From positions 22,482-86,481 of the forward strand of contig DMMZ01000042.1 of assembly GCA_003452915.1 (NCBI GenBank): a stretch of 64,000 nt of DNA. The letters run 5' to 3'. The notes under the pieces were generated by a model. The model saw only the letters and a program-made list of their open reading frames with translations. It searched no databases and had not been told where the DNA came from. A program made the translations under genes and the position numbers. The stretch is from Clostridiales bacterium (lineage in GTDB: Bacteria; Bacillota; Clostridia; Oscillospirales; CAG-382). This document shows, one piece after another, positions 1-64,000 of this stretch; positions within the stretch are counted from its first letter, which is position 1; each line of letters begins with the position of its first letter.

Positions 1-189
1 AACCTTCCGGCTGCGGTAAACGGTGCTAACGAAGCTGCGGTTGCGTTATTTTTAAATGGTAAAATAAAGTATCTTGATATTTTTGATAAGGTTCAAAGAG
101 CTTACGAAAACTCAGAATTTATTAAAAATCCCACTATTGACGACATAATGGAAACAGATAAGGCAGCAAGAGAATTTGTTAATATATAA
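1..189 (+). CDS. dxr: 1-deoxy-D-xylulose-5-phosphate reductoisomerase, C-terminal end (5' part lies outside the window)
   Basis: Frame 1 reads NLPAAVNGANEAAVALFLNGKIKYLDIFDKV...DKAAREFVNI and stops at TAA 187-189. This pattern is typical of the Dxr C-terminus. It lies in the conserved Firmicutes dxr-rseP-...-polC neighbourhood. Confidence 0.75.
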   Translation, partial: NLPAAVNGANEAAVALFLNGKIKYLDIFDKVQRAYENSEFIKNPTIDDIMETDKAAREFVNI

Positions 190-249
190 TTATTTTACCA
201 ACGATAATAATTATTACTTTAAAAAAATTCGTTGGAGAAAAAGGTATTT

Positions 250-1335
250 ATGTCAGGTATTTTATCATCAATTTCTACGATTTTAATTACAGTATTTATC
301 TTTGGCTTACTCATTTTTATTCATGAGCTGGGGCATTACATTGCAGCTCGCCGCTGCGGTGTGGGTATAATTGAATTTGCAATAGGAATGGGTCCTAAAA
401 TAATTAGCTGGGAAGGTAAAGTAAATACCTTTTCTATCCGTGCTTTTCCTATCGGCGGCTTTGTAAGCATGGTCGGAGAGTATTCCGATGAAATAGAAGA
501 AAAAGACAAGGGTAAAGTTCCTCTTGACCAAAAACCTGTATGGCAGCGTGCTATTATTGCTTTGTCAGGACCGGTTATGAATTTGGCATTAGGTTTCGTT
601 ATAATGAGCTTGCTTGTTATAACCGGAGATAATATCTATACAACAACGGTTTCAAAATTTAATGAGGGTGCAACAAGTTCTCAAAACGGACTTATGATTG
701 ATGATGAAATTATTGAAATAAACGGTAAGAATGTTTATGTTTTTACTGATATGTATTATAAAATAGCAACTGACGGAATCGAACCGCTTGATATAACAGT
801 CTTAAGAGACGGAGAAAAGGTTCAGCTATATAACGTTCAGTTTCCCACAGAGAACAATAAGGGGGTAAATTTCGGTACACTTGATTTTAAAATAAACTCT
901 GAGAAAAAAACGGTCGGTAATGTTTTGTACCAGTCCTTTTATCAGTCAATTTCATCAGTATATATGACCATAGATCAACTTGCAGATGTTATTAAAGGAC
1001 GATATGGAGTTGATGCCATATCAGGTCCTGTCGGTATCGGTAACGAGATAGGTAATGTTATTGAACAAGGAATTAAAAGTGATGAAGTAACGTTCGGTGA
1101 TACAGTCCGAACCCTTTCGACTTACCTTGTATTAATAACAATTTCACTCGGAATATTCAATTTACTGCCAATTCCCGTGCTTGACGGTGGAATGCTTCTG
1201 TTTTGTCTGATAGAGGCTATAAGGAAAAAACCGATTAATAAAAAGGTTGAACGTTCAATAAGTGCTGTTTTCATGGTACTTTTATTGACTGCTACGGTGT
1301 TGATATTCTTCAAGGATTTTATAAGTCTATTTTAG
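250..1335 (+). CDS. rseP: RIP metalloprotease RseP/YluC (M50 site-2 protease)
   Basis: HELGHY zinc motif in the first TM helix, an internal PDZ-like segment, and a C-terminal LPIPVLDGG motif. The track ORF starts at TTG 232. ATG 250 is preferred because GGAG lies 12 nt upstream. Confidence 0.9.
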   Translation: MSGILSSISTILITVFIFGLLIFIHELGHYIAARRCGVGIIEFAIGMGPKIISWEGKVNTFSIRAFPIGGFVSMVGEYSDEIEEKDKGKVPLDQKPVWQRAIIALSGPVMNLALGFVIMSLLVITGDNIYTTTVSKFNEGATSSQNGLMIDDEIIEINGKNVYVFTDMYYKIATDGIEPLDITVLRDGEKVQLYNVQFPTENNKGVNFGTLDFKINSEKKTVGNVLYQSFYQSISSVYMTIDQLADVIKGRYGVDAISGPVGIGNEIGNVIEQGIKSDEVTFGDTVRTLSTYLVLITISLGIFNLLPIPVLDGGMLLFCLIEAIRKKPINKKVERSISAVFMVLLLTATVLIFFKDFISLF

Positions 1336-1410
1336 AGGTAAATTTGAAAATAAATTTTCAAATGCGGTTTTGTGCTTTAAAAAAGAACAATTCCCGCTAT
1401 CAATTTCTCG

Positions 1411-2499
1411 TTGTTTAATATTGATAATAGGAATGGTGATTTTTTGAAACGGCGAAAATCTGATATTGTAAACATAGGAAACATTCAAATAGGCGAAACA
1501 AACCGAATTGCTGTTCAGTCGATGACAAATACGCCAACCTCTGACAGGGAAGCCACACTCAGGCAAATAAAACAGCTTGAGGAAGCAGGCTGCGATATTG
1601 TCCGATTTACTGTAAATAATATGGATGCGGTAAGGAATATAGCATATTTCCGTGAAAATACGACTATTCCGTTGGTTGCGGATATACATTTCGATTATAA
1701 ACTGGCACTTGAAGCCGCTCACGCCGGAATTTCTAAAATAAGAATAAACCCGGGAAACATTGGCAGTGACGAGAGAATAAAAAAGGTTGCCGACATTTGC
1801 AGAGAGAAAAGTATTCCGATTCGGATCGGTATAAACAGCGGTTCGCTTGAAGAAAATATTCTAATAAAATACGGTTCACCGACACCCGAGGCACTCTGTG
1901 AGAGTGCCTTAATGGCAGCTAAGACACTTGAAAGATTCGATTTTAACAATATTGTTTTATCCGTAAAGAGTTCAGATGTTATTACCATGATACAAGCCAA
2001 CAGATTGATTGCCGAGAGAAGCACATATCCTCTGCATCTCGGAGTTACCGAGACAGGCACTGCAAGATACGGAATTATCAAGTCCTCGGTAGGAATCGGT
2101 GCGTTACTTGCTGATGGAATAGGAGATACTGTACGTGTTTCGCTCACGGACGACCCTGTTAATGAGGTTAAAGCTGCAAATTATATTCTTCGTTCGTTAA
2201 AGTTAAAAAAAGGAATAAACCTTATTGCTTGTCCCACTTGCGGAAGAACCGGTATTGACCTTATTCCGATAGCTAATAAGCTTCAGGACGAGCTTGATAA
2301 GATAACCTGTGACAAACAAATTAATGTTGCATTGATGGGTTGTATTGTAAACGGTCCCGGTGAAGCCAGAGAAGCCGATGTAGGCGTTGCAGGCGGTAAG
2401 GGAGAAGCGGTTTTGTTCAGAAAAGGTGAAATTATCAGGAAAATAAACGAAAACGAAATTATAGAGATATTATTAAGCGAGATAAGGCAGTTGTTATAA
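1411..2499 (+). CDS. ispG: 4-hydroxy-3-methylbut-2-en-1-yl diphosphate synthase (flavodoxin)
   Basis: IAVQSMTNT, RINPGNIG and the CPTCGR...GCIVNGPGE Fe-S motifs. The start is uncertain: TTG 1411 or TTG 1444. Confidence 0.9.
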   Translation: MFNIDNRNGDFLKRRKSDIVNIGNIQIGETNRIAVQSMTNTPTSDREATLRQIKQLEEAGCDIVRFTVNNMDAVRNIAYFRENTTIPLVADIHFDYKLALEAAHAGISKIRINPGNIGSDERIKKVADICREKSIPIRIGINSGSLEENILIKYGSPTPEALCESALMAAKTLERFDFNNIVLSVKSSDVITMIQANRLIAERSTYPLHLGVTETGTARYGIIKSSVGIGALLADGIGDTVRVSLTDDPVNEVKAANYILRSLKLKKGINLIACPTCGRTGIDLIPIANKLQDELDKITCDKQINVALMGCIVNGPGEAREADVGVAGGKGEAVLFRKGEIIRKINENEIIEILLSEIRQLL

Positions 2500-2515
2500 A
2501 TAGAGGATACATAAA

Positions 2516-5500
2516 ATGTTGGAAGATTTTAAAAAGACGTTTAAACGCTTGAATTTAAGTTCGTCAGAAGTAGGAATACTTCAAAAAATGAACTCCTTCA
2601 AGGTTAGGATTGATAAGGATAATAAGGCGATTGAGATCGACGCAGGCTTTTTGGAGCTTGTTGATTGCAAGCGCCTTTTTGAACTTGAGGATAATATAAA
2701 ATCCACTTATGAGCTAACAAAAGTTCGTATTTTTCCGTCCTTTCCATCCTCATGTTTTAATCAAGACTGTGTAAAACGCCTTGTTGCTATAATAAAGCGT
2801 TATTTTGACAGCAGTATTGTGAACGGTTTTTTCGAGGGTTGTAAAACAGAATACAATCCCGACGAGCGCAGTTTAACTGTTTCCTTGCGAGACGGGTTAT
2901 CCGCACCACTATTGATCGAAAGCGGCGTAGACAAATTTTTTGAAGAATGTATTTCGCATCAGTTTGCGTTAAATATAAAGGTTTATCTTGAGGGACAGGT
3001 TGCCGATTATTATGAGGCTCAAGGGCTTGAAAATCTTAAAGAAGCTGCTAGTAAAGCCTACACGCAGATAAAAGAAGTAGAAACGCTTGCTGAAAAAATA
3101 AATTCCTTTGCTCCTGTGGGTGATGAGGATGAGGTTATTTTTGAAGATGAGAATAAATTCATAGTAAAGACAGGCAAGCTTAAACTTAATATGGAGAACC
3201 AGATACCTGTTTTCGGTAAAAGCAAGTATGATGACCTGATGCCGATAAGATCAATAAAAGATGGAAATACAATACGGTTTGCCGGAAAGCTGTTTGATGT
3301 TGAATCCAAGGATAATTATGATGGAAACAAGATAAACTACAAGTTTTATATGACCGATCTTGTTGCTTCGGTCATAGTCAGGGTTTCTGCAGATAAGGAC
3401 AAACCTCTTGATTTGCCGAAAGCTCCTGCATATCTTGTTATTGAAGGAAAAGCAGCATTCAACAAGTTCGACAGCGAAGTTGTTGTCAAGGCTGACTTTG
3501 TTGCAGTGGTAAAAAATATCAGCAGGAAAGATACTCATCCGACACCACGAGTGGAATTGCATTTACATACAAATATGTCTGCACTCGATGCTCTGACTGT
3601 CCCTGAGGATATAATACGTACAGCTTCCGAATGGGGAATGCCTGCTGTTGCGATTACCGACCACGGTAACCTTCAAGCCTTTCCTGAAATCATGTTAGCC
3701 TGTAAAAAGAATAAGAACGTCAAGCCCATATATGGTATGGAGGGCTATTTAGTCGATGATACCGCAAGAGCGGTTTATGAATATTCACACGAGAATAATA
3801 TTGCTTTTAAAGATGGTACTTTTATAGTTTTTGATATAGAGACAACAGGTCTTTCACCACAGAACTGCGGAATTACTCAGATCGGTGCTTTAAAATACCA
3901 TGATGGCGAAGTTATCGACCGCTTTGAGACTTTTGTCAATCCTGATATGCCTATTCCTGAGAACATAACAAATCTGACAGGCATTACCGACGACATGGTA
4001 AAGGATGCTCCCAGCCAGAAGGATGCTGTAAAGGCTTTTTTAAATTACGCAGGCGATCATATGCTTGTTGCACACAACGCACCATTTGATATCGGTTTTA
4101 TCCGCAAGGTTGCTACCGAAAATAAAATTAAATTTACTAATTCTTATCTTGATACTGTTTCCATGTCAAGATATTTGAATACTGATATTTCAAAGCATAC
4201 TCTTGATTCGCTTGCAAGGTATTTTTCTCTGGGCGAATTCGACCATCACCGTGCAGGGGATGACACCGAGATGCTTGCAAAGATTTTTGAACAGCTTATA
4301 AAAAAGTTGGCTGCAAACGGAATTGCCGACATAGATATGCTACTTGATGATATGGCACGGAATTCCGATCCGAAGAGATTAAAATATCATCATATTATTA
4401 TTTTGGTAAAAAATCTTACAGGTCTGAAAAATCTATACAAATTAGTTTCCCGTTCTTATATTGATTATTACCACCGTTTCCCCAGAATTCCCAAGACGCT
4501 TTTAAAGGATTTCAGAGATGGTTTAATTTTAGGCAGTGCCTGTGTTGACGGAGAATTGTATCAGGCAATACTTGACAACAAATCCAATGGTGATTTAATA
4601 AAAATTGCTTCCTTTTATGATTATCTGGAGATTCAGCCAAATTCAAACAACTACTTTCTTGTTGAAGAGGACAAGCTCGGTGTAGATAAAGCAGCAGCCG
4701 AAAAACAGTTATGTGCGAATGTTAAAAAGATTGTTGAGCTGGGTGAAAAGTTGAAAAAACCTGTATGTGCTACGGGCGACGTACACTTTCTTGAAGAGGA
4801 TGATGAGTTATACCGCAAGATACTGCAGTATGGAATGGGATATTCTAACTCTGACCGAAACACACGCCTTTATTTCAAGACCACACAGGAGATGCTTGAT
4901 GAGTTCGCTTTCCTTGGTACCGAAAAAGCGGAAGAGGTTGTTATTACAAACACTCGAATGATTGCCGATATGGTTGAGGTAATCAAGCCTATTCCAGATG
5001 GTGCTTTTGCACCGAAAATTGAAGGTGCAGAGGACGAGTTAGTCGATATCTGCTACAAAACCGCCAAGGAAATGTATGGCGACCCACTGCACGAAATAGT
5101 TCAAAAACGTATTGAAAAGGAATTAAGTTCAATTATAAAGAACGGTTTTGCGGTGCTTTATATTATAGCACGCAAGCTTGTAAAAAACAGCGAGGAGCAT
5201 GGCTATCTTGTAGGCTCAAGAGGGTCGGTCGGCTCGTCTTTTATAGCTACGCTTGCTGGAATTTCCGAGGTCAATCCACTACCACCGCATTATCGTTGTC
5301 CAAAGTGCAAAAACACTATTTTCTTTACTGATGGCAGTATCGGAAGCGGTTTTGATTTGGAGGACAAGGATTGCGAGGATTGCGGTGTAAAAATGCTTCA
5401 AGACGGACACGACATTCCGTTCGAGACATTTCTAGGCTTTCATGGTGAAAAAGCACCCGATATTGACCTTAACTTCTCAGGTGACGTGCAAAGAGAAGCA

Positions 5501-6874
5501 CACAAATTCACCGAGGTATTGTTCGGAAAGGAAAATATATTCCGTGCTGGAACGGTCGGTACTCTTCAGTCAAAAACCTGTTTTGGTTTTGTAAGAGATT
5601 TTCTGCAGGAAAAGAATTTGAACCTCACAAAAGCAGAGCAAAACCGTCTGGTCAGTGGAATGGTAGGCGTAAAGCGTACCACAGGGCAACACCCCGGTGG
5701 AATTATAGTTATTCCAAAGGAATATGAGATTTATGACTTTACACCGATTCAGCATCCTGCTGATAAATCAAGCAGTGGAGTTATAACAACCCACTTTGCG
5801 TTTACATATTTACACGATACTGTTTTAAAGCTCGATATTCTCGGTCATGATGCTCCGACACTATATAAAATGTTTGAGAAATATACAGGAATCGACGTAA
5901 GAACGCTACCGATGAATGATAAAAATGTAATGGAGCTTCTTCTGTCAACAGAGAGTATCGGTGTTAAGCCGAATCAGATTGGCAGTGATATTGCAACCTT
6001 CGGGCTACCCGAACTGGGAACAAAATATGTCCGACAGATGATTATTGATATAAAACCAACGAACTTTTCCGCACTAGTTCAAATTTCAGGGTTATCTCAT
6101 GGCAAAGGTATTTGGCTTGGTAACGGTGACGAACTGATTAAAAACGGAACCTGTACCATTAATGAAATAATCGGTACAAGAGACAGCATAATGAATTACC
6201 TCCTGCATAAGGATCTTGAAAGCCCAATGGCTTTTAAAATAATGGAAAGCGTGCGTAAAGGTAAAGGCGTTACTCCTGAAATGGAAGAGGCGATGAGAAA
6301 ATGCGATGTTCCTGAATGGTATATTGCCTCTTGTAAAAAGATAAATTATATGTTTCCGAAAGCACATGCTGCTGCTTATTTAATGGCTGCCTTGCGTATT
6401 GGTTGGTTCAAGGTCTATAAGCCGGTAGCTTTTTATGCAAGTTATTTTACTGTAAAGTCAGATAGTTTTGACGGTCAGCTTGTTATGGAAGGTGGTAACG
6501 CAATCCGCAAAAAGCTTGAGGAATATGAGAGTATACCCGAACAGACCGCAAAGGACGAGGATACTATCGTATTCTTGCAAATAGCTGCGGAAATGGTTGC
6601 AAGAGGTATAGAGTTTTTGCCTGTGGATATCTATAAGTCAGAGGCTTTTGCATTTGTCCCTGAGGACGGCAAGGTTCGTCTGCCACTTTGCGCATTAAAT
6701 GGGCTTGGTGAGACAGCAGCTCAGAATATCTATAATGCTATTAAGAACAGCACAGCAACCACTCTTGAGGAGTTGAAAACAGTTGCTTCCCTTAACAAGA
6801 ATGTAGTTGATTTATTATTACAGAATAACTGCCTTGGCGGACTGCCTATTTCCGATCAGATCAGTATGTTTTGA
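2516..6874 (+). CDS. polC: DNA polymerase III alpha subunit, PolC type
   Basis: 1452 aa. It has a PHP domain (ELHLHTNMS), an inserted DEDDh exonuclease (FDIETTG...HNAPFDIGF...HRAGDD) and a zinc-finger segment (CPKC...CEDCG). The reading frame is intact. Confidence 0.97.
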   Translation: MLEDFKKTFKRLNLSSSEVGILQKMNSFKVRIDKDNKAIEIDAGFLELVDCKRLFELEDNIKSTYELTKVRIFPSFPSSCFNQDCVKRLVAIIKRYFDSSIVNGFFEGCKTEYNPDERSLTVSLRDGLSAPLLIESGVDKFFEECISHQFALNIKVYLEGQVADYYEAQGLENLKEAASKAYTQIKEVETLAEKINSFAPVGDEDEVIFEDENKFIVKTGKLKLNMENQIPVFGKSKYDDLMPIRSIKDGNTIRFAGKLFDVESKDNYDGNKINYKFYMTDLVASVIVRVSADKDKPLDLPKAPAYLVIEGKAAFNKFDSEVVVKADFVAVVKNISRKDTHPTPRVELHLHTNMSALDALTVPEDIIRTASEWGMPAVAITDHGNLQAFPEIMLACKKNKNVKPIYGMEGYLVDDTARAVYEYSHENNIAFKDGTFIVFDIETTGLSPQNCGITQIGALKYHDGEVIDRFETFVNPDMPIPENITNLTGITDDMVKDAPSQKDAVKAFLNYAGDHMLVAHNAPFDIGFIRKVATENKIKFTNSYLDTVSMSRYLNTDISKHTLDSLARYFSLGEFDHHRAGDDTEMLAKIFEQLIKKLAANGIADIDMLLDDMARNSDPKRLKYHHIIILVKNLTGLKNLYKLVSRSYIDYYHRFPRIPKTLLKDFRDGLILGSACVDGELYQAILDNKSNGDLIKIASFYDYLEIQPNSNNYFLVEEDKLGVDKAAAEKQLCANVKKIVELGEKLKKPVCATGDVHFLEEDDELYRKILQYGMGYSNSDRNTRLYFKTTQEMLDEFAFLGTEKAEEVVITNTRMIADMVEVIKPIPDGAFAPKIEGAEDELVDICYKTAKEMYGDPLHEIVQKRIEKELSSIIKNGFAVLYIIARKLVKNSEEHGYLVGSRGSVGSSFIATLAGISEVNPLPPHYRCPKCKNTIFFTDGSIGSGFDLEDKDCEDCGVKMLQDGHDIPFETFLGFHGEKAPDIDLNFSGDVQREAHKFTEVLFGKENIFRAGTVGTLQSKTCFGFVRDFLQEKNLNLTKAEQNRLVSGMVGVKRTTGQHPGGIIVIPKEYEIYDFTPIQHPADKSSSGVITTHFAFTYLHDTVLKLDILGHDAPTLYKMFEKYTGIDVRTLPMNDKNVMELLLSTESIGVKPNQIGSDIATFGLPELGTKYVRQMIIDIKPTNFSALVQISGLSHGKGIWLGNGDELIKNGTCTINEIIGTRDSIMNYLLHKDLESPMAFKIMESVRKGKGVTPEMEEAMRKCDVPEWYIASCKKINYMFPKAHAAAYLMAALRIGWFKVYKPVAFYASYFTVKSDSFDGQLVMEGGNAIRKKLEEYESIPEQTAKDEDTIVFLQIAAEMVARGIEFLPVDIYKSEAFAFVPEDGKVRLPLCALNGLGETAAQNIYNAIKNSTATTLEELKTVASLNKNVVDLLLQNNCLGGLPISDQISMF

Positions 6875-6887
6875 TAATTAAATTATG

Positions 6888-6916
6888 TTGCAAAGTATAG
6901 TTGTTTGTGTTAAAAT
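6888..6916 (+). promoter_or_regulatory. Putative sigma-A promoter (TTGCAA-17-TAAAAT with TGT extended -10)
   Basis: ttgcaa at 6888-6893, a 17-nt spacer, and taaaat at 6911-6916 preceded by tgt. It lies 34 nt upstream of the 6950 start. Confidence 0.4.
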
Positions 6917-6949
6917 GCAAAATAATTAAAATTAAAGGTATTTAAAGGT

Positions 6950-7774
6950 ATGTATGATTATCATATGCACTCGTTATATTCGGGTGATATTCCAAAGGGA
7001 AAAGGAAATTCTGTAGACGAGCTGTGTGAGACAGCAATTGCAAGAGGTTTTACCGAAATTGCAATTACAGACCATTGTGACATAGACGGAATTTATTATG
7101 GGGCATTCCCGAAGCTTGATATAAACGGAGTTTACAGAGATATTTTAAGGGTAAGAGAAAAATATTTCGATAAATTGAGCTTGCTTTTCGGAATAGAAAT
7201 CGGTCAAGCAAGCCATATGCCGCTTGAAACAAATCTTTTGTTGGAGCGTTATCCTTTTGATTATGTAATCGGCTCGGTACATTCAGTCAGAGGTATAATT
7301 GATTTTGCTGAACTAAAAATAAATGAAGTAACCGATGCCGAATTGCTTTTACTCTGGGATAAATATATTTTGGAGATGAAAGAGCTTATCCATTGGGGAA
7401 ACTTTTGCACACTTGCACATATAACTTATCCGTTTCGTTATTTGAAATTTGCGGGAAGAGAAAAACTGCTTGACCTTGAAAATAAGGGCAGAGAGTTATT
7501 TGAGGAAATTTTAAAAGCAATTATACAAAAAGGTATAAGCCTTGAGGTGAATACCTCGGGTATCCGTCAGGGACTCGGTCAGACGATGCCTAATGATGAT
7601 TTAATCCGTTTTTACAAGGAACTGGGCGGTGAGATGATTACTATCGGAAGTGATGCACATTACGCTCGTGATTTAGGTGTTGATATAAAAGAAACAAGAG
7701 AAAAGCTAAAGGCTTTTGGTTTTAAATATATCACCAGATACAAAAACCGTAAACCGTTTTTAGAAAAAATGTAG
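6950..7774 (+). CDS. PHP-domain histidinol-phosphatase family protein (HisJ/YtvP-like)
   Basis: N-terminal YDYHMHS metal motif, ITDH, GSVH, and a C-terminal GSDAH motif. Confidence 0.75.
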   Translation: MYDYHMHSLYSGDIPKGKGNSVDELCETAIARGFTEIAITDHCDIDGIYYGAFPKLDINGVYRDILRVREKYFDKLSLLFGIEIGQASHMPLETNLLLERYPFDYVIGSVHSVRGIIDFAELKINEVTDAELLLLWDKYILEMKELIHWGNFCTLAHITYPFRYLKFAGREKLLDLENKGRELFEEILKAIIQKGISLEVNTSGIRQGLGQTMPNDDLIRFYKELGGEMITIGSDAHYARDLGVDIKETREKLKAFGFKYITRYKNRKPFLEKM

Positions 7775-7793
7775 AAGAAAGGCAATTTTTAAT

Positions 7794-8273
7794 ATGAAAA
7801 ACAAAATTTTAACACATCTCGAAAACGATGCAAGACTTACCCCTGTACAGCTTGCCGTTATGCTCGGAACAACAGAAGAGAAGGTTCGTGCTGTAATTGA
7901 CGAGTGTGAAGCAGAAGGCAGTATCCTTTCCTACCGAACGGTTATAAATTGGGACAAGACAGGTAAAGAAAGCGTTATTGCTCTGATCGAGCTTAAAACT
8001 ATTCCTCAAAAGGACAGGGGATTTGATTGTGTTGCTGAGAAAATCGCAAATTTCCCGGAAGTAAAAAGTGTTTATCTCATGTCGGGCGGTTTTGACCTTG
8101 CGCTAACTCTTGAGTGCAGGACGATGCGTGATGTGGCGGTATTTGTAGCGGAAAAGCTGGCGACCATTGAGGGGGTAACCTCAACGGCGACCCATTTCGT
8201 TTTACAAAAGTATAAGGATAACGATGTTATCTTTGAACCCGACACAACCGATAAGAGAGGAAATACTTGGTAA
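7794..8273 (+). CDS. Lrp/AsnC family transcriptional regulator
   Basis: N-terminal HTH (LENDARLTPVQLAVMLG) followed by an AsnC-type ligand domain. Its stop overlaps the start of the aminotransferase (TAATG). Confidence 0.85.
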   Translation: MKNKILTHLENDARLTPVQLAVMLGTTEEKVRAVIDECEAEGSILSYRTVINWDKTGKESVIALIELKTIPQKDRGFDCVAEKIANFPEVKSVYLMSGGFDLALTLECRTMRDVAVFVAEKLATIEGVTSTATHFVLQKYKDNDVIFEPDTTDKRGNTW

Positions 8274-9439
8274 TGTTTGATTATAAAGAAACTTTGTCGG
8301 ACAGGATTGTAAATATCAAGCCGTCCGGTATAAGAAAATTTTTTGACATACTGGACGAGATGAAGGATGTTGTATCGCTTACGGTAGGACAGCCTGATTT
8401 CGTTACGCCCTGGCATATCAGGGAAGCAGGTATAAAAAGTCTGGAACAGGGAAGAACCTATTATACCTCTAACAACGGTATTATGGAGATGCGTGAGGAA
8501 ATTGCAAAATATCAATCACGTCGTTTTGGGCTTGAATACTCACCGAAAAACGAAATAATTGTTACTGTCGGCGGTAGTGAAGCTATTGATATGGCAATAA
8601 GGACACTGACAAATGCAGGGGATGAAATTATTGTTCCCGAACCTTGTTTTGTTTGTTATTCTCCGCTTGTTACACTTGCCGGCGGTGTTCCTGTGCCGAT
8701 TTGTCTTAAAAAAGAAAACTCTTTTAAACTGACGGCAAAAGAATTAAAAGAAGCAATCACACCAAAAACAAAAGCACTTGTGCTTCCATTCCCCAACAAT
8801 CCTACAGGCGCTTGTATGAATAAGCGCGATCTTGAGCAGATTGCCGAGGTTATCAGAGAAACTAACATTGTTGTTATATCGGATGAAATTTATGCCGAGC
8901 TTACTTACGATGAACCGCATACTTCGATAGCAACACTTGAGGGTATGCGTGAACGAACTATAATTATCAACGGTTTTTCAAAAGCATACGCAATGACAGG
9001 TTGGAGACTTGGTTATACATTAGCTCCACAGCTTTTTACAGCACAGATGGCTAAGGTACATCAGTTCGGAATAATGTGTGCACCTACAACAAGTCAATTT
9101 GCTGCTGTTTCGGCTTTAAAGAACGGTGATGGCGATATTGAATATATGAAGGGTGAATATGATTCCAGAAGAAGATATATAATAAACCGCTTAAAAGAAA
9201 TAGGTATAGATTGTTTCATGCCGGAGGGTGCATTTTATGTATTCCCGGATATCTCGCATTATGGCATGACAAGCGAAAAATTCTGCGAACGTTTATTAAT
9301 GGAAAAAGGTGCCGCAATTGTTCCGGGAACTGCTTTTGGGGTTTGTGGAGAGGGCTTTGTCAGAATTTCCTATGCTTATTCCATTCGTCAGATTGATAAA
9401 GCACTGACACTTTTAGATGAGTTTGTAAAGAGTTTATAA
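8273..9439 (+). CDS. Pyridoxal-phosphate-dependent aminotransferase, class I/II
   Basis: NNPTG motif and the SKAYAMTGWRLGY lysine motif. Pairing with an Lrp regulator resembles the Bacillus alaR-alaT arrangement, which is an inference only. ATG 8273 is preferred over TTG 8267. Confidence 0.85.
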   Translation: MFDYKETLSDRIVNIKPSGIRKFFDILDEMKDVVSLTVGQPDFVTPWHIREAGIKSLEQGRTYYTSNNGIMEMREEIAKYQSRRFGLEYSPKNEIIVTVGGSEAIDMAIRTLTNAGDEIIVPEPCFVCYSPLVTLAGGVPVPICLKKENSFKLTAKELKEAITPKTKALVLPFPNNPTGACMNKRDLEQIAEVIRETNIVVISDEIYAELTYDEPHTSIATLEGMRERTIIINGFSKAYAMTGWRLGYTLAPQLFTAQMAKVHQFGIMCAPTTSQFAAVSALKNGDGDIEYMKGEYDSRRRYIINRLKEIGIDCFMPEGAFYVFPDISHYGMTSEKFCERLLMEKGAAIVPGTAFGVCGEGFVRISYAYSIRQIDKALTLLDEFVKSL

Positions 9440-9475
9440 ATTCGTTATATTGTTTTCGAAAGGGTATTTTCGATT

Positions 9476-10315
9476 ATGACAGAAAAAGCATATGCTAAAA
9501 TTAATCTTACTCTTGATGTTTTAAATAAGCGAGATGATGGTTATCACGAAATAAAAACAGTTATGCAGACCGTTACTCTCTGTGATATTCTTGATGTTGA
9601 GAAAGAAAAAGATATTTTAATTTATTCCGACAAGCGATTTATTCCAACAGACAAACGTAATCTTATTTTCAAGGCGTGTGAGAGGTTCTTTGAGTTTACC
9701 GAAATAAAAAGCGGTGCGAAAATTAATCTGGTCAAGCGAATTCCGGTTGCCGCAGGACTTGCAGGTGGCAGTACTGATGCGGCAGCTACTTTAAGAGCGC
9801 TAAACCGCCTGTATAAAACAAAACTCTCCGATGATGAGCTATGTAAAATAGGAGCTACCTTTGGTGCGGATATCCCTTTTTGTATTAAGGGCGGAACAGC
9901 TTTATGCGAGGGGATCGGCGAAAAAATAACCGCTTTACAGCATGTTCCGCAGATGTTTGTTGTAATTTCCATCGGCGGAGAAGGTATGTCCACCCCTGTT
10001 ATGTACGCTGATTTTGATAAAAGAACAAACCTTGCCTATATAGATAACGACGGTATGATAAATTCGATTAATAAAGGCGACAGAGAAGGAATTATTTCAA
10101 GACTCGGTAATGTATTCGAAGAAATCTGCATAGATAAAAGACCTTTTGTTTCGGTTATAAAAAAATTAATGCTCGAGAATGGTGCATTAAACGCAATTAT
10201 GAGCGGAAGCGGACCGTCGGTATTCGGTATTTTCGAAAGCAGAAAAATGGCAGTTAACTGTGCCGAAATACTTAAAGATAAAGGGTATTACGCTTTTCAT
10301 GGAACGACGGTGTAA
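9476..10315 (+). CDS. ispE: 4-diphosphocytidyl-2-C-methyl-D-erythritol kinase
   Basis: AYAKINLTLDV N-terminus, the GHMP kinase motif PVAAGLAGGSTDAAA, and C-terminal MSGSGPSVFG. Confidence 0.92.
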   Translation: MTEKAYAKINLTLDVLNKRDDGYHEIKTVMQTVTLCDILDVEKEKDILIYSDKRFIPTDKRNLIFKACERFFEFTEIKSGAKINLVKRIPVAAGLAGGSTDAAATLRALNRLYKTKLSDDELCKIGATFGADIPFCIKGGTALCEGIGEKITALQHVPQMFVVISIGGEGMSTPVMYADFDKRTNLAYIDNDGMINSINKGDREGIISRLGNVFEEICIDKRPFVSVIKKLMLENGALNAIMSGSGPSVFGIFESRKMAVNCAEILKDKGYYAFHGTTV

Positions 10316-10392
10316 TATATAAATTTCTGTTTTGTTTGCATAAAAGTAATATAATTTTATATAAATTATTTATATTTGGTTAGGTGTGTTTT

Positions 10393-10870
10393 ATGACTGA
10401 TATTTCATTAAAAGTTGTTGAAAAAACGACATTTTACAGTGGTTAAATCTTTCACACGAGTATGATGTATATGTTAAGGAACTGGTCGGAAACTTAATCC
10501 AATGGTATGATGGTAACGAAAAAGATATTGCTTTTTCTCGTTATATGAATACAAAAATTGCAAAAAAAGAAGCAATTATGGCAATAGATAGTATTGGCAC
10601 AAATTGTTTAGGCATTATTGCTTTTTCAAGAACATACAATCGGATTACATTTTTTGGTGTATCTCATAAAGCTAATTTTAATTCTGTAAGTAAATTACTT
10701 ATTGATCTTTGAGTCAATTGGATACAGATAAACAGATATCAGTGAATGTTATTAAGTGTGATGCAGAAATAATACGTAATGAGCAAAAAATATTTTCTGA
10801 TTATGGATTTGTATTCAATAGATCAGAATTTGAAAACGGTGTTCCGGTTGATAAGTTGTGCAGATTATGA
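10393..10870 (+). pseudogene. GNAT-like acetyltransferase pseudogene with two frameshifts
   Basis: ATG 10393 reads MTDISLKVVEK and then stops at 10444. The reading continues in the next frame (DILQWLNLSHEYDVYVKELV...GIIAFSR..ITFFGVSHK...LLIDL) to TGA 10710. It continues in a third frame (SQLDTDKQISVNV...FSDYGFVF..FENGVPVDKLCRL) to TGA 10868-10870. The shifts fall at the A6 run 10421-10426 and the T3 run 10708-10710. Confidence 0.5.
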
Positions 10871-10884
10871 GCAAAATACAAAAT

Positions 10885-10921
10885 AGACAACGGAAAATAA
10901 CCGTTGTCTATAATTTTTATT
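10885..10921. terminator. Rho-independent terminator between convergent genes
   Basis: agacaacgg / ccgttgtct 9-bp stem with a 7-nt loop, followed by ataatttttatt. Confidence 0.65.
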
Positions 10922-10932
10922 ACGATTTATTA

Positions 10933-11622
10933 TTATACCATCATCGGGACAAGACTTGTTCTTTCTGCTATCGCTCTATATATAAGTTTATGTCCTTCTT
11001 TATTTGGATGAATTCCGTCCTCGCATAGGTAATCGGTTATACTGTTTTTTTGATTAAAGAAAATGCTTCTTATATCAAATAGGGGTAGGTTAAATAACTT
11101 TGATATCTGTTTTACAGCATCACTATACATTGACTGCCAGCGTCCGATATGCTCAACGTCCCCCAAAAACCCCAGTATTTTTTCTTTATCCAGACCCTTA
11201 CTTACCCAATTAAAAAATCGCTTTGAATCTATCGGCGGAAGTGTAACCAAAACAGGACGGCTTCCTGCTGCTTGAATTTTTTTTATCATATAAATATATT
11301 TTTCCTTGAAATCCTCAATAGGTGTGTTACAATCGTGATTAATATCGGGATTTTCTGCTACTGCTGCCCAGTTAAAATCACAATCGTTTCCACCGAACTC
11401 TAGAAAGGTATAATCGTAATTTTTCAGCTCATTTTCTACCTTTTCAAGCAGATTCATCCCTTTAGTAATTGTACAACCAAAACAAGCTATGCTTTCTATT
11501 TCAATATTACTATGCTGTTGAATCATATTTATAAAATTATCTTTAAGCATAGAATATCTCTGCTTTTTACTGTCATAAATCACGCCTTTTACTATAGAGT
11601 CACCGAATACACAAACTTTCAT
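10933..11622 (-). CDS. SGNH/GDSL hydrolase family protein
   Basis: MKVCVFGDSI (block I Ser), FGGND, and C-terminal DGIHPN (catalytic His). ATG 11622 with an AAGGA RBS is preferred over the longer track start at 11673. Confidence 0.8.
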   Translation of the reverse strand: MKVCVFGDSIVKGVIYDSKKQRYSMLKDNFINMIQQHSNIEIESIACFGCTITKGMNLLEKVENELKNYDYTFLEFGGNDCDFNWAAVAENPDINHDCNTPIEDFKEKYIYMIKKIQAAGSRPVLVTLPPIDSKRFFNWVSKGLDKEKILGFLGDVEHIGRWQSMYSDAVKQISKLFNLPLFDIRSIFFNQKNSITDYLCEDGIHPNKEGHKLIYRAIAERTSLVPMMV

Positions 11623-11765
11623 AAAAATATCCTTTACATTGTATAATATGATAATCGATATTATATTACGCAATTAACAATATGTCAAGAGGGAAATTTA
11701 ATTATTTACAAATAATAAAAATTATGATATAAATAATATAAGCATAATAAATCGGGGGCAGAAAT

Positions 11766-12344
11766 ATGGAATCGATAAAAGAATTAAAAGAAAAACTGCG
11801 TACAACAAGGCCTGTAGGCTGGGAGCAGTTTCCCGATATTGAACTATATAAAGATCAGGTGCTTTCGTATATGCAAAGGCAGGCTCTGCCCTCAGAGGGT
11901 GAGGAAGCTTTGACAGGTGCGATGATTAATAATTACATTAAAGCTGGTGTGCTTCCTCGTCCGAACGGAAAAAAGTACGGAAAAGAACACCTTGCGTTTT
12001 TAACTGCAATTTGTGCATTAAAGCCTGTAATGAGTGTTAATAACATGGAATATTTGCTGGGCAAACAGGGTGGAGATGTTGATGCAAAGAGTTTTTATGA
12101 GCTTTTAAACGAATATATTGACAAAGCCATGATCGATACAGCTAATAATCTGGACAATAACCTTGAAGAAAATGATTTACCCGAATATATTTTATCCATT
12201 GCCTTACAGGCAGCAGGTTTAAGAATAATATGTGAAAGTCTTTTGCATATTATGCGTCAATCAGATAATGAAAAAGAAAAGGAAAAAAAGACGCAAAACG
12301 GCACTAAAAAGGAAAAGAAGGAAAATAAGGACGATAAAAAATAG
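11766..12344 (+). CDS. DUF1836-like protein with a Lys/Glu-rich tail
   Basis: LTGAMINNYIKAGVLPRPNGKKYGKEHLAFLTAICALKPVMSV matches my recollection of the Firmicutes DUF1836 signature. The tail is a low-complexity KEKEKK stretch. Confidence 0.6.
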   Translation: MESIKELKEKLRTTRPVGWEQFPDIELYKDQVLSYMQRQALPSEGEEALTGAMINNYIKAGVLPRPNGKKYGKEHLAFLTAICALKPVMSVNNMEYLLGKQGGDVDAKSFYELLNEYIDKAMIDTANNLDNNLEENDLPEYILSIALQAAGLRIICESLLHIMRQSDNEKEKEKKTQNGTKKEKKENKDDKK

Positions 12345-12410
12345 CTTGAAGTCTTGATTTACCGCCAATAATAGTTTTGTAACAAATTATTATCGGAGGA
12401 AAATTTTTAA

Positions 12411-13007
12411 ATGAAAAAAACCACTGTAGTTTTTAAATCGATATTATCGTTCTGCCTTGCTTTTTTAATACTTTTAACAATCGATTGCTTTGTTCCGCGT
12501 GATGAAAATAAGATTTATGAAAGCGTTATAAGACTACATATTTTAGCTAACTCGGATTCCGACAGTGACCAGCAGCTAAAATTAAAAGTCAGAGATGCTA
12601 TAATAGCCGAAAGCGGTGACCTTTTTACAGATGTTGAATCAAACGAGTTGCCGCTTGACCAGATGGAAGAGCTTGGAACGCAATTTGCGCAAATAGCAAA
12701 CAGGGTTATTTCAGAGAACGGTCAAAATTATACTGCACAAGCGCAGTGGGGTAAGGAAGCATACCCAACCCGTGAATATGATGGTATCTCTTTTCCGGCT
12801 GGTGAATATTACTCGTTGAGGATAAACATGGGTAACGCTGAGGGACATAATTGGTGGTGCGTTCTGTTTCCGCCACTTTGTACAAACGCTTCCTCTGCTA
12901 AAAAAAGTCTTATCAACATGGGTATAAGTAATAACGGAACAAAGGTTTATACCTCAAAGAAGTATGTTTTTAGATTTAAGATACTTGAATTATTTTACAA
13001 AGGTTGA
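12411..13007 (+). CDS. spoIIR: Stage II sporulation protein R
   Basis: Signal/TM N-terminus followed by the hallmark IRLHILANSDSDSDQQLKLKVRDAI, and NWWCVLFPPLC. Confidence 0.9.
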   Translation: MKKTTVVFKSILSFCLAFLILLTIDCFVPRDENKIYESVIRLHILANSDSDSDQQLKLKVRDAIIAESGDLFTDVESNELPLDQMEELGTQFAQIANRVISENGQNYTAQAQWGKEAYPTREYDGISFPAGEYYSLRINMGNAEGHNWWCVLFPPLCTNASSAKKSLINMGISNNGTKVYTSKKYVFRFKILELFYKG

Positions 13008-13048
13008 GAAGTCAACCTTTACATATATACATAGAAGGGGATTTCTAT

Positions 13049-16000
13049 ATGCTTCACCGAGTGATGGGCAGAGCAGGCAGTGGAAAAACTGAATATATGC
13101 TGCTAAAGCTTGAGGAAGCGTTTAGAAAAGGCAGAAAATGCCTTTACATTGTTCCCGAGCAGCAATCGCTCTCTGCTGAGAAAAAGCTAAGCGAATTTCT
13201 CGGTGACGGTTATAACATGAGCATTGAGGTACTTAACTTTGAACGTCTGCCCAATAGAATTGCACGTGAATATGGGAACCTAGCTGTAAAATATATTGAC
13301 GATGGTGGCAGAGATATTCTTATGTCCCTGACGCTGGACAGCCTTGCGGACAAGCTTGGCGAATATAAGAATGTCAGCGCTAACAGCGATTTTGTAAAGA
13401 GCATTATTTCGGTAATAAATCGATTGAAAGCAAGCGGCGTTTCATATGAAAAACTTTCCGAAGCAGCCGAAAATGGTATTGTTAAATCTAATGGGCGTTT
13501 ATATTCCAAACTAAAGGATATTTCTATTATCTATGAGAGCTATCAAGAGCATTTCTCGCAGGATTTAATTGATCCATGTGACGCTTTGACTATGTTAGAA
13601 AGCGAGCTTGCAGAGTATTCATTTTTCAAGGATTACATTGTTTTTATAGACGGATATTACACCTTTACTGAACAGGAATATGCGATAATTATGCATATTG
13701 TAAGACAAAGTGAAGATACATATATTTCCTTCACGTGTGATAATCAAGAAAGTGCGTTATTTAAAGACAATCTGGCAAGTGCAAACAGAATAAAAAGGCA
13801 TACAGGCGGAGTAAGCAACGATATTTACACAAGTGAGTGTAAACGGCATTCCTCGTCGCTGCTTTCTCATATTGAAAAATATCTATGGGAGGTCGAAACT
13901 TCCGTTCTTGGAGAAATAAACGATTCGGTTCGTATCATTGAAGCAAAAAATAGCTTTGAGGAAGCGGAAGCCATTGCATCCGAGATTATAAGGCTTTCAC
14001 GTGAAAAAGGGTTGCGTTACCGTGATATTTCGCTTGTATTCGGAGGATTATCCGAATACGAGGGGATAATTGACGTTGTGCTTGAAAGAAATAATATACC
14101 ATTTTATATGTCGAAAAAGGATGAACTAAGTACAAAACCGCTACTCTCGTTTATTTTTGCCTGTCTTGAAGCGGTTATTACCGATTTTACTGTTTCCAGT
14201 ATAAAAAAATTTATCAAGACTGGTTTTACGCCCCTTTCTGTCGGAGAGAGCGACATTCTTTTACGTTATGCCGAAATGTGGGATATAAGAGGTAAAAAAT
14301 GGTATGACGGCAGCGAATGGCAGATGAACCCAGACGGTTACTGCGAGGTACTTTCTTCATATAGTGAGCATATTTTGCTTGTTGTAAACCGTGCCAAAGA
14401 AAAAATAATGCCTTATCTATCTAATTTAAGGCAGACTCTTATTCAAAAAGACATAACCATTTCAAGTGCAGTAGAAGCGTTGTATAAGCATCTTATTGAT
14501 TGCGAAGCTGACAAGAGGTTGTTGGAGAAAGCACAATACCTGCGTGATAAAGGTGACGAGGATGAAGCGCAGAAAGAACGACAGCTCTGGGATATGCTGA
14601 TGAATATTTTTGATCAACTTTATAAAATAAGCGGTACTGAGAAGGTAAACGCAAGCAAACTATACGAGCTTCTTAAGTTGATGTGTGACGAATATACCGT
14701 CGGATCAATTCCGACCTCGATTGATCAGATAAGAATAGGTGACGCTTCTCTTTTTCGTCCTGACGATTGTAAAGCACAGATACTAGGAGGTGTTATCGAT
14801 GGAGTTTTTCCAGCTTATGCAAGTGGTGATAACTTTTTCGAGGATGATGAGTTGATGTTGCTTGAAGAAGCAGGCTGTAATATCGGTGTTCCTAAATTCG
14901 AACAGCAAAACAGAGAACGCTTTTTATTTTATACCGCAGCAGCTGCGCCTTCGGATTATTTAATTCTTACATATCCAGTTAGCGATTTTTCGGGTACACA
15001 AAAACGCCCTTCGCTTGCGATAACAAGGATAAAAAAACTGCTTCCTTTAATAAAAACTATCAGATTTGGGCAAGACCAAACCGATTTATTGTATTCAAAA
15101 GAATCAGCGGCATTTTTCTATCAGACAATCAAGGATAACAATATAAAAATTTTTACACATAACTTACTTATTAATAAAGGTGTAAGAATTTCACAGAATA
15201 CTACACCGCTTTTTGACAAGAACGCATACATAAATATGCAGGAAAAGCAGATCAGCTTCTCGCCAAGCCGTATCGAAAGGTACGGTTATTGTGCTTTCTC
15301 TTATTTTGCAGGTTATGTTCTTAGGCTTAAAAAGAACAAGAAAATTAAGTTTTCTACTCCTGAAATTGGCACTTTTATTCATAAAATTCTAGAGCAGTTT
15401 CTGATTGAAAAAACAAAAGATGGTGTTTTTTCTGTTCCGAGCGAAGAGGAAATAAAAGAAGTGGTAAATTCGCTGGCAGAGAAGTATTTCTTAGATGTTG
15501 TCGGTGGGCTGGAGGGTAAAAGCAGACGTTTTACTCATACTTATACAAACCTGAAAAAGACACTAAACCTATTGCTTCATAATCTTTCGGATGAGTTCTC
15601 GCAGAGTGATTTCCTGCCTGTCGGATTTGAACTTAAAATTGGATATAACGAAGTAAACAGCCTTCCTCCTGTAAGTTATGACTTAGGGGATGAAAAGAAG
15701 GTTGTTGTCAGAGGTTCAATCGACAGGGTGGACACCTATACTACAGGTGGAATTACATATGTCAGGGTAGTTGATTACAAGACTTTTGGAAAAGAATTTT
15801 CACTTGATTTGATTAACGAGGGTATTGATACTCAGATGCTAAACTATCTGTTTGCTTATTGTGCCGCTGGGGATAACAGAAAACCTGCTGGGATACTTTA
15901 TTATGCCGCAAAGCTGCCGACAATAAACATTGACGGCGACGAGAGCGACGATGAAATAAAAGAAAAGCTGCACAGAAAATTAAAGCGGACAGGCGTTATT

Positions 16001-16282
16001 CTAAAAGATCAGAATATAGTACTCGCAATGGACAAGAGCGGCAGTGGTGCTTTTATCCCTGTAAAAATAAAAAAAGACGGAACATATCACGATAACTGCG
16101 AAAAACGGCTTTTGGAAAGTGACGGCTTTTCCGAGCTTGAAAAAAAACTGTCAAAGCAGATAATTTCACTTGCAGAGCGTGTTTTCGACGGTGATATGTG
16201 TATCAATCCCAAACGACTGGATGATATACATGACGCGTGTAAATACTGCGATTATAAAGCGGTTTGCCGATATACGGAGTAG
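13049..16282 (+). CDS. addB: Helicase-exonuclease AddAB, subunit B
   Basis: Walker A GRAGSGKT at the N-terminus. The C-terminus has a PD-(D/E)XK nuclease with Fe-S cysteines (CAFSYF ... DACKYCDYKAVC). ATG 13049 has a GAAGGGG RBS. Confidence 0.92.
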   Translation: MLHRVMGRAGSGKTEYMLLKLEEAFRKGRKCLYIVPEQQSLSAEKKLSEFLGDGYNMSIEVLNFERLPNRIAREYGNLAVKYIDDGGRDILMSLTLDSLADKLGEYKNVSANSDFVKSIISVINRLKASGVSYEKLSEAAENGIVKSNGRLYSKLKDISIIYESYQEHFSQDLIDPCDALTMLESELAEYSFFKDYIVFIDGYYTFTEQEYAIIMHIVRQSEDTYISFTCDNQESALFKDNLASANRIKRHTGGVSNDIYTSECKRHSSSLLSHIEKYLWEVETSVLGEINDSVRIIEAKNSFEEAEAIASEIIRLSREKGLRYRDISLVFGGLSEYEGIIDVVLERNNIPFYMSKKDELSTKPLLSFIFACLEAVITDFTVSSIKKFIKTGFTPLSVGESDILLRYAEMWDIRGKKWYDGSEWQMNPDGYCEVLSSYSEHILLVVNRAKEKIMPYLSNLRQTLIQKDITISSAVEALYKHLIDCEADKRLLEKAQYLRDKGDEDEAQKERQLWDMLMNIFDQLYKISGTEKVNASKLYELLKLMCDEYTVGSIPTSIDQIRIGDASLFRPDDCKAQILGGVIDGVFPAYASGDNFFEDDELMLLEEAGCNIGVPKFEQQNRERFLFYTAAAAPSDYLILTYPVSDFSGTQKRPSLAITRIKKLLPLIKTIRFGQDQTDLLYSKESAAFFYQTIKDNNIKIFTHNLLINKGVRISQNTTPLFDKNAYINMQEKQISFSPSRIERYGYCAFSYFAGYVLRLKKNKKIKFSTPEIGTFIHKILEQFLIEKTKDGVFSVPSEEEIKEVVNSLAEKYFLDVVGGLEGKSRRFTHTYTNLKKTLNLLLHNLSDEFSQSDFLPVGFELKIGYNEVNSLPPVSYDLGDEKKVVVRGSIDRVDTYTTGGITYVRVVDYKTFGKEFSLDLINEGIDTQMLNYLFAYCAAGDNRKPAGILYYAAKLPTINIDGDESDDEIKEKLHRKLKRTGVILKDQNIVLAMDKSGSGAFIPVKIKKDGTYHDNCEKRLLESDGFSELEKKLSKQIISLAERVFDGDMCINPKRLDDIHDACKYCDYKAVCRYTE

Positions 16283-16291
16283 GTATATAAT

Positions 16292-16646
16292 ATGAACACA
16301 GTCGAGATTATTGACTATTGCTTATCGAAACCCGGAGCATATTTGGATTTTCCATTCGGTGAAATTCCCGTTTGTGTAAAGGTTGGAAATAGATTGTTTG
16401 CTCAATTGTATACAAAACCTCAGAATTATAAAATCACTCTGAATTGCGATAAAAATACAGGTGAATATTATAGAGGTTTATACCCTGATGTTGTTGTTCG
16501 CGGTTATCATTGTCCACTAATACAGCAGCCGTATTATAATACTGTATACCCTTAACAAGATAGTGTCAGATGAAGAACTGATCAAGATGATTGATCACTC
16601 ATATGAAGTGGTTGTTTCAAAACTGCCAGTGAAGTTAGCAAAATGA
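16292..16646 (+). pseudogene. MmcQ/YjbR-family protein, frameshifted
   Basis: The 16292-16555 ORF (CLSKPGAYLDFPFG...ITLNCD...YNTVYP*) matches the YjbR pattern but stops early. The +1 frame from 16551 reads LNKIVSDEELIKMIDHSYEVVVSKLPVKLAK* to 16646. This is the expected YjbR C-terminus (compare E. coli YjbR ...WSTVYLDGSLPDSQI..LVDASY). The shift is at CCC 16549-16551. Confidence 0.65.
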
Positions 16647-16674
16647 ATTAAAAGATACCAAAGAAGGTGAATAA

Positions 16675-19600
16675 ATGACCTGGACAGAGTCCCAAAGGAA
16701 TGCAATTGAAGCTAAGAATAAGACACTGCTTGTTTCTGCCGGAGCCGGAAGCGGTAAAACTACTGTGCTTACACGCAGGTTGACCGAACGAATTCTTACA
16801 GGAGATTCGGTGGAGGACTTTCTGGTTGTTACCTTTACCAGAGCAGCGGCAGGTGATTTAAAAGAGAAGCTGTACAATTCGCTCACCGTTGCTATTACGG
16901 ACATGCCGCAAAACCGTCATCTTTTCAATCAGCTTTTTCTGCTTTCGGGTGCTAAAATAAGTACAATACATTCATTTTGCTTTGATATTATAAAAAAGAA
17001 CTTTTCCGTACTTGGTTTATCCCCGAAAATGAGGATTGCAGACGATACCGAGGTTAAAATTATCGCCCGAACCTGTATGGAGGAGCTTGTTGATACTCTG
17101 TATGAGCAGGATGACGAGTATTTTATACTGCTTGTCGACAATTTCGGCGGTGAAAAGAGCGATGACGAGCTTATCGAAAAGCTTCTGTCGCTTTATGACC
17201 GGCTAAGAGCATTTCATAATTATAACGAATGGCTGGAGGAACAAAATATTCAATTATATGCTCAGGCAGAGCTTGTAAAAACAGGCTTTTTCAATACTGT
17301 AATTGGAGATAAAATAAAAGAAAAAGTATTTTTTTGGCTAGAAGAAACAAAAGCGGCAACAGAAGAGCTTATGTTATTTTTATCGCATAACGCAGAAAGT
17401 GAAGCTAATATTTTACCTGTCGAAGTGTTATATAACCACATAGAATTATTAATTAACTCCGCAGAAATTAGTTATAAATCACTTTATACCGAATTCCTGA
17501 ATGCAGGAAGATTGCCGCCTTTAAAAACAAAAGGGATGAGCGAAGAGGACGCGGACTATTTAAAAAATGAAAAAAGCAGGATAACAAAAGAATTAACTCG
17601 TATTAAAAAGGCATTTTGTAGTCTCTCCGAACAGCAGATATCCGAGGATTATCAAAATACCGCACGGATAGGAACAGCTTTGAATAATGTGTTGAAACAA
17701 TTTGATTCGCTTTATTCGGAAGCAAAAAAGAAGCGTGCTATTCTGGATTACGCCGATCTGGAACATTTTCTTGCAAAATTGTTGGAGGAAAAAGACGAAA
17801 ACGAAGTTTATTACCCATCGGAATTATGCGAACGTTTGAAAAAGAATATAAAAGAAATTTACATAGATGAATATCAGGATGTAAACCCCTTGCAGGATCA
17901 TATTTTCACTCTCCTTTCACGCTCTAACAACCGCTTTATGGTCGGAGATATCAAGCAGAGCATTTATCGCTTTCGTAACGCATATCCTGATATCTTTGTC
18001 AATTATAAAGAGAGTTTTCCTGATTTTAACAATAACGAATCAGCTTATGCCAGAATATTTTTAAAAGAAAATTTCCGTTGCGGAAAACCGATTATAGACT
18101 TTGTAAACAGTATTTTTGCAGAAGTTACCTCAGGAAACCGCTTTAATAAGGAATACGAGGGTGAGGAGCTTGTTTACGCAAAGAAAAGCGAATCGGTAAT
18201 ATATCCTGTTATGGTAGCTTTATCAACATATGACGAAACATATAAAGATAAAGAAATAAAGCAGAATGTAAAAGAAAAAGAAGCGGACTTTATTGCTGTT
18301 GAAATAAAACGTCTTGTAGGACATCAGAAAAAAGAAGATGGTAGTTATATAAAATATAGCGATATCGCACTGCTTTTTTCAGCGGTGAGAGGGCGTTCAC
18401 ATATCTTCGAGCAGTCACTAAGGCGAAAGGGAATTCCCTGCATGACCGAACAGGATGAGAGCCTTTTTTCACTGCCTGAGATTATGCTTACTATATCCGC
18501 ATTAAAGACGGTGGATAATCCTACCGATGACATTTCACTTTGCGCTCTGATGAGAAGTCCGATTTACAATTTTACCGTCAATGAGCTTTACATAATACGT
18601 TCGAAAAATTTTGGTTTATCAACGTATGATTCGGTTGTTGCGGCATCCTGCTTAGGGACATTAAAACGTACAAGATTAAAAATCGGTGAATATCTTATTA
18701 AAGATAAAAGGGCAAGCGAACCAAAGTTTATTATAAAAAAATGCTGCAACTTTCTTTCGGAATTAAACTTCTACCGTACAAAAGCACAAGGAATGTTATG
18801 TTATAAATTCCTGTGGCTTTTCTATATGCGGAGCGGGCTTTTATCAAGTGCTTCTTCATTTGAGAATGGCGAAAAATGCAGGGAAAATCTACTTTTGCTA
18901 TATCAATACACACGAAATTTCGAAAAAACAGGTTTTAAGGGACTTTCATCTTTTATATTGTATATCAGCGAAATAGCAGAGCGTAGCGGAGACCTTTCTA
19001 ATGCAAAATCCTGTGAACCCGAAGGGGATTTTGTTCGAATAATGTCTATACACAAGTCAAAGGGATTAGAATTTCCTGTCTGTTTTGTTGTAGATGCAGC
19101 CAGACAATTTGGCAGTAGGGATGCAGGTGGCGACTTGATGTTATCACGAGAGCTGGGTATAAGCTGTCGTTTAAAAGATGCAGAAAAGCTGACAAAAAAA
19201 GATACATATTTACGTAGAATATCTGCGGTAGCAGATATTGATGCTTCGATGAACGAGGAGCTGCGTAAGCTCTATGTAGCGTTAACCAGAGCGAAAGAAA
19301 GATTATATATAACTGCCTGCGTACCGGCTGATTATAATGAAAAAAGATATAATCCGCTTGCGGCAAAATCCTTCTCCGATTGGATTTTACAAACGGTGAC
19401 AAACTGCGAAAAGGACTTTTATAATGTTTACATAATACCTGATGATATAAATAATATGTATGTTAAAACAGGTTTAATAACAGATAAAAACGATTTTTCA
19501 CAGGATAAAACAGATTCATTATTATTAGAAAAAGTAAAAAGCAATATTGATTTTATCTATCCACATTCCGATTTATTCGGTATACCTGCAAAGCTATCTG

Positions 19601-20217
19601 TTTCCGAATTGTCGCTTAACGGTGACAAAAAGTCACATATCAATCAAAAAATGATTCTATGTCGTCCTCAATTTTTGGGTAAAAGTGCAGATTCAGGAGC
19701 TAAGAAAGGGACTGCAAACCATATTTTTATGCAGTTCGCAGATTTTGGTTTTATTGATAAATATGGTGTGACAGAAGAAGCAAAAAGGTTATTAAATACC
19801 AAAATGATTACCGAAGAACAGTTTGACCTGCTGTCTTACCGACATCTTGAAGCATTTTTTACATCTGATTTATATAAAGAATTTACGTCAGCAATATATT
19901 TGTATCGTGAAAAACGCTTTTCACTTAGTGAGAGTGCCGAGATAGTCGGTGGTCCAAAAGGTGAGAACATTCTCATTCAAGGTGTTATCGATTGCTTTTT
20001 TGAGAATGTGGATGGCAGTTATACTCTTGTCGATTATAAAACCGACTTTTTACCCACAGAGGGCGGTGAACAGATTCTTGTTGAGCGACACGAAAAGCAA
20101 CTAAAGTATTACTGCAAAGCGGTAAGCGCAATGACAGGAAAAAAGGTAGCAAGAGCAGTACTGTATTCATTTTCACTCGATAAATCGATTGAGGTAAAAA
20201 TCAATGACAAAATTTAA
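16675..20217 (+). CDS. addA: Helicase-exonuclease AddAB, subunit A
   Basis: UvrD-type helicase motifs (AGAGSGKTTVL, DEYQDVNP, VGDIKQSIYRFR) and a C-terminal RecB-type nuclease (GVIDCFF...LVDYKTD). Confidence 0.95.
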   Translation: MTWTESQRNAIEAKNKTLLVSAGAGSGKTTVLTRRLTERILTGDSVEDFLVVTFTRAAAGDLKEKLYNSLTVAITDMPQNRHLFNQLFLLSGAKISTIHSFCFDIIKKNFSVLGLSPKMRIADDTEVKIIARTCMEELVDTLYEQDDEYFILLVDNFGGEKSDDELIEKLLSLYDRLRAFHNYNEWLEEQNIQLYAQAELVKTGFFNTVIGDKIKEKVFFWLEETKAATEELMLFLSHNAESEANILPVEVLYNHIELLINSAEISYKSLYTEFLNAGRLPPLKTKGMSEEDADYLKNEKSRITKELTRIKKAFCSLSEQQISEDYQNTARIGTALNNVLKQFDSLYSEAKKKRAILDYADLEHFLAKLLEEKDENEVYYPSELCERLKKNIKEIYIDEYQDVNPLQDHIFTLLSRSNNRFMVGDIKQSIYRFRNAYPDIFVNYKESFPDFNNNESAYARIFLKENFRCGKPIIDFVNSIFAEVTSGNRFNKEYEGEELVYAKKSESVIYPVMVALSTYDETYKDKEIKQNVKEKEADFIAVEIKRLVGHQKKEDGSYIKYSDIALLFSAVRGRSHIFEQSLRRKGIPCMTEQDESLFSLPEIMLTISALKTVDNPTDDISLCALMRSPIYNFTVNELYIIRSKNFGLSTYDSVVAASCLGTLKRTRLKIGEYLIKDKRASEPKFIIKKCCNFLSELNFYRTKAQGMLCYKFLWLFYMRSGLLSSASSFENGEKCRENLLLLYQYTRNFEKTGFKGLSSFILYISEIAERSGDLSNAKSCEPEGDFVRIMSIHKSKGLEFPVCFVVDAARQFGSRDAGGDLMLSRELGISCRLKDAEKLTKKDTYLRRISAVADIDASMNEELRKLYVALTRAKERLYITACVPADYNEKRYNPLAAKSFSDWILQTVTNCEKDFYNVYIIPDDINNMYVKTGLITDKNDFSQDKTDSLLLEKVKSNIDFIYPHSDLFGIPAKLSVSELSLNGDKKSHINQKMILCRPQFLGKSADSGAKKGTANHIFMQFADFGFIDKYGVTEEAKRLLNTKMITEEQFDLLSYRHLEAFFTSDLYKEFTSAIYLYREKRFSLSESAEIVGGPKGENILIQGVIDCFFENVDGSYTLVDYKTDFLPTEGGEQILVERHEKQLKYYCKAVSAMTGKKVARAVLYSFSLDKSIEVKINDKI

Positions 20218-20602
20218 AGAGAACTCAATAACAGCCACATCGATAAAAAAACAACGCTGGGATATAGTAAAAGAACTTAATAAATCGCAAAAAAGAGGCT
20301 GTGTGTTGGATGTACTGGAACTTGAAGGCAGTTATGCGCTTGATAATTCGGAAGAGATATTTGAAAAATTAACTGTCTGCGATCGGCTTACAGTTTGCGA
20401 AAGCAACGATGCTCCGAATAAAGAAATGCTGACCGTTATGACAGAGGAAGGTAAGACTGTCGGATTTTTACCTGGCAGCATTTCAATTTTGCCAAGACTT
20501 TTATTAAACAAAGGTTGTGGGATTTATTGTTATGTGGAATACATTGATTTTACCAATAAATTGCTCACCATTGTAGTATCGCTATACGTTAATAATTATT
20601 AG
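20204..20602 (+). CDS. Hypothetical protein coupled to addA (possible HIRAN-like fold)
   Basis: ATG 20204 has GAGG 9 nt upstream and overlaps the addA stop (20215-20217) by 14 nt. The pattern LTVCESNDAPNKEMLTVMTEEGKTVGFLPGSISILPRLLLNKG resembles the HIRAN core (v.L.rep.N..D.nAi.V....g..iGylp...a..l..ll), by eye only. Confidence 0.55.
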   Translation: MTKFKENSITATSIKKQRWDIVKELNKSQKRGCVLDVLELEGSYALDNSEEIFEKLTVCDRLTVCESNDAPNKEMLTVMTEEGKTVGFLPGSISILPRLLLNKGCGIYCYVEYIDFTNKLLTIVVSLYVNNY

Positions 20603-20722
20603 CAGAATAGCGTGTATATTGCTGAAAAATTATATTTAAGTGCCGATGTTACAGTTTATTTACAGTAAATTAAAATCGTAATGTAGAAATACAACCTTTA
20701 TCTGAATAAAATATAATTAAAG

Positions 20723-20749
20723 TTAGCAAAATAAACACATGAGTGCTAA
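20723..20749 (+). promoter_or_regulatory. CIRCE-like inverted repeat (possible HrcA operator), imperfect
   Basis: TTAGCAAAA-N9-GAGTGCTAA compared with the consensus TTAGCACTC-N9-GAGTGCTAA. The right half is perfect. Only TTAGCA is conserved in the left half. It lies 40 nt upstream of the hsp20 ATG. Confidence 0.45.
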
Positions 20750-20788
20750 CTAAAAATTTAAAATATTTATGTAAAGGAGTTATTAACC

Positions 20789-21229
20789 ATGGCATCACTA
20801 ATACCATTCAACAGAAATCAAAATTATTTCAACACAGGCTTCAATGAATTCTACAACATGCTTGATGACTTTTTTGCTGATAGCAGACCCGGTAGAAATC
20901 TCGCAAGAGATACCTTTAAGGTAGATGTTTGCGATAATGAAAAAGAATTTAACGTTATCTGCGACATGCCCGGTGTAAAAAAGGACGAAATCAATCTTGC
21001 TATCAACGAAGGACATCTTAATATCACAGTTGGCAGAAATGAAGAAAAAGAAGAAAAGAAAGACAATTACCTTCACAGAGAAAGACGCTCCAGCTCCATG
21101 ACAAGAAGCATTTACCTGGGTGATATTGATCAAGCAGGTATCAGAGCAAAGCTCGAGGAAGGCGTTCTAAGCATTAATGTACCTAAAAAAGCAAAGGTTG
21201 ATACAACCAAAAGAATAGAAATAGAATAA
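20789..21229 (+). CDS. Hsp20/alpha-crystallin family small heat-shock protein
   Basis: Alpha-crystallin domain (FKVDVCDNEKEFNVICDMPGVKKDEINL...GVLSINVPK). AAAGGAG RBS. Confidence 0.9.
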   Translation: MASLIPFNRNQNYFNTGFNEFYNMLDDFFADSRPGRNLARDTFKVDVCDNEKEFNVICDMPGVKKDEINLAINEGHLNITVGRNEEKEEKKDNYLHRERRSSSMTRSIYLGDIDQAGIRAKLEEGVLSINVPKKAKVDTTKRIEIE

Positions 21230-21245
21230 TAAAAGTAAGTATTAT

Positions 21246-21275
21246 AAAGACCTGCCGATTTTTCGACAGGTCTTT
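21246..21275. terminator. Bidirectional rho-independent terminator
   Basis: aaagacctg / caggtcttt stem with A and T runs on either side. It lies between convergent hsp20 and the methyltransferase pseudogene. Confidence 0.6.
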
Positions 21276-21277
21276 AA

Positions 21278-22170
21278 TTATGCTTCTTTTACACCGCTAA
21301 TAGCAAGTACAGTGCTTACACAATAATCCCATAACTTCTCACCTTTTTTATATTGCTCAAGCCGTGTGTCATAACGACAGTTAATCATACTAAGTAATTG
21401 ATTGTATTCATCATCGGTTAAAGCATTTGGTGCCAGACGCTGGGCTTTTTTAACGCTGCATATTTCTGAAAGCCTGTTCTCGTTAATTTGTTCGGTCGCC
21501 ATTTCTTCAGTTGCATTAAAACTGTCTGGTGCATATGGCAAGACAGCTAATACATCCACACTGATATTTTTAAAATTATATTTTTCAAGATATTCGAAAT
21601 AACGTCTCTCGTTGTTTTCGTATCGCTGAATATTACTTAAATCATTCTTATCAGCTTCGTTCCAGAGCTTGTCAAATAGTACCTTTTCCTCGGAATTTTC
21701 ATTTGGAATCCAAATTTCCGGATTGTTTCCGCGATTCACAACACATAATATTATTATTTTCCCATTCGGTTTCAATACCCTGTATTGTTCTTTAAAAAAT
21801 CATTCGGTTCACAAAAATTTATTACTGTATGTGAAAAGCAAGTGTCAAAGGTATTATCCTCGAATGGAAGAGAGGTAGCGTCACCGTTTACAAACTTACA
21901 ATTCAAATTCAACTCCAATGATTTTGTCTTAGCATATTCAATGTGTCCTGTGTCAAAGTCAAGTCCTGTAACATCAGTGTCCGGCAGATATGTTTTTATC
22001 CTATGGCAAAAGATACCGCCGCCGCAGCCGACTTCAAGAACCTTCATCCCGTTTTCTATCTGAAAAGCCTTGAGCCATAAATCCTTATTTCCATCATGAA
22101 AACGTAATGCTCGTGAACGATAAAGCTCCTCTGATTCCTGTACATATGTAGACCAATAAGTATTTTTCAT
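21278..22170 (-). pseudogene. Class I SAM-dependent methyltransferase, split by a 1-nt frameshift
   Basis: The N-terminal ORF (22170-21772) carries VLEVGCGGG and ends ...EPNDFLKNNTGY*. The next frame reads KEQYRVLKPNGKIIIL and runs into the 21775-21278 ORF. The expected methyltransferase motif is split. The shift is at the T3/A6 run 21791-21799. Confidence 0.65.
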
Positions 22171-22257
22171 TAAATTACCTCCATAAAAAATATTTGAATT
22201 AAAATTATAATAACATATATTTTAAATTAGTACAATATTTTTTTAAAGAATATAACC

Positions 22258-22293
22258 AAAGAACCGCAATCCTTTTACAGACTGCGGTTCTTT
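22258..22293 (-). terminator. Putative terminator of the spoIID/M23 transcription unit
   Basis: aaagaaccgca / tgcggttcttt stem with a 14-nt loop, 35 nt downstream of the stop at 22328. Confidence 0.5.
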
Positions 22294-22327
22294 GCTATGA
22301 AGTGCAATGTTAGTTTAAAATCAAAAA

Positions 22328-23029
22328 TTAATCAATTCCCTCAAGCTCGGGCTTCGGATCGATGAGATCTCCGCTTAACTTTAACTCAAAGTGCAGATGC
22401 GATGGATCAGCCGCTTCATTAATTGCTGATGCACCGATTGCACCGATGATATCTCCTGCTTTTACAATTTTGCCGACTATAATTCCCTCAGGCAATTCAG
22501 CAGCTAGGTTTTTGTAATACGAAGTTAAACCATAAGCGTGTTCTATAACAACAGTTTTACCGTAAAAAGGATCATCTACGATCTCTTTAATTGTACCGTC
22601 GGTGTATGATTTTACAGCACTTCCCAAATCTGCTGCGATGTCTATACCTGAATGAACTCTATAGTCTTGCATAGTTGAGGAGAACACGAGAGCTTCCATT
22701 GAAAATTCCTTTTGAATTGTCCCATTATCAACAGGAAAAACATAAACAGGCTCGGGATCGGTAATTACTTCATCAACGTCCGATTCTTCACCGCCAACAG
22801 GAGCTTCGCTGATATCCGGTACACTTACATCCGGAATAGATACATCGGGTATGCTTACCTGTGGTATGCTGGTTATGTCGTTGTAATTATAGGACATTGT
22901 TAAAATACCTATCGTCAGCGCAGTAACTATACAAATCGCAAGCGCAAGATAGATGTAAGCAGAATACCCGTTGATCTTTTTTACTTTGGGTTTTTGCGGG
23001 TTTGATCCGTTGTTTTTCTTATCATTCAT
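22328..23029 (-). CDS. M23/LytM-domain membrane protein, SpoIIQ-like
   Basis: N-terminal TM helix. The LytM domain has intact HSGID and HLHFE metal motifs. It lies immediately downstream of spoIID, as in clostridial spoIID-spoIIQ loci. The linker contains a (I/V)PDVS repeat. Confidence 0.7.
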   Translation of the reverse strand: MNDKKNNGSNPQKPKVKKINGYSAYIYLALAICIVTALTIGILTMSYNYNDITSIPQVSIPDVSIPDVSVPDISEAPVGGEESDVDEVITDPEPVYVFPVDNGTIQKEFSMEALVFSSTMQDYRVHSGIDIAADLGSAVKSYTDGTIKEIVDDPFYGKTVVIEHAYGLTSYYKNLAAELPEGIIVGKIVKAGDIIGAIGASAINEAADPSHLHFELKLSGDLIDPKPELEGID

Positions 23030-23105
23030 AATATTTCCCCCTGTGTAATGTATTTACACAGATATTTTTCGCCTATTCTTGGGAAAATATTCATTATGTT
23101 AGTAA

Positions 23106-24065
23106 TTATTTTCTTTTAACTAACTGAGTATCTGTGAAGTAAAATGATAATATTTCTTTATAAGTCTTTCCCTGTAAAGCAAGAATGTTCGCTCCGTATT
23201 GACTCATTCCCAATCCGCTTCCAAAACCGGTAGAACAAATAGTGTAACCATCACTGTTTTTTGTTATTTCTATGCAATTGGAATTTAAACCTACTAGCTC
23301 GGCAAATCTTGCAGCCGTTATTTCGGTGGAACCAAACATAACATAATTACTTCGTTTATTTTCATTGAGTGTTGCAAATGCCTGTTCACCTTCGGAATAT
23401 GAATAATCATAACCGTTTGACATAAGCAGTTTTTCCAGCTCTTCAAAGGTGATTTTAACTTCTTTTTCGTAATAAATAAATCCCGATTCATCAACGTTAT
23501 TCACTGCAGTAAGATAAGGTACTGCTATATTAAATACGTTTTCGTAGCTTTCGGTACGGGCAGGGGAGGAGATATGATAGAGTGTCATTGCAGTTTTTCC
23601 GTTATATGTAAGTATCTCTCCACTGGTTTCATAAACAGCATCCTTCATCGCGTTATAGCGTTCTGTTGCGTTATCATCACCTGCAAGAGCCTTGAGTGCG
23701 TCATATGTAATATATCTTCGGCAACAATCGGGATTTGAACAAAAATCAGCATCGGGATGAGGTGAATCATTGTTTTCATGTTTTGCTTGTTCCAAAATAT
23801 ATACTGCATAGCTTCTGATACAAACCGCTTGTGCGAAAAGAGCTTGTTTTTCATAGCTTGCAGGCATTTCTGTTAGCATAACACCGAGAACATATTCATC
23901 AAGCGTCATTTCGGCTGTTTCACCGTTTGGAAGCAAAACAGTATACATTTCTTCTGTTTCTGTAATTACTTCGTTGTTCTCTATATGATTAATTACAACC
24001 GGAGTAAACGGAATCAAGGATGTCCACAACAAGAGAATAAAAAAATAAAGCAAATAGTTTTTCAA
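23106..24065 (-). CDS. spoIID: Stage II sporulation protein D (SpoIID lytic transglycosylase)
   Basis: Single N-terminal TM helix and a SpoIID/LytB domain (EMPASYEKQALFAQAVCIRSYA ... GLGMSQYGANILALQGKTYKEILSFYF). Confidence 0.85.
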   Translation of the reverse strand: MKNYLLYFFILLLWTSLIPFTPVVINHIENNEVITETEEMYTVLLPNGETAEMTLDEYVLGVMLTEMPASYEKQALFAQAVCIRSYAVYILEQAKHENNDSPHPDADFCSNPDCCRRYITYDALKALAGDDNATERYNAMKDAVYETSGEILTYNGKTAMTLYHISSPARTESYENVFNIAVPYLTAVNNVDESGFIYYEKEVKITFEELEKLLMSNGYDYSYSEGEQAFATLNENKRSNYVMFGSTEITAARFAELVGLNSNCIEITKNSDGYTICSTGFGSGLGMSQYGANILALQGKTYKEILSFYFTDTQLVKRK

Positions 24066-24119
24066 GAGGTTGTCCTCCTTTTTACACTTTGCTTTATCTA
24101 TATTCGTTTATAGATGTTA

Positions 24120-24962
24120 TTATGACTGCTTTTCTAAATCATTTTTTGCGGAATTATACTCAATACATTCCAGATGGATTAATCTTGTAGCGATATATAA
24201 CGCTAAGGATAAATCAACTACAGAATAAAGTGTGGTATAATTGGTTGGTAGATACCAAAAAGCGGATAATATAATTGTAGGAATAGTGTAAATAAGTGAA
24301 AATAAAATCGTAGCAAAACCAAAGATTATATATAAGGTCATATTTCCGTTTCCGGCTTTGAATTTACTTTCAGTGAGAAAAAAGAGAAGAAAAGCAATAA
24401 TAGAAATCAATAAAAAGTGAGTAGATGATGCATCGGGTGTGGTGCTTTGTCTTATAAAATCATTTAACAACCTGAGTGCAAATGTAGCTACAGGGGCAAG
24501 AGAAAGCCAGGTGATAAGATTGCAACAAGTATCTGCTTTCCTACTCGCGTTAACTAAAAAATAAATTGAACTGATAAATGCAGATATCAATATAAAAACC
24601 CTTAAGGTTGTAAGCTCGATAGTTTCGGCAAAATAAAAAATATAGAAAAATAAAGATCCTAAAATAATAAAGCTACTTAAGGATGTGGAAAAAATAATTG
24701 AAGGTTCGCCGCATACAAGTTTATTTTTTATTTTTCGACCCAAATAGAGTGCAGCTAAAAGAAAAATAAGCATTATAAATATTGATATAACCGTAAATAA
24801 ATATGTTTCGAAGTTATCTTCTAGGTAATAATTTGAATCGTCAATTTTTGGACAAATATCCATATTATTCTGTATAACAAATATTCTGTATATCGAAATG
24901 GCAAGGCTTGTAACAATTACAGATATAATTATTATCCGTTTTTGTAGTGCGAATTTAGTCAT
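24120..24962 (-). CDS. Polytopic membrane protein, unknown function
   Basis: 280-aa ORF with about 8 hydrophobic helices. I recognise no motif. No Shine-Dalgarno sequence is visible at the annotated start. Confidence 0.55.
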   Translation of the reverse strand: MTKFALQKRIIIISVIVTSLAISIYRIFVIQNNMDICPKIDDSNYYLEDNFETYLFTVISIFIMLIFLLAALYLGRKIKNKLVCGEPSIIFSTSLSSFIILGSLFFYIFYFAETIELTTLRVFILISAFISSIYFLVNASRKADTCCNLITWLSLAPVATFALRLLNDFIRQSTTPDASSTHFLLISIIAFLLFFLTESKFKAGNGNMTLYIIFGFATILFSLIYTIPTIILSAFWYLPTNYTTLYSVVDLSLALYIATRLIHLECIEYNSAKNDLEKQS

Positions 24963-24972
24963 ATCTGAAAAT

Positions 24973-25009
24973 CACCCCTTGACGAGTATTATACATCTCG
25001 CAAGGGGTG
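24973..25009 (-). terminator. Strong hairpin with a U-tract (terminator or attenuator)
   Basis: On the minus strand: caccccttgcgag-N10-ctcgtcaaggggtg (13 bp with 1 bulge) followed by attttc. It ends 10 nt before the ATG at 24962. Confidence 0.55.
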
Positions 25010-25110
25010 TTTGTAAATAGAGATTAAATATTTTACATTTTATAAAAAGGATGTTCTATTTTCGTCTTATTTACTAAAAATTCCTATTATATATCAAATA
25101 AAATGCCAGG

Positions 25111-26778
25111 TTAATCGTTAATATTAGTCAAAACCGTTCCCGGAAAATAAAATGATAGTGTATATGCATAATCATAACCCTCCGAAATCAACGCTTCTGC
25201 CCCGACTTGACTGAAGCCCACACCGTGTCCTTTTCCTTTACCATCAAAAACAATTAAGTCGGATTTTATACTTTTTGATATGCCATTTGCTGTTATAACA
25301 TCATATGTCTTGCCAAAGCTATCAATTTCTTCAACGCCCTTAGCAGTTATTATGGATGTTACATATTCTTTTTCGCTGTTAGCGTCAACGTCTGTAACAG
25401 GTGTATTAAAAGAATAATGAACCTTAAAGTTCGAACTATAAAACTCAAGGATTCCTCTTATTTCCGCAGAATTATAAACGGTGACGGTGTTGCCGTTAAT
25501 ATCCGAAACCGCAAAAGCGGTAACATATTCTGATCCATAAGGATCGGTTGCTGTTATCTCTACGTTTTCTATTTCACTGCGAAGCGTAGAAAATGTGTTA
25601 CGTGTTTTTAAATATTTAAACAATTCATCTTTGTTGAAAACCTTTTGCCACACAAAACCGCTTCCTTCCGGTTCTTCTTGAAAAACACTGGTCAGATAGG
25701 GGAGAGTATTACTTCCCCATGCAGCAGCTGAGCTGCAGCTTGCTCCACCATTGCTGTAATTATACAAACAGTATATGGGACTTCCGTCATAGGTTAAGAT
25801 TTTACCTTTTGTAGAATCAACAATTGCGTCATTAATAGGGCTTTCACGATAATTCCCTTTATATACCTGACAGCAGGAACTGTTGCATACATCAAAACCG
25901 TATTCGGCATGTTTACTTGTAAGCGGAACGGTACGAACAAGAATTGAAAACGCTTTTGTAACTTCTTCCGATGCGTTTGTACCGATTTCATTTGCCATCA
26001 CGCACTTAACATATTGTTCAAGCTCAATACAGTTTATCATGTTCAGTTTTTTATTATTTACCAAGTATTCAAAAAAGCCGAAATATGAATAACTGTTTGG
26101 CAGCGTAACCGTCCCGTTGTTTCTTGCTTGAAGTGCAAAGCTATTGATATCATCGTCATATTCAAACAGTATTTTTTGTACTTCAAGGTCGCAAAGTGTA
26201 ATTCCATTTCCCGATGGTGAAACAACCTGACTACCTGAATGATTTTCTTTTTCTATTTCTGCATCTTCATAAGAAACAAACGAACCTATACGAATAAAAT
26301 ACTTTCCGTTTGAATAAGCAACAAATGCGTTTGGATTGTTCTCTGCTGCGGCCTTAGCGGCTGAATAGGTTTTATAAATTTCGCTTAATTGAAGATGATA
26401 TCCGCCAAAGACAATTTCACCCATGGAGCCCGGATACAGCATGTCGCTTTCCCAACTTTTTGCGCAAAAATTACCGCTGGGAGCAACTATAATTTTATTA
26501 TTGTCAAATTCAAACAACTTAATAAATTTTTTACTATCTGAATATCCGATCTCAAAACCGCTATGAGATATGTTGGCACAGGAATAAATGCTTGTATCCT
26601 TACCCGGAATAGAATAGTATATTCCTACTTTGACTGTATTAGATGAGGAGGGTTGTTTTGCATAAACCTTCTCGGCTTGATAGGCTGAAGCAAAAACCAA
26701 GGCTGATGTTAAAATGCAGATTACTGTTATCTTAGCCGATTTCATAGCTGCCCCTAATCGTGAAATACGCTTTTTCAC
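25111..26778 (-). CDS. Secreted SpoIID/LytB-domain protein with a SPOR-like segment
   Basis: Signal peptide. A SPOR-like stretch (AAKAAAENNPNAFVAYSNGKYFIRIGSFVSYEDAE). A SpoIID/LytB domain (ELEQYVKCVMANE..., GKGHGVGFSQVGAEALISEGYDYAYTLSFYFPGT). Confidence 0.8.
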   Translation of the reverse strand: MKKRISRLGAAMKSAKITVICILTSALVFASAYQAEKVYAKQPSSSNTVKVGIYYSIPGKDTSIYSCANISHSGFEIGYSDSKKFIKLFEFDNNKIIVAPSGNFCAKSWESDMLYPGSMGEIVFGGYHLQLSEIYKTYSAAKAAAENNPNAFVAYSNGKYFIRIGSFVSYEDAEIEKENHSGSQVVSPSGNGITLCDLEVQKILFEYDDDINSFALQARNNGTVTLPNSYSYFGFFEYLVNNKKLNMINCIELEQYVKCVMANEIGTNASEEVTKAFSILVRTVPLTSKHAEYGFDVCNSSCCQVYKGNYRESPINDAIVDSTKGKILTYDGSPIYCLYNYSNGGASCSSAAAWGSNTLPYLTSVFQEEPEGSGFVWQKVFNKDELFKYLKTRNTFSTLRSEIENVEITATDPYGSEYVTAFAVSDINGNTVTVYNSAEIRGILEFYSSNFKVHYSFNTPVTDVDANSEKEYVTSIITAKGVEEIDSFGKTYDVITANGISKSIKSDLIVFDGKGKGHGVGFSQVGAEALISEGYDYAYTLSFYFPGTVLTNIND

Positions 26779-27229
26779 CGGTTATTAATAGATACTTTTT
26801 TGCATCGGAATTTGACGAGTAATAAACATGTCCGTATTCAAGCGATTTACCAGAAAAGAGCTCTGCTCCCATGGACATATCCGTAACTCCGTCACCTTTT
26901 TGGGTAGAAGTTGTTATAATAACTGCTCCGCCACCTCTGTATATCAATTCACAGTCAACACCGAGCAAAAGCATCTTTCCGCTTTCTATACTGATATCTG
27001 CATAAGCAGAAGAACCGCTTACGATTGTGTTACCTCCCGATTGTCTCAGTATTTCTTCTTTAAGCTCCTTTATGACCTTGTCAACATAACTAAGTGTTAC
27101 CAAAGGATCAGAATCTCCGCTTAAAACATCGTCGGATGATTCATCGGCGGACGCTGTTATGCACAGCGTAGCGGTAATAAGAATTACTATAAAAAATAAT
27201 AATAATCTCCTGTTTTTACATATATTCAT
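26732..27229 (-). CDS. Secreted hypothetical protein
   Basis: ATG 27229 (MNICKNRRLLLFFIVILITATLCITASA) is a signal peptide with an AAAGGA RBS. The 3' end overlaps the next gene. I recognise no family. Confidence 0.55.
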   Translation of the reverse strand: MNICKNRRLLLFFIVILITATLCITASADESSDDVLSGDSDPLVTLSYVDKVIKELKEEILRQSGGNTIVSGSSAYADISIESGKMLLLGVDCELIYRGGGAVIITTSTQKGDGVTDMSMGAELFSGKSLEYGHVYYSSNSDAKKYLLITGEKAYFTIRGSYEIG

Positions 27230-27452
27230 GAATGAAAATCCTTTCCAAAAAATACTACCTATTACAATAAATTTTATTAAAATGCTAAGCATTTTTTAAT
27301 ACCGAATAGGAATATAAAATAATGTATCTGTAATATTATACCACATTTGTCAACCCCCTAACAAAAAACACCCTATATTTTACAAAAAGTATTGCTAAAA
27401 AAGGGTTTTTAGTGTAAACTATTGTAAATATAGAGAAGGGGATAATAAAACA

Positions 27453-29588
27453 ATGTTTAAAAGCAGAAAGCGTTTTGGAAATGAATATATTTCTATTGCT
27501 ATAGATACAACCTCTGGTGAGATTTTAGAATTGCTTAATAAACAAAACGGTGATAATTTAATAAAAAGCACACCATTCAGCATACCGAGTATGTTTTCTA
27601 TTTTAGTAGGCTCGGTGCGTTTAAGTGTTCCTAAGCTGGTCATGGTCAGAAACAATCCTGATCTTAGAGCACAAATAAGTGAAGTTAAAAGGGATAACGG
27701 AACTGAGATAAACATAATTTACAACAAATTGTCAGACGGAACAACCGTATACGATATACAATTAGCAATTATTATTTTCCTGCCGGATGACAGTGGAAAG
27801 CTTATTTTATCCGCTGATGTAAAGAATAACGGTGGTTATGATGTTGAAAAATTCTGCTTTCCTATTATCAGCGGAATCTATCTGGGTGAAAACTATAAAA
27901 ACGATACATTGGTTTATCCGTATAATTCGGGGATGAAATTTCATAACCCTGTTGAATACTTTGCGAAGAAACCCAAGAGCATCTTCTGGCGTTGGCAAGA
28001 ATATCGTTATTGTTATCATATGGATGGCTGCTGCGGTGTTAAGAACGCAGACGGTCTTTATAGTTATTCATCTTTATACTCCGGTGCTACCTCAATGGCA
28101 TGGTTTGATCTTTATGATGACAACGGTGGAATCTATTTCGGAATGCATGAACGAAACGGAATCTGCCGTCTTAAAGCGGATACATTCGGTCCGGACAGCC
28201 CCGGTATGATTTTCAGCATTGAAAAGACTGTTGAGAATATAGAAAGCTTTTGTTTGAACAACGTAGTTATTGCTCTACACGAGGGAGATTGGCACGATGG
28301 AGCCGATATATACAGAGCGGCTCATGAGATTGAAGAACTTAAAGAACCCACTTGGTGGAATAAGAGTGTTTCACTCGCGGCACATTATGATTTCAAATAC
28401 CAGAATGGCGGAATAGTACATCGCTTTTCGGATATTCCATCGTTGGTTGAACAAGCAAAAAGCTTAAATACCGACCATTTATTATTCTCTGGCTGGCATA
28501 CAGACGGCTTTGACAACGGTTTTCCGGAATATTATGCCGATAAAGACCTTGGTAGTGAACAAGACCTTGCTACAGGACTTAAATATGCAGCCGATAACGG
28601 AGTTAAAGTCTCTTTCTATATTAATACGCGTATTGCAAACAGAAAGTTCGAGCATCTGACTGAGTTTATAAAGGACAACGCTGTTATAAAACGTGATGGT
28701 ACACCTGAAGTTGAAGGATACGGTGACGCAACCATTTCCTTCGCTACAATGTGTGCAAGCAGTGAAGGCTGGAAAAACAGACTTTTACAAGCTATCGAAT
28801 ACGTTGTTGACCTTGGTGCAACCGGAGTTTATCTCGACCAGCTTGCAATGGCACCACCAAAAACGTGTCACAGCAAGGACCACAACCATCGTTCCGACGA
28901 TTGGTGCGAGGGCTATAAGGATATGCTTGCAAAAGCTAATAAAATTAAAACAAAAAGCGGTGAGCCAATCTCCATTATTATTGAGGGATGTTCCGATTTG
29001 TTCGGGTCACTTGTAAATGGCAGTTTGGTTTCAACATTCATTTCTCTGCACAGCGGTGCATTTCCCGAGCTTTATCGCTATACCTTCCCAAAACAAAGAC
29101 TTGTTGACATGGTATATCCTAAGAACAATCTTGCAATGCGTCCTGTTCATGTTGCACAGCGTTCGTCGGATATGATAAATAAATCGTTTGTAACCGATAT
29201 TTATTTCTGGGTATACGATCTGGAGGAGGATAACAGCTTTTTTGAAGACCCCGAACAGCTAGGTTACTTAAAAAAGGTTATTGAACTTAAGAAAAACTGG
29301 CATCAGAAATATGTGGGCTTCGTTTTTGCGGATGAAAAGGGTATAAGCGAAAAAAGCGAGGAGCTTACTGCAAAATTCTATTATAAAGACGATTTGTGCC
29401 TTATCGCTTATGCGAGTGACGGAAAAACCGTATGCGATCTTAAAACAATTTTCCCTGCCGAACTAATCGAATTTAATTGTGCAGAGGGTGTAGATTCTGT
29501 TTACGAAGAGCTTGTACCGGATCTTTGCTATATTAAAATCGCTTACTCACGCTGTGGAACAATTTTATTAAAAAAATTAAAAAATTAA
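27453..29588 (+). CDS. Large cytoplasmic protein, glycoside-hydrolase-like, family unassigned
   Basis: 711 aa with no signal peptide and an AAGGGGA RBS. The central region has TIM-barrel-like motifs (LLFSGWHTDGFDNGFPEYY, GATGVYLDQLA, IIIEGCSD). The family could not be assigned by eye. Confidence 0.5.
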   Translation: MFKSRKRFGNEYISIAIDTTSGEILELLNKQNGDNLIKSTPFSIPSMFSILVGSVRLSVPKLVMVRNNPDLRAQISEVKRDNGTEINIIYNKLSDGTTVYDIQLAIIIFLPDDSGKLILSADVKNNGGYDVEKFCFPIISGIYLGENYKNDTLVYPYNSGMKFHNPVEYFAKKPKSIFWRWQEYRYCYHMDGCCGVKNADGLYSYSSLYSGATSMAWFDLYDDNGGIYFGMHERNGICRLKADTFGPDSPGMIFSIEKTVENIESFCLNNVVIALHEGDWHDGADIYRAAHEIEELKEPTWWNKSVSLAAHYDFKYQNGGIVHRFSDIPSLVEQAKSLNTDHLLFSGWHTDGFDNGFPEYYADKDLGSEQDLATGLKYAADNGVKVSFYINTRIANRKFEHLTEFIKDNAVIKRDGTPEVEGYGDATISFATMCASSEGWKNRLLQAIEYVVDLGATGVYLDQLAMAPPKTCHSKDHNHRSDDWCEGYKDMLAKANKIKTKSGEPISIIIEGCSDLFGSLVNGSLVSTFISLHSGAFPELYRYTFPKQRLVDMVYPKNNLAMRPVHVAQRSSDMINKSFVTDIYFWVYDLEEDNSFFEDPEQLGYLKKVIELKKNWHQKYVGFVFADEKGISEKSEELTAKFYYKDDLCLIAYASDGKTVCDLKTIFPAELIEFNCAEGVDSVYEELVPDLCYIKIAYSRCGTILLKKLKN

Positions 29589-29602
29589 TAAAGAGGGTTT
29601 TT

Positions 29603-32140
29603 ATGAAGGCAAAAGCAACTAAGTTTATATCATTTCTATTAATGTTTATTTTTGTTTTTTCTGTTTTAATCGGATGCGAAAACGGAAAAACCGGTGAGGA
29701 AAGCACTAATTCTATTACTGACAACTCAACAGCAATTAAAGAAAAAATCGACAAACTTTATGTAAGTGAATTAAACAGAAACAAAGAGTTGGTTTGCATA
29801 AATACAGGCAATACCTACACAACGACAGGTGACGCTGATGATAACGGAAGTGTAAAGCTGACCGACGGTGTATATGCTGCCGAAGAAAGCACAGACACCG
29901 GCTGGGCAACCTTTAATTATTCTTCTGTGATAGAAATTAACGTTAAGCTTGATGGCGTTACCGAGGGAATCAATTATTTCAGCCTTAATATGCTTCAGGT
30001 CATAAAAAATAGTATTTATTCAGCCGACGAAGTAAAGGTTTTTGCTTCTCTGGACGGTGTAGAATATGTTGAAATCGGATTAATGATAAGAACAATTACT
30101 GAAAGTAATCTTAAACTTTATGAGCTTACTTTATCAGGCGGAATAAAAGCGGCTTACATACGCTATACAGTTAAATCAGAAAAAAGCGGAAAAGCCTATA
30201 TTGATGAGGTTGGTGTTTACGCTTACGGTGAGAAAGATAAGACAAATGAGATGGAACTAATAACTTACGATACAAAATACGATGGTAAGCTGCCAGAAGA
30301 GGTTACTACTCCTGTTTACTGGGATAAGAGTGACGAGGATTATGATACAGTAAAAAATCTGATTCTGGGTAGAACACCTTCAGTTTTCACAATGAATCTT
30401 AGCATAGATTTGGATGTGTCGACTTCACCGGCATCGGATATTTATAAACTGACTGACGGAGAATACACACAAAGTGCCAAGTATACCGATCCAGCACTTT
30501 TTTGGTCTGCTTCAGCAGTTTCGAATACAGACGGCAGGCTGTTTATATTCGATTTGGAGAAGACCTCTGCGATTACCGGATTCCGTACAAATTTCGTTGT
30601 AGCATCATATGCAGGTGTTTCTTTGCCTGACTCGTATGTTGTTTATTCCTCCGAGAACGGTAAAACATGGGATGTAATATACCGCAGGGACGGAATACGC
30701 GGCGAAAATACGCTGAATGATACTATTGTTTCGGTTAAGGACGATTTTGATAAAGCATATCGTGCAAGATTTGTTGCTGTATTTTTTGATGTGGAAGGAC
30801 ACACGCGCTTTGATGAAATTGAAATATATGGTACTAAATCAACAGAACAGGCATCACCTGTTTCCGAAAAAGGAAATACAAAGTTTTTTGGCGGTAAATT
30901 TCCTGTTCCGGAAGATGTTAACGGTATTAAAGATACTTTATTGATGTATCACAGCTATGCAGGCACTCTAGAAACTCCTGGTCAGGTATTGAGCTTTAAT
31001 GAAGAGCAGTGTATGACCTGGTTAGCTTATTATGACCGTGATGGCAATATAAAAGATACATATTTTGATACTTTTATTTTTCTGGGCGGTGGTCAGACTG
31101 TCGAATGGAATAAAGCTGATATGTGGAAGAAATATAATGATAATCTATTTGCTGATAGTGTAAACCTGTCTGCCTTGAATTCCGCAGCAGCTAAGGTTGG
31201 AGAAGCTCTTGGTAAAGATGATTTTAAAGCAAAGGTTATGCTTACATTATTTCTACCAAGCAAAGAATTTACAGAATTCGGCGATATCGACGGTGATGGT
31301 AAAAATGAAGATTTAAGCACGCTCGAAGGCAAGAAAAAGGTGATGGCTTGGCATATAGATGAGTATATAAGCCGCTTTAACGGTGCGAATTACACTAACC
31401 TTGAGCTTGTCGGTTTTTACTGGCATGACGAAGTAATAAGGTATGACGATGTATCACTACCTGCTGCAATACGTTTTTGTGCAGATAAAACGCATGAAAG
31501 CGGAGATTACATTATAATGTCTTGCCCGTATTATCTGGCATCGGGTTATTATGATTGGTATAATCTTGGTTTTGACCTTGCATTTAATCAGCCTGCTTAT
31601 TATTTTTGGAATAATAATGAAACAGCAATACCAAAAACCTCAACAATAGCAAAAGCTCTGGGTTATGGTGTTGAAATGGAGGTCGAAGGTGATGCTGTTA
31701 CCGATATTAATTGTTTGAATAAATATATCGGTTACTTAAAAGGCGGCGTTGATTACGGATACATGAACGCTGTACATATGTATTATTACAGCCAGCCTTA
31801 TTATACTTCCTGCAAATCCACGTCCATACTTGGCAGACAACTATATGAGCTAAATTATCGTTTTGTAAAAGGTACTTTGTCTTTTGAAACGAGCGAAGCC
31901 GTTTATGATGATGTATTTGCTGTTGCTCCAGGGGAGGCCCTTAGTGAAAGATTGGAGTTGGACGGAATAAGCTACAAGCTTTCTTCTTCCACTAAATACG
32001 GAACGTTAAAGTTAGCTAAGGACGGCAGATTTTCATACAAACCTTTTGATGGCTTTACAGGAGAGGACAGCTTCTTTATAGAAGTTATGGTTTCCGGAGC
32101 AGAAACAGTTATCTATGAAATAAAAGTAAATGTAGGGTAA
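29603..32140 (+). CDS. Lipoprotein with two discoidin (F5/8 type C)-like domains, a DUF4855-like domain and a C-terminal Ig-like domain
   Basis: Lipobox VLIGC. Two KLTDG-containing beta-sandwich segments. The central region (LVGFYWHDEVI...MSCPYY...FNQPAYYFW...GVEMEVEG) matches my recollection of DUF4855. The C-terminus (GFTGEDSFFIEV...) is like cadherin/VCBS repeats. Confidence 0.55.
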   Translation: MKAKATKFISFLLMFIFVFSVLIGCENGKTGEESTNSITDNSTAIKEKIDKLYVSELNRNKELVCINTGNTYTTTGDADDNGSVKLTDGVYAAEESTDTGWATFNYSSVIEINVKLDGVTEGINYFSLNMLQVIKNSIYSADEVKVFASLDGVEYVEIGLMIRTITESNLKLYELTLSGGIKAAYIRYTVKSEKSGKAYIDEVGVYAYGEKDKTNEMELITYDTKYDGKLPEEVTTPVYWDKSDEDYDTVKNLILGRTPSVFTMNLSIDLDVSTSPASDIYKLTDGEYTQSAKYTDPALFWSASAVSNTDGRLFIFDLEKTSAITGFRTNFVVASYAGVSLPDSYVVYSSENGKTWDVIYRRDGIRGENTLNDTIVSVKDDFDKAYRARFVAVFFDVEGHTRFDEIEIYGTKSTEQASPVSEKGNTKFFGGKFPVPEDVNGIKDTLLMYHSYAGTLETPGQVLSFNEEQCMTWLAYYDRDGNIKDTYFDTFIFLGGGQTVEWNKADMWKKYNDNLFADSVNLSALNSAAAKVGEALGKDDFKAKVMLTLFLPSKEFTEFGDIDGDGKNEDLSTLEGKKKVMAWHIDEYISRFNGANYTNLELVGFYWHDEVIRYDDVSLPAAIRFCADKTHESGDYIIMSCPYYLASGYYDWYNLGFDLAFNQPAYYFWNNNETAIPKTSTIAKALGYGVEMEVEGDAVTDINCLNKYIGYLKGGVDYGYMNAVHMYYYSQPYYTSCKSTSILGRQLYELNYRFVKGTLSFETSEAVYDDVFAVAPGEALSERLELDGISYKLSSSTKYGTLKLAKDGRFSYKPFDGFTGEDSFFIEVMVSGAETVIYEIKVNVG

Positions 32141-32175
32141 AATGTTTTTGGTATAAATTATTTTATTAATAACTA

Positions 32176-32204
32176 TTGAAAAAGTTTAATAAGTATGGTA
32201 GAAT
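32176..32204 (+). promoter_or_regulatory. Putative sigma-A promoter for tRNA-Leu (TTGAAA-17-TAGAAT)
   Basis: ttgaaa at 32176-32181, a 17-nt spacer, and tagaat at 32199-32204. It lies about 50 nt upstream of the tRNA. Confidence 0.5.
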
Positions 32205-32255
32205 ACTTTCCGTCCTCAAAAAACTGCAGTATGAAAAACATCTGCAGTTTTATAA

Positions 32256-32342
32256 GCCGGTGTGATGGAATTGGCAGACGTGCTGGACTCAAAATCCAGT
32301 GATAGCAATATCGTGCGGGTTCGACCCCCGCCACCGGCACCA
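32256..32342 (+). tRNA. tRNA-Leu (anticodon CAA), class II, CCA encoded
   Basis: Acceptor GCCGGTG / CACCGGC. Anticodon loop CTCAAAA. Long variable arm. T-arm GCGGGTTCGACCCCCGC. Discriminator A followed by CCA. Confidence 0.93.
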
Positions 32343-32606
32343 CGAAACGAACCAGACATTCATACAATGTCTGGTTCTTTCTTTTAATTATTCGATTTCG
32401 GAAACGCTGATAACACAAGGAAAAGCAAGACAGGTGGGTGCAAAACGCCCGTGCTGCCTTGCTTTTTTATATTTTGAAATTATCCTTAAGCGAGTTCCGC
32501 AAAAAGCAATTTGCACCCACCTTGAGCCGTAAACGAGAAAAATTAAATAGTTAAGAGAATAATTAAATAGTATGATTTAGCTTGCCTAAACAGGATTACT
32601 CCGACT
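32343..32606. repeat. Direct repeat copy 1 (264 bp)
   Basis: It aligns base for base with 33901-34164 at a period of 1558 bp. By eye there are about 20 mismatches, clustered at 32392-32408. Both copies are preceded by CA. Confidence 0.9.
32349..32385 (+). terminator. tRNA-Leu terminator (inside repeat copy 1)
   Basis: gaaccagacat / atgtctggttc 11-bp stem followed by tttctttt. An identical hairpin recurs at 33907-33943 in repeat copy 2. Confidence 0.75.
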
Positions 32607-32616
32607 TGATATTAGG

Positions 32617-33582
32617 CTAAATACTCTTTTTTGTAGAGTATTTTGTGTTTTTTCTTTGTCTTACACCGTTCTCATCTGTCTCGACATTGCTGCGCCGTTT
32701 TTTTTCGGCTTGTACCATGTCAAAGATTTCTTTCGGAATAATGGGCGGATTGTTATTCTCCGAAGCGAACTTATCATGCTCACCTTGATTGTTAACGCGC
32801 TTGTCTCTGTAGGTGGGCTTGTACGTTTTATAGATGATCGCTGTGCCGTAGTATTTTGTGTTTTCAAGAATGCACTCAATCGTCCGCTTCGGCCATTGCT
32901 TTCTTCCCTTGGGCGAGAGAATACCATCATATTCGAGAGCAGCTTTAATTTTAACGATACTCATTCCAGTAATGTAAGAATTGAAGATTTTTCGTACAAC
33001 AGCCGCTTCTTCTTCAAATATCACTAGATCACCGTTATCATCCTGACGGTAACCGTAGCACGGTTTATTGTATAGTGCCGAGGTTCCGTCTGCGATTTGT
33101 TTTTCTATACTCCAGCGGACATTCATGCTATGATCCTCAAGTTCATCTTGTGCAATGCTGCTGTATATTGTAAGAAGCTGTTCATCGACACCGTCTGTGT
33201 AATAAATTTGTTCACTCATAAAGCAAATATCGATACCGTTTGCCCGTAGTTTGCGGACAGCTTCAAGCGCTACAATCGTATCTCGGCTGAATCGACTGAG
33301 GCTTTTTACGACCACCAAATCGAGTTTATGAGATACACAATCATAAAGAAGCCGTTGAAATTCATTTCTTTTCAGAGCGTCGGCTCCACTTTCAACATCT
33401 AAATATATGTCCGCGATTTTCCAGTCCGGATGCCTGATGACATACTGTGTTATGCCAGATGCTTGAGAAGAAAAGCTTCGAAGCTGCTTTTTACTGCTTG
33501 AGCTTACTCGGCAGTAGATACCGACCCATTTCCAACCAGGGATTTGAGGCTTTGGGGGGATAACGGTGACTTTTTTATCCAT
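32617..33582 (-). CDS. Serine recombinase (resolvase domain plus recombinase domain), apparently 3'-truncated
   Basis: The N-terminal catalytic domain (VGIYCRVSSS...LVVVKSLSRFSRD) is followed by a recombinase domain (YGYRQDDNG...KIKAALEYDGILSPKGRKQWPKRTIECILENTKYYG). It ends at 321 aa, where large serine recombinases normally continue into a zinc ribbon and coiled coil. The stop lies 11 nt from the repeat edge. Confidence 0.8.
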   Translation of the reverse strand: MDKKVTVIPPKPQIPGWKWVGIYCRVSSSSKKQLRSFSSQASGITQYVIRHPDWKIADIYLDVESGADALKRNEFQRLLYDCVSHKLDLVVVKSLSRFSRDTIVALEAVRKLRANGIDICFMSEQIYYTDGVDEQLLTIYSSIAQDELEDHSMNVRWSIEKQIADGTSALYNKPCYGYRQDDNGDLVIFEEEAAVVRKIFNSYITGMSIVKIKAALEYDGILSPKGRKQWPKRTIECILENTKYYGTAIIYKTYKPTYRDKRVNNQGEHDKFASENNNPPIIPKEIFDMVQAEKKRRSNVETDENGVRQRKNTKYSTKKSI

Positions 33583-33836
33583 AATAACACGCCTTTCTGT
33601 TCAAGAATAGCTTCCATTTCTTTCGATCCGTGGGTTTTACATAAATTTTGGGTTGATCGGTACAATGATTCGATTGCTATTTCCAAGTAACAGATACTCC
33701 ATTTTTTGCTTGAAGAATGACTTTTAATCAATAAAATAGACTAATTACTTTTATTATATCATAGATTTTTTTAGTTACAATAGTTCGGTAAAATATTTTA
33801 AAAAACACTTATTTTTCTAGTGTTATTCCATTTTTT

Positions 33837-33900
33837 CACCCACCTGAACCGCGATGAAGAGAAAAATTTAATTGTGTTAAAAAATAGCCTAAACAAATCA
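33837..33900. repeat. Partial third copy of the repeat's 3' end
   Basis: cacccacctgaaccg...gagaaaaatttaatt...gcctaaacaaatca parallels 32514-32600 and 34072-34158 with an internal deletion. It abuts the 5' end of repeat copy 2. Confidence 0.6.
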
Positions 33901-34164
33901 CGAAACGAACCAGACATTCATACAATGTCTGGTTCTTTCTTTTAATTATTCTATCTAATAAGAGCCGATAACACAAGGAAAAGCAAGACAGGTGGGTGCA
34001 AAACGCCCGTACTGCCTTGCTTTTTTATATTTTGAGATTAACCTTAAGCGAGTTCCGTAAAAAGCAATTTGCACCCACCTTGAGCTGTAAACGAGAAAAA
34101 TTAAATAGTTAAAAGAATAATTAAATAGTATGATTTGGCTTGCCTAAACAGGATTGCTACGACT
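33901..34164. repeat. Direct repeat copy 2 (264 bp)
   Basis: See copy 1. It includes a duplicate of the tRNA terminator hairpin although no tRNA precedes it. Confidence 0.9.
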
Positions 34165-34275
34165 ACAGGTAATATTGCTAGTAATCATTATCTCCTTCCA
34201 TATCATAAAGCCAATAATGATTATATGAGGATAGTAATGAATATACAATATTCAACCATTAATCTTTTATTAATG

Positions 34276-34875
34276 CTAATCCAATAATGTTTGTATACTA
34301 TCGTCTATATATTTTTCATATTCATCAAAGTCTTTACTTTGGGTGTTTACGTCGTCGTAATATTTAACAACTTTAAAAGGTACTCCAAAATCGCTCAGCC
34401 TTCTAGCTTTGGAACCGAGAGCATTATACTCAAGCTTCTGTAACAATAGCCCTAATCCCGGAACATCGTCTATATGCTTATTTTGTAAAACAGAAATTCT
34501 ATATCGATAAAACACATCAAATAGTCCCAAGTATTTTACTAAATGATACTTAAAAACATTGTATACATAATCAGCAACGGTTCGTATAGCAGCATCTTTA
34601 GACATAGGTGAATTGATTTTGTTTGTATAGTAATCCACCATTGACAAAAATCCACCTTGAAGATATGAATGTAACAATACAGTAACTAAAGAATAAATCT
34701 GTCTTTCACCGGTTTTAAGATCAATTACAATTTTGAGTTTTTCTTCTTTAACTATAGGTAGTACAACGTCCATGATAAGTTGAAACCCACGCCAATTTAA
34801 TTCACGAGCATTACTTTTCGCTAATGAAATAGATACATCTTTGATCTTGTCCAGTTGTGAAGTGCTAAGACGCAT
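34276..34875 (-). CDS. Hypothetical protein (orphan, possibly a fragment)
   Basis: The ORF is open from 34974, but that N-terminal extension overlaps the Asd-like fragment in another frame. The first credible ATG is 34875 (MRLSTSQLDKIKD...). I recognise no family. Confidence 0.4.
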   Translation of the reverse strand: MRLSTSQLDKIKDVSISLAKSNARELNWRGFQLIMDVVLPIVKEEKLKIVIDLKTGERQIYSLVTVLLHSYLQGGFLSMVDYYTNKINSPMSKDAAIRTVADYVYNVFKYHLVKYLGLFDVFYRYRISVLQNKHIDDVPGLGLLLQKLEYNALGSKARRLSDFGVPFKVVKYYDDVNTQSKDFDEYEKYIDDSIQTLLD

Positions 34876-35122
34876 TATCCGCCCATTCCAAGCTTGCACC
34901 TTTAGAACCTTCTTTTTCCGCAAAAAATACCAGATCAAGCTTCTTGAATAAATCTTCACTGACTTTTTGTACATTTACAGGTACACCATCGATTATTTCG
35001 TTCCTTTCCCTTGTTGCCATAATTGTTATTGGTCCGTCAACAGGAAATTTTCTTTCATTTAATATCCGAACAAGATGCTCTCCGACCGGACCCACACCTA
35101 AAACTCCAACTTTTAATCCCAT
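34865..35122 (-). pseudogene. N-terminal fragment (85 aa) of an aspartate-semialdehyde-dehydrogenase-like NAD(P)-binding protein
   Basis: MGLKVGVLGVGPVGEHLVRILNERKFPVD...LDLVFFA parallels the Asd N-terminus (compare B. subtilis Asd HVAVVGATGAVGQQMLKTLEDRNFEMD...VDIALFSAGG). It has a GGAGG RBS but stops after the Rossmann half. Confidence 0.5.
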
Positions 35123-35478
35123 TATATAATTCCTCCAAAAAATTAATTTTAATTAAACTGATAAAATTTATCAGTCATCAGCCCATCAAAGCAATATGAA
35201 GATGCATGCAGTATCAAGGCGATCACCCCCTTTCACAAAATAAAAACACCTTACCGAAATGTCGTCGATAAGGTGTAAAAAATATATCTCGTCGGCAGAT
35301 TGCTGACTTAAAACGCTAACTCTGAATGGTAGTGGTGGTGTAGAAGAAGCGTATCATAATACTAGTTCCTTATAATTAAATAATTTAAGCTATATTAACA
35401 TAGCTGTTCAAATATGTCAATATTTATTTTATGCAAAACATATATCATTGAACAATAATAATAAGAAAACCGAGCCAA

Positions 35479-35592
35479 TTATTCAGGCTCGACTTCGATT
35501 TCCTTCCCATTACGAAAAACAAACGTTATACTTCCGTTCTTGTGAATAATGCTTTTCTCTATTGTAATCCTACAAGATAAGTATCTTATTGA
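35479..35592 (-). pseudogene. Orphan 3' gene fragment (37 codons) with its own terminator
   Basis: The frame is open without a start codon: SIRYLSCRITIEKSIIHKNGSITFVFRNGKEIEVEPE*. The hairpin cgagcc/ggctcg (35471-35491) plus gttttcttatt overlaps the stop. The tail resembles C-termini of large serine recombinases, which is a weak recollection. Confidence 0.35.
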
Positions 35593-35650
35593 CTAACCAA
35601 AAACGGTGTGATATACTTTTTAAAATAATTAAGTAGTAGGAAGGTTTTTT

Positions 35651-36259
35651 ATGAAAATACTATTTCAAGGCGACAGTATAACAGATGCATTACGTAATAG
35701 AGCAGATATACACGATTTAGGAAACGGCTACCCAAAATATGCCGCAGAGCTTTTAAAAAAAGAATATCCGAACAAAGAATTTGAATTCATTAACCTCGGT
35801 ATAAGCGGAGATAAGGCAGAAAGCTTAAAGGCTCGCTGGCAGAGTGACTGTGTTGACCTGCAGCCTGATATCGTATCAATTCTGCTTGGTGTAAATGACA
35901 CATGGCATTTTGCAGAAAAAGAAGCTTGGATGCCAAACGAGTATTTTGAGGAATGTTACAGAGATATTCTTACACAGATAAAAACAAAAACGAAAGCTAA
36001 GATAATCATACTTGAGCAGTTTTTGTTATATACCCCAGACAAGGCGTTTTTCAGAGTTGATTTGAATCCAAAGATAGACATTACACGTAAACTTGCACGT
36101 GAGTTTGCTGATATTTTTGTTCCGTTAGACGGTATTTTTGCAGCCGCTTCGATTAAAAAAGAGCCGACCTTCTGGGCAGCTGACGGTGTTCATCCGACTT
36201 TAGACGGAGCAAAGCTGATTGCAGAGCATTATTTACAGGCTATTAAAACATTGTTATGA
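35651..36259 (+). CDS. SGNH/GDSL hydrolase family protein
   Basis: FQGDSITD (block I), GVND, and DGVHPT (block V). Confidence 0.8.
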   Translation: MKILFQGDSITDALRNRADIHDLGNGYPKYAAELLKKEYPNKEFEFINLGISGDKAESLKARWQSDCVDLQPDIVSILLGVNDTWHFAEKEAWMPNEYFEECYRDILTQIKTKTKAKIIILEQFLLYTPDKAFFRVDLNPKIDITRKLAREFADIFVPLDGIFAAASIKKEPTFWAADGVHPTLDGAKLIAEHYLQAIKTLL

Positions 36260-36273
36260 GGGGAAAATGTTCA

Positions 36274-37773
36274 ATGACTATTTTCGGAGCGATTTTGGGA
36301 TTGGCTGAGTATGGTATTAATAAGGGGCTTATAGAAAAGGAAGATGAGGATTACATAATCAATGGATTGCTTTCGCTGTTCGGACTTGACAGTTATGAAA
36401 AACCGATTGAAAATATCGATTGTGAGCTTGATGAAATTCTCGGTTTTATGTGTGATTATGCTGTTAAGGCAAATATCATTCCTGATAACGGAGTTGTCTC
36501 TTGCGACCTTTTTGATGCCGCAATTATGGGGTTGCTTACACCTCGTCCATCCGATGTCATTGCTCAATTTTACAGCCTATGGCAAAAAAATCCGCAGAAA
36601 GCAACCGATTATTTCTATAACCTTTGCAAGGATAACAATTATATAAGAACCACAAGAGTGGCTAAGGATAAAAAATGGGTAACTCCAACGGAATACGGAA
36701 ACCTTGACATAACAATTAATCTTTCAAAGCCCGAAAAAGACCCGAGACAGATCGCTGCAGAGAAAAAAGCACCTCAGAGCGGTTATCCCAAGTGCCTTTT
36801 GTGTATGGAAAACGAGGGTTATGCAGGACGGATTAACCACCCAGCAAGGCAGAATTTGCGTATTATTCCCATGGTTATTGACGGTAAACGCTGGGGCTTG
36901 CAGTATTCACCATATGTTTATTACAACGAGCATTGTATAGCCTTGAATGCCCATCATATACCCATGAAAATCGACCGAAGTACGTTTGTCAAGCTGACCG
37001 ATTTTATTTCTATATTACCACATTATTTTATTGGCTCAAACGCTGACTTGCCGATTGTAGGCGGTTCAATTCTCTCGCACGATCATTTTCAAGGTGGAAG
37101 ATATTCTTTCGCAATGGAAAAAGCTCCAATTGAGATTAACTTAAAATTCAAAGGCTTTGAGGATGTTAAAGCAAGAATTGTAAAATGGCCAATGTCGGTT
37201 ATCCGAGTTTCCTGCACCGATAAAGATAGGCTGATAGACCTCTGCGATAGGATTTTAACAGGCTGGCGTGACTATACAGACAGAGAGAATTATGTTTTTG
37301 CCCAGACTCCGCAAGGTTTACATAATACCATAACACCTATAGCAAGACGCAAGGGTGAATTATACGAAATCGACCTTGTTTTACGCAACAATATAACCAC
37401 TTCCGAGCATCCTCTCGGCTTATATCACCCTCATGCCGATAAGCATCATATTAAAAAAGAGAACATCGGGCTTATCGAGGTTATGGGACTTGCTGTATTG
37501 CCATCAAGACTGTTAAAAGAGTGTGAGATTCTAGCAGATTGTATTTTAAATGGAAAAGATATCCATACAGACGAGAGGGTAGCTTCTCATGCTGACTGGG
37601 TCGATGGCTTCCTTGAAAAATACGATTCCATAACAGAAGAGAACATAGAAGAAATTCTTAGGCAGGAAATCGGACTTGTTTTTTTACAGGTTTTAGAGGA
37701 CGCAGGTGTTTACAAATGCACCCCCGAGGGCAGAGAAGCGTTTTTGAAGTTTATTGATTATGTGAATATGTAA
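36274..37773 (+). CDS. galT: UDP-glucose--hexose-1-phosphate uridylyltransferase (type 2 GalT)
   Basis: About 500-aa Gram-positive GalT with CLLCMENEGYAGRINHPARQNLRIIP and GGSILSHDHFQGG. ATG 36274 has a GAGGGG RBS. The track start at 36256 overlaps the previous stop. Confidence 0.88.
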   Translation: MTIFGAILGLAEYGINKGLIEKEDEDYIINGLLSLFGLDSYEKPIENIDCELDEILGFMCDYAVKANIIPDNGVVSCDLFDAAIMGLLTPRPSDVIAQFYSLWQKNPQKATDYFYNLCKDNNYIRTTRVAKDKKWVTPTEYGNLDITINLSKPEKDPRQIAAEKKAPQSGYPKCLLCMENEGYAGRINHPARQNLRIIPMVIDGKRWGLQYSPYVYYNEHCIALNAHHIPMKIDRSTFVKLTDFISILPHYFIGSNADLPIVGGSILSHDHFQGGRYSFAMEKAPIEINLKFKGFEDVKARIVKWPMSVIRVSCTDKDRLIDLCDRILTGWRDYTDRENYVFAQTPQGLHNTITPIARRKGELYEIDLVLRNNITTSEHPLGLYHPHADKHHIKKENIGLIEVMGLAVLPSRLLKECEILADCILNGKDIHTDERVASHADWVDGFLEKYDSITEENIEEILRQEIGLVFLQVLEDAGVYKCTPEGREAFLKFIDYVNM

Positions 37774-37922
37774 GGGAAATGGCTTGTCACTTTCATATAA
37801 AACCAAGCGTTAATATACCGACTTATAAAAAAGTTGATTAAAAAATTTCATTAACACATTAAACTATTCTCTTTATTAATGCTTATTTTACTTAAAATAT
37901 TTTTAAGGAGCTTTTAACGAAT

Positions 37923-38429
37923 ATGCCATTTTTAATACTTCTAATTTTTTTATTCCCTTTAATTATTATTTTCTTACCGATAATAATAGAAAAAAGAAGA
38001 ACCTCAATTTTTATAAAAAACAATCCAGACCATGTGAAAATGCAAATTTTTTCAGGGAGTAGTTCTTCATCTTACAAAATTAAAATTTTCTCAGTAAATG
38101 ATCAGAAACCCAACTTTATTGGTAATATCCTATATTTGATTCCCGGTAAAAATAAAATTATCGCACAGTATAAAGCCATAGACGAAAATCAAAAATATAA
38201 TCTTATGATAGGAAATCTATTAGGTGGGATAATTGGCACAATAGTAAATTTAATATCTTTAATTATGATGAAAAAAAACTTAAAAATGGCGAACCCCCTA
38301 AACGGAATTACCGTTGATATCGAAACTAAAAGAAAAGGGCATTATGAAATGAAGGCTGATCCCTATGAGGACACCATTAATATAATATGCTTTGAAAGTG
38401 AAAAACCCGATATTAAAACATATAAATAA
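37923..38429 (+). CDS. Hypothetical membrane protein (orphan, AT-rich)
   Basis: N-terminal TM helix (PFLILLIFLFPLIIIFLPIII) and a second helix (LLGGIIGTIVNLISLIMM). AAGGAG RBS. No recognisable family. Confidence 0.5.
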   Translation: MPFLILLIFLFPLIIIFLPIIIEKRRTSIFIKNNPDHVKMQIFSGSSSSSYKIKIFSVNDQKPNFIGNILYLIPGKNKIIAQYKAIDENQKYNLMIGNLLGGIIGTIVNLISLIMMKKNLKMANPLNGITVDIETKRKGHYEMKADPYEDTINIICFESEKPDIKTYK

Positions 38430-38517
38430 GTAAAATAACCTTTAGATTTTAAACAATTTTTATTTGATAGAACAACATCAAAGTATCATTCATCCTATTA
38501 ATTGACATATAAAACCA

Positions 38518-38552
38518 GTGCGTACGGAATATCTCGTACGCACCATTTTTTA
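38518..38552. terminator. Bidirectional rho-independent terminator
   Basis: gtgcgtacg / cgtacgcac 9-bp stem flanked by aaaacca and cattttttat. It lies between convergent genes. Confidence 0.7.
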
Positions 38553-38559
38553 TAAATAT

Positions 38560-41187
38560 CTACTTTGTTATCTTCCTCTGTACCATCTTAACAAGCTCCA
38601 CAATCGGGATAACCGATATTGCAAGTACGAGTGAAATCCCGTATTCGGTTAAAGTGATTGTTGCAAAGCCGAACATTTCGGAAAGGGCAGGAACATATAT
38701 AACCATTGCGGTTAGTACGAGTGATAGAATCATTCCACCATAGAGATACTTGTTATGTGATTTAAGCCTAAAGACAGAACCTCTTTGCGAACGAAGGTTA
38801 AAGGAATGGAATATTTCCGCAAGCGACATAGTTAAGAACGCCATTGTGACACCGTCATGACTGTCAACAAACTCCCAAACACCAGACTCTATATAATGTC
38901 CGATAAAATATGCTAAGAGTGTTAAAATAGAAACCATTATACCTTGATAAAGTATGTCAAAACCTGTTCCGCCCGAGAAAATACCCTCGTTCTTTTTTCT
39001 TGGCACACGCTGCATAAGGTTAGGCTCACCTTTTTCCATACCAAGAGCAAGCGCAGGGATGGAATCTGTAATAAGATTGATCCAAAGGATATGAACAGGC
39101 TTGAGGATTGTAAACCCGAGTACGGTTGCAACGAAAACGCTGATAACCTCGCTTAGGTTTGAGGATAGCAGGAATTGAATTGTCTTTTTTACGTTGTCGT
39201 AAATTCTTCTGCCTTCCTCAACAGCGGCGACGATAGTTGCAAAGTTATCGTCACCCAAAATCATATCCGCAACATTCTTTGTAACATCAGTACCCGTAAT
39301 ACCCATTCCGATACCGATATCAGCACTTTTTATTGATGGTGCATCGTTTACACCGTCACCTGTCATTGCTGTTATGCATTCCTTGGATTTCCAAGCGTTG
39401 ACTATACGTACCTTGTGTTCGGGCTGTACACGTGCGTATACGGAATATTTTTCTATCGTTGCGAAAAGTTCTTCGTCATTGATTTTGTCTAACTGTGAGC
39501 CTGTAATTGCCTGTGACCTGTCGGTAAGAATTTCAAGTTCTGTTCCGATTGCAACGGCGGTGTCTATATGGTCGCCTGTTATCATTACAGGACGAATCCC
39601 TGCTGCTCTGCATTTCAAAACAGCTTCTTTTACCTCAGGCCGTACAGGGTCAATCATTCCTGTCAGGCCGATATAAACAAGCTGGTTTTCCAAAGCATCG
39701 GGTTCGAAAGAAAAAGGAATTTCGGTGTATTCTCTGTATGCAGCAGCAAGCACACGTAAAGCTCTGTCTGCCATAGCCTTGTTTTCTGAAAGTATCTCTG
39801 CACGAAGTGCAGGATTTAATTCTATTACCTCATTGTTTATAAGCGCATGAGTACATTTTTTAAGCAGTTCGTCGGGTGCGCCTTTTGTGTATTGAATAAA
39901 TTTATCTTCATACTTATGGACAGTGGACATCATCTTTCGCATTGAATCGAAGGGTGCTTCGCCAATTCTGGGGTAAATTATCTTCAAATCATTTTTGTTG
40001 AGCGAATTTTTGTAAGCAAAGGTAACCAAAGCTGCTTCGGTAGGCTCACCTGTAACAACACCGTTTTTGTCAATATTAACATCGGTACAGAGTGCCATTG
40101 CGGTTGCAAGCAGGTCGGAGTTATTGGAATGATGCTCAACAACCGTCATTCTATTTTGTGTGAGAGTGCCTGTTTTGTCCGAGCAGATTATCTGCGTACA
40201 GCCGAGAGTCTCGACAGCGGTAAGCCTTCTTATTACAGCATTCCGCTTTGCCATTTTGGAAACACCGATAGAAAGCACGATGGTAACAACAGCACTTAAC
40301 CCTTCGGGAATAGCAGCAACAGCAAGAGAAACTGATACCATAAATGCGTCTAAAAGAACCTCGCTCTCGAAGCTGCCTGCTCTTATTACACCAAAAACGA
40401 ATATAAATCCACATATTCCAAGCACCAAAAATGTAAGGATTTTACTTAACTGAGATAGTTTTACTTGGAGAGGAGTTTTTTCTTCTTTTGCATCGTTAAG
40501 AGCCTTTGCAATTCTACCCATCTCAGTATTCATGCCTGTACCGGTAACAACCGCAACACCTCGACCGTAAACAATCGAACTGCCCATATAAACCATATTC
40601 TTACGGTCACCGAGCGTAATTTCATCTTCAGAAGAGGTTAATGTCACGGAAGTTTTTGTAACGGGCAGAGATTCACCTGTTAAAGCAGCTTCTTCAGCTT
40701 TAAGAGAAGCAACCTCAATTAATCTTGCGTCGGCAGGGATAGAATCGCCTGCCTCGAGAAGGATTATATCACCGACAACAAGCTCTTCACTCTTGACAAT
40801 CTTAACTTCACCGTCACGTAAAACTCGGCTTGTAGCCTTGGTCATCTCACGCAGAGCTTCGATAGCTTTCTCTGCTTTGCTCTCCTGAACAACACCAAGT
40901 ATAGAATTCAATATAACTACAAAAAGTATAATGAACACATCGGCAAAGGAATGACCTTCGTAATAGGATGTAATACCCGAAATTAATGCAGCAACAAGCA
41001 GAATAATTATCATCGGGTCTGCAAGTTGTTTTAGAAATCGGCTGAATAACGAAACCTTTGGCGGATCGGCAAGCCTGTTTGCACCGTTTTGCTGCAAGCG
41101 TGCTTCAGCTTCTTGATTTGTTAAACCCTTTGCGGTTGTTTTAAGGTCATCTAAAACTTTGTTTTTATCAGATAAATAAAATTTCAT
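38560..41187 (-). CDS. P-type (P2) cation-transporting ATPase, probably a Mn2+/Ca2+ exporter
   Basis: 875 aa with the motifs TGES, ICSDKTGTLTQN, MITGD and GDGVNDAPS and about 10 TM helices. It is preceded by a Mn2+ riboswitch. Confidence 0.9.
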   Translation of the reverse strand: MKFYLSDKNKVLDDLKTTAKGLTNQEAEARLQQNGANRLADPPKVSLFSRFLKQLADPMIIILLVAALISGITSYYEGHSFADVFIILFVVILNSILGVVQESKAEKAIEALREMTKATSRVLRDGEVKIVKSEELVVGDIILLEAGDSIPADARLIEVASLKAEEAALTGESLPVTKTSVTLTSSEDEITLGDRKNMVYMGSSIVYGRGVAVVTGTGMNTEMGRIAKALNDAKEEKTPLQVKLSQLSKILTFLVLGICGFIFVFGVIRAGSFESEVLLDAFMVSVSLAVAAIPEGLSAVVTIVLSIGVSKMAKRNAVIRRLTAVETLGCTQIICSDKTGTLTQNRMTVVEHHSNNSDLLATAMALCTDVNIDKNGVVTGEPTEAALVTFAYKNSLNKNDLKIIYPRIGEAPFDSMRKMMSTVHKYEDKFIQYTKGAPDELLKKCTHALINNEVIELNPALRAEILSENKAMADRALRVLAAAYREYTEIPFSFEPDALENQLVYIGLTGMIDPVRPEVKEAVLKCRAAGIRPVMITGDHIDTAVAIGTELEILTDRSQAITGSQLDKINDEELFATIEKYSVYARVQPEHKVRIVNAWKSKECITAMTGDGVNDAPSIKSADIGIGMGITGTDVTKNVADMILGDDNFATIVAAVEEGRRIYDNVKKTIQFLLSSNLSEVISVFVATVLGFTILKPVHILWINLITDSIPALALGMEKGEPNLMQRVPRKKNEGIFSGGTGFDILYQGIMVSILTLLAYFIGHYIESGVWEFVDSHDGVTMAFLTMSLAEIFHSFNLRSQRGSVFRLKSHNKYLYGGMILSLVLTAMVIYVPALSEMFGFATITLTEYGISLVLAISVIPIVELVKMVQRKITK

Positions 41188-41211
41188 TGTTAAAACAATA
41201 CCTCCTAAAAA

Positions 41212-41372
41212 TAATAAAAAAGACCCTTACAGCGTAATCACTGTAAAAGTCTTGCTAGATACATAAAATGTACCGGATTGACCAAGTAAAAAACACCAAA
41301 AGGTTTTTTTTACTGATCAATCCTGAGAATAAATGCAACGCAAATATTCGTTAGCTACTCCCTTTCACATGA
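41212..41372 (-). promoter_or_regulatory. yybP-ykoY (Mn2+) riboswitch with a terminator expression platform
   Basis: The minus strand reads GUGAAAGGGAGUAGC...GGUCAAUCCGGUACAUUUUAUGUAUCUAGCAAGACUUUUAC. This matches the conserved AAAGGGGAGUAGC and GACAUAC..GUAUGU.UAGCAAGACCUUU blocks. P1 pairs GUGAAAG with CUUUUAC. The terminator gacttttacag/ctgtaagggtc plus TTTTTTATT shares the P1 3' strand. Confidence 0.8.
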
Positions 41373-41374
41373 AA

Positions 41375-41403
41375 ATATTACCATATATATGCATTATTGT
41401 CAA
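41375..41403 (-). promoter_or_regulatory. Sigma-A promoter of the riboswitch-ATPase unit (TTGACA-17-TAATAT)
   Basis: The minus-strand ttgaca is the reverse complement of 41398-41403. A 17-nt spacer follows, then taatat (reverse complement of 41375-41380). The predicted start site falls at the first base of the riboswitch P1. Confidence 0.65.
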
Positions 41404-41418
41404 TATAATAATCTAAAG

Positions 41419-41447
41419 TTGACATACGCTTAGATTTATTATATAAT
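41419..41447 (+). promoter_or_regulatory. Consensus sigma-A promoter of gltX-glnS (TTGACA-17-TATAAT)
   Basis: ttgaca at 41419-41424, an exact 17-nt spacer, and tataat at 41442-41447. Confidence 0.7.
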
Positions 41448-41513
41448 ATTCTAATTAAAATATTCCAATATAGGATGGTAGTTTGAATACGATTATTCAA
41501 ACTTTAGAAAGGC

Positions 41514-43160
41514 ATGATTAAAAATATGGACTACATTGCTTTGGCAGAGTTGCTTTTTCCGAACGTAAATAAGACAACCGAATACTACGAGGATATGTAC
41601 CCCGAACGTGTTTTACCCGAGGGAGCTAAGGTTACTCGTTTTGCACCAAGCCCAACAGGGTTTGTACATTTTGGCGGTCTTTTTCCTGTTTTGGTTGATG
41701 TACAACTTGCACGTCAGAGCGGCGGTGTCTGCTACCTTAGAATTGAGGACACAGACTCAAAAAGAGAAGTTAAAGGCGCAGAGCTTGATATTATAAACGC
41801 TTTTAAAGCATTCGGTATTTCTTTTGATGAGAGCATTGTAAAGAGCGGAGCATACGGTCCGTACAGACAAAGTGAACGTAAGGAAATTTATCACACCTTT
41901 GCAAAAAAACTTGTTGCCGAGGGTAAGGCTTACCCTTGCTTTTGCAGTCAAAAAGAAATGGAAGATATGCGAAAGCTCCAGAAATCACAAAAAGAAACAA
42001 CCGGTTATTACGGGAAGTATACAAAGTGCAGAGATTTAACACTTGAACAAGTTAAAAATAAACTTGATTCAGGTATGTCTTATGTTCTTCGTTTAAAGTC
42101 TTTCGGAAACAGTAACAATAAAATAAAATTTACCGACCTTATTAAGGGTACAATAGAAATAACCGAAAATGACATCGACCATATATTGTTGAAAAGTGAC
42201 GGAATGCCTGATTATCATCTTGCTCATGCGGTTGATGATCATCTGATGCGTACAACACATGTTGTAAGAGGCGAGGAGTGGCTTCCAAGCTTACCTTATC
42301 ATATTCAGCTTTTTGCAGCGTTTGGTTTCAAGCTGCCAAAATATATGCACATCGCCCAGCTTATGAGACTAGACGGAACATCAAAGAAAAAGCTCTCAAA
42401 GCGTGATAAGGGTGCAGGGCTGACCTCCTATATTTCGGATGGTTATGCACCCAAGGCGGTTATTGAATATGTCCTTACTCTTCTTAACTCAAACTTTGAG
42501 GACTGGCGAAGAGCAAATCCGGACGCTGATGTAAGAGAATTTCCCTTCTCAATAAAAAAAATGAGTGCTTCTGGCGCACTCTTTGACCTTATAAAGTTAA
42601 ACGATGTGAGCAAAAATGTACTGTCACGTATGACAACCGAACAAATTTATGACCGTCTTACCGAGTGGGCAAAAGTCTATGACAAGAAGTTTTACGGTGT
42701 CTTGACACGACAACCTGATTTTACACTCGCAATTCTTTCAATCGGCAGGGGCGGACCAAAGGCTCGTAAAGATTTTGGACGCTGGGATGAGGTTAAGCCA
42801 TTTATAGGCTTCTTCTTTAAGGAATACTTCAAGGTAACAGATCAACCCGAAGGTGATTTCAAAAAAGATGACATTAAAAACGCGATAACCGAATACCTAA
42901 GCATCTATAATCCCGAGGACGACAAGGAAACATGGTTTGAAAAAATAAAGGTTGTTGCTGAGAAAACAGGTTTTTGTCCCAGCACAAAAGATTACAAACA
43001 GAATCCTGAAGGCTGGAAGGGTCATGTTGGCGACACAAGCATGTTCATCCGCCTTGCGATTACTGGCAGATTGAATTCACCTGATTTATTCACTGTAATG
43101 CAGATTCTCGGCGGTGATGAGTGTAAGAAGAGATTAAAGAACTACCTAAAGAACATTTAA
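41514..43160 (+). CDS. gltX: Glutamate--tRNA ligase
   Basis: RFAPSPTGFVHFGG (HIGH-type motif) and KLSKR (KMSKS-type motif). The glutamyl-tRNA synthetase catalytic core is recognisable. 548 aa. Confidence 0.9.
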   Translation: MIKNMDYIALAELLFPNVNKTTEYYEDMYPERVLPEGAKVTRFAPSPTGFVHFGGLFPVLVDVQLARQSGGVCYLRIEDTDSKREVKGAELDIINAFKAFGISFDESIVKSGAYGPYRQSERKEIYHTFAKKLVAEGKAYPCFCSQKEMEDMRKLQKSQKETTGYYGKYTKCRDLTLEQVKNKLDSGMSYVLRLKSFGNSNNKIKFTDLIKGTIEITENDIDHILLKSDGMPDYHLAHAVDDHLMRTTHVVRGEEWLPSLPYHIQLFAAFGFKLPKYMHIAQLMRLDGTSKKKLSKRDKGAGLTSYISDGYAPKAVIEYVLTLLNSNFEDWRRANPDADVREFPFSIKKMSASGALFDLIKLNDVSKNVLSRMTTEQIYDRLTEWAKVYDKKFYGVLTRQPDFTLAILSIGRGGPKARKDFGRWDEVKPFIGFFFKEYFKVTDQPEGDFKKDDIKNAITEYLSIYNPEDDKETWFEKIKVVAEKTGFCPSTKDYKQNPEGWKGHVGDTSMFIRLAITGRLNSPDLFTVMQILGGDECKKRLKNYLKNI

Positions 43161-43177
43161 AGGAGTTAAATTGCTGT

Positions 43178-44833
43178 ATGGATGATAATAAAAATATAAA
43201 AAACTTTCTGTACGAAATAATCGAGTCTGATCTGGAGAGCGGAAAAGTTAAGGAGATTCAAACTCGTTTTCCTCCCGAGCCTAACGGCTATCTGCATATC
43301 GGCTCTGCAAAAGCTATATATATCAACTATAATGCTGCTAAAAAATTCGGAGGTAAGTTTAACCTTCGTTATGACGATACAAACCCTGCAAAAGAAGATG
43401 AAGAATATGTAAAGTCAATATACGAGGATATTACATGGCTTATCGGCGAAAAGCCGGATGCAGTTCTTTACGGCAGTGATTATTTTGACAAATGCTATGA
43501 ATATGCTGTAAAACTAATAAAAGACGGAAAAGCCTATGTATGTAACCTTTCCGCCGATGAAATGCGTGAATACAGAGGAACGTTAACTGAATCGGGTAAA
43601 GAAAGTCCATACCGCAACAGAAGTATCGAGGAAAATCTCACTCTTTTTGAAAAAATGAAAAGTGGCGAGCTGCCTGACGGGTACTGTACGCTCCGTGCTA
43701 AAATCGATATGTCGTCTTCCAATATGAATTTGCGTGACCCTGCAATTTACAGGATTCTGCATACTGACCATCACAGGCAGGGCAGTAAGTGGTGTATATA
43801 TCCACTCTATGATTACGCACACCCGATACAGGATGCTCTTGAGGGAATTTCCCACTCAATGTGTTCAATAGAATTCGAGAATCATCGTCCTCTTTATGAC
43901 TGGGTTGTAGACAACATAGACTTCGAAAAAAAACCACACCAGTATGAGTTTGCAAAACTTAACATTAGCTATACTTTAATGAGCAAGCGTTATCTTCGCC
44001 GCCTTGTCGAAACAAAGGTTGTTGACGGTTGGGATGACCCCAGAATGCCGACACTTTGTGCTTTACGCCGCAGAGGTTATACTCCGAGTGCGATTTTTGA
44101 TTTTGTCGAGAGGGCAGGTGTGGCAAAGAATTATTCGTTAGTTGATATAGCTCTACTTGAACATTGCATCAGGGAGGAGCTTAACAACTCTGCTCAGAGA
44201 AGAATAGCGGTGCTTGACCCGATTAAGGTTATAATCGAGAATTACCCCGAAAATGAAACCGAATACTTTGAGATAAGCAATAATCCTAACGATGAAAACA
44301 CAGGAAAACGTAAAGTTGCTTTTACAAAAGAGATTTGTATCGATGCCGAAGATTTTTCGCTTGAACCGCCGCCTAAGTTTTTCCGCTTAAAGCCAGATGG
44401 CGAAGTGAGACTTATGGGTGCATATATAATTAAATGCAAGAACATTGTCTTAAACGATGACGGAAGTGTAAAAGAAATTATCTGTACTGCTGACATCGAA
44501 AGCAGTAACAAAAATCCGATAGACGGCAGAAAGATAAAAGGTACTATTCATTGGGTTTCAACAACCGAGTGTATTGATGCGGATATTTATATATACGACA
44601 AGTTGTTCAGCATTGAGAACACCGGAGCCATTGCAGAGGGTGAGAGCTATGATGATTATCTCAAAAAGGATTCGGTAAAAATAAAGAAAAACTGCAAGCT
44701 TGAAAAATCACTTGCCGATGCAAAACCGGGTGAGCGTTTCCAATTTGTCCGCACAGGCTATTTCTGCAAGGATATCAAGAATGCTAACTCATTTAATCAA
44801 ATTGTAGAGTTAAAAGATTCAAAACCATTTTAA
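43178..44833 (+). CDS. glnS: Glutamine--tRNA ligase
   Basis: RFPPEPNGYLHIGSAKA, LMSKR, and a C-terminal anticodon-binding beta-barrel (FQFVRTGYFC). Confidence 0.92.
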   Translation: MDDNKNIKNFLYEIIESDLESGKVKEIQTRFPPEPNGYLHIGSAKAIYINYNAAKKFGGKFNLRYDDTNPAKEDEEYVKSIYEDITWLIGEKPDAVLYGSDYFDKCYEYAVKLIKDGKAYVCNLSADEMREYRGTLTESGKESPYRNRSIEENLTLFEKMKSGELPDGYCTLRAKIDMSSSNMNLRDPAIYRILHTDHHRQGSKWCIYPLYDYAHPIQDALEGISHSMCSIEFENHRPLYDWVVDNIDFEKKPHQYEFAKLNISYTLMSKRYLRRLVETKVVDGWDDPRMPTLCALRRRGYTPSAIFDFVERAGVAKNYSLVDIALLEHCIREELNNSAQRRIAVLDPIKVIIENYPENETEYFEISNNPNDENTGKRKVAFTKEICIDAEDFSLEPPPKFFRLKPDGEVRLMGAYIIKCKNIVLNDDGSVKEIICTADIESSNKNPIDGRKIKGTIHWVSTTECIDADIYIYDKLFSIENTGAIAEGESYDDYLKKDSVKIKKNCKLEKSLADAKPGERFQFVRTGYFCKDIKNANSFNQIVELKDSKPF

Positions 44834-44945
44834 GAATACTACTTCTCATAGGAAACAATAAGAAAAATTCTTCGAAAAAGTTCATAGATCAAAGACTTTT
44901 CTTCGAATTTATCACTGTTTCTAGTTCGAATTAGTATAATAAGAA

Positions 44946-44984
44946 AGCCTTGAGAAAAATTCTCAAGGCTAATTTTCTGATTTT
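44946..44984. terminator. Bidirectional terminator after glnS
   Basis: agccttgaga / tctcaaggct 10-bp stem with a 5-nt loop, followed by aattttctgatttt. It overlaps the stop codon of the convergent gene at 44969. Confidence 0.7.
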
Positions 44985-45370
44985 GTAAGTCTTTTTATTA
45001 TCCTAAGAATGATCGCAGTAATAATTAAAAATCCACCGCAAAAAATTACTGTCAAAACAAGGTGTGTAAACAATTCTAAATTAATAAAATCGTCCCAACT
45101 GATTGTAAACTTGGCATTTTCGATTGTTTTAATTCTGTCTTTCTGGTAGATAAACAACCCAGCCAGATTAAATATAGTCCATGCTGACATTATATATTTT
45201 GATGCAGGTAGATATGCACAGTAAACATAGAGTGCGGTATAGATTAATGAAAAAATCACAACACGTAGCCATCCGACCTTATCACTCTGAATCGACATAA
45301 ATATATGCATTCCGCAAGTCAATGCAGAAAGTACCACAGATACAATCAAATTGGATTTTGTTAATTTCAT
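44969..45370 (-). CDS. Small membrane protein, unknown function
   Basis: 133 aa with four hydrophobic helices. It is the last gene of a minus-strand run. Confidence 0.5.
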   Translation of the reverse strand: MKLTKSNLIVSVVLSALTCGMHIFMSIQSDKVGWLRVVIFSLIYTALYVYCAYLPASKYIMSAWTIFNLAGLFIYQKDRIKTIENAKFTISWDDFINLELFTHLVLTVIFCGGFLIITAIILRIIKRLTKSEN

Positions 45371-45391
45371 ACGGATTGCTTCACCTCGCTT

Positions 45392-45820
45392 TTATTGTCT
45401 TACAGTTAAGAATTCCTTAATTTTTTCATAAGCTTCTTCGGGTGATTCTATAGTTAAGCATAGTTTTTCAAGCGGACAGTGGTCGTCACCTCTGCGATTT
45501 TTTATAAAGGGAACAAGAGTGCCGTAAGTACAAGGAATTTTTGCTTTTTCAAGTACAGAAACAGCTTTTTCGCTTAATATCTCACCATAAACTTCAGCAA
45601 CACCGCCATTAATAAATAGAAATGCTGCAGCACCACCGATAACTTTATCCGCCGCTACCGAATTATTTAGCGTATTATTACCGTTTTCCAACAACTCTAA
45701 AACCGGTTTAACACCATTCTTATCTGAGGTATAAACTTCGTTATCTTTTATCACAACAAGTGATAAATTATTTTGTTTAAGCAGTTCCTTCGCTCTTTCT
45801 GTTTCCTTTTTCAAGTGCAA
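45392..45820 (-). CDS. DUF1893 (TM1506-like) domain protein
   Basis: LSLVVIKDNEVYTSDKNGVKPVLELL...AADKVIGGAAAFL...IPCTYGTLVPFIKNRRGDDHCPLE matches my recollection of the DUF1893 family. Confidence 0.6.
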   Translation of the reverse strand: MHLKKETERAKELLKQNNLSLVVIKDNEVYTSDKNGVKPVLELLENGNNTLNNSVAADKVIGGAAAFLFINGGVAEVYGEILSEKAVSVLEKAKIPCTYGTLVPFIKNRRGDDHCPLEKLCLTIESPEEAYEKIKEFLTVRQ

Positions 45821-46316
45821 ACCTCCTCAAAGCATAGACGATGGGGGGTATAATTACAAGCTGTATAGCAACACCCGGCAGGCCTTTTAAAAACGAAGTC
45901 CATACCGCAAGAGGTGCTGCCTTTTCCATATCAAAAATATATAAAGCTATTGCTAATGAACCGGCATAAACCGCTCTGCTCAATATCATTCCAGATATCA
46001 GGACAGGATAAAGCAATTTTGTTTTCGTGGATAAATATCCGCTTACAAGTCCATATATACATAATTCGATTATCATAAACGGAAGGATTGCTACTGGTGG
46101 CATACCTATTATAATAAAAGACAAAGCAGGTGAAAGGACACCTATTATAGCTCCATATAAAGGTCCGAGTAACAATCCTCCGATTAACACAGGAATGTGC
46201 ATGGGTAAAAATATTGTTCCAGCAGCAGGACCACCGAAGTGGAACAGTTGCGGAATCAGAACACCTGAAGCTAACAACAGTGCGGTATAGACTAATTTCT
46301 GTAGGTTTATTTTCAT
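45777..46316 (-). CDS. ECF-transporter S (substrate-capture) component, substrate unknown
   Basis: About 180-aa six-helix protein, Gly/Pro-rich (FLPMHIPVLIGGLLLGPLYGAIIG). ATG 46316 with a GGAAGGAAG RBS is preferred over the track start at 46343. Confidence 0.6.
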   Translation of the reverse strand: MKINLQKLVYTALLLASGVLIPQLFHFGGPAAGTIFLPMHIPVLIGGLLLGPLYGAIIGVLSPALSFIIIGMPPVAILPFMIIELCIYGLVSGYLSTKTKLLYPVLISGMILSRAVYAGSLAIALYIFDMEKAAPLAVWTSFLKGLPGVAIQLVIIPPIVYALRRFALEKGNRKSEGTA

Positions 46317-46361
46317 TACTAATCTTCCTTCCGGACTCTGCAATACTGGTATATTTAAGAT

Positions 46362-47495
46362 TTATTTTTTACTTTTTTTAAATAGTTCGGCTGCTAGCTT
46401 CATCTGCTTTGGTATTCCGATCGTTTGCGGACAATGTTTTGTGCAAACACCACATTCGGTGCATTTATCAGGATGTTTTTCCGGTGCAAGATTTTCCACA
46501 TTATCTTGTAAAGCATAAGAATCTTTTGTTAGTGAATAATCGTTATAAATTTTAAAAACAAGAGGAATATCTACTCCTGACGGACATTCCATGCAATAAC
46601 GGCAGGCGGTGCAGGGAATAGTCTGTGTCTTCTTGTAGGTTTCAAGAGCGTCCTGCAATACATCATTTTCTTCTACTGACAATGGAGAAAAAGGTGAAAA
46701 ACTGCTTATATTGTCTTCAACTTGTGTAAAATCACTCATTCCACTAAGAACGGTCAACACATTAGGGAAGGAAGCTGCATATCTGATCGCCCAGGAAGCA
46801 ATGCTTCGGTCGGGTGAATATCCTTTTAAAATATCGTTTGCTTCTGTGCTGAGAGAAGCTAATGCCCCACCTCTGACAGGCTCCATAACGATACATTGAA
46901 TGCCTTTTGCATTGACAAGCTCATATAGTTTCTTTGAGTCCTGAAGAGTCCAGTCAAGATAATTAAGCTGTATCTGCACGAAATCCCAATCGAAAGTATT
47001 GAGCATCAATTCCATAACATCGGGTGTGTCGTGGAAGGAAAAACCTAGGTGCTTTATTTTTCCTTGCTTTTGGTATTCTTTGAATTTATCATAGATTCCA
47101 AGATTGACAATCTTGTCATATTTATCTTTTGAAATAGCATGCATTAGATAATAATCAAAATATTCTACATCGCACTTTTTGAGCTGCTCTTCGAATATTT
47201 GGGCAGCTTTTTCAAGTGTTTTTACCCCCCATAAAGGCAGTTTATCCGCAAGGTAAAAGCTATCTCTTGGATACTTTTTAAGAGCTTGACCGATAAAAAG
47301 TTCACTTTCTCCCTCATGGTATATGTATGCGGTGTCGAAATAATTTACACCTTTAGAAATCGCATAATCTATAAGCTCTGTTGCAGATTTATCATCAATC
47401 TTGGATGAATTGCTGCTTATAACTGGGAAACGCATACAACCGAAGCCTAATAATGATACTTTTTCTTCGCTTTTTCCATAACACCTATATTCCAT
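46362..47495 (-). CDS. Aldo/keto reductase with a C-terminal 4Fe-4S ferredoxin-type domain
   Basis: AKR N-terminus (LGFGCMRFP...NYFDTAYIYHEGESE). The C-terminus has two cysteine clusters (CTACRYCMECP, CTECGVCTKHCP). Confidence 0.8.
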   Translation of the reverse strand: MEYRCYGKSEEKVSLLGFGCMRFPVISSNSSKIDDKSATELIDYAISKGVNYFDTAYIYHEGESELFIGQALKKYPRDSFYLADKLPLWGVKTLEKAAQIFEEQLKKCDVEYFDYYLMHAISKDKYDKIVNLGIYDKFKEYQKQGKIKHLGFSFHDTPDVMELMLNTFDWDFVQIQLNYLDWTLQDSKKLYELVNAKGIQCIVMEPVRGGALASLSTEANDILKGYSPDRSIASWAIRYAASFPNVLTVLSGMSDFTQVEDNISSFSPFSPLSVEENDVLQDALETYKKTQTIPCTACRYCMECPSGVDIPLVFKIYNDYSLTKDSYALQDNVENLAPEKHPDKCTECGVCTKHCPQTIGIPKQMKLAAELFKKSKK

Positions 47496-47521
47496 TTGAT
47501 CAAACCCTTTCTTAATTAAAA

Positions 47522-47566
47522 ACGGGATATCGACAAAAAACCGCAGTTCTTTGAAGATAATCCCGT
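47522..47566 (-). terminator. Putative tsf terminator
   Basis: On the minus strand, acgggattatc...gatatcccgt is followed by ttttaatt. The stem is interrupted and the loop is long, so this is moderate only. Confidence 0.45.
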
Positions 47567-47578
47567 AATTTTTACCTA

Positions 47579-48505
47579 TTAACCGTTAACTAATTTATTG
47601 ATCTCATCAGCGAAGTTTTCTTCCTTCTTTTCAAGGCCCTCGCCTCTCTCGTACTTAACAAAGGAAGCAATTTTTATTGTGCCACCAAGTTCTTTTGCGG
47701 TGTTTTCTGTATACTTGGAAACCTTGATATCATCTTCCTTAACATACTGTTGCTCGAGTAAGCAGTTGCTGTCGAAGTACTTGCTGATTCTTCCTTCGAC
47801 CATCTTTGCCTTGACTGCTTCGGGCTTGCCCTTAAGCTTGTCGTCGTTCTCGATCTGGCTCAGAAGAATTTGTTTTTCGCCTTCAATAACACTAGCAGGA
47901 ACATCGCTTGTAGCGGTGTAAAGAGGATTCATTGCCGCTGCCTGCATACAGATGTTCTTTGCAAATTCTGCAAAACCTTCTGTTTTCTCAACACCGTTTG
48001 ATGTTTCGAATTTTGCTATAACTGCTGCTGAACCGCCGCCGTGAACGTAAGTGCCTGTTACACCCTCAACTATCTCAAAACGGCGGATTGACATATTCTC
48101 GCCGATTGTAAAAATTTTATCCTTAAGAGTTGCTTCAACTGTCATATCGCTTCCTTTAAAGGTGAGTGCAAGAAGTTCCTCAACATTCTTAGGCTTGTTT
48201 GCAAGAATTGTTTCAAGAATTCCTTTTACAAATTCCTTGAAGCTTGCGTTCTTCGCAACGAAATCTGTCTCGGCATTAACCTCAATTATTACTGTGGTGT
48301 CGCCTTCTTTTATTATATCAACAATACCTTCGGATGCAATTCTGCCGGCTTTCTTCGCTGCTACAGAAAGTCCTTTTTCGCGAAGAACCTTTACAGCTTC
48401 ATCAAAATCTCCGTTAGCTTCAACAAGTGCCTTTTTGCACTCCATCATACCAACACCGGTTTTTGCTCTTAAATCCATTACTGCCTTTGCAGATATCTCA
48501 GCCAT
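47579..48505 (-). CDS. tsf: Elongation factor Ts
   Basis: The N-terminal UBA-like sequence AKAVMDLRAKTGVGMMECKKALVEANGDFDEAVKVLREKG is the EF-Ts signature. Confidence 0.97.
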   Translation of the reverse strand: MAEISAKAVMDLRAKTGVGMMECKKALVEANGDFDEAVKVLREKGLSVAAKKAGRIASEGIVDIIKEGDTTVIIEVNAETDFVAKNASFKEFVKGILETILANKPKNVEELLALTFKGSDMTVEATLKDKIFTIGENMSIRRFEIVEGVTGTYVHGGGSAAVIAKFETSNGVEKTEGFAEFAKNICMQAAAMNPLYTATSDVPASVIEGEKQILLSQIENDDKLKGKPEAVKAKMVEGRISKYFDSNCLLEQQYVKEDDIKVSKYTENTAKELGGTIKIASFVKYERGEGLEKKEENFADEINKLVNG

Positions 48506-49257
48506 TATATTACCTCCTTGTCATAACCCTCGGAATTATCTTTATCTGCAGTTTCGCTCGAATCAGTAAACTGTTCGCCCTGTCTGCCTTCTAATACAGC
48601 ATCGGAAACAACAGAAGCAATAAGCTTTATAGCACGAATAGCATCGTCGTTACCGGGGATAACATAATCGATCTCATCAGGATCGCAGTTTGTATCAACT
48701 ATAGCAACAACAGGAATTCCAAGCTTTCTAGCTTCGTCAACAGCATTCTTTTCCTTCTTGGGGTCAACAACGAACATTGCTGCGGGAAGTCCCTTCATAT
48801 CCTTGATACCGCCAAGATTGCGTTCAAGGTCTGCCATCTCTTTTTGAAGAGCAGCAACTTCCTTCTTTGGAAGGAGATCAAAGGTTCCGTCCTCAGCCAT
48901 TTTATTGAGGTTGTGAAGTTTTTGAATAGACTTTTTGATTGTTTTGAAGTTGGTAAGCATACCGCCGAGCCAACGAACGTTTACATAGTACATCTCTGCT
49001 CTCAAAGCTTCTTCTTTGATAGCTTCCTGTGCCTGCTTCTTTGTTCCGACGAAAAGAATGCTTCCGCCGTCAAGTACTGCATCACGGATGAACATGTAGG
49101 CATCTTCAACCTTTTTAACTGTCTTCTGAAGGTCGATAATGTAGATACCGTTTCTCTCTGTGAAGATAAATTCCGCCATTTTGGGGTTCCATCTTCTGGT
49201 CTGGTGTCCGAAATGAACGCCAGCTTCAAGTAATTGCTTCATAGAAATTACTGACAT
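48505..49257 (-). CDS. rpsB: 30S ribosomal protein S2
   Basis: [22 protein letters not shown] is the S2 signature. Its stop overlaps the tsf start (TAATG). Confidence 0.97.
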
Positions 49258-49491
49258 GGTTTATACTCCTTTTTCTCGGGTTGTACCCGCCACCGCTTAA
49301 TAATTTACGTCAATTAATCAAAAAGTTATTATCAAACTCTTTGCACCCGAACCAACGCAGCACGGTGTGTGATTTTTTGCTTTATATTAATTCGAATTAG
49401 AATTATAAAAAGCCTACACATTATAACACAATAACTTTTCGTTTGCAATACCTATTTTACATGAATTACTTAATATAATATGCATAAAAAT

Positions 49492-49523
49492 AGAAAAACA
49501 CCTTATTTTAAAGGTGTTTTTCT
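49492..49523 (-). terminator. Terminator of the sigma/anti-sigma operon
   Basis: agaaaaacacct / aggtgtttttct 12-bp stem with an 8-nt loop, 55 nt downstream of the stop at 49578. Confidence 0.7.
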
Positions 49524-49577
49524 ATTTACCTGGCGTTTTTGAGGGAACGCCCAAGTTTATTAGGAAGGATTATTGCT

Positions 49578-51953
49578 TTAATTATTGAATGTTACACTGT
49601 CAACCTGTGTGAAGGTTTCAAGATCATAAGAGGTTATAAATTGATTCTCAGAGAAGATATAAACATAATCACCTATATAAAGTCCTCTTAAACCTTGATA
49701 ATTATAATTGGTATTGTCATTAAATATACTACCTGAAAGAACAAACTTTCCGTTTTCGTATTTATAGAATACATAGCCGGTTTTTGCGGTGTATACAGGC
49801 TCGGTGCTTCCATAAGATTCCTCGGTTTTTTCATATTCATCAGGGTTTGTATATGAGGTTTCGGTGTTGTTATAGTTGTAATTGTAATATTCAACAGGGA
49901 AACCTATAAGATTCTTCTTGGCATCTACAAGTATTGCCTTGTGGTTATACATAGCAGCACTGTAATAATATTCTGTTCCGAGTTTAAGAGAAGATTGCTC
50001 TGTTACATTGGTCTTGTCGCTGATATCAAACATTGATAATTTTAAACCTTGGGACCAACCATTGGTCTCATCAGCGTCTTGACCAAAGCCAAACAGCAAT
50101 CCATCACCGTAAGGATGCATATAGCTTGAGAAACCTGGTATTTTCAGTGCTGACAGCACCTTAGGAGAGGTTTTATCGGACAAATCGATTGTAAACAGAG
50201 GGTCTACCTGACGGAAGGTTACTACATAACCGATTTCACCGTCAAAGCGTACGGAATAAATTCTCTCGTTGGGAGCCAAGCCTGTTAAGGAACCAGTTAC
50301 CTTCAAGTCTTCGTCAAGTATATATAAATTGTTGTAATAGCTTGACTGGCCATAATAATACGCATCGTTGCTGTTATAGTCCTTGTACGTGTAAAGCTCG
50401 TATTCGTACACTGTTGTTGCTATACGGAACGTATCGTTATATTCGTCCATTGAGAATTGATTGATAAGAGTGCCTTGGATGCTGCCATTTGCTGCATAAG
50501 CTACAACTGCGTTATCAATCGAGAAGCGATATATATCAGTTGCACCATCAATTACTTTTTCACCAGTAGCGGTTGCGGAATTCGCATAGTGTATATCGGT
50601 TTTATCAGGTTCGGTTGCATCAACACCATTATCAGTTGCATCGGTTGCGGTTGTACCATTATCATCACCTGCTTTTGCAGGTTCTGTTGCATTAGCACCG
50701 TCGGCTGTATCTGCTACGGCATCTTCTTCAATAGCAATTCCGAAATCTCTCATAGCATATATATTATTGTAGCGGTATGCTGCGATATAGATATTGCTGT
50801 CGCTTGAGTAAATCGTTCCCGAAAAGCCCAGCACTGCTGCGGTGGAAACGTGGTTATCCGGTTCTGTCACGTCTATACCTGTGATAACTGTATAAGCTGC
50901 ATTTGTCATATCTTCAGCAACATAAATACATTCTGCGGGAATAAGGTATTCGGATGAGTAAGACGAGCAATAAGGAACATAAGACTCAGGTTTATTAATA
51001 TCGGGGTTATACACATAGTGAGTTGTAACGATATAAAGATCGGAGCCTACCATTCTGGAGGAATTGTAATATCCGCTTTGATAGAGTTCGTTTTGGAACA
51101 CTGGATTTGCTCTGTCTGAAATATCATATACTTCGACAGAAGTTAAATAATTGTAAGTGCCATAGTAGTAATAATCTTTAACAATATCACTGTTTTCTTC
51201 TACTTTCGGTTCTTCGTAGCTGTAACCGGATTTTATGAGAACAAGTGTATCGCCATACAGTAAAATCTCGGTTAAAACATAATGAGTGTCTTCTACGTCA
51301 TTACGGATTTTTATTGTGGAAACTAGATCAAGCTGTCCGTTATTTGCTGAGAGAATATAAACTCTGCCTTTGTTGTCGGTATCAGTGACGTTTTCCTTTG
51401 CTGCATAATCATAGCAAGCATAATAATAATCGTTTGTCTTTCCACAGGCATAAATATATTTGCCGTCTGTTTTTATAATGTCTGCTTCCTGCACTCCGGC
51501 TACCTGATTGTTTGTATCAGAATAATCGGAAGAACCGCTGCTTTTATCATCACCAACAGCATCACCTTCCGTGGCAGGAGCTTCTGCCAAATCTTCTTCT
51601 AATCCATTTCTGTTGTTGTAAAATGAATTATTGGTTCCTGCTTCAGCACCAAGTTTTTCAAAAATATCGGTATAGCTTGTTACTGAATTTATCACTATTG
51701 GTTCACCGGAAACATCGGTGTTGTCGGTACCGGCGTTGTTGATATCGGGTACTATCGGAGAGGATTTAAGAAGAATCATACCGAAAGATCCGACTATCAT
51801 TAAGAAACAGACTGCTAGCGCAACAAGCTGCTTTGTACCGAACATACTCGGCTTTTTAATCTCCACCGTCAACATTTTTTCTTTGGTTTTATTAAGAGCG
51901 TCATCGCTCGGTGTGATATTTTCCATATCACGTTTATACTTTTCCTTAAACAT
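49578..51953 (-). CDS. Membrane-anchored beta-propeller-domain protein, putative anti-sigma factor
   Basis: A short cytoplasmic N-terminus and one TM helix (LVALAVCFLMIVGSFGMILL). The extracellular region has the Beta_propel hallmark YSDTNNQVAGVQEADIIKTDGKYIY. The gene overlaps the sigma gene by 8 nt. Confidence 0.75.
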   Translation of the reverse strand: MFKEKYKRDMENITPSDDALNKTKEKMLTVEIKKPSMFGTKQLVALAVCFLMIVGSFGMILLKSSPIVPDINNAGTDNTDVSGEPIVINSVTSYTDIFEKLGAEAGTNNSFYNNRNGLEEDLAEAPATEGDAVGDDKSSGSSDYSDTNNQVAGVQEADIIKTDGKYIYACGKTNDYYYACYDYAAKENVTDTDNKGRVYILSANNGQLDLVSTIKIRNDVEDTHYVLTEILLYGDTLVLIKSGYSYEEPKVEENSDIVKDYYYYGTYNYLTSVEVYDISDRANPVFQNELYQSGYYNSSRMVGSDLYIVTTHYVYNPDINKPESYVPYCSSYSSEYLIPAECIYVAEDMTNAAYTVITGIDVTEPDNHVSTAAVLGFSGTIYSSDSNIYIAAYRYNNIYAMRDFGIAIEEDAVADTADGANATEPAKAGDDNGTTATDATDNGVDATEPDKTDIHYANSATATGEKVIDGATDIYRFSIDNAVVAYAANGSIQGTLINQFSMDEYNDTFRIATTVYEYELYTYKDYNSNDAYYYGQSSYYNNLYILDEDLKVTGSLTGLAPNERIYSVRFDGEIGYVVTFRQVDPLFTIDLSDKTSPKVLSALKIPGFSSYMHPYGDGLLFGFGQDADETNGWSQGLKLSMFDISDKTNVTEQSSLKLGTEYYYSAAMYNHKAILVDAKKNLIGFPVEYYNYNYNNTETSYTNPDEYEKTEESYGSTEPVYTAKTGYVFYKYENGKFVLSGSIFNDNTNYNYQGLRGLYIGDYVYIFSENQFITSYDLETFTQVDSVTFNN

Positions 51954-52434
51954 TTTCGTTCACCTCTAAAACAGATTTTAATTTTTTTCTTGCACGCATT
52001 AATATAGATTTTACATACGACTGACTTCTACCTAGTATCTCTGCAATTTTTCTAATGTCATAATCTTCATAATAATATAAATGAATAACAGTACGCATAT
52101 CTTTAGGAAGCGCTAAAACCGCGTAATACACTTCACTTTTCTCAGCAAGCGTAACCGACAGCCTGTCATCAAGCATTGTCGTTCTGCGGAACCATGACGA
52201 GGTTAAAAGGCTGTTCGCGCAATTTATAGTTACGCGGAGAAACCAAGCCTTTTCGTGTTCCTCACTTTCGAAACATGGTTTGCTTCTTATGTACCTTAAA
52301 AATACATCCTGCATAACATCTTCGGCATCATGAGTATTATTTGTCCGTGAGTATGCTACCCTGAAAACCATGTCGGAGTATTTCCTAAGGATATGCTCAA
52401 CCGAATCATTCGTACGCAACGATTGGCTGTCCAT
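51946..52434 (-). CDS. ECF-type sigma-70 family RNA polymerase sigma factor
   Basis: Region 2 (DAEDVMQDVFLRYIR) and region 4 HTH (YEDYDIRKIAEILGRSQSYVKSILMRARKKL). 162 aa. Confidence 0.85.
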   Translation of the reverse strand: MDSQSLRTNDSVEHILRKYSDMVFRVAYSRTNNTHDAEDVMQDVFLRYIRSKPCFESEEHEKAWFLRVTINCANSLLTSSWFRRTTMLDDRLSVTLAEKSEVYYAVLALPKDMRTVIHLYYYEDYDIRKIAEILGRSQSYVKSILMRARKKLKSVLEVNENV

Positions 52435-52589
52435 ATATAATCCTCCCTTAGTTCATATCAGCAAAGTCATTTTAACGACTTTGTTATTTACCCCGCCCTC
52501 ACAGAGTAAACAATAAAACACAAATAAATCTCGTTTCATTAATAAGACTGATTATCTATTGGTTTGGTTGCAAATAAAAAAATATATTT

Positions 52590-52621
52590 TAAGAAAAAAT
52601 AAAGGAGCATTAAAATGCCCC
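52590..52621 (-). terminator. Rho-independent terminator after the epimerase gene
   Basis: On the minus strand, ggggcatt-tt-aatgctcc is followed by tttattttttc, 15 nt after the stop. Confidence 0.65.
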
Positions 52622-52635
52622 TAAATTGATATGTT

Positions 52636-53856
52636 TTATAGAATAATACCCATCTCATTGCCATTCTCAAGCCATGATAAAATCATCTCGCAATTCATAA
52701 GGCAGCGAGGATGATGGAAGGGACCCTTCCACATAGAGCCTTTTTGTGTATGAGAAACCGTTCCGTCTCTGTGAAGATAACCATACCATTCGCCGTATTC
52801 CTTATCAGCAAAATGGCCGAAGGAATAAAAATGAACCTTTTCAAACCAATCCCAATATTTTTTATCCTTTGTAATTCCGTAAGCAAGGAGGGTAGCTATA
52901 AGCACTTCGTTGTGTACCCACCACAGCTTCATATCCCATTCAAGCTGTTCACAGGGTCTGCCCTGTACATCGGTAAAGTAAATGAAGCCGCCAAATTGCT
53001 TATCCCAGCCCAGTTCAAGCGACCAGTCGAGAATATTCAGTGCTTTTTTCAGCAGGTCGTCGTTCTTTGTATAAATAGCTTGATTCATCAAGAACCAGCT
53101 GTTTTCAATAGAATGACCGGGGTTGATTGTTCTTCCTGCAGGGGTGTCAATGAATTCACCTTTTGGACCGACACACTCGAGAACACACTTTAATTCGGGT
53201 TTGTAGTGATAGTTTATAATTGCATCAACCATCTCGTTTGCAACTGATGTATAATATTCCGCTTTTTCAGGATCACAACGGCGTAAAAGTTGGGAAGCGC
53301 TGACTAGCACCATTGGAACAGCCGAAGCACGGTCGCTTCGTGTTTCTGAATATCCCTTGGGTGTTATTTTATAAGGATCGGACTCTGGATTGCGGAAAAG
53401 TCGCAGCATAAGCTCAAAGCAATCCTCGGCTTTTTTGAGAGCCTCTTTGTCGCCTGTTGCAATTGCATACTCGGCCATAGAAACAACATAAAAGCTCTCG
53501 GAATACATATAACGGCGTTTACGGAGCGGTTTGCCCTCTTTTGTAACAGTGAAGAACATTCTTCCGTCTGTATCAATACAATATTTATTTAAAAATTGGG
53601 TACCCAGTTCGGCAGCATCAAGCCATTCCTGCTTTTTTCCATAACGGTTACAAAGTGCAGAAAAGGTCCAAAGGCATCTTCCCTGAAACCAAACCGATTT
53701 ATCGTTGTTATAACTTTTTCCCTCACGGTCAACACTGGTTATATAACCTCCGTTTTCCTTATCAAGTAAATCGCTTTTCATCCAGAACGGTATACAATCA
53801 TCCATAAGCTGATTATGATAAAATTGTCTGTAAGAAGCAAAATTTTGTTTATCCAT
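52636..53856 (-). CDS. AGE-family (N-acylglucosamine 2-epimerase-like) epimerase/isomerase
   Basis: 406-aa (alpha/alpha)6-barrel type with FWMKSDLLDKENGGY, SVWFQGRCLW, HSIENSWF, KLWWVHNE and KGPFHHPRC. Confidence 0.8.
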   Translation of the reverse strand: MDKQNFASYRQFYHNQLMDDCIPFWMKSDLLDKENGGYITSVDREGKSYNNDKSVWFQGRCLWTFSALCNRYGKKQEWLDAAELGTQFLNKYCIDTDGRMFFTVTKEGKPLRKRRYMYSESFYVVSMAEYAIATGDKEALKKAEDCFELMLRLFRNPESDPYKITPKGYSETRSDRASAVPMVLVSASQLLRRCDPEKAEYYTSVANEMVDAIINYHYKPELKCVLECVGPKGEFIDTPAGRTINPGHSIENSWFLMNQAIYTKNDDLLKKALNILDWSLELGWDKQFGGFIYFTDVQGRPCEQLEWDMKLWWVHNEVLIATLLAYGITKDKKYWDWFEKVHFYSFGHFADKEYGEWYGYLHRDGTVSHTQKGSMWKGPFHHPRCLMNCEMILSWLENGNEMGIIL

Positions 53857-54011
53857 TAAAATAGTACACTTCCTTTTTCTATTGTTTAACTGATTTTACT
53901 TATTCTAGTTCAAATTGTCAATACTAATAAACGATTTGACAATTTATCTCATAAATGATACAATGCAAATATATATTTATACATATTATTTTTTAAAAAA
54001 ATGGGTTAGGA

Positions 54012-54869
54012 ATGATAATAGATATGAAACGACAAATAAAGAAAACATCAATTTTTATATTTTTAATATTTTTAACAGTGGCGCTTTCTTCCTGCTCTAT
54101 ACTAAAAAAATTCGCACCAAAAGGTGAGGAAGAAGAGGAAAAACCTGCAGGTTATGTTGAAACAAAGGAAAACGAGCTGTTTATATACGATGTATTTAGG
54201 GATCACATTACAATAACAGGATATCTTGCCGAGGATACTGTAGTTAATGTTCCTGAAACCATTGACGAAAAAACTGTGACCACAATCGGCTCATATGCTT
54301 TTTATGACAACAATATTCCTACAAGTATAGAATTGCCGAGTACAATTACAACTATAGAAGCTAACGGATTTTATTTCTGCAACCAATTAACAGAGATTGT
54401 GCTCCCCGATTCTGTTACTTTTATCGGAGAACGTGCTTTTGCATGGTGTCACGCACTTACAAAGATTACACTTCCAACAGGTATAACAGAAATTGCCGAT
54501 TATACTTTTAACGACTGTCCTTTATTAAACAATATAGTAATTCCAAGCAATGTTACAAAAATAGGTTTGCGTGCATTTTCATATTGTACCTCAATGACAA
54601 GAATTGAACTGCCGTCCTCGGTTACTTCGGTAAAAGAAAACTCATTTTTGGGTTGTACATCGCTACAATATGCAATAATTCCTGCAAGCGTAACAGATCT
54701 TGCCCCCGGTGTTTTCAAGAACTGCACCGCCCTTACTGTTGTTACTCCGGAAGGCTCTGCCGCATTCCAATATTGTATTGATAACCAGATTATATCCACT
54801 ATCGAAAGACCGGCTGATGAGGTCAGCGAGGATGAAAGCGGAGATGTTAGTGGGACTGTGTCGGAGTAA
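54012..54869 (+). CDS. Lipoprotein with BspA-type leucine-rich repeats
   Basis: Lipobox LSSC. Tandem repeats of about 23 aa follow (IELPSTITTIEANGFYFCNQLTEIVLPDSVTFIGERAFAWCHALTKITLP...). The start is ATG 54012 or 54024. Confidence 0.8.
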   Translation: MIIDMKRQIKKTSIFIFLIFLTVALSSCSILKKFAPKGEEEEEKPAGYVETKENELFIYDVFRDHITITGYLAEDTVVNVPETIDEKTVTTIGSYAFYDNNIPTSIELPSTITTIEANGFYFCNQLTEIVLPDSVTFIGERAFAWCHALTKITLPTGITEIADYTFNDCPLLNNIVIPSNVTKIGLRAFSYCTSMTRIELPSSVTSVKENSFLGCTSLQYAIIPASVTDLAPGVFKNCTALTVVTPEGSAAFQYCIDNQIISTIERPADEVSEDESGDVSGTVSE

Positions 54870-54895
54870 AAAATATAAAATCTATAAAATGATAC

Positions 54896-54935
54896 CGCCC
54901 GAAGCATGTTGAATCTTCGGGCGTCTTTATTATTT
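54896..54935 (+). terminator. Rho-independent terminator
   Basis: cgcccgaag / cttcgggcg 9-bp GC-rich stem followed by tctttattattt. Confidence 0.8.
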
Positions 54936-54945
54936 ATAATTATGA

Positions 54946-55371
54946 TTATTTTTTATAATTATAAATTCTATCAATTGTGTCACAGCATCTTGATATTATT
55001 TCTTTAGTATTATCTTCACTTGTATCATAATTACAAAAAAAATTAACGTTAATGTCATCTTTTGTTACTTCCAAAGTCATGGCAGGCTTAGTAGAATATG
55101 ATTTATCTTTATATTTATCTTTCGTGTATTTACAAATGTTCAATATTGTGTTTTTAATTACATCATAAGCTCCTGTTTCTAATGCAAAGTTAAGCATTTC
55201 TAAACTTATTAATAAAGTTAAATGTGGTGAACAAAAGTCACCGCCCATTGCAGGTAGTTCTTCTAAAATATTATTACCATCGTCAAGTTTATGCATTGCT
55301 TTTTTACTTATTATATTATGTTCTTGTTGAATATAAATTTTGTTTTCATAGATGTCATTTATTTTTTTCAA
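54946..55371 (-). CDS. Hypothetical protein (orphan, very AT-rich)
   Basis: 141-aa ORF with no signal peptide or TM helix, and Cys-containing. I recognise no family. It is flanked by AT-rich non-coding DNA. Confidence 0.4.
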   Translation of the reverse strand: MKKINDIYENKIYIQQEHNIISKKAMHKLDDGNNILEELPAMGGDFCSPHLTLLISLEMLNFALETGAYDVIKNTILNICKYTKDKYKDKSYSTKPAMTLEVTKDDINVNFFCNYDTSEDNTKEIISRCCDTIDRIYNYKK

Positions 55372-55494
55372 TTTATTGTTCTCCTCTATATAATTTTATT
55401 TATATAATATATCGAAAATGATAAAAAATCAATATAAATTAAATATTTATAATATATAAATTTGCATACAAATTAGTATTTAACACTTTAAATA

Positions 55495-55522
55495 TTGACA
55501 ATTTCTCTTATAAGAGTATAAT
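55495..55522 (+). promoter_or_regulatory. Sigma-A promoter of alaS (TTGACA-16-TATAAT)
   Basis: ttgaca at 55495-55500, a 16-nt spacer, and tataat at 55517-55522. It lies about 50 nt upstream of ATG 55576. Confidence 0.6.
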
Positions 55523-55575
55523 AAAGTGATGTAGAATTTTTTATAATTTAAAGTTATTTAAAGGGGAAAACATAT

Positions 55576-58203
55576 ATGGAGCCGTTGTCGTTGAATGTAT
55601 TACGTAAAAAATATCTTGATTTTTTTGTGAGCAAGGGGCATTTATGCCTTAATTCGTTTCCGCTTGTGCCGCAGGACGATAACTCACTTTTATTGATAAA
55701 TGCTGGTATGGCGCCACTAAAACGTTATTTTACAGGCGAACAGGTTCCGCCGAGAAAGAGGGTTACCACCTGCCAAAAGTGCGTGCGTACACTTGATATC
55801 GACAATGTAGGAAAGACAGCACGCCACGGTACTTTTTTTGAGATGCTCGGCAACTTTTCCTTTGGTGATTATTTTAAAGAAGAAGCAATTCCGTGGGCAT
55901 GGGAATTTTTGACCAAGGTGCTTGAAATACCAGAGAATTTGCTTTATCCCAGCGTTTTCTTCGAGGATGACGAGGCTTTTTACATCTGGGTAAAAACCGG
56001 TGTACCTGCAGAGAGAATAACCAGACTTGGCAGAGAGGATAACTTCTGGGAGATTGAAGGTTTTCCGTGTGGTCCCTGCTCGGAGATTTACTTTGACAGA
56101 GGCGAGAAGTACGGCTGCGGAAAACCCGACTGTAAAGTCGGCTGTAGTTGCGACCGTTATATAGAAATATGGAATATAGTATTCACACAGTTTGACAGCG
56201 ACGGAAGCGGAAATTATACCCGTCTTGCAAACCCCAATATCGATACTGGTATGGGATTGGAAAGACTTGCTTGTGTTATGCAGGGGGTAAATAACCTTTT
56301 TGAAGTTGATACAATTAAAAATATAATGCTTAAGGTCTGCGATATCGCAGGTGTTGATTATACAGGTAGCGAAAAGAAAAATGACGTTTCTCTGCGTGTT
56401 ATTACCGACCATATCCGTACGGCAACCTTTTTGATCAGCGACGGTGTTATTCCGTCCAACGAGGGCAGAGGATATATTCTTCGTCGTGTTTTAAGACGTG
56501 CGGCAAGACACGGTAAGCTGCTTGGAATAGAACGTCCTTTCCTTTCTGAGCTTTGCGATACAGTTATTACCGAAAGTAAGACCGCTTATCCCGAATTGAC
56601 AGATAAGCAGGAATATATCAAAAAAACAATTTCCATAGAGGAAGACCGTTTCCGTCAGACTATAGACGCTGGACTTAATATACTCGACAGAATGATTTCG
56701 GAATGTGGCGGCACTTTGTCAGATGAGGATATTTTCAAGCTATATGATACTTTTGGTTTTCCGATTGACCTTACAAGGGAGATAACCTCCGAGAGGGGAA
56801 TTGCAATAGACGAAGATGGTTTTACCGCTCTGATGAAGCAGCAGAAGCAGCGTGCAAGAAATGCTAGAGCACATCAAAGTGACATGAACTTGAGCGGTGA
56901 TGAGCTTGCTTTTATAGACAAGAGTGTTCCTACTGTATTCACAGGTTATACCGAAACAGAGAACGATTGTGAAATTATCACTATTATAAAGGGTGGAGAA
57001 CCTGCAAGCGAGCTTACAGGCGGAAAAGCTGTGTTTTTACTGGACAAAACACCTTTTTATGCAGAAAGCGGCGGACAGGTTGCCGATACGGGTGAGATTG
57101 TTACCGCAACAGGTGTTTTTGTTGTTGAAGATACTAAAAAGACACACGAAGGGCAGTTTCTTCACTTTGGACATATAGATTCTGGCAGAGTTTCACTTGG
57201 AAAAGCGACTGCAAAAATAAATATAGAACGTCGTGGTGATATTATGCGTAATCACTCCAGCGTACACCTTTTACAGTCAGCACTCCGTATGGTTCTGGGC
57301 AATCATGTTGAACAAGCAGGCTCATATGTGGACGATAAACGTGCAAGGTTTGACTTTACTCATTTTACTTCAATGACAAGCGAAGAGATTAACGAAGTTG
57401 AGCGACTTGTAAACGAAGAAATCCTTGCGGGCGACGATATTAATATCAGAGAAATGCCGATTGCAGAAGCTAAAGCAGAGGGTGCAATGGCACTCTTTGG
57501 AGAAAAATACGGTGACACCGTAAGAGTTGTAAAGATGGGCAGCTTTTCGACCGAGCTTTGCGGCGGAACGCATCTTTCCAACACCGCAAGAGTTGGTTTG
57601 TTTAAAATAGTTACTGAGACTTCGGTTGCCGCAGGAGTACGTAGAATTGAAGCTATTACAGGCAGATACACACTTGAATTCCTTAATAACCGAGAGCAGA
57701 TGCTTCAGACGGTAAAATCAGCTTTAAAAGCTAATAATATAAACGATATTACGGAAAAAGCAGTTGGTTTACAAGAAGAAGTAAAGCAGGTTAAAAAAGA
57801 ACTTGAGAACGCTAATCTTACCTTAGCACTTGTAAAAATTAACGAAGCTTACAGCAGTGCAAAGAATATTGGTGGTGTAAAACTTGTTACAAGCCGTTTT
57901 GAAGATATTCCGTCGGATGCGTTGCGAATAGCTGCGGACAGATTTATTGATAAGTATAAAAATTTGGTCTGTGTATTTGCAACCGTTATTGAGGGAAAAG
58001 TCTTGTTTGTTGCAGGATGTGGAAAAGAAGCGGTTGCTCTTGGTGCACACGCCGGTAACCTTCTTAAAGCGATTTCTCCGATAGTTGGCGGTGGCGGTGG
58101 TGGAAGACCAGACAGCGCAACGAGTGGCGGTAAGGATGCTTCCAGGCTTAATGAGGCTCTTGAAGCTACGGCTGATTTTCTTAAAAAGCAGATAAATAAA
58201 TAG
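55576..58203 (+). CDS. alaS: Alanine--tRNA ligase
   Basis: 875 aa with FFEMLGNFSFGDYFK, the editing-domain HSSVHLL...CGGTH, and a C-terminal DHHA1 domain with a GGGGGGRPD loop. Confidence 0.97.
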   Translation: MEPLSLNVLRKKYLDFFVSKGHLCLNSFPLVPQDDNSLLLINAGMAPLKRYFTGEQVPPRKRVTTCQKCVRTLDIDNVGKTARHGTFFEMLGNFSFGDYFKEEAIPWAWEFLTKVLEIPENLLYPSVFFEDDEAFYIWVKTGVPAERITRLGREDNFWEIEGFPCGPCSEIYFDRGEKYGCGKPDCKVGCSCDRYIEIWNIVFTQFDSDGSGNYTRLANPNIDTGMGLERLACVMQGVNNLFEVDTIKNIMLKVCDIAGVDYTGSEKKNDVSLRVITDHIRTATFLISDGVIPSNEGRGYILRRVLRRAARHGKLLGIERPFLSELCDTVITESKTAYPELTDKQEYIKKTISIEEDRFRQTIDAGLNILDRMISECGGTLSDEDIFKLYDTFGFPIDLTREITSERGIAIDEDGFTALMKQQKQRARNARAHQSDMNLSGDELAFIDKSVPTVFTGYTETENDCEIITIIKGGEPASELTGGKAVFLLDKTPFYAESGGQVADTGEIVTATGVFVVEDTKKTHEGQFLHFGHIDSGRVSLGKATAKINIERRGDIMRNHSSVHLLQSALRMVLGNHVEQAGSYVDDKRARFDFTHFTSMTSEEINEVERLVNEEILAGDDINIREMPIAEAKAEGAMALFGEKYGDTVRVVKMGSFSTELCGGTHLSNTARVGLFKIVTETSVAAGVRRIEAITGRYTLEFLNNREQMLQTVKSALKANNINDITEKAVGLQEEVKQVKKELENANLTLALVKINEAYSSAKNIGGVKLVTSRFEDIPSDALRIAADRFIDKYKNLVCVFATVIEGKVLFVAGCGKEAVALGAHAGNLLKAISPIVGGGGGGRPDSATSGGKDASRLNEALEATADFLKKQINK

Positions 58204-58215
58204 GAGATATGAATT

Positions 58216-58554
58216 ATGGATTGTATCTTTTGTAAAATAATAAACCGAGAAATTCCGTCAAAAAAGGTCTATGAGGATGAGGATGTGTATGCCTTTTACG
58301 ACATAAAACCGCACGCACCCGTTCATGTGCTTGTTATTCCGAAACAGCATATTGACTCAATAAATGCGGTTGATGAAAGTAATATTGAGATTGTGAGCAA
58401 GGTATTACTTACTATTCCGAAAATTGCTGATTCGTTAGGACTTAAGGACGGTTACAGAGTTATAAGCAACTGTGGTGAGGACGGCGGTCAAACTGTTTTG
58501 CACCTCCATTTCCATATTCTTGGCGGTAAAAAACTGCACATTCATTTAAGCTAA
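58216..58554 (+). CDS. HIT (histidine triad) family protein
   Basis: CIFCKII N-terminus and the HLHFHILGG histidine triad. Confidence 0.9.
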   Translation: MDCIFCKIINREIPSKKVYEDEDVYAFYDIKPHAPVHVLVIPKQHIDSINAVDESNIEIVSKVLLTIPKIADSLGLKDGYRVISNCGEDGGQTVLHLHFHILGGKKLHIHLS

Positions 58555-58562
58555 GGAGTTTA

Positions 58563-58600
58563 GTCTGAAAGAAATTCTTTCAGACACGGTTTTGTGCTTT
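58563..58600 (+). terminator. Rho-independent terminator after the HIT gene
   Basis: gtctgaaag / ctttcagac stem with a 5-nt loop, followed by acggttttgtgctttt. Confidence 0.6.
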
Positions 58601-58693
58601 TGACTTTAAAGGAAAGTCAATCCTGCTTCGCAGGAACAGTACAATTCCCGCTATCGGCGTATCCGCCGAGGAAAGGTATGGCTATAAAATATA

Positions 58694-59290
58694 ATGTCAT
58701 TTTCAATGAATATAAATCCTGTTGAATATAAGGAATACCCTCTCGAAGTGGCAGGAGTAAAGAGAAATCTTCCAATATGTAAGGTGAACGACAACCTTTA
58801 CATAGCTGCTTTTGTAATTTTTGGCGATGTAGAGTTGACAAAAGCGTGTGCAACCGAGCTTGTAAAGATGCTGCCAGAGCATGATGTTCTTATAACCGCA
58901 GAGGCAAAAGGAATACCGCTTATATACGAGATGGCACGTCAAATCAATGCAAAAAGGTATTTGATAGCGAGAAAATCACCAAAACTGTATATGAAAAACC
59001 CTAGTGCTGTTGAGGTACAGTCGATAACGACCTCAAAAATACAAACCCTTTATATAGACAAGGATGACGCTGACTATATGCGAGAAAAACGCGTTGTTAT
59101 AGTGGATGATGTCATAAGCACAGGCGAATCGGCGATGGCTGTCGAAAAACTTGTTACCGAGTCGGGCGGTGTCGTTGCAGGAAGAATGGCTATTCTTGCA
59201 GAGGGTGACGCAAGTGACCGCAAGGATATAATATATTTAGAGAAGCTGCCATTGTTTTTTACCAACGGAACTATTCCCACAAAAAGCTGA
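58694..59290 (+). CDS. Phosphoribosyltransferase family protein (Apt/Xpt-like type I PRT)
   Basis: PRPP-binding motif VVIVDDVISTGES. The overall length and layout fit purine PRTases. The start is ATG 58694 or 58706. Confidence 0.7.
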   Translation: MSFSMNINPVEYKEYPLEVAGVKRNLPICKVNDNLYIAAFVIFGDVELTKACATELVKMLPEHDVLITAEAKGIPLIYEMARQINAKRYLIARKSPKLYMKNPSAVEVQSITTSKIQTLYIDKDDADYMREKRVVIVDDVISTGESAMAVEKLVTESGGVVAGRMAILAEGDASDRKDIIYLEKLPLFFTNGTIPTKS

Positions 59291-59322
59291 AAGGTATATT
59301 TATAATTTTAATAATCGGGCAG

Positions 59323-61542
59323 GTGTTACCGTTGCTTAAAAATCGAATTTTAGCAGGATGGATAATAGCTTTTACTATCGGTGTCGGCATCGGTTTATAT
59401 TTTAACGGTTATATAAGAATAGCTTTATTTGCTACAATAGGTGTGCTATGCGGTGTAATGATTGCGGCACACCGTTTTTATACTTATGACCTTAAAAAGG
59501 TTGCCACTATTTGCATGATAACTATTCTCGGAATGGCATATTCGGCAATTTACACTGTCTTTGTTTTCTCGGGTAGTGGTGAATATGTGGACAAAGAAGA
59601 TACGCTAACCGCAAAAGTAACCGATATCGGAATTTATGCCGAGGGTGGGTATTATGATATTTCTGTTAAAAAAAGCGATTTGGGCTTAGGTAAAGGTACG
59701 GGAGTCAGGCTTTATTACACAGAAGTTTTTAAGGAAACGAATACAGGAAGAACCATATCTATAAAAAGAGGGGATACACTTTCTTGTACGGTTAAATACA
59801 ACAAGCACAATAGCAACAGGCTTTATTCAAAGAACATTTATGTAATCGCAGAGGGAAGTATTGACAGCGTTATAACAGGCAGTGGTTTCTTTTATAATCT
59901 GAGAGAAAAGTCGGAAGAGGTAACCGACAATCTGTTTAAGGATTATACAGATGAGGTCGGCGCAATCTCCAAAACGTTGATTGTCGGGGAAACGGCGGAT
60001 ATGGACTCTTATGTTTATGAACTGTTCAGAAACGGCGGAGTGTCGCATTTGCTTGTAATTTCAGGTTTGCATATTACGATTATCGTAATGAGTTTATATG
60101 GTTTGCTTGAATTTTTTACTGTTCGAAGGCAGTTAAGAAGTGTTATTTGTCTTTTTGTTTTAATTGCTTATGCTTTTTTTGTCGGATTTTCGCCTTCTGT
60201 ATCAAGAGCTGTTATTATGACGGGTATTATGCTGTTATGTATGCTGGCGACAAGAAGGGCAGACAGTATAACCTCACTGTTCCTTGCACTTTTTATACTT
60301 TTACTGATAAATCCGTTTAACTTGTTTTCTATCGGTCTTGGTTTATCGTTTTTATCCTGTTTGGGAATATTGATATTATCACCATATATAATGCGTCCTG
60401 TAAACGGAAGGGCAATAAAAATAAAAAAGGTTTTAAGAATTTTATTAACCCCTTTAATCTATACTCTTGCCGCATCAATTTTCACCTTTCCGATATTGTT
60501 AGCCTTTTCAAATTCGGTGTCCTATATATCTCCTCTGATTAATCTATTTATTACACCGCTATATACATATCTTTTGATTATACTTATACCATGTATAACT
60601 CTTTTTGCGGTTATTGGGTCGGGTGAAGTTGTTCTTGCGTTCATCCCCGGGAAAATAATTACCTATTCATATCAGCTTCTGGATAGACTTTACGAATCGG
60701 ACACAGGAAGTTTTTCTTCGTATATTCCATATATGATACTGCCACTTTTATTTGCGTTAGCTGCGATACTTGCATTATGTTTATTAAGGCGAAGAAAAAT
60801 GTTTATAGCTTTAGGCATATTTTCACTCTGCTTTATGGCTTCAATAACCTTTTGCATAATAAATTTTAAAATTCAAAGTGATAAAAGTATAATTACTGTT
60901 TTAAACGACAGCTATACTTATAAATCACTTTTTATTGCTGACGAAAGTGAAAATATTTATTTTGAACTTGGCGGTAAAAGAAGTAATATTTCGACCGTTT
61001 ATAAGCATGGTTATTGCCGACTTGATTATTATGTTATGAATGATGTTACGGGTACGGACATAGTAAAGCTTGAGAGTGCGCTTGCACAAATCAATATAAA
61101 AACAATCTATATCCCAGATAAAGGTCAAGATAAAATCGATTTATATAAAAAAATAAAATTATTGGCAAACAGACATAATTGTGATATAATTAAATTTGAT
61201 ACTACCTTGTTTGACAATATTGGAAATGCTACGGTTATTGTTAAGAATAAGCGGGATAATGCACTTTCGGCGAGTTTTATTGCGACAATAAGCAAATCAG
61301 GGCAAAGTATAAGGGTGTATGGTGGAAAACCTATCGATTCTATAACCGAATACGGTTACAGCTCGGTTGTTATAATTCTGGAGAGCTTTGACAGCACCGA
61401 TTATAATATGAAAAGCGATTACCGTTGCATCAAGCTTTCTGATGAGAATAATACTAATGATAAAACATCCTATCTTTACGATAAATACCTGCAAATTTTA
61501 CTGAAAAACAAGGCAATAGAGGTGGACTTGAATGAGCCTTGA
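59323..61542 (+). CDS. comEC: ComEC/Rec2 family competence channel protein
   Basis: N-terminal TM helices plus an OB-like region. The competence core is GGVSHLLVISGLHITII...FSPSVSRAVIM. The C-terminal domain lacks recognisable metallo-beta-lactamase metal motifs. GTG start. Confidence 0.85.
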   Translation: MLPLLKNRILAGWIIAFTIGVGIGLYFNGYIRIALFATIGVLCGVMIAAHRFYTYDLKKVATICMITILGMAYSAIYTVFVFSGSGEYVDKEDTLTAKVTDIGIYAEGGYYDISVKKSDLGLGKGTGVRLYYTEVFKETNTGRTISIKRGDTLSCTVKYNKHNSNRLYSKNIYVIAEGSIDSVITGSGFFYNLREKSEEVTDNLFKDYTDEVGAISKTLIVGETADMDSYVYELFRNGGVSHLLVISGLHITIIVMSLYGLLEFFTVRRQLRSVICLFVLIAYAFFVGFSPSVSRAVIMTGIMLLCMLATRRADSITSLFLALFILLLINPFNLFSIGLGLSFLSCLGILILSPYIMRPVNGRAIKIKKVLRILLTPLIYTLAASIFTFPILLAFSNSVSYISPLINLFITPLYTYLLIILIPCITLFAVIGSGEVVLAFIPGKIITYSYQLLDRLYESDTGSFSSYIPYMILPLLFALAAILALCLLRRRKMFIALGIFSLCFMASITFCIINFKIQSDKSIITVLNDSYTYKSLFIADESENIYFELGGKRSNISTVYKHGYCRLDYYVMNDVTGTDIVKLESALAQINIKTIYIPDKGQDKIDLYKKIKLLANRHNCDIIKFDTTLFDNIGNATVIVKNKRDNALSASFIATISKSGQSIRVYGGKPIDSITEYGYSSVVIILESFDSTDYNMKSDYRCIKLSDENNTNDKTSYLYDKYLQILLKNKAIEVDLNEP

Positions 61543-62662
61543 TATATTTAAGAAAAGACTAAAAGAAAATAATCCTTGCGGAACCTATCTTTTCTACGGA
61601 AAAGAAGAATATACCAAGGATTTTTATGCTCGTGAGCTTAGAAAAAAGATAACTTTATCCCCTCTACCCGAGTTTAATTATATAATTTTTGATGCTGCGG
61701 TATCAGATCCCTCTGAGCTGAGTGAAGCAGTATTTTCGCTGCCGTATATGTGGGAATATAAGCTAATTGAGGTTAAGAACCTTGATTTGGCTTCTCTTGA
61801 TAGCGATACAGCCGAGGAATACAAAAGAGTTATTTCCGAACTTCCCGAGTATATCATACTTATGTTTCTTTTCAGAAGTGAGGAACTGGATGATGGTCTT
61901 GTAGAGGGAAATTTTTACGTAAAAAAACCAAAAAGCGAAAATACAAAATCCGATAGTATAGAAAACGATGATTCGGATAACGCCCAACCTGCTCAAAAAG
62001 GGAAAGGGAAAGGTATACGAATCTTTATAGATGCTATAAAAAAAGATGGCTTAACAATAAATTTCCCTAATGAAATAGGTGAAAAGCTGGAGAACTGGAT
62101 TTTAAAGCATTTTTCGGCAAGAAAAACTGAATGTGACAGGTCTGCTATACAAACGCTGATTTCATTATGTGGAAACGACATGTACACTCTTCACAGCGAG
62201 ATTGAAAAGCTTATTTGCAGTCCTGCACAGCGTCCAATTTCACAAGCTGCGGTGTTGCAATACTGTTGCCCTAACGAGAGTTATAAGGTTTATGAACTAT
62301 CAGATGCTCTTAACAGTGGTGACATGAAAAAGGTTAAGCAGATTTATGATAACCTTATAGAGAACAAAACAGACCCTTCTTTGCTGCTTGGTTACCTCTC
62401 GAAATGTTATTCGGACATGCTTATTATAAAAGCTGCTGTTGAAGAAGGGAAAAGCCACAGCAAGATAGCTCAAATTATGAAGAAAAACGAGTGGTTGGTA
62501 CGCAGAATAGCATCGGGCTTATCCCAAAAACCAAACGGTTATTTAGCTTATGCCTGCGAGGAAATTGACAGAGCAGACAGAAAACTTAAAAGATTCAGCG
62601 TAAGCCCATATCTGGTGCTTGAGATTTTATTATTCAGGATCGGTCTTTATGGAAGAAAATAA
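61532..62662 (+). CDS. holA: DNA polymerase III subunit delta
   Basis: YLFYGKEEY N-terminus, conserved position after comEC, and the LHSEIEKL / YKVYELSDAL segments typical of HolA. Confidence 0.8.
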   Translation: MSLDIFKKRLKENNPCGTYLFYGKEEYTKDFYARELRKKITLSPLPEFNYIIFDAAVSDPSELSEAVFSLPYMWEYKLIEVKNLDLASLDSDTAEEYKRVISELPEYIILMFLFRSEELDDGLVEGNFYVKKPKSENTKSDSIENDDSDNAQPAQKGKGKGIRIFIDAIKKDGLTINFPNEIGEKLENWILKHFSARKTECDRSAIQTLISLCGNDMYTLHSEIEKLICSPAQRPISQAAVLQYCCPNESYKVYELSDALNSGDMKKVKQIYDNLIENKTDPSLLLGYLSKCYSDMLIIKAAVEEGKSHSKIAQIMKKNEWLVRRIASGLSQKPNGYLAYACEEIDRADRKLKRFSVSPYLVLEILLFRIGLYGRK

Positions 62663-63254
62663 AATATATTTAAAATATCCTGTTTTGGTAGAGGGAAAAT
62701 ATGATAAAATAAGATTATCAAATATTATTTCTTCTACAATAATTTCTCTTGGCGGTTTTTCTGTTTTTAACGATAAAGAAAAGATGGAGCTAATAAGACG
62801 TTTTTCGGCACAAAAGAGTATTATTATTCTTACCGACAGCGATAAAGCAGGATTATTTATACGCAACAAGATAAAGGGTATGATATCCCCAGATAAGATT
62901 ATAAATGTTTATACTCCGCAAATACAAGGCAAGGAAAAACGCAAGGATAAGCCATCAAAAGAGGGATATCTTGGCGTTGAGGGAGTTGATGACGAGTTAT
63001 TACGTTCGCTTTTGATTCGATTTACCGATGACTCTAATAATGTGAAGGAAAACGGAGCAGAGGTCTCCAGTGCTGAGTTTTATACTGATGGTTTTTCCGG
63101 TAGCATTAATTCGGATAATATGCGTAAACTGCTGGCAAAAGAATTGTCGCTTCCGGAAAATATGACCTCAAAGGCACTTCTCGAAGCTATAAATATGCTT
63201 ATTCCACGAAATGAATACGAACGAGCAAAAGAATCTATAAAGGCAGGTAAATAA
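62649..63254 (+). CDS. Toprim-domain protein (RNase M5-like / DUF4093-type)
   Basis: VLVEGKYDK ... IIILTDSDKAG Toprim acidic motifs. ATG 62649 is preferred and overlaps the holA end by 14 nt. Confidence 0.7.
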   Translation: MEENKIYLKYPVLVEGKYDKIRLSNIISSTIISLGGFSVFNDKEKMELIRRFSAQKSIIILTDSDKAGLFIRNKIKGMISPDKIINVYTPQIQGKEKRKDKPSKEGYLGVEGVDDELLRSLLIRFTDDSNNVKENGAEVSSAEFYTDGFSGSINSDNMRKLLAKELSLPENMTSKALLEAINMLIPRNEYERAKESIKAGK

Positions 63255-64000
63255 AAATCAAATCAGTTGCATTTTATACATTGGGTTGTCGGGTAAACCA
63301 ATATGAAACAACAGCTCTTGCCGAGCTTTTTATAAAAAACGGATACAAAGTGGTTGACTTTTCGGAGAAAAATGACCTTTATATAATTAACACCTGTGCG
63401 GTGACCGCCGAGAGCGAACGGAAGAGTGCTCAGATTATCCGACGGGCATTAAAAACAGGTGGATGTGTTGCTGTTGTCGGCTGTTATTCTCAGCTTGATA
63501 ACACACTGGGTGGTATTGAAGGTGTATCTTTTGTAGGCGGTAGTAAGGACAAGACAGCGATTTTACATGCCGCAAACAGTCTTTTAAAGGACAATAAAAT
63601 ACACATTGTTGTCGACACCGATTTAAACGATTACGGCTACGAGCATATGGATATCGGAACCGAGCAAACAGATATTTTTTCAACCTGCAGAGCTTTTGTT
63701 AAAATACAAGACGGTTGCAACGGAAGATGCTCTTATTGCATCATTCCCAAAACGAGAGGTCGGGTCAGAAGCCGCCCTTTAGACGAAATTAAAGCGGAAG
63801 TCGAGCGGTTGTCTGCAAATGGATACAGAGAAATCGTTCTTACTGGAATTGAGACCTCCGCATACGACTTTGCACCTCTTTCCGAGCTTATCCGTAAGGT
63901 CGATAAAATAAAGGGGATAGATCGGCTTCGTTTCGGCTCTTTGTCCCCTAATAGTATAACAGACGATTTTCTTGCAGCAGCAAGGAATTCAGATTGTTTT
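63251..64000 (+). CDS. mtaB: tRNA threonylcarbamoyladenosine methylthiotransferase MtaB (3' end beyond the window, start codon unclear)
   Basis: Reads KIKSVAFYTLGCRVNQYE...INTCAVT...KIQDGCNGRCSYCIIP (UPF0004 domain plus the radical-SAM CxxxCxxC motif). The frame opens only at 63251, after TAA 63248-63250. There is no ATG or GTG before the conserved N-terminus. Confidence 0.85.
   Translation, partial: MKIKSVAFYTLGCRVNQYETTALAELFIKNGYKVVDFSEKNDLYIINTCAVTAESERKSAQIIRRALKTGGCVAVVGCYSQLDNTLGGIEGVSFVGGSKDKTAILHAANSLLKDNKIHIVVDTDLNDYGYEHMDIGTEQTDIFSTCRAFVKIQDGCNGRCSYCIIPKTRGRVRSRPLDEIKAEVERLSANGYREIVLTGIETSAYDFAPLSELIRKVDKIKGIDRLRFGSLSPNSITDDFLAAARNSDCF

What the first reader, a model, noticed from the sequence alone, without database searches (positions are those of the whole stretch)
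32343..34164. Truncated serine recombinase bracketed by 264-bp direct repeats that begin right after the tRNA-Leu CCA end
Positions 32343-32606 and 33901-34164 align base for base, 1558 bp apart. By eye there are about 20 substitutions, and both copies are preceded by CA. Copy 1 starts at the first base after tRNA-Leu(CAA) and contains that tRNA's terminator hairpin. Copy 2 carries the same hairpin with no tRNA in front of it. A 321-aa serine recombinase lies between them and ends where a zinc ribbon and coiled coil would be expected. A partial third copy of the repeat's 3' end (33837-33900) also lies between them. Serine integrases normally leave only a 2-bp crossover and no long direct repeats. 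This architecture therefore suggests serial accretion and decay of related elements at one tRNA-flanking site. An alternative is a roughly 1.56-kb recombinase-only module moved by recombination within the 264-bp sequence.
Basis: partly seen in the sequence, partly recalled or inferred. Interest (0 to 1): 0.6.

Follow-up and report, generated by a model that had tools for sequence, protein, structure and literature searches.

The report
Minimal serine-recombinase element beside tRNA-Leu
The "truncated" recombinase is a full-length member of a large, apparently undescribed family of short serine recombinases, and here it forms a 1.56-kb recombinase-only mobile element inserted at the CCA end of tRNA-Leu, next to the leftover end of an older, related, decayed defence island.

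Summary
The coordinates hold. tRNA-Leu(CAA) ends at 32342, and 266-bp direct repeats (32341-32606 and 33899-34164; 17 mismatches) bracket a 321-aa serine recombinase.

The recombinase is not truncated. Hundreds of relatives are 300-335 aa, with a C-terminal motif conserved up to the stop codon. The family ends where large serine recombinases enter their zinc ribbon.

The 264-bp repeat (R) belongs to the mobile element, not the chromosome. An 84-85% identical copy abuts tRNA-Ser in another organism. A second R type, 83-88% conserved, abuts tmRNA, tRNA-Ser and another tRNA in five genomes. All junctions fall at the encoded CCA; only CA is always shared. A motif, ATTGTATCA, lies exactly 17 bp away.

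Best reading: a 1558-bp recombinase-only element (32343-33900) landed between tRNA-Leu and the R end of an older relative. That relative survives only as R2 plus the last 200 codons of a Hachiman hamB gene, fused by deletion to the first 85 codons of asd.

Relatives also form tandem arrays, carry defence cargo, and include one recombinase-less module. No empty site, circle or activity was seen, so mobility and the CA crossover are inferred.

New variant of a known kind; interest 0.6.

The parts
32256..32342 (+). tRNA-Leu(CAA), intact, with encoded CCA; the integration target
   Evidence: ARAGORN; Rfam RF00005, 51.4 bits. The orthologous tRNA in L131 is occupied by a different island.
32341..32342 (.). 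CA of the CCA end; left junction (attL) and candidate 2-bp crossover
   Evidence: CA is the only sequence always shared by the left and right junctions in five elements. The crossover itself is inferred.
32343..33900 (.). Element N: a 1558-bp recombinase-only module, made of R1, the recombinase gene, its promoter region, the far arm and CA
   Evidence: Length equals the repeat period. Recombinase-only relatives of similar size: L090 1463 bp, L058 1611 bp, L088 1421 bp. L010 and L012 are about 1.9 kb with one extra small ORF.
32343..32606 (+). R1: element-borne 264-bp end module lying between the tRNA and the recombinase stop codon
   Evidence: 84% identical to an R copy next to tRNA-Ser(GCT) in L087. 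The same architecture occurs in L008-L012.
32349..32377 (+). Hairpin 1, terminator-like. Its centre TCATACAAT (32360-32368) is the reverse complement of ATTGTATGA and starts 17 nt after CA
   Evidence: Terminator scan. Hairpins with covarying stems and a conserved centre. Fixed N17 spacing to TG in 37 of 123 motif hits, and to TGG 18 times against 0-8 at other offsets.
32422..32465 (+). Hairpin 2, a terminator-like stem in both directions, carrying motif GGTGGGTGCAAA (32433-32444) in its loop
   Evidence: Read from the sequence. Motif positions. Same layout with different sequence in L008.
32510..32521 (+). Inverted partner of that motif (TTTGCACCCACC), about 65 nt away
   Evidence: Related motifs in other R types: L014 TTTTTGCACCCCCC, L047 and L058 ATGCACACCCCT, L008-12 TTTGAATACCCC.
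32535..32567 (-). Two tandem short motifs (TTTAATTwTTCTC) at the recombinase-proximal end of R1
   Evidence: L008-type R has three copies of TTTTATTTTTC at the same place.
32617..33582 (-). Short serine recombinase, 321 aa: catalytic domain plus Recombinase domain, no zinc ribbon or coiled coil; full-length for its family
   Evidence: Pfam. 360 homologs, nearly all 300-335 aa. C-terminal motif conserved to the stop; R25, S27, R97 and R100 invariant. AF2 model pLDDT 82.8. Best fold matches are SPbeta, phiC31 and Bxb1 integrases.
33753..33780 (-). Promoter-like site (TTGTAA-16-TGnTATAAT) about 170 nt upstream of the recombinase start
   Evidence: Consensus scan. A consensus match only; not shown to function.
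33833..33898 (+).
   Evidence: Aligns to the 3' part of R. An equivalent arm with different sequence sits at the same place in L008, L010 and L012. TTAGGCTA recurs after internal junctions.
33899..33900 (.). CA at the right junction (attR) of N
33901..34164 (+). R2: end module of an older related element (or a retained landing site); 93.6% identical to R1
   Evidence: Analogous second R copies in L008 (followed by a type II restriction-modification system) and L137 (solo, next to chromosomal genes).
34276..34890 (-). hamB remnant: the last ~200 codons of a Hachiman helicase gene; no N-terminal part and no hamA
   Evidence: PADLOC PDLC00191 positions 563-766 of 767, E 5e-58. Complete hamA-hamB loci in L124-L126 for comparison.
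34865..35122 (-). asd remnant: the first 85 codons of aspartate-semialdehyde dehydrogenase, fused by deletion to the hamB remnant at about 34868-34890
   Evidence: Pfam PF01118 and NCBIfam asd models match profile positions 1-78 only.

Best explanation
The locus is a tandem of two related integrative elements at the CCA end of tRNA-Leu(CAA).

Element N (32343-33900, 1558 bp) is a minimal, probably autonomous module. It consists of a 264-bp end module (R1), an intact 321-aa short serine recombinase, its promoter region and a 66-bp far arm. It sits between the tRNA and R2. R2 is the equivalent end module of an older element O.

O once carried a Hachiman system. It was then gutted by a deletion running from inside hamB into the chromosomal asd gene.

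The long 'direct repeats' are therefore homologous ends of two elements, not a duplication made by integration.

Proposed mechanism:
- The recombinase exchanges strands at the CA of the tRNA's CCA, a 2-bp crossover as in all serine recombinases.
- It reads a site whose right half carries ATTGTATCA 17 bp from the crossover. Its left half is either the tRNA 3' end or the element's far arm.
- The incoming element brings its own copy of the right half. So the tRNA-proximal junction is again a usable target, and the distal junction looks like the circular element's own site.
- This makes repeated insertion (arrays) easy, and makes excision the same kind of reaction as integration.
- That fits a protein lacking the coiled coil that gives large serine integrases their one-way behaviour.
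- The rest of R (inverted 12-mers, short tandem motifs, two hairpins) probably supplies terminators. These would insulate the tRNA and the element. R may also provide accessory binding sites, as in a resolvase res site.

Shown: the anatomy, the intact full-length gene, that R is element-borne, junctions at CCA, the fixed motif spacing, arrays in relatives, and the two gene remnants.

Inferred: the crossover at CA, a circular 1558-bp form, current activity, the origin of R2 from a complete element, and any role of R in synapsis.
For: (1) Not truncated.
- 360 homologs at E<=1e-20 are nearly all 300-335 aa with the same two Pfam domains.
- The motif RRSNVE..DG...RK.TKYSxKK runs to the stop codon in all 24 aligned members, and the catalytic R25, S27, R97 and R100 are invariant.
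- In a search of every cluster representative, the nearest single-stretch hits (40-48% identity) are 300-346 aa, ahead of 520-560-aa integrases at 37-42%.
- At least 527 relatives occur in species-representative genomes.

(2) R is element-borne.
- L087 has tRNA-Ser(GCT)-CCA followed directly by an R copy 84-85% identical to the window's, in an unrelated parAB-serS context.
- A second R type is 83-88% identical over about 300 bp in L008, L009 and L010 (tmRNA), L011 (tRNA-Ser) and L012 (another tRNA). The similarity stops at the TGG that is the reverse complement of CCA.

(3) Junction geometry.
- AT[TC]GTAT[CG]A is followed by TG at exactly +17 in 37 of 123 hits. It is followed by TGG plus a tRNA or tmRNA end 18 times, against 0-8 at other offsets. 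This includes sites where the motif is not in a hairpin (L047, L058).
- The core shared by left and right junctions is CA in WIN and L010, CAAA in L008 and L012, and CCACGAAA in L087.

(4) The far arm is conserved in kind in L008, L010 and L012.

(5) Arrays and long repeats are a family trait.
- Long flanking repeats: L008 255 bp, L018 204 bp, L015 304 bp, L090 201 bp, L058 797 bp.
- Tandem copies: L088 (two), L104 (four), L029 (three).

(6) The layout 'R followed by defence genes without an adjacent recombinase' recurs. L008's second R is followed by a type II restriction-modification pair, and L087's R by an Mrr-type enzyme.

(7) The hamB and asd remnants meet without a gap at about 34868-34890.
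Against: - No empty site, no circular junction and no polymorphism were found. All contigs of this species are 100% identical over 3.7 kb. None of the short family contigs checked is circular.
- Dyad symmetry around CA is not better than shuffled sequence (15 of 45 positions against 13.4 +/- 2.8). The two inverted motifs lie at 17 and 19-20 bp, so CA is not the exact centre of symmetry.
- The tRNA side of the site shows no matching motif, so how the left half is read is unknown.
- Element O's own recombinase and far end are missing. R2 could instead be a solo landing site, as in L137, where a second R lies directly next to chromosomal genes.
- R-flanked islands also occur with full-length, zinc-ribbon recombinases (L131, L137). 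So it is not proven that the short recombinase is the enzyme acting on these sites.
Confidence: 0.65

Rival explanations
1. Homologous-recombination insertion. A circle carrying R plus the recombinase gene entered by RecA-type crossover anywhere inside the resident 264-bp R (Campbell insertion). Site-specific recombination played no part in making this arrangement. N can be lost again the same way.
For: 264 bp at 94% identity is an adequate substrate. The product would have exactly the observed order. The mismatches are mosaic, with 8 of 17 in one 15-bp patch and 9 in the other 251 bp, as expected if the copies have exchanged sequence.
Against: It does not explain the family-wide features. Junctions fall exactly at CCA next to different tRNA and tmRNA genes. 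The motif keeps a fixed 17-bp spacing. Elements such as L087, L010 and L012 have no long R on the far side. The variable patch also differs in L087, so it may simply be a free spacer.
Confidence: 0.12
2. Resolvase-type system with R as a full partner site. R is a res-like site (crossover site plus accessory sites) that must be present in both partners. R2 is then not the relic of another element. It is the standing landing pad that the chromosome retains. The enzyme mainly deletes, or occasionally inserts, the segment between two R copies.
For: The protein lacks the zinc ribbon and coiled coil, which large integrases use to tell sites apart. R has several repeated motifs in a conserved order across unrelated sequences. 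Long R-R flanks are frequent. A solo R sits at the far end in L137.
Against: L087, L010 and L012 have a complete R on one side only. R2 is followed by foreign defence-gene debris, which suggests it arrived with cargo. No binding data exist.
Confidence: 0.15
3. The recombinase is a truncated pseudogene of a large serine integrase, and the whole bracket is inert debris from decayed elements.
For: The protein ends where a 520-aa relative enters its zinc ribbon. The stop codon is 10 bp from R1. The neighbouring hamB and asd genes really are fragments.
Against: The same stop position and C-terminal motif are kept in hundreds of proteins across Clostridia, Bacilli and streptococci. The catalytic residues are intact. 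Both junction sites are intact.
Confidence: 0.04
4. Assembly artefact: the repeat or the tandem layout was created by misassembly of a metagenome bin.
For: The source is a metagenome-assembled genome. One Logan contig (L007) breaks inside R2, at window position 33981.
Against: The layout is identical in four assemblies made with different pipelines. The copies differ at 17 positions, so they are not a collapsed or duplicated read pile. A break of a short-k assembly inside a repeat is expected.
Confidence: 0.01

Closest known systems
Large serine recombinases / serine integrases (SPbeta SprA, phiC31, Bxb1, A118; staphylococcal CcrB is the best named sequence model)
   Same: Same catalytic domain with its Ser nucleophile, the long helix E and the helical Recombinase domain. 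36% identity to a 520-aa relative over residues 2-316. Best structural matches. Probable 2-bp crossover. The gene sits at the end of the element next to the attachment site.
   Different: No zinc ribbon and no coiled coil, the parts that read the outer half of att sites and impose direction. About 320 aa instead of 450-700. Scores far below the Ccr cut-offs (106 bits against 900). The attachment region is about 330 bp with repeated motifs, not 40-50 bp.
Small serine recombinases with res sites (Tn3 / gamma-delta resolvase, Sin)
   Same: Catalytic domain. A crossover site at one end of a longer region with several repeated motifs. No built-in direction control.
   Different: The DNA-binding part is the Recombinase domain, not a C-terminal helix-turn-helix. 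The elements are integrated at tRNA ends rather than resolving cointegrates. Binding to the R motifs is untested.
Dehalococcoides ssrA genomic islands (DsiB; McMurdie et al. 2011, PMC3146451)
   Same: Serine-recombinase islands at the tmRNA gene, in tandem arrays, some without an integration module, with the recombinase next to the target-proximal end.
   Different: DsiB is 540 aa and works with a second small recombinase. Insertion is inside the tmRNA T-loop with a 20-bp repeat. There is no long end module.
Accretion of integrative elements and cis-mobilizable remnants (streptococcal ICE/IME/CIME; SCC arrays)
   Same: Successive site-specific insertions at one site leave internal att sites and decayed neighbours. 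Streptococcal relatives of this family sit just downstream of rlmD (rumA).
   Different: Those systems use tyrosine or full-length serine integrases and short repeats of 2-60 bp. Ambroset et al. 2016 (PMC4701971) only note in passing that 10 of 42 serine integrases lack the zinc-ribbon Pfam domain.
Small serine recombinases as markers of defence systems (Andersen et al. 2026, PMC13552941)
   Same: A serine recombinase gene is genetically linked to varied anti-phage genes in Bacillota. Cargo here includes restriction-modification, Mrr, TIR, kinase and Hachiman genes.
   Different: That work concerns Gin-like proteins (modelled there against the phage Mu small serine recombinase) and gives no attachment-site or mobility analysis.

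Membership tests
Large serine recombinase (serine integrase) | N-terminal resolvase-type catalytic domain with Ser nucleophile | tested here: met
   PF00239, E 2.9e-24. The R25-V26-S27 motif and R97/R100 are invariant in the family alignment.
Large serine recombinase (serine integrase) | Recombinase domain (PF07508) after helix E | tested here: met
   PF07508, E 2.4e-20, residues 190-297. Confident helical domain in the model.
Large serine recombinase (serine integrase) | Zinc ribbon domain (PF13408) | tested here: not met
   No Pfam hit. The protein ends at the residue aligned with position 327 of a 520-aa relative, just before its zinc ribbon. The same holds for all close homologs.
Large serine recombinase (serine integrase) | Coiled-coil motif embedded in the zinc ribbon domain, controlling direction with a directionality factor | tested here: not met
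   No sequence remains after residue 321. The model shows only a short beta tail at 300-310.
Large serine recombinase (serine integrase) | Simple 40-50-bp attP and attB with a 2-bp crossover | tested here: inconclusive
   CA is the only core always shared, which fits a 2-bp crossover. The conserved region is about 330 bp, and dyad symmetry is not significant.
Small serine recombinase (resolvase/invertase) | C-terminal helix-turn-helix DNA-binding domain; total length about 180-210 aa | tested here: not met
   321 aa with a Recombinase domain instead. Resolvase and invertase models match the catalytic part only.
Small serine recombinase (resolvase/invertase) | Multi-subsite res or enhancer-dependent site | not testable with these tools
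   R has repeated motifs in a conserved order, but protein binding cannot be assessed.
IS607-type serine transposase | N-terminal MerR-like DNA-binding domain followed by a C-terminal catalytic domain | tested here: not met
   The catalytic domain is N-terminal. The IS607 model scores 42 bits against a cut-off of 110.
SCC cassette chromosome recombinases (CcrA/B/C) | Score above the NCBIfam equivalog cut-off; full length of about 450-560 aa | tested here: not met
   CcrB 106 bits against 900, covering profile positions 7-283 of 542 only.
Classical tRNA/tmRNA genomic island (Islander type) | Tyrosine integrase; crossover inside the tRNA 3' half, leaving a displaced tRNA fragment as the direct repeat | tested here: not met
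   The recombinase is a serine recombinase. The repeat starts at the CA of CCA and contains no tRNA sequence.
Tandem accretion of integrative elements | Two or more elements of one family side by side at one target, separated by an internal att site | tested here: met
   R1 and R2 are homologous element ends, and the far arm of N abuts R2. The same is seen in L008, L058, L088 and L104.
Hachiman defence system | HamA (PF08878) plus complete HamB helicase | tested here: not met
   Only HamB profile positions 563-766 of 767 are present. The adjacent ORF is an asd fragment. Complete loci are shown in L124-L126.

The most novel reading that the evidence does not exclude
The short, zinc-ribbon-less recombinases may run a cassette platform at the CCA ends of tRNA and tmRNA genes. 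Recombinase-only modules (1.4-1.6 kb) and recombinase-less cargo modules would share one attachment architecture: far arm, CA, 17 bp, ATTGTATCA, then R. An example of a cargo module is the 1.9-kb Mrr module in L087, and perhaps the original Hachiman module here. These modules would stack and swap defence genes in trans, rather like an integron. The enzyme would be a naturally bidirectional, roughly 320-aa serine integrase. It would read the tRNA 3' end and rely on res-like accessory sites instead of a coiled coil.
Probability: 0.25. Interest if true: 0.8.

Novelty: new variant of a known kind. Interest (0 to 1): 0.6.

Why it matters
Serine integrases are thought to need their zinc ribbon and coiled coil to tell attachment sites apart and to run in one direction.

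A widespread natural family appears to lack both parts and still insert precisely at tRNA and tmRNA ends. It has at least 527 relatives in species-representative genomes and 1796 cluster representatives at E<=1e-30. That raises a directly testable question: how is site choice achieved with only the catalytic and Recombinase domains?

Such a family would also offer very small integrases as tools.

The elements are tiny. Island databases such as TIGER exclude anything under 2 kb, so they have probably been overlooked. They carry, or sit beside, varied anti-phage genes, so they may be one route by which defence genes move among Clostridia, Bacilli and streptococci.

For this window specifically, the finding turns an apparent gene graveyard into one intact minimal element plus one decayed island.

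Tried and rejected
- Known RNA in R or in the repeats of relatives: Rfam found only the tRNA and tmRNAs.
- R as part of a conserved chromosomal RNA gene: rejected, because R is found next to different tRNAs.
- Crossover at the centre of hairpin 1: rejected. Both arms of the hairpin covary as one unit, and the sequence is conserved right up to the TGG next to different targets.
- Strict dyad symmetry about CA: not significant.
- Circular contigs among short family contigs: none.
- Empty site or polymorphism: the single metagenome scan found one other R-bearing contig (L087) but no empty tRNA-Leu site. All same-species contigs are identical. Orthologous loci in the nearest species are occupied by another island (L131) or end at the tRNA (L132).
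- Intact Hachiman relatives next to an R module, to reconstruct element O: the closest hamB genes lie in unrelated elements with a 565-aa recombinase and TnpW. This gives no support either way.
- Similarity of the 12-nt motif to the tRNA T-arm: noticed, but not tested statistically. It is left as a speculation in the notebook.
- Streptococcal rlmD-associated relatives have a different repeat module, with iterons upstream of the recombinase. I did not try to unify the two layouts.
- Window-type hairpin in IMG/VR: no match.
- An earlier notebook entry gave the mismatch cluster as 32404-32418. The correct position is 32394-32408.
Full report
**1. The observation**

The coordinates are right.
- ARAGORN and Rfam place an intact tRNA-Leu(CAA) at 32256-32342, ending in an encoded CCA.
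- The repeat finder returns two copies of 266 nt, 32341-32606 and 33899-34164, spaced 1558 bp apart.
- They align without gaps, with 17 mismatches (93.6% identity). Eight of these fall in one 15-bp patch, 32394-32408.
- Both copies are preceded by CA.
- Both contain the same 12-bp-stem hairpin followed by a T run, scored as an intrinsic terminator.
- 20-mers from the repeat occur nowhere else in the 64 kb.
- The partial third copy (about 33833-33898) does align with the 3' part of the repeat, with indels.
- Between the copies lies a 321-aa ORF (32617-33582, minus strand) with Resolvase and Recombinase Pfam domains and nothing else.
- The same 3.7 kb is 100% identical in contigs from ENA, an NCBI MAG (Clostridiales bacterium GWF2_36_10, GCA_001795415.1), JGI and Logan.

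So this is not an assembly artefact. It also means there is no polymorphism to work with.

**2. The recombinase is not truncated**

- A search of 5.8 billion proteins gave 360 homologs at E<=1e-20. Almost all are 300-335 aa and have the same two domains.
- In an alignment of 24 diverse members, the C-terminal motif RRSNVE..DG...RK.TKYSxKK runs to the stop codon in every one. The catalytic Arg-x-Ser and the SRxxR residues are invariant.
- A filter-free search of 1.84 billion cluster representatives found 1796 hits at E<=1e-30. The nearest single-stretch hits (40-48% identity) are 300-346 aa. Ordinary 520-560-aa integrases follow at 37-42%.
- Against a 520-aa relative, the window protein aligns from residue 2 to 316 (36% identity). 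It stops exactly where that protein goes on into its zinc ribbon.
- The AlphaFold model (pLDDT 82.8) shows a catalytic domain, the long helix E, a helical Recombinase domain and a short beta tail.
- Its best structural matches are the SPbeta, phiC31 and Bxb1 integrases.

The protein is therefore a full-length member of a natural family of short recombinases. They resemble large serine recombinases but lack the zinc ribbon and coiled coil. At least 527 relatives were found in species-representative genomes of Clostridia, Bacilli, streptococci and others.

**3. The 264-bp repeat belongs to the element, not to the chromosome**

Two independent lines show this.

There tRNA-Ser(GCT) ends ...CCGCCA and is followed at once by a sequence 84-85% identical to the window's repeat over 260-286 bp. 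The context (parA-parB-serS) is unrelated.

Second, the closest relatives of the recombinase (49-53% identity) carry a different version of the module between the recombinase stop codon and the target gene. It is 83-88% identical over about 300 bp in five genomes from different genera. Yet it abuts tmRNA in three (L008, L009, L010), tRNA-Ser in one (L011) and another tRNA in one (L012). Similarity stops exactly at the TGG that is the reverse complement of CCA.

I call the module R. The two R types share little sequence but have the same architecture. Reading from the recombinase toward the tRNA:
- two or three short tandem motifs;
- a 12-nt motif and its inverted copy about 60 nt away, the second lying in the loop of a GC-rich hairpin;
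- a terminal hairpin centred on TTGTATCA.

**4. Junction geometry**

Across all loci fetched, the motif AT[TC]GTAT[CG]A is followed by TG at exactly +17 nt in 37 of 123 occurrences. It is followed by TGG plus a tRNA or tmRNA 3' end 18 times, against 0-8 at any other offset.

This holds for at least eight sequence-independent site types. It includes two (L047, L058) where the motif is not inside a hairpin. So the fixed element is the motif and its distance, not the hairpin.

Where both ends of an element could be identified, the only sequence always shared by the two junctions is CA:
- the window and L010 share CA;
- L008 and L012 share CAAA;
- L087 shares CCACGAAA.

A 2-bp shared core is what a serine recombinase needs. 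I therefore place the crossover at the CA of the CCA end. This is an inference.

The hairpin centre is excluded as the crossover. Both hairpin arms covary as one unit, and the sequence is conserved right up to the TGG beside different target genes.

**5. The 'partial third copy' is the element's far arm**

In the window, the 66 bp before the second CA carry three things:
- the 12-nt motif (as CACCCACC);
- one short tandem motif;
- an inverted, slightly degenerate copy of the junction motif (ATTGTGTTA), 19 bp from CA.

In L008, L010 and L012 the same place holds the equivalent features of their own R type. These follow a conserved GAGTTGGGGCTA, and L008 and L012 have ATTGTGTCA/ATTGTGTCC about 20 bp from the junction. 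After internal junctions in other arrays, TG is followed by TTAGGCTA 6-10 nt on.

A feature conserved in position across unrelated sequences is functional rather than debris.

Joined in a circle, the window element would read: far arm, CA, 17 bp, TCATACAAT, then the rest of R. In register, however, the two arms are no more symmetric than shuffled controls (15 of 45 positions against 13.4 +/- 2.8). The motifs sit at 17 and 19-20 bp. I therefore do not claim a simple symmetric site.

**6. What the window holds**

Element N runs from 32343 to 33900 (1558 bp). It comprises R1, the recombinase gene, a promoter-like site at 33780-33753 and the far arm. It has no other gene.

Relatives give comparable small modules:
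- recombinase-only modules of 1421 bp (L088), 1463 bp (L090) and 1611 bp (L058);
- about 1.9 kb in L010 and L012, with one extra small ORF;
- 3.1 kb in L008, which adds a lipoprotein gene.

To the right of N comes R2. Then, 112 bp further on, comes the natural 3' end of a hamB gene of which only the last ~200 codons survive (PADLOC positions 563-766 of 767, E 5e-58). This is fused without a gap, at about 34868-34890, to the first 85 codons of asd with its upstream region.

The simplest history has four steps:
1. tRNA-Leu and asd were once convergent neighbours.
2. An element O of the same family (R2, Hachiman cargo, presumably its own recombinase and far arm) inserted at the CCA.
3. A deletion from inside hamB into asd removed most of O.
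4. N inserted at the CCA. The order of steps 3 and 4 is unknown.

The layout 'R followed by defence genes with no recombinase next to it' is seen elsewhere. In L008 the second R is followed by a type II restriction-modification pair (REase E 8e-115, MTase E 1e-186). In L087, R is followed by an Mrr-type enzyme.

**7. Family context**

- Long repeats bracketing the recombinase are frequent: L008 255 bp, L015 304 bp, L018 204 bp, L090 201 bp, L082 248 bp.
- Head-to-tail arrays are also frequent: L058, L088 (two copies), L029 (three) and L104 (four).
- Cargo is mostly defence-related: restriction-modification, Mrr, TIR, a PD-T4-6/Stk2-like kinase, HNH, and here Hachiman.
- L087 appears to be a recombinase-less module bounded by R on one side. 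On the other side it has two copies of the 12-nt motif plus the shared CCACGAAA.
- A second branch of the family sits just downstream of an intact rlmD (rumA) in streptococci and others. It has a different, iteron-bearing module upstream of the recombinase.
- In the nearest other species (L131), the same tRNA-Leu(CAA) is followed by TGATAGAAT at the same 17-bp distance, terminator hairpins, three iterons, and an island ending in two full-length recombinases.
- In L137, L008-type R copies flank a prophage remnant with zinc-ribbon recombinases. The outer R lies next to chromosomal genes.

The last two cases show that the site is a hot spot. They also show that R-like ends are not exclusive to the short recombinases. 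This weakens the claim that the short enzyme is the one acting on them. They also keep open the idea that a resident R is a landing pad rather than a relic.

**8. Mechanism**

I commit to the following, at about 65% confidence. N is a minimal integrative element. Its recombinase exchanges strands at the CA of the tRNA's CCA.

Each newcomer brings the right half of the site with it. So the tRNA-proximal junction stays a good target, and the distal junction resembles the circular element's own site.
- This explains the arrays.
- It explains why the long repeats are 77-99% rather than 100% identical: they are homologous ends of different elements.
- It makes excision and integration the same kind of reaction. 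That suits a protein without the coiled coil that makes large integrases one-way.

The hairpins of R probably terminate the tRNA transcript and the element's own transcript. The repeated motifs may be accessory binding sites, as in a res site.

Rivals:
- Insertion or loss by homologous recombination within R (12%).
- A res-type system in which R is required in both partners and R2 is a standing landing pad (15%).
- An inert truncated pseudogene (4%).
- An assembly artefact (1%).

No empty site, circle or activity was observed, so mobility itself is inferred from comparative anatomy.

**9. Comparison with what is known**

Serine-recombinase islands at tmRNA are described in Dehalococcoides (DsiB, 540 aa, 20-bp repeats, tandem arrays; PMC3146451). 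They are also described at rumA in streptococcal ICEs and IMEs (PMC4701971, PMC5357655). Those use full-length enzymes and short repeats.

Ambroset et al. mention only in passing that 10 of 42 streptococcal serine integrases lack the zinc-ribbon domain. Andersen et al. 2026 link Gin-like small serine recombinases to defence genes without analysing sites. TIGER excludes islands under 2 kb.

In four full-text searches (and their follow-ups) I found no description of this roughly 320-aa family, its CCA-end targeting or its end module. The library is incomplete, so this absence is not proof.

**10. Verdict**

The 'truncated' label is wrong. Accretion and a recombinase-only module are both supported.

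I rate it a new variant of a known kind: a site-specific integrative element with a serine recombinase of unusual, reduced architecture and a complex end module. Interest is 0.6.

Noticed in passing
window 35123-35650 (minus strand): The 528-bp region upstream of the asd remnant keeps a strong promoter-like site (35420-35392, TTGACA-17-TAATAT with TG). It also has a terminator-like hairpin (35276-35246) ahead of the start codon. This looks like a leader or attenuator, but no Rfam family matched.
   Followed up: partly
window 37923-38429: A 168-aa ORF with a hydrophobic N-terminus lies in a very AT-rich patch (GC 0.24-0.30, against about 0.40 around it) between galT and the P-type ATPase gene. 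It had no Pfam hit on record in the related contigs.
   Followed up: no
window 27453-29588; L001/L004 versus L002/L005: The DUF6259 gene is one 711-aa ORF in the window and the NCBI MAG. In the ENA contig it is called as two genes (403 and 279 aa), although the 3.7 kb around the finding is identical. This is either a strain-level frameshift or a sequencing error.
   Followed up: no
L131 10781-11270: In a related species the same tRNA-Leu(CAA) is followed by a different end module: TGATAGAAT 17 bp after CCA, two hairpins and three TCGTTAAAAGAT iterons. Then comes an island ending in two full-length, zinc-ribbon serine recombinases.
   Followed up: partly
L087 4098-5977: A 1.9-kb module next to tRNA-Ser(GCT) has the window-type R at one end and two TTTGCACCCACC motifs at the other. 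It carries an Mrr-type restriction gene but no recombinase. It is a possible non-autonomous cargo module. The shared junction core is CCACGAAA.
   Followed up: partly
L104 1019-7042; L088 1798-4685: IMG/VR contigs carry head-to-tail arrays of recombinase-only modules. L104 has four copies on a 162-kb contig, the last two 98% identical with a 1200-bp period. L088 has two copies with a 1421-bp period.
   Followed up: partly
L124-L126: The closest hamB genes are called as two or three overlapping ORFs (446-568 aa plus 206 aa) in many metagenome contigs. They lie inside elements with a 565-aa recombinase, TnpW and a restriction-modification pair. This is either a recurrent frameshift or a natural split of HamB.
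   Followed up: no
L137 492-10587: Two L008-type R copies (242 bp, 86% identical) flank a 9.9-kb prophage remnant with Fic, isochorismatase and two zinc-ribbon recombinase genes. The outer R lies about 250 bp from a chromosomal P-type ATPase gene.
   Followed up: partly
R modules of window, L008-L012, L014, L047, L058: The conserved 12-nt motif (TTTGCACCCACC / TTTGAATACCCC / ATGCACACCCCT) resembles the T-loop and T-stem of tRNAs (TTCGAATCCCC). This is possibly a mimic of the target half-site, but it was not tested statistically.
   Followed up: no
L139 (Streptococcus phage Javan105) 1-3139: A predicted prophage begins with a 637-aa serine integrase followed directly by a 314-aa member of the short family. 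The short module may be a neighbour swept into the prophage call, or a partner enzyme.
   Followed up: no
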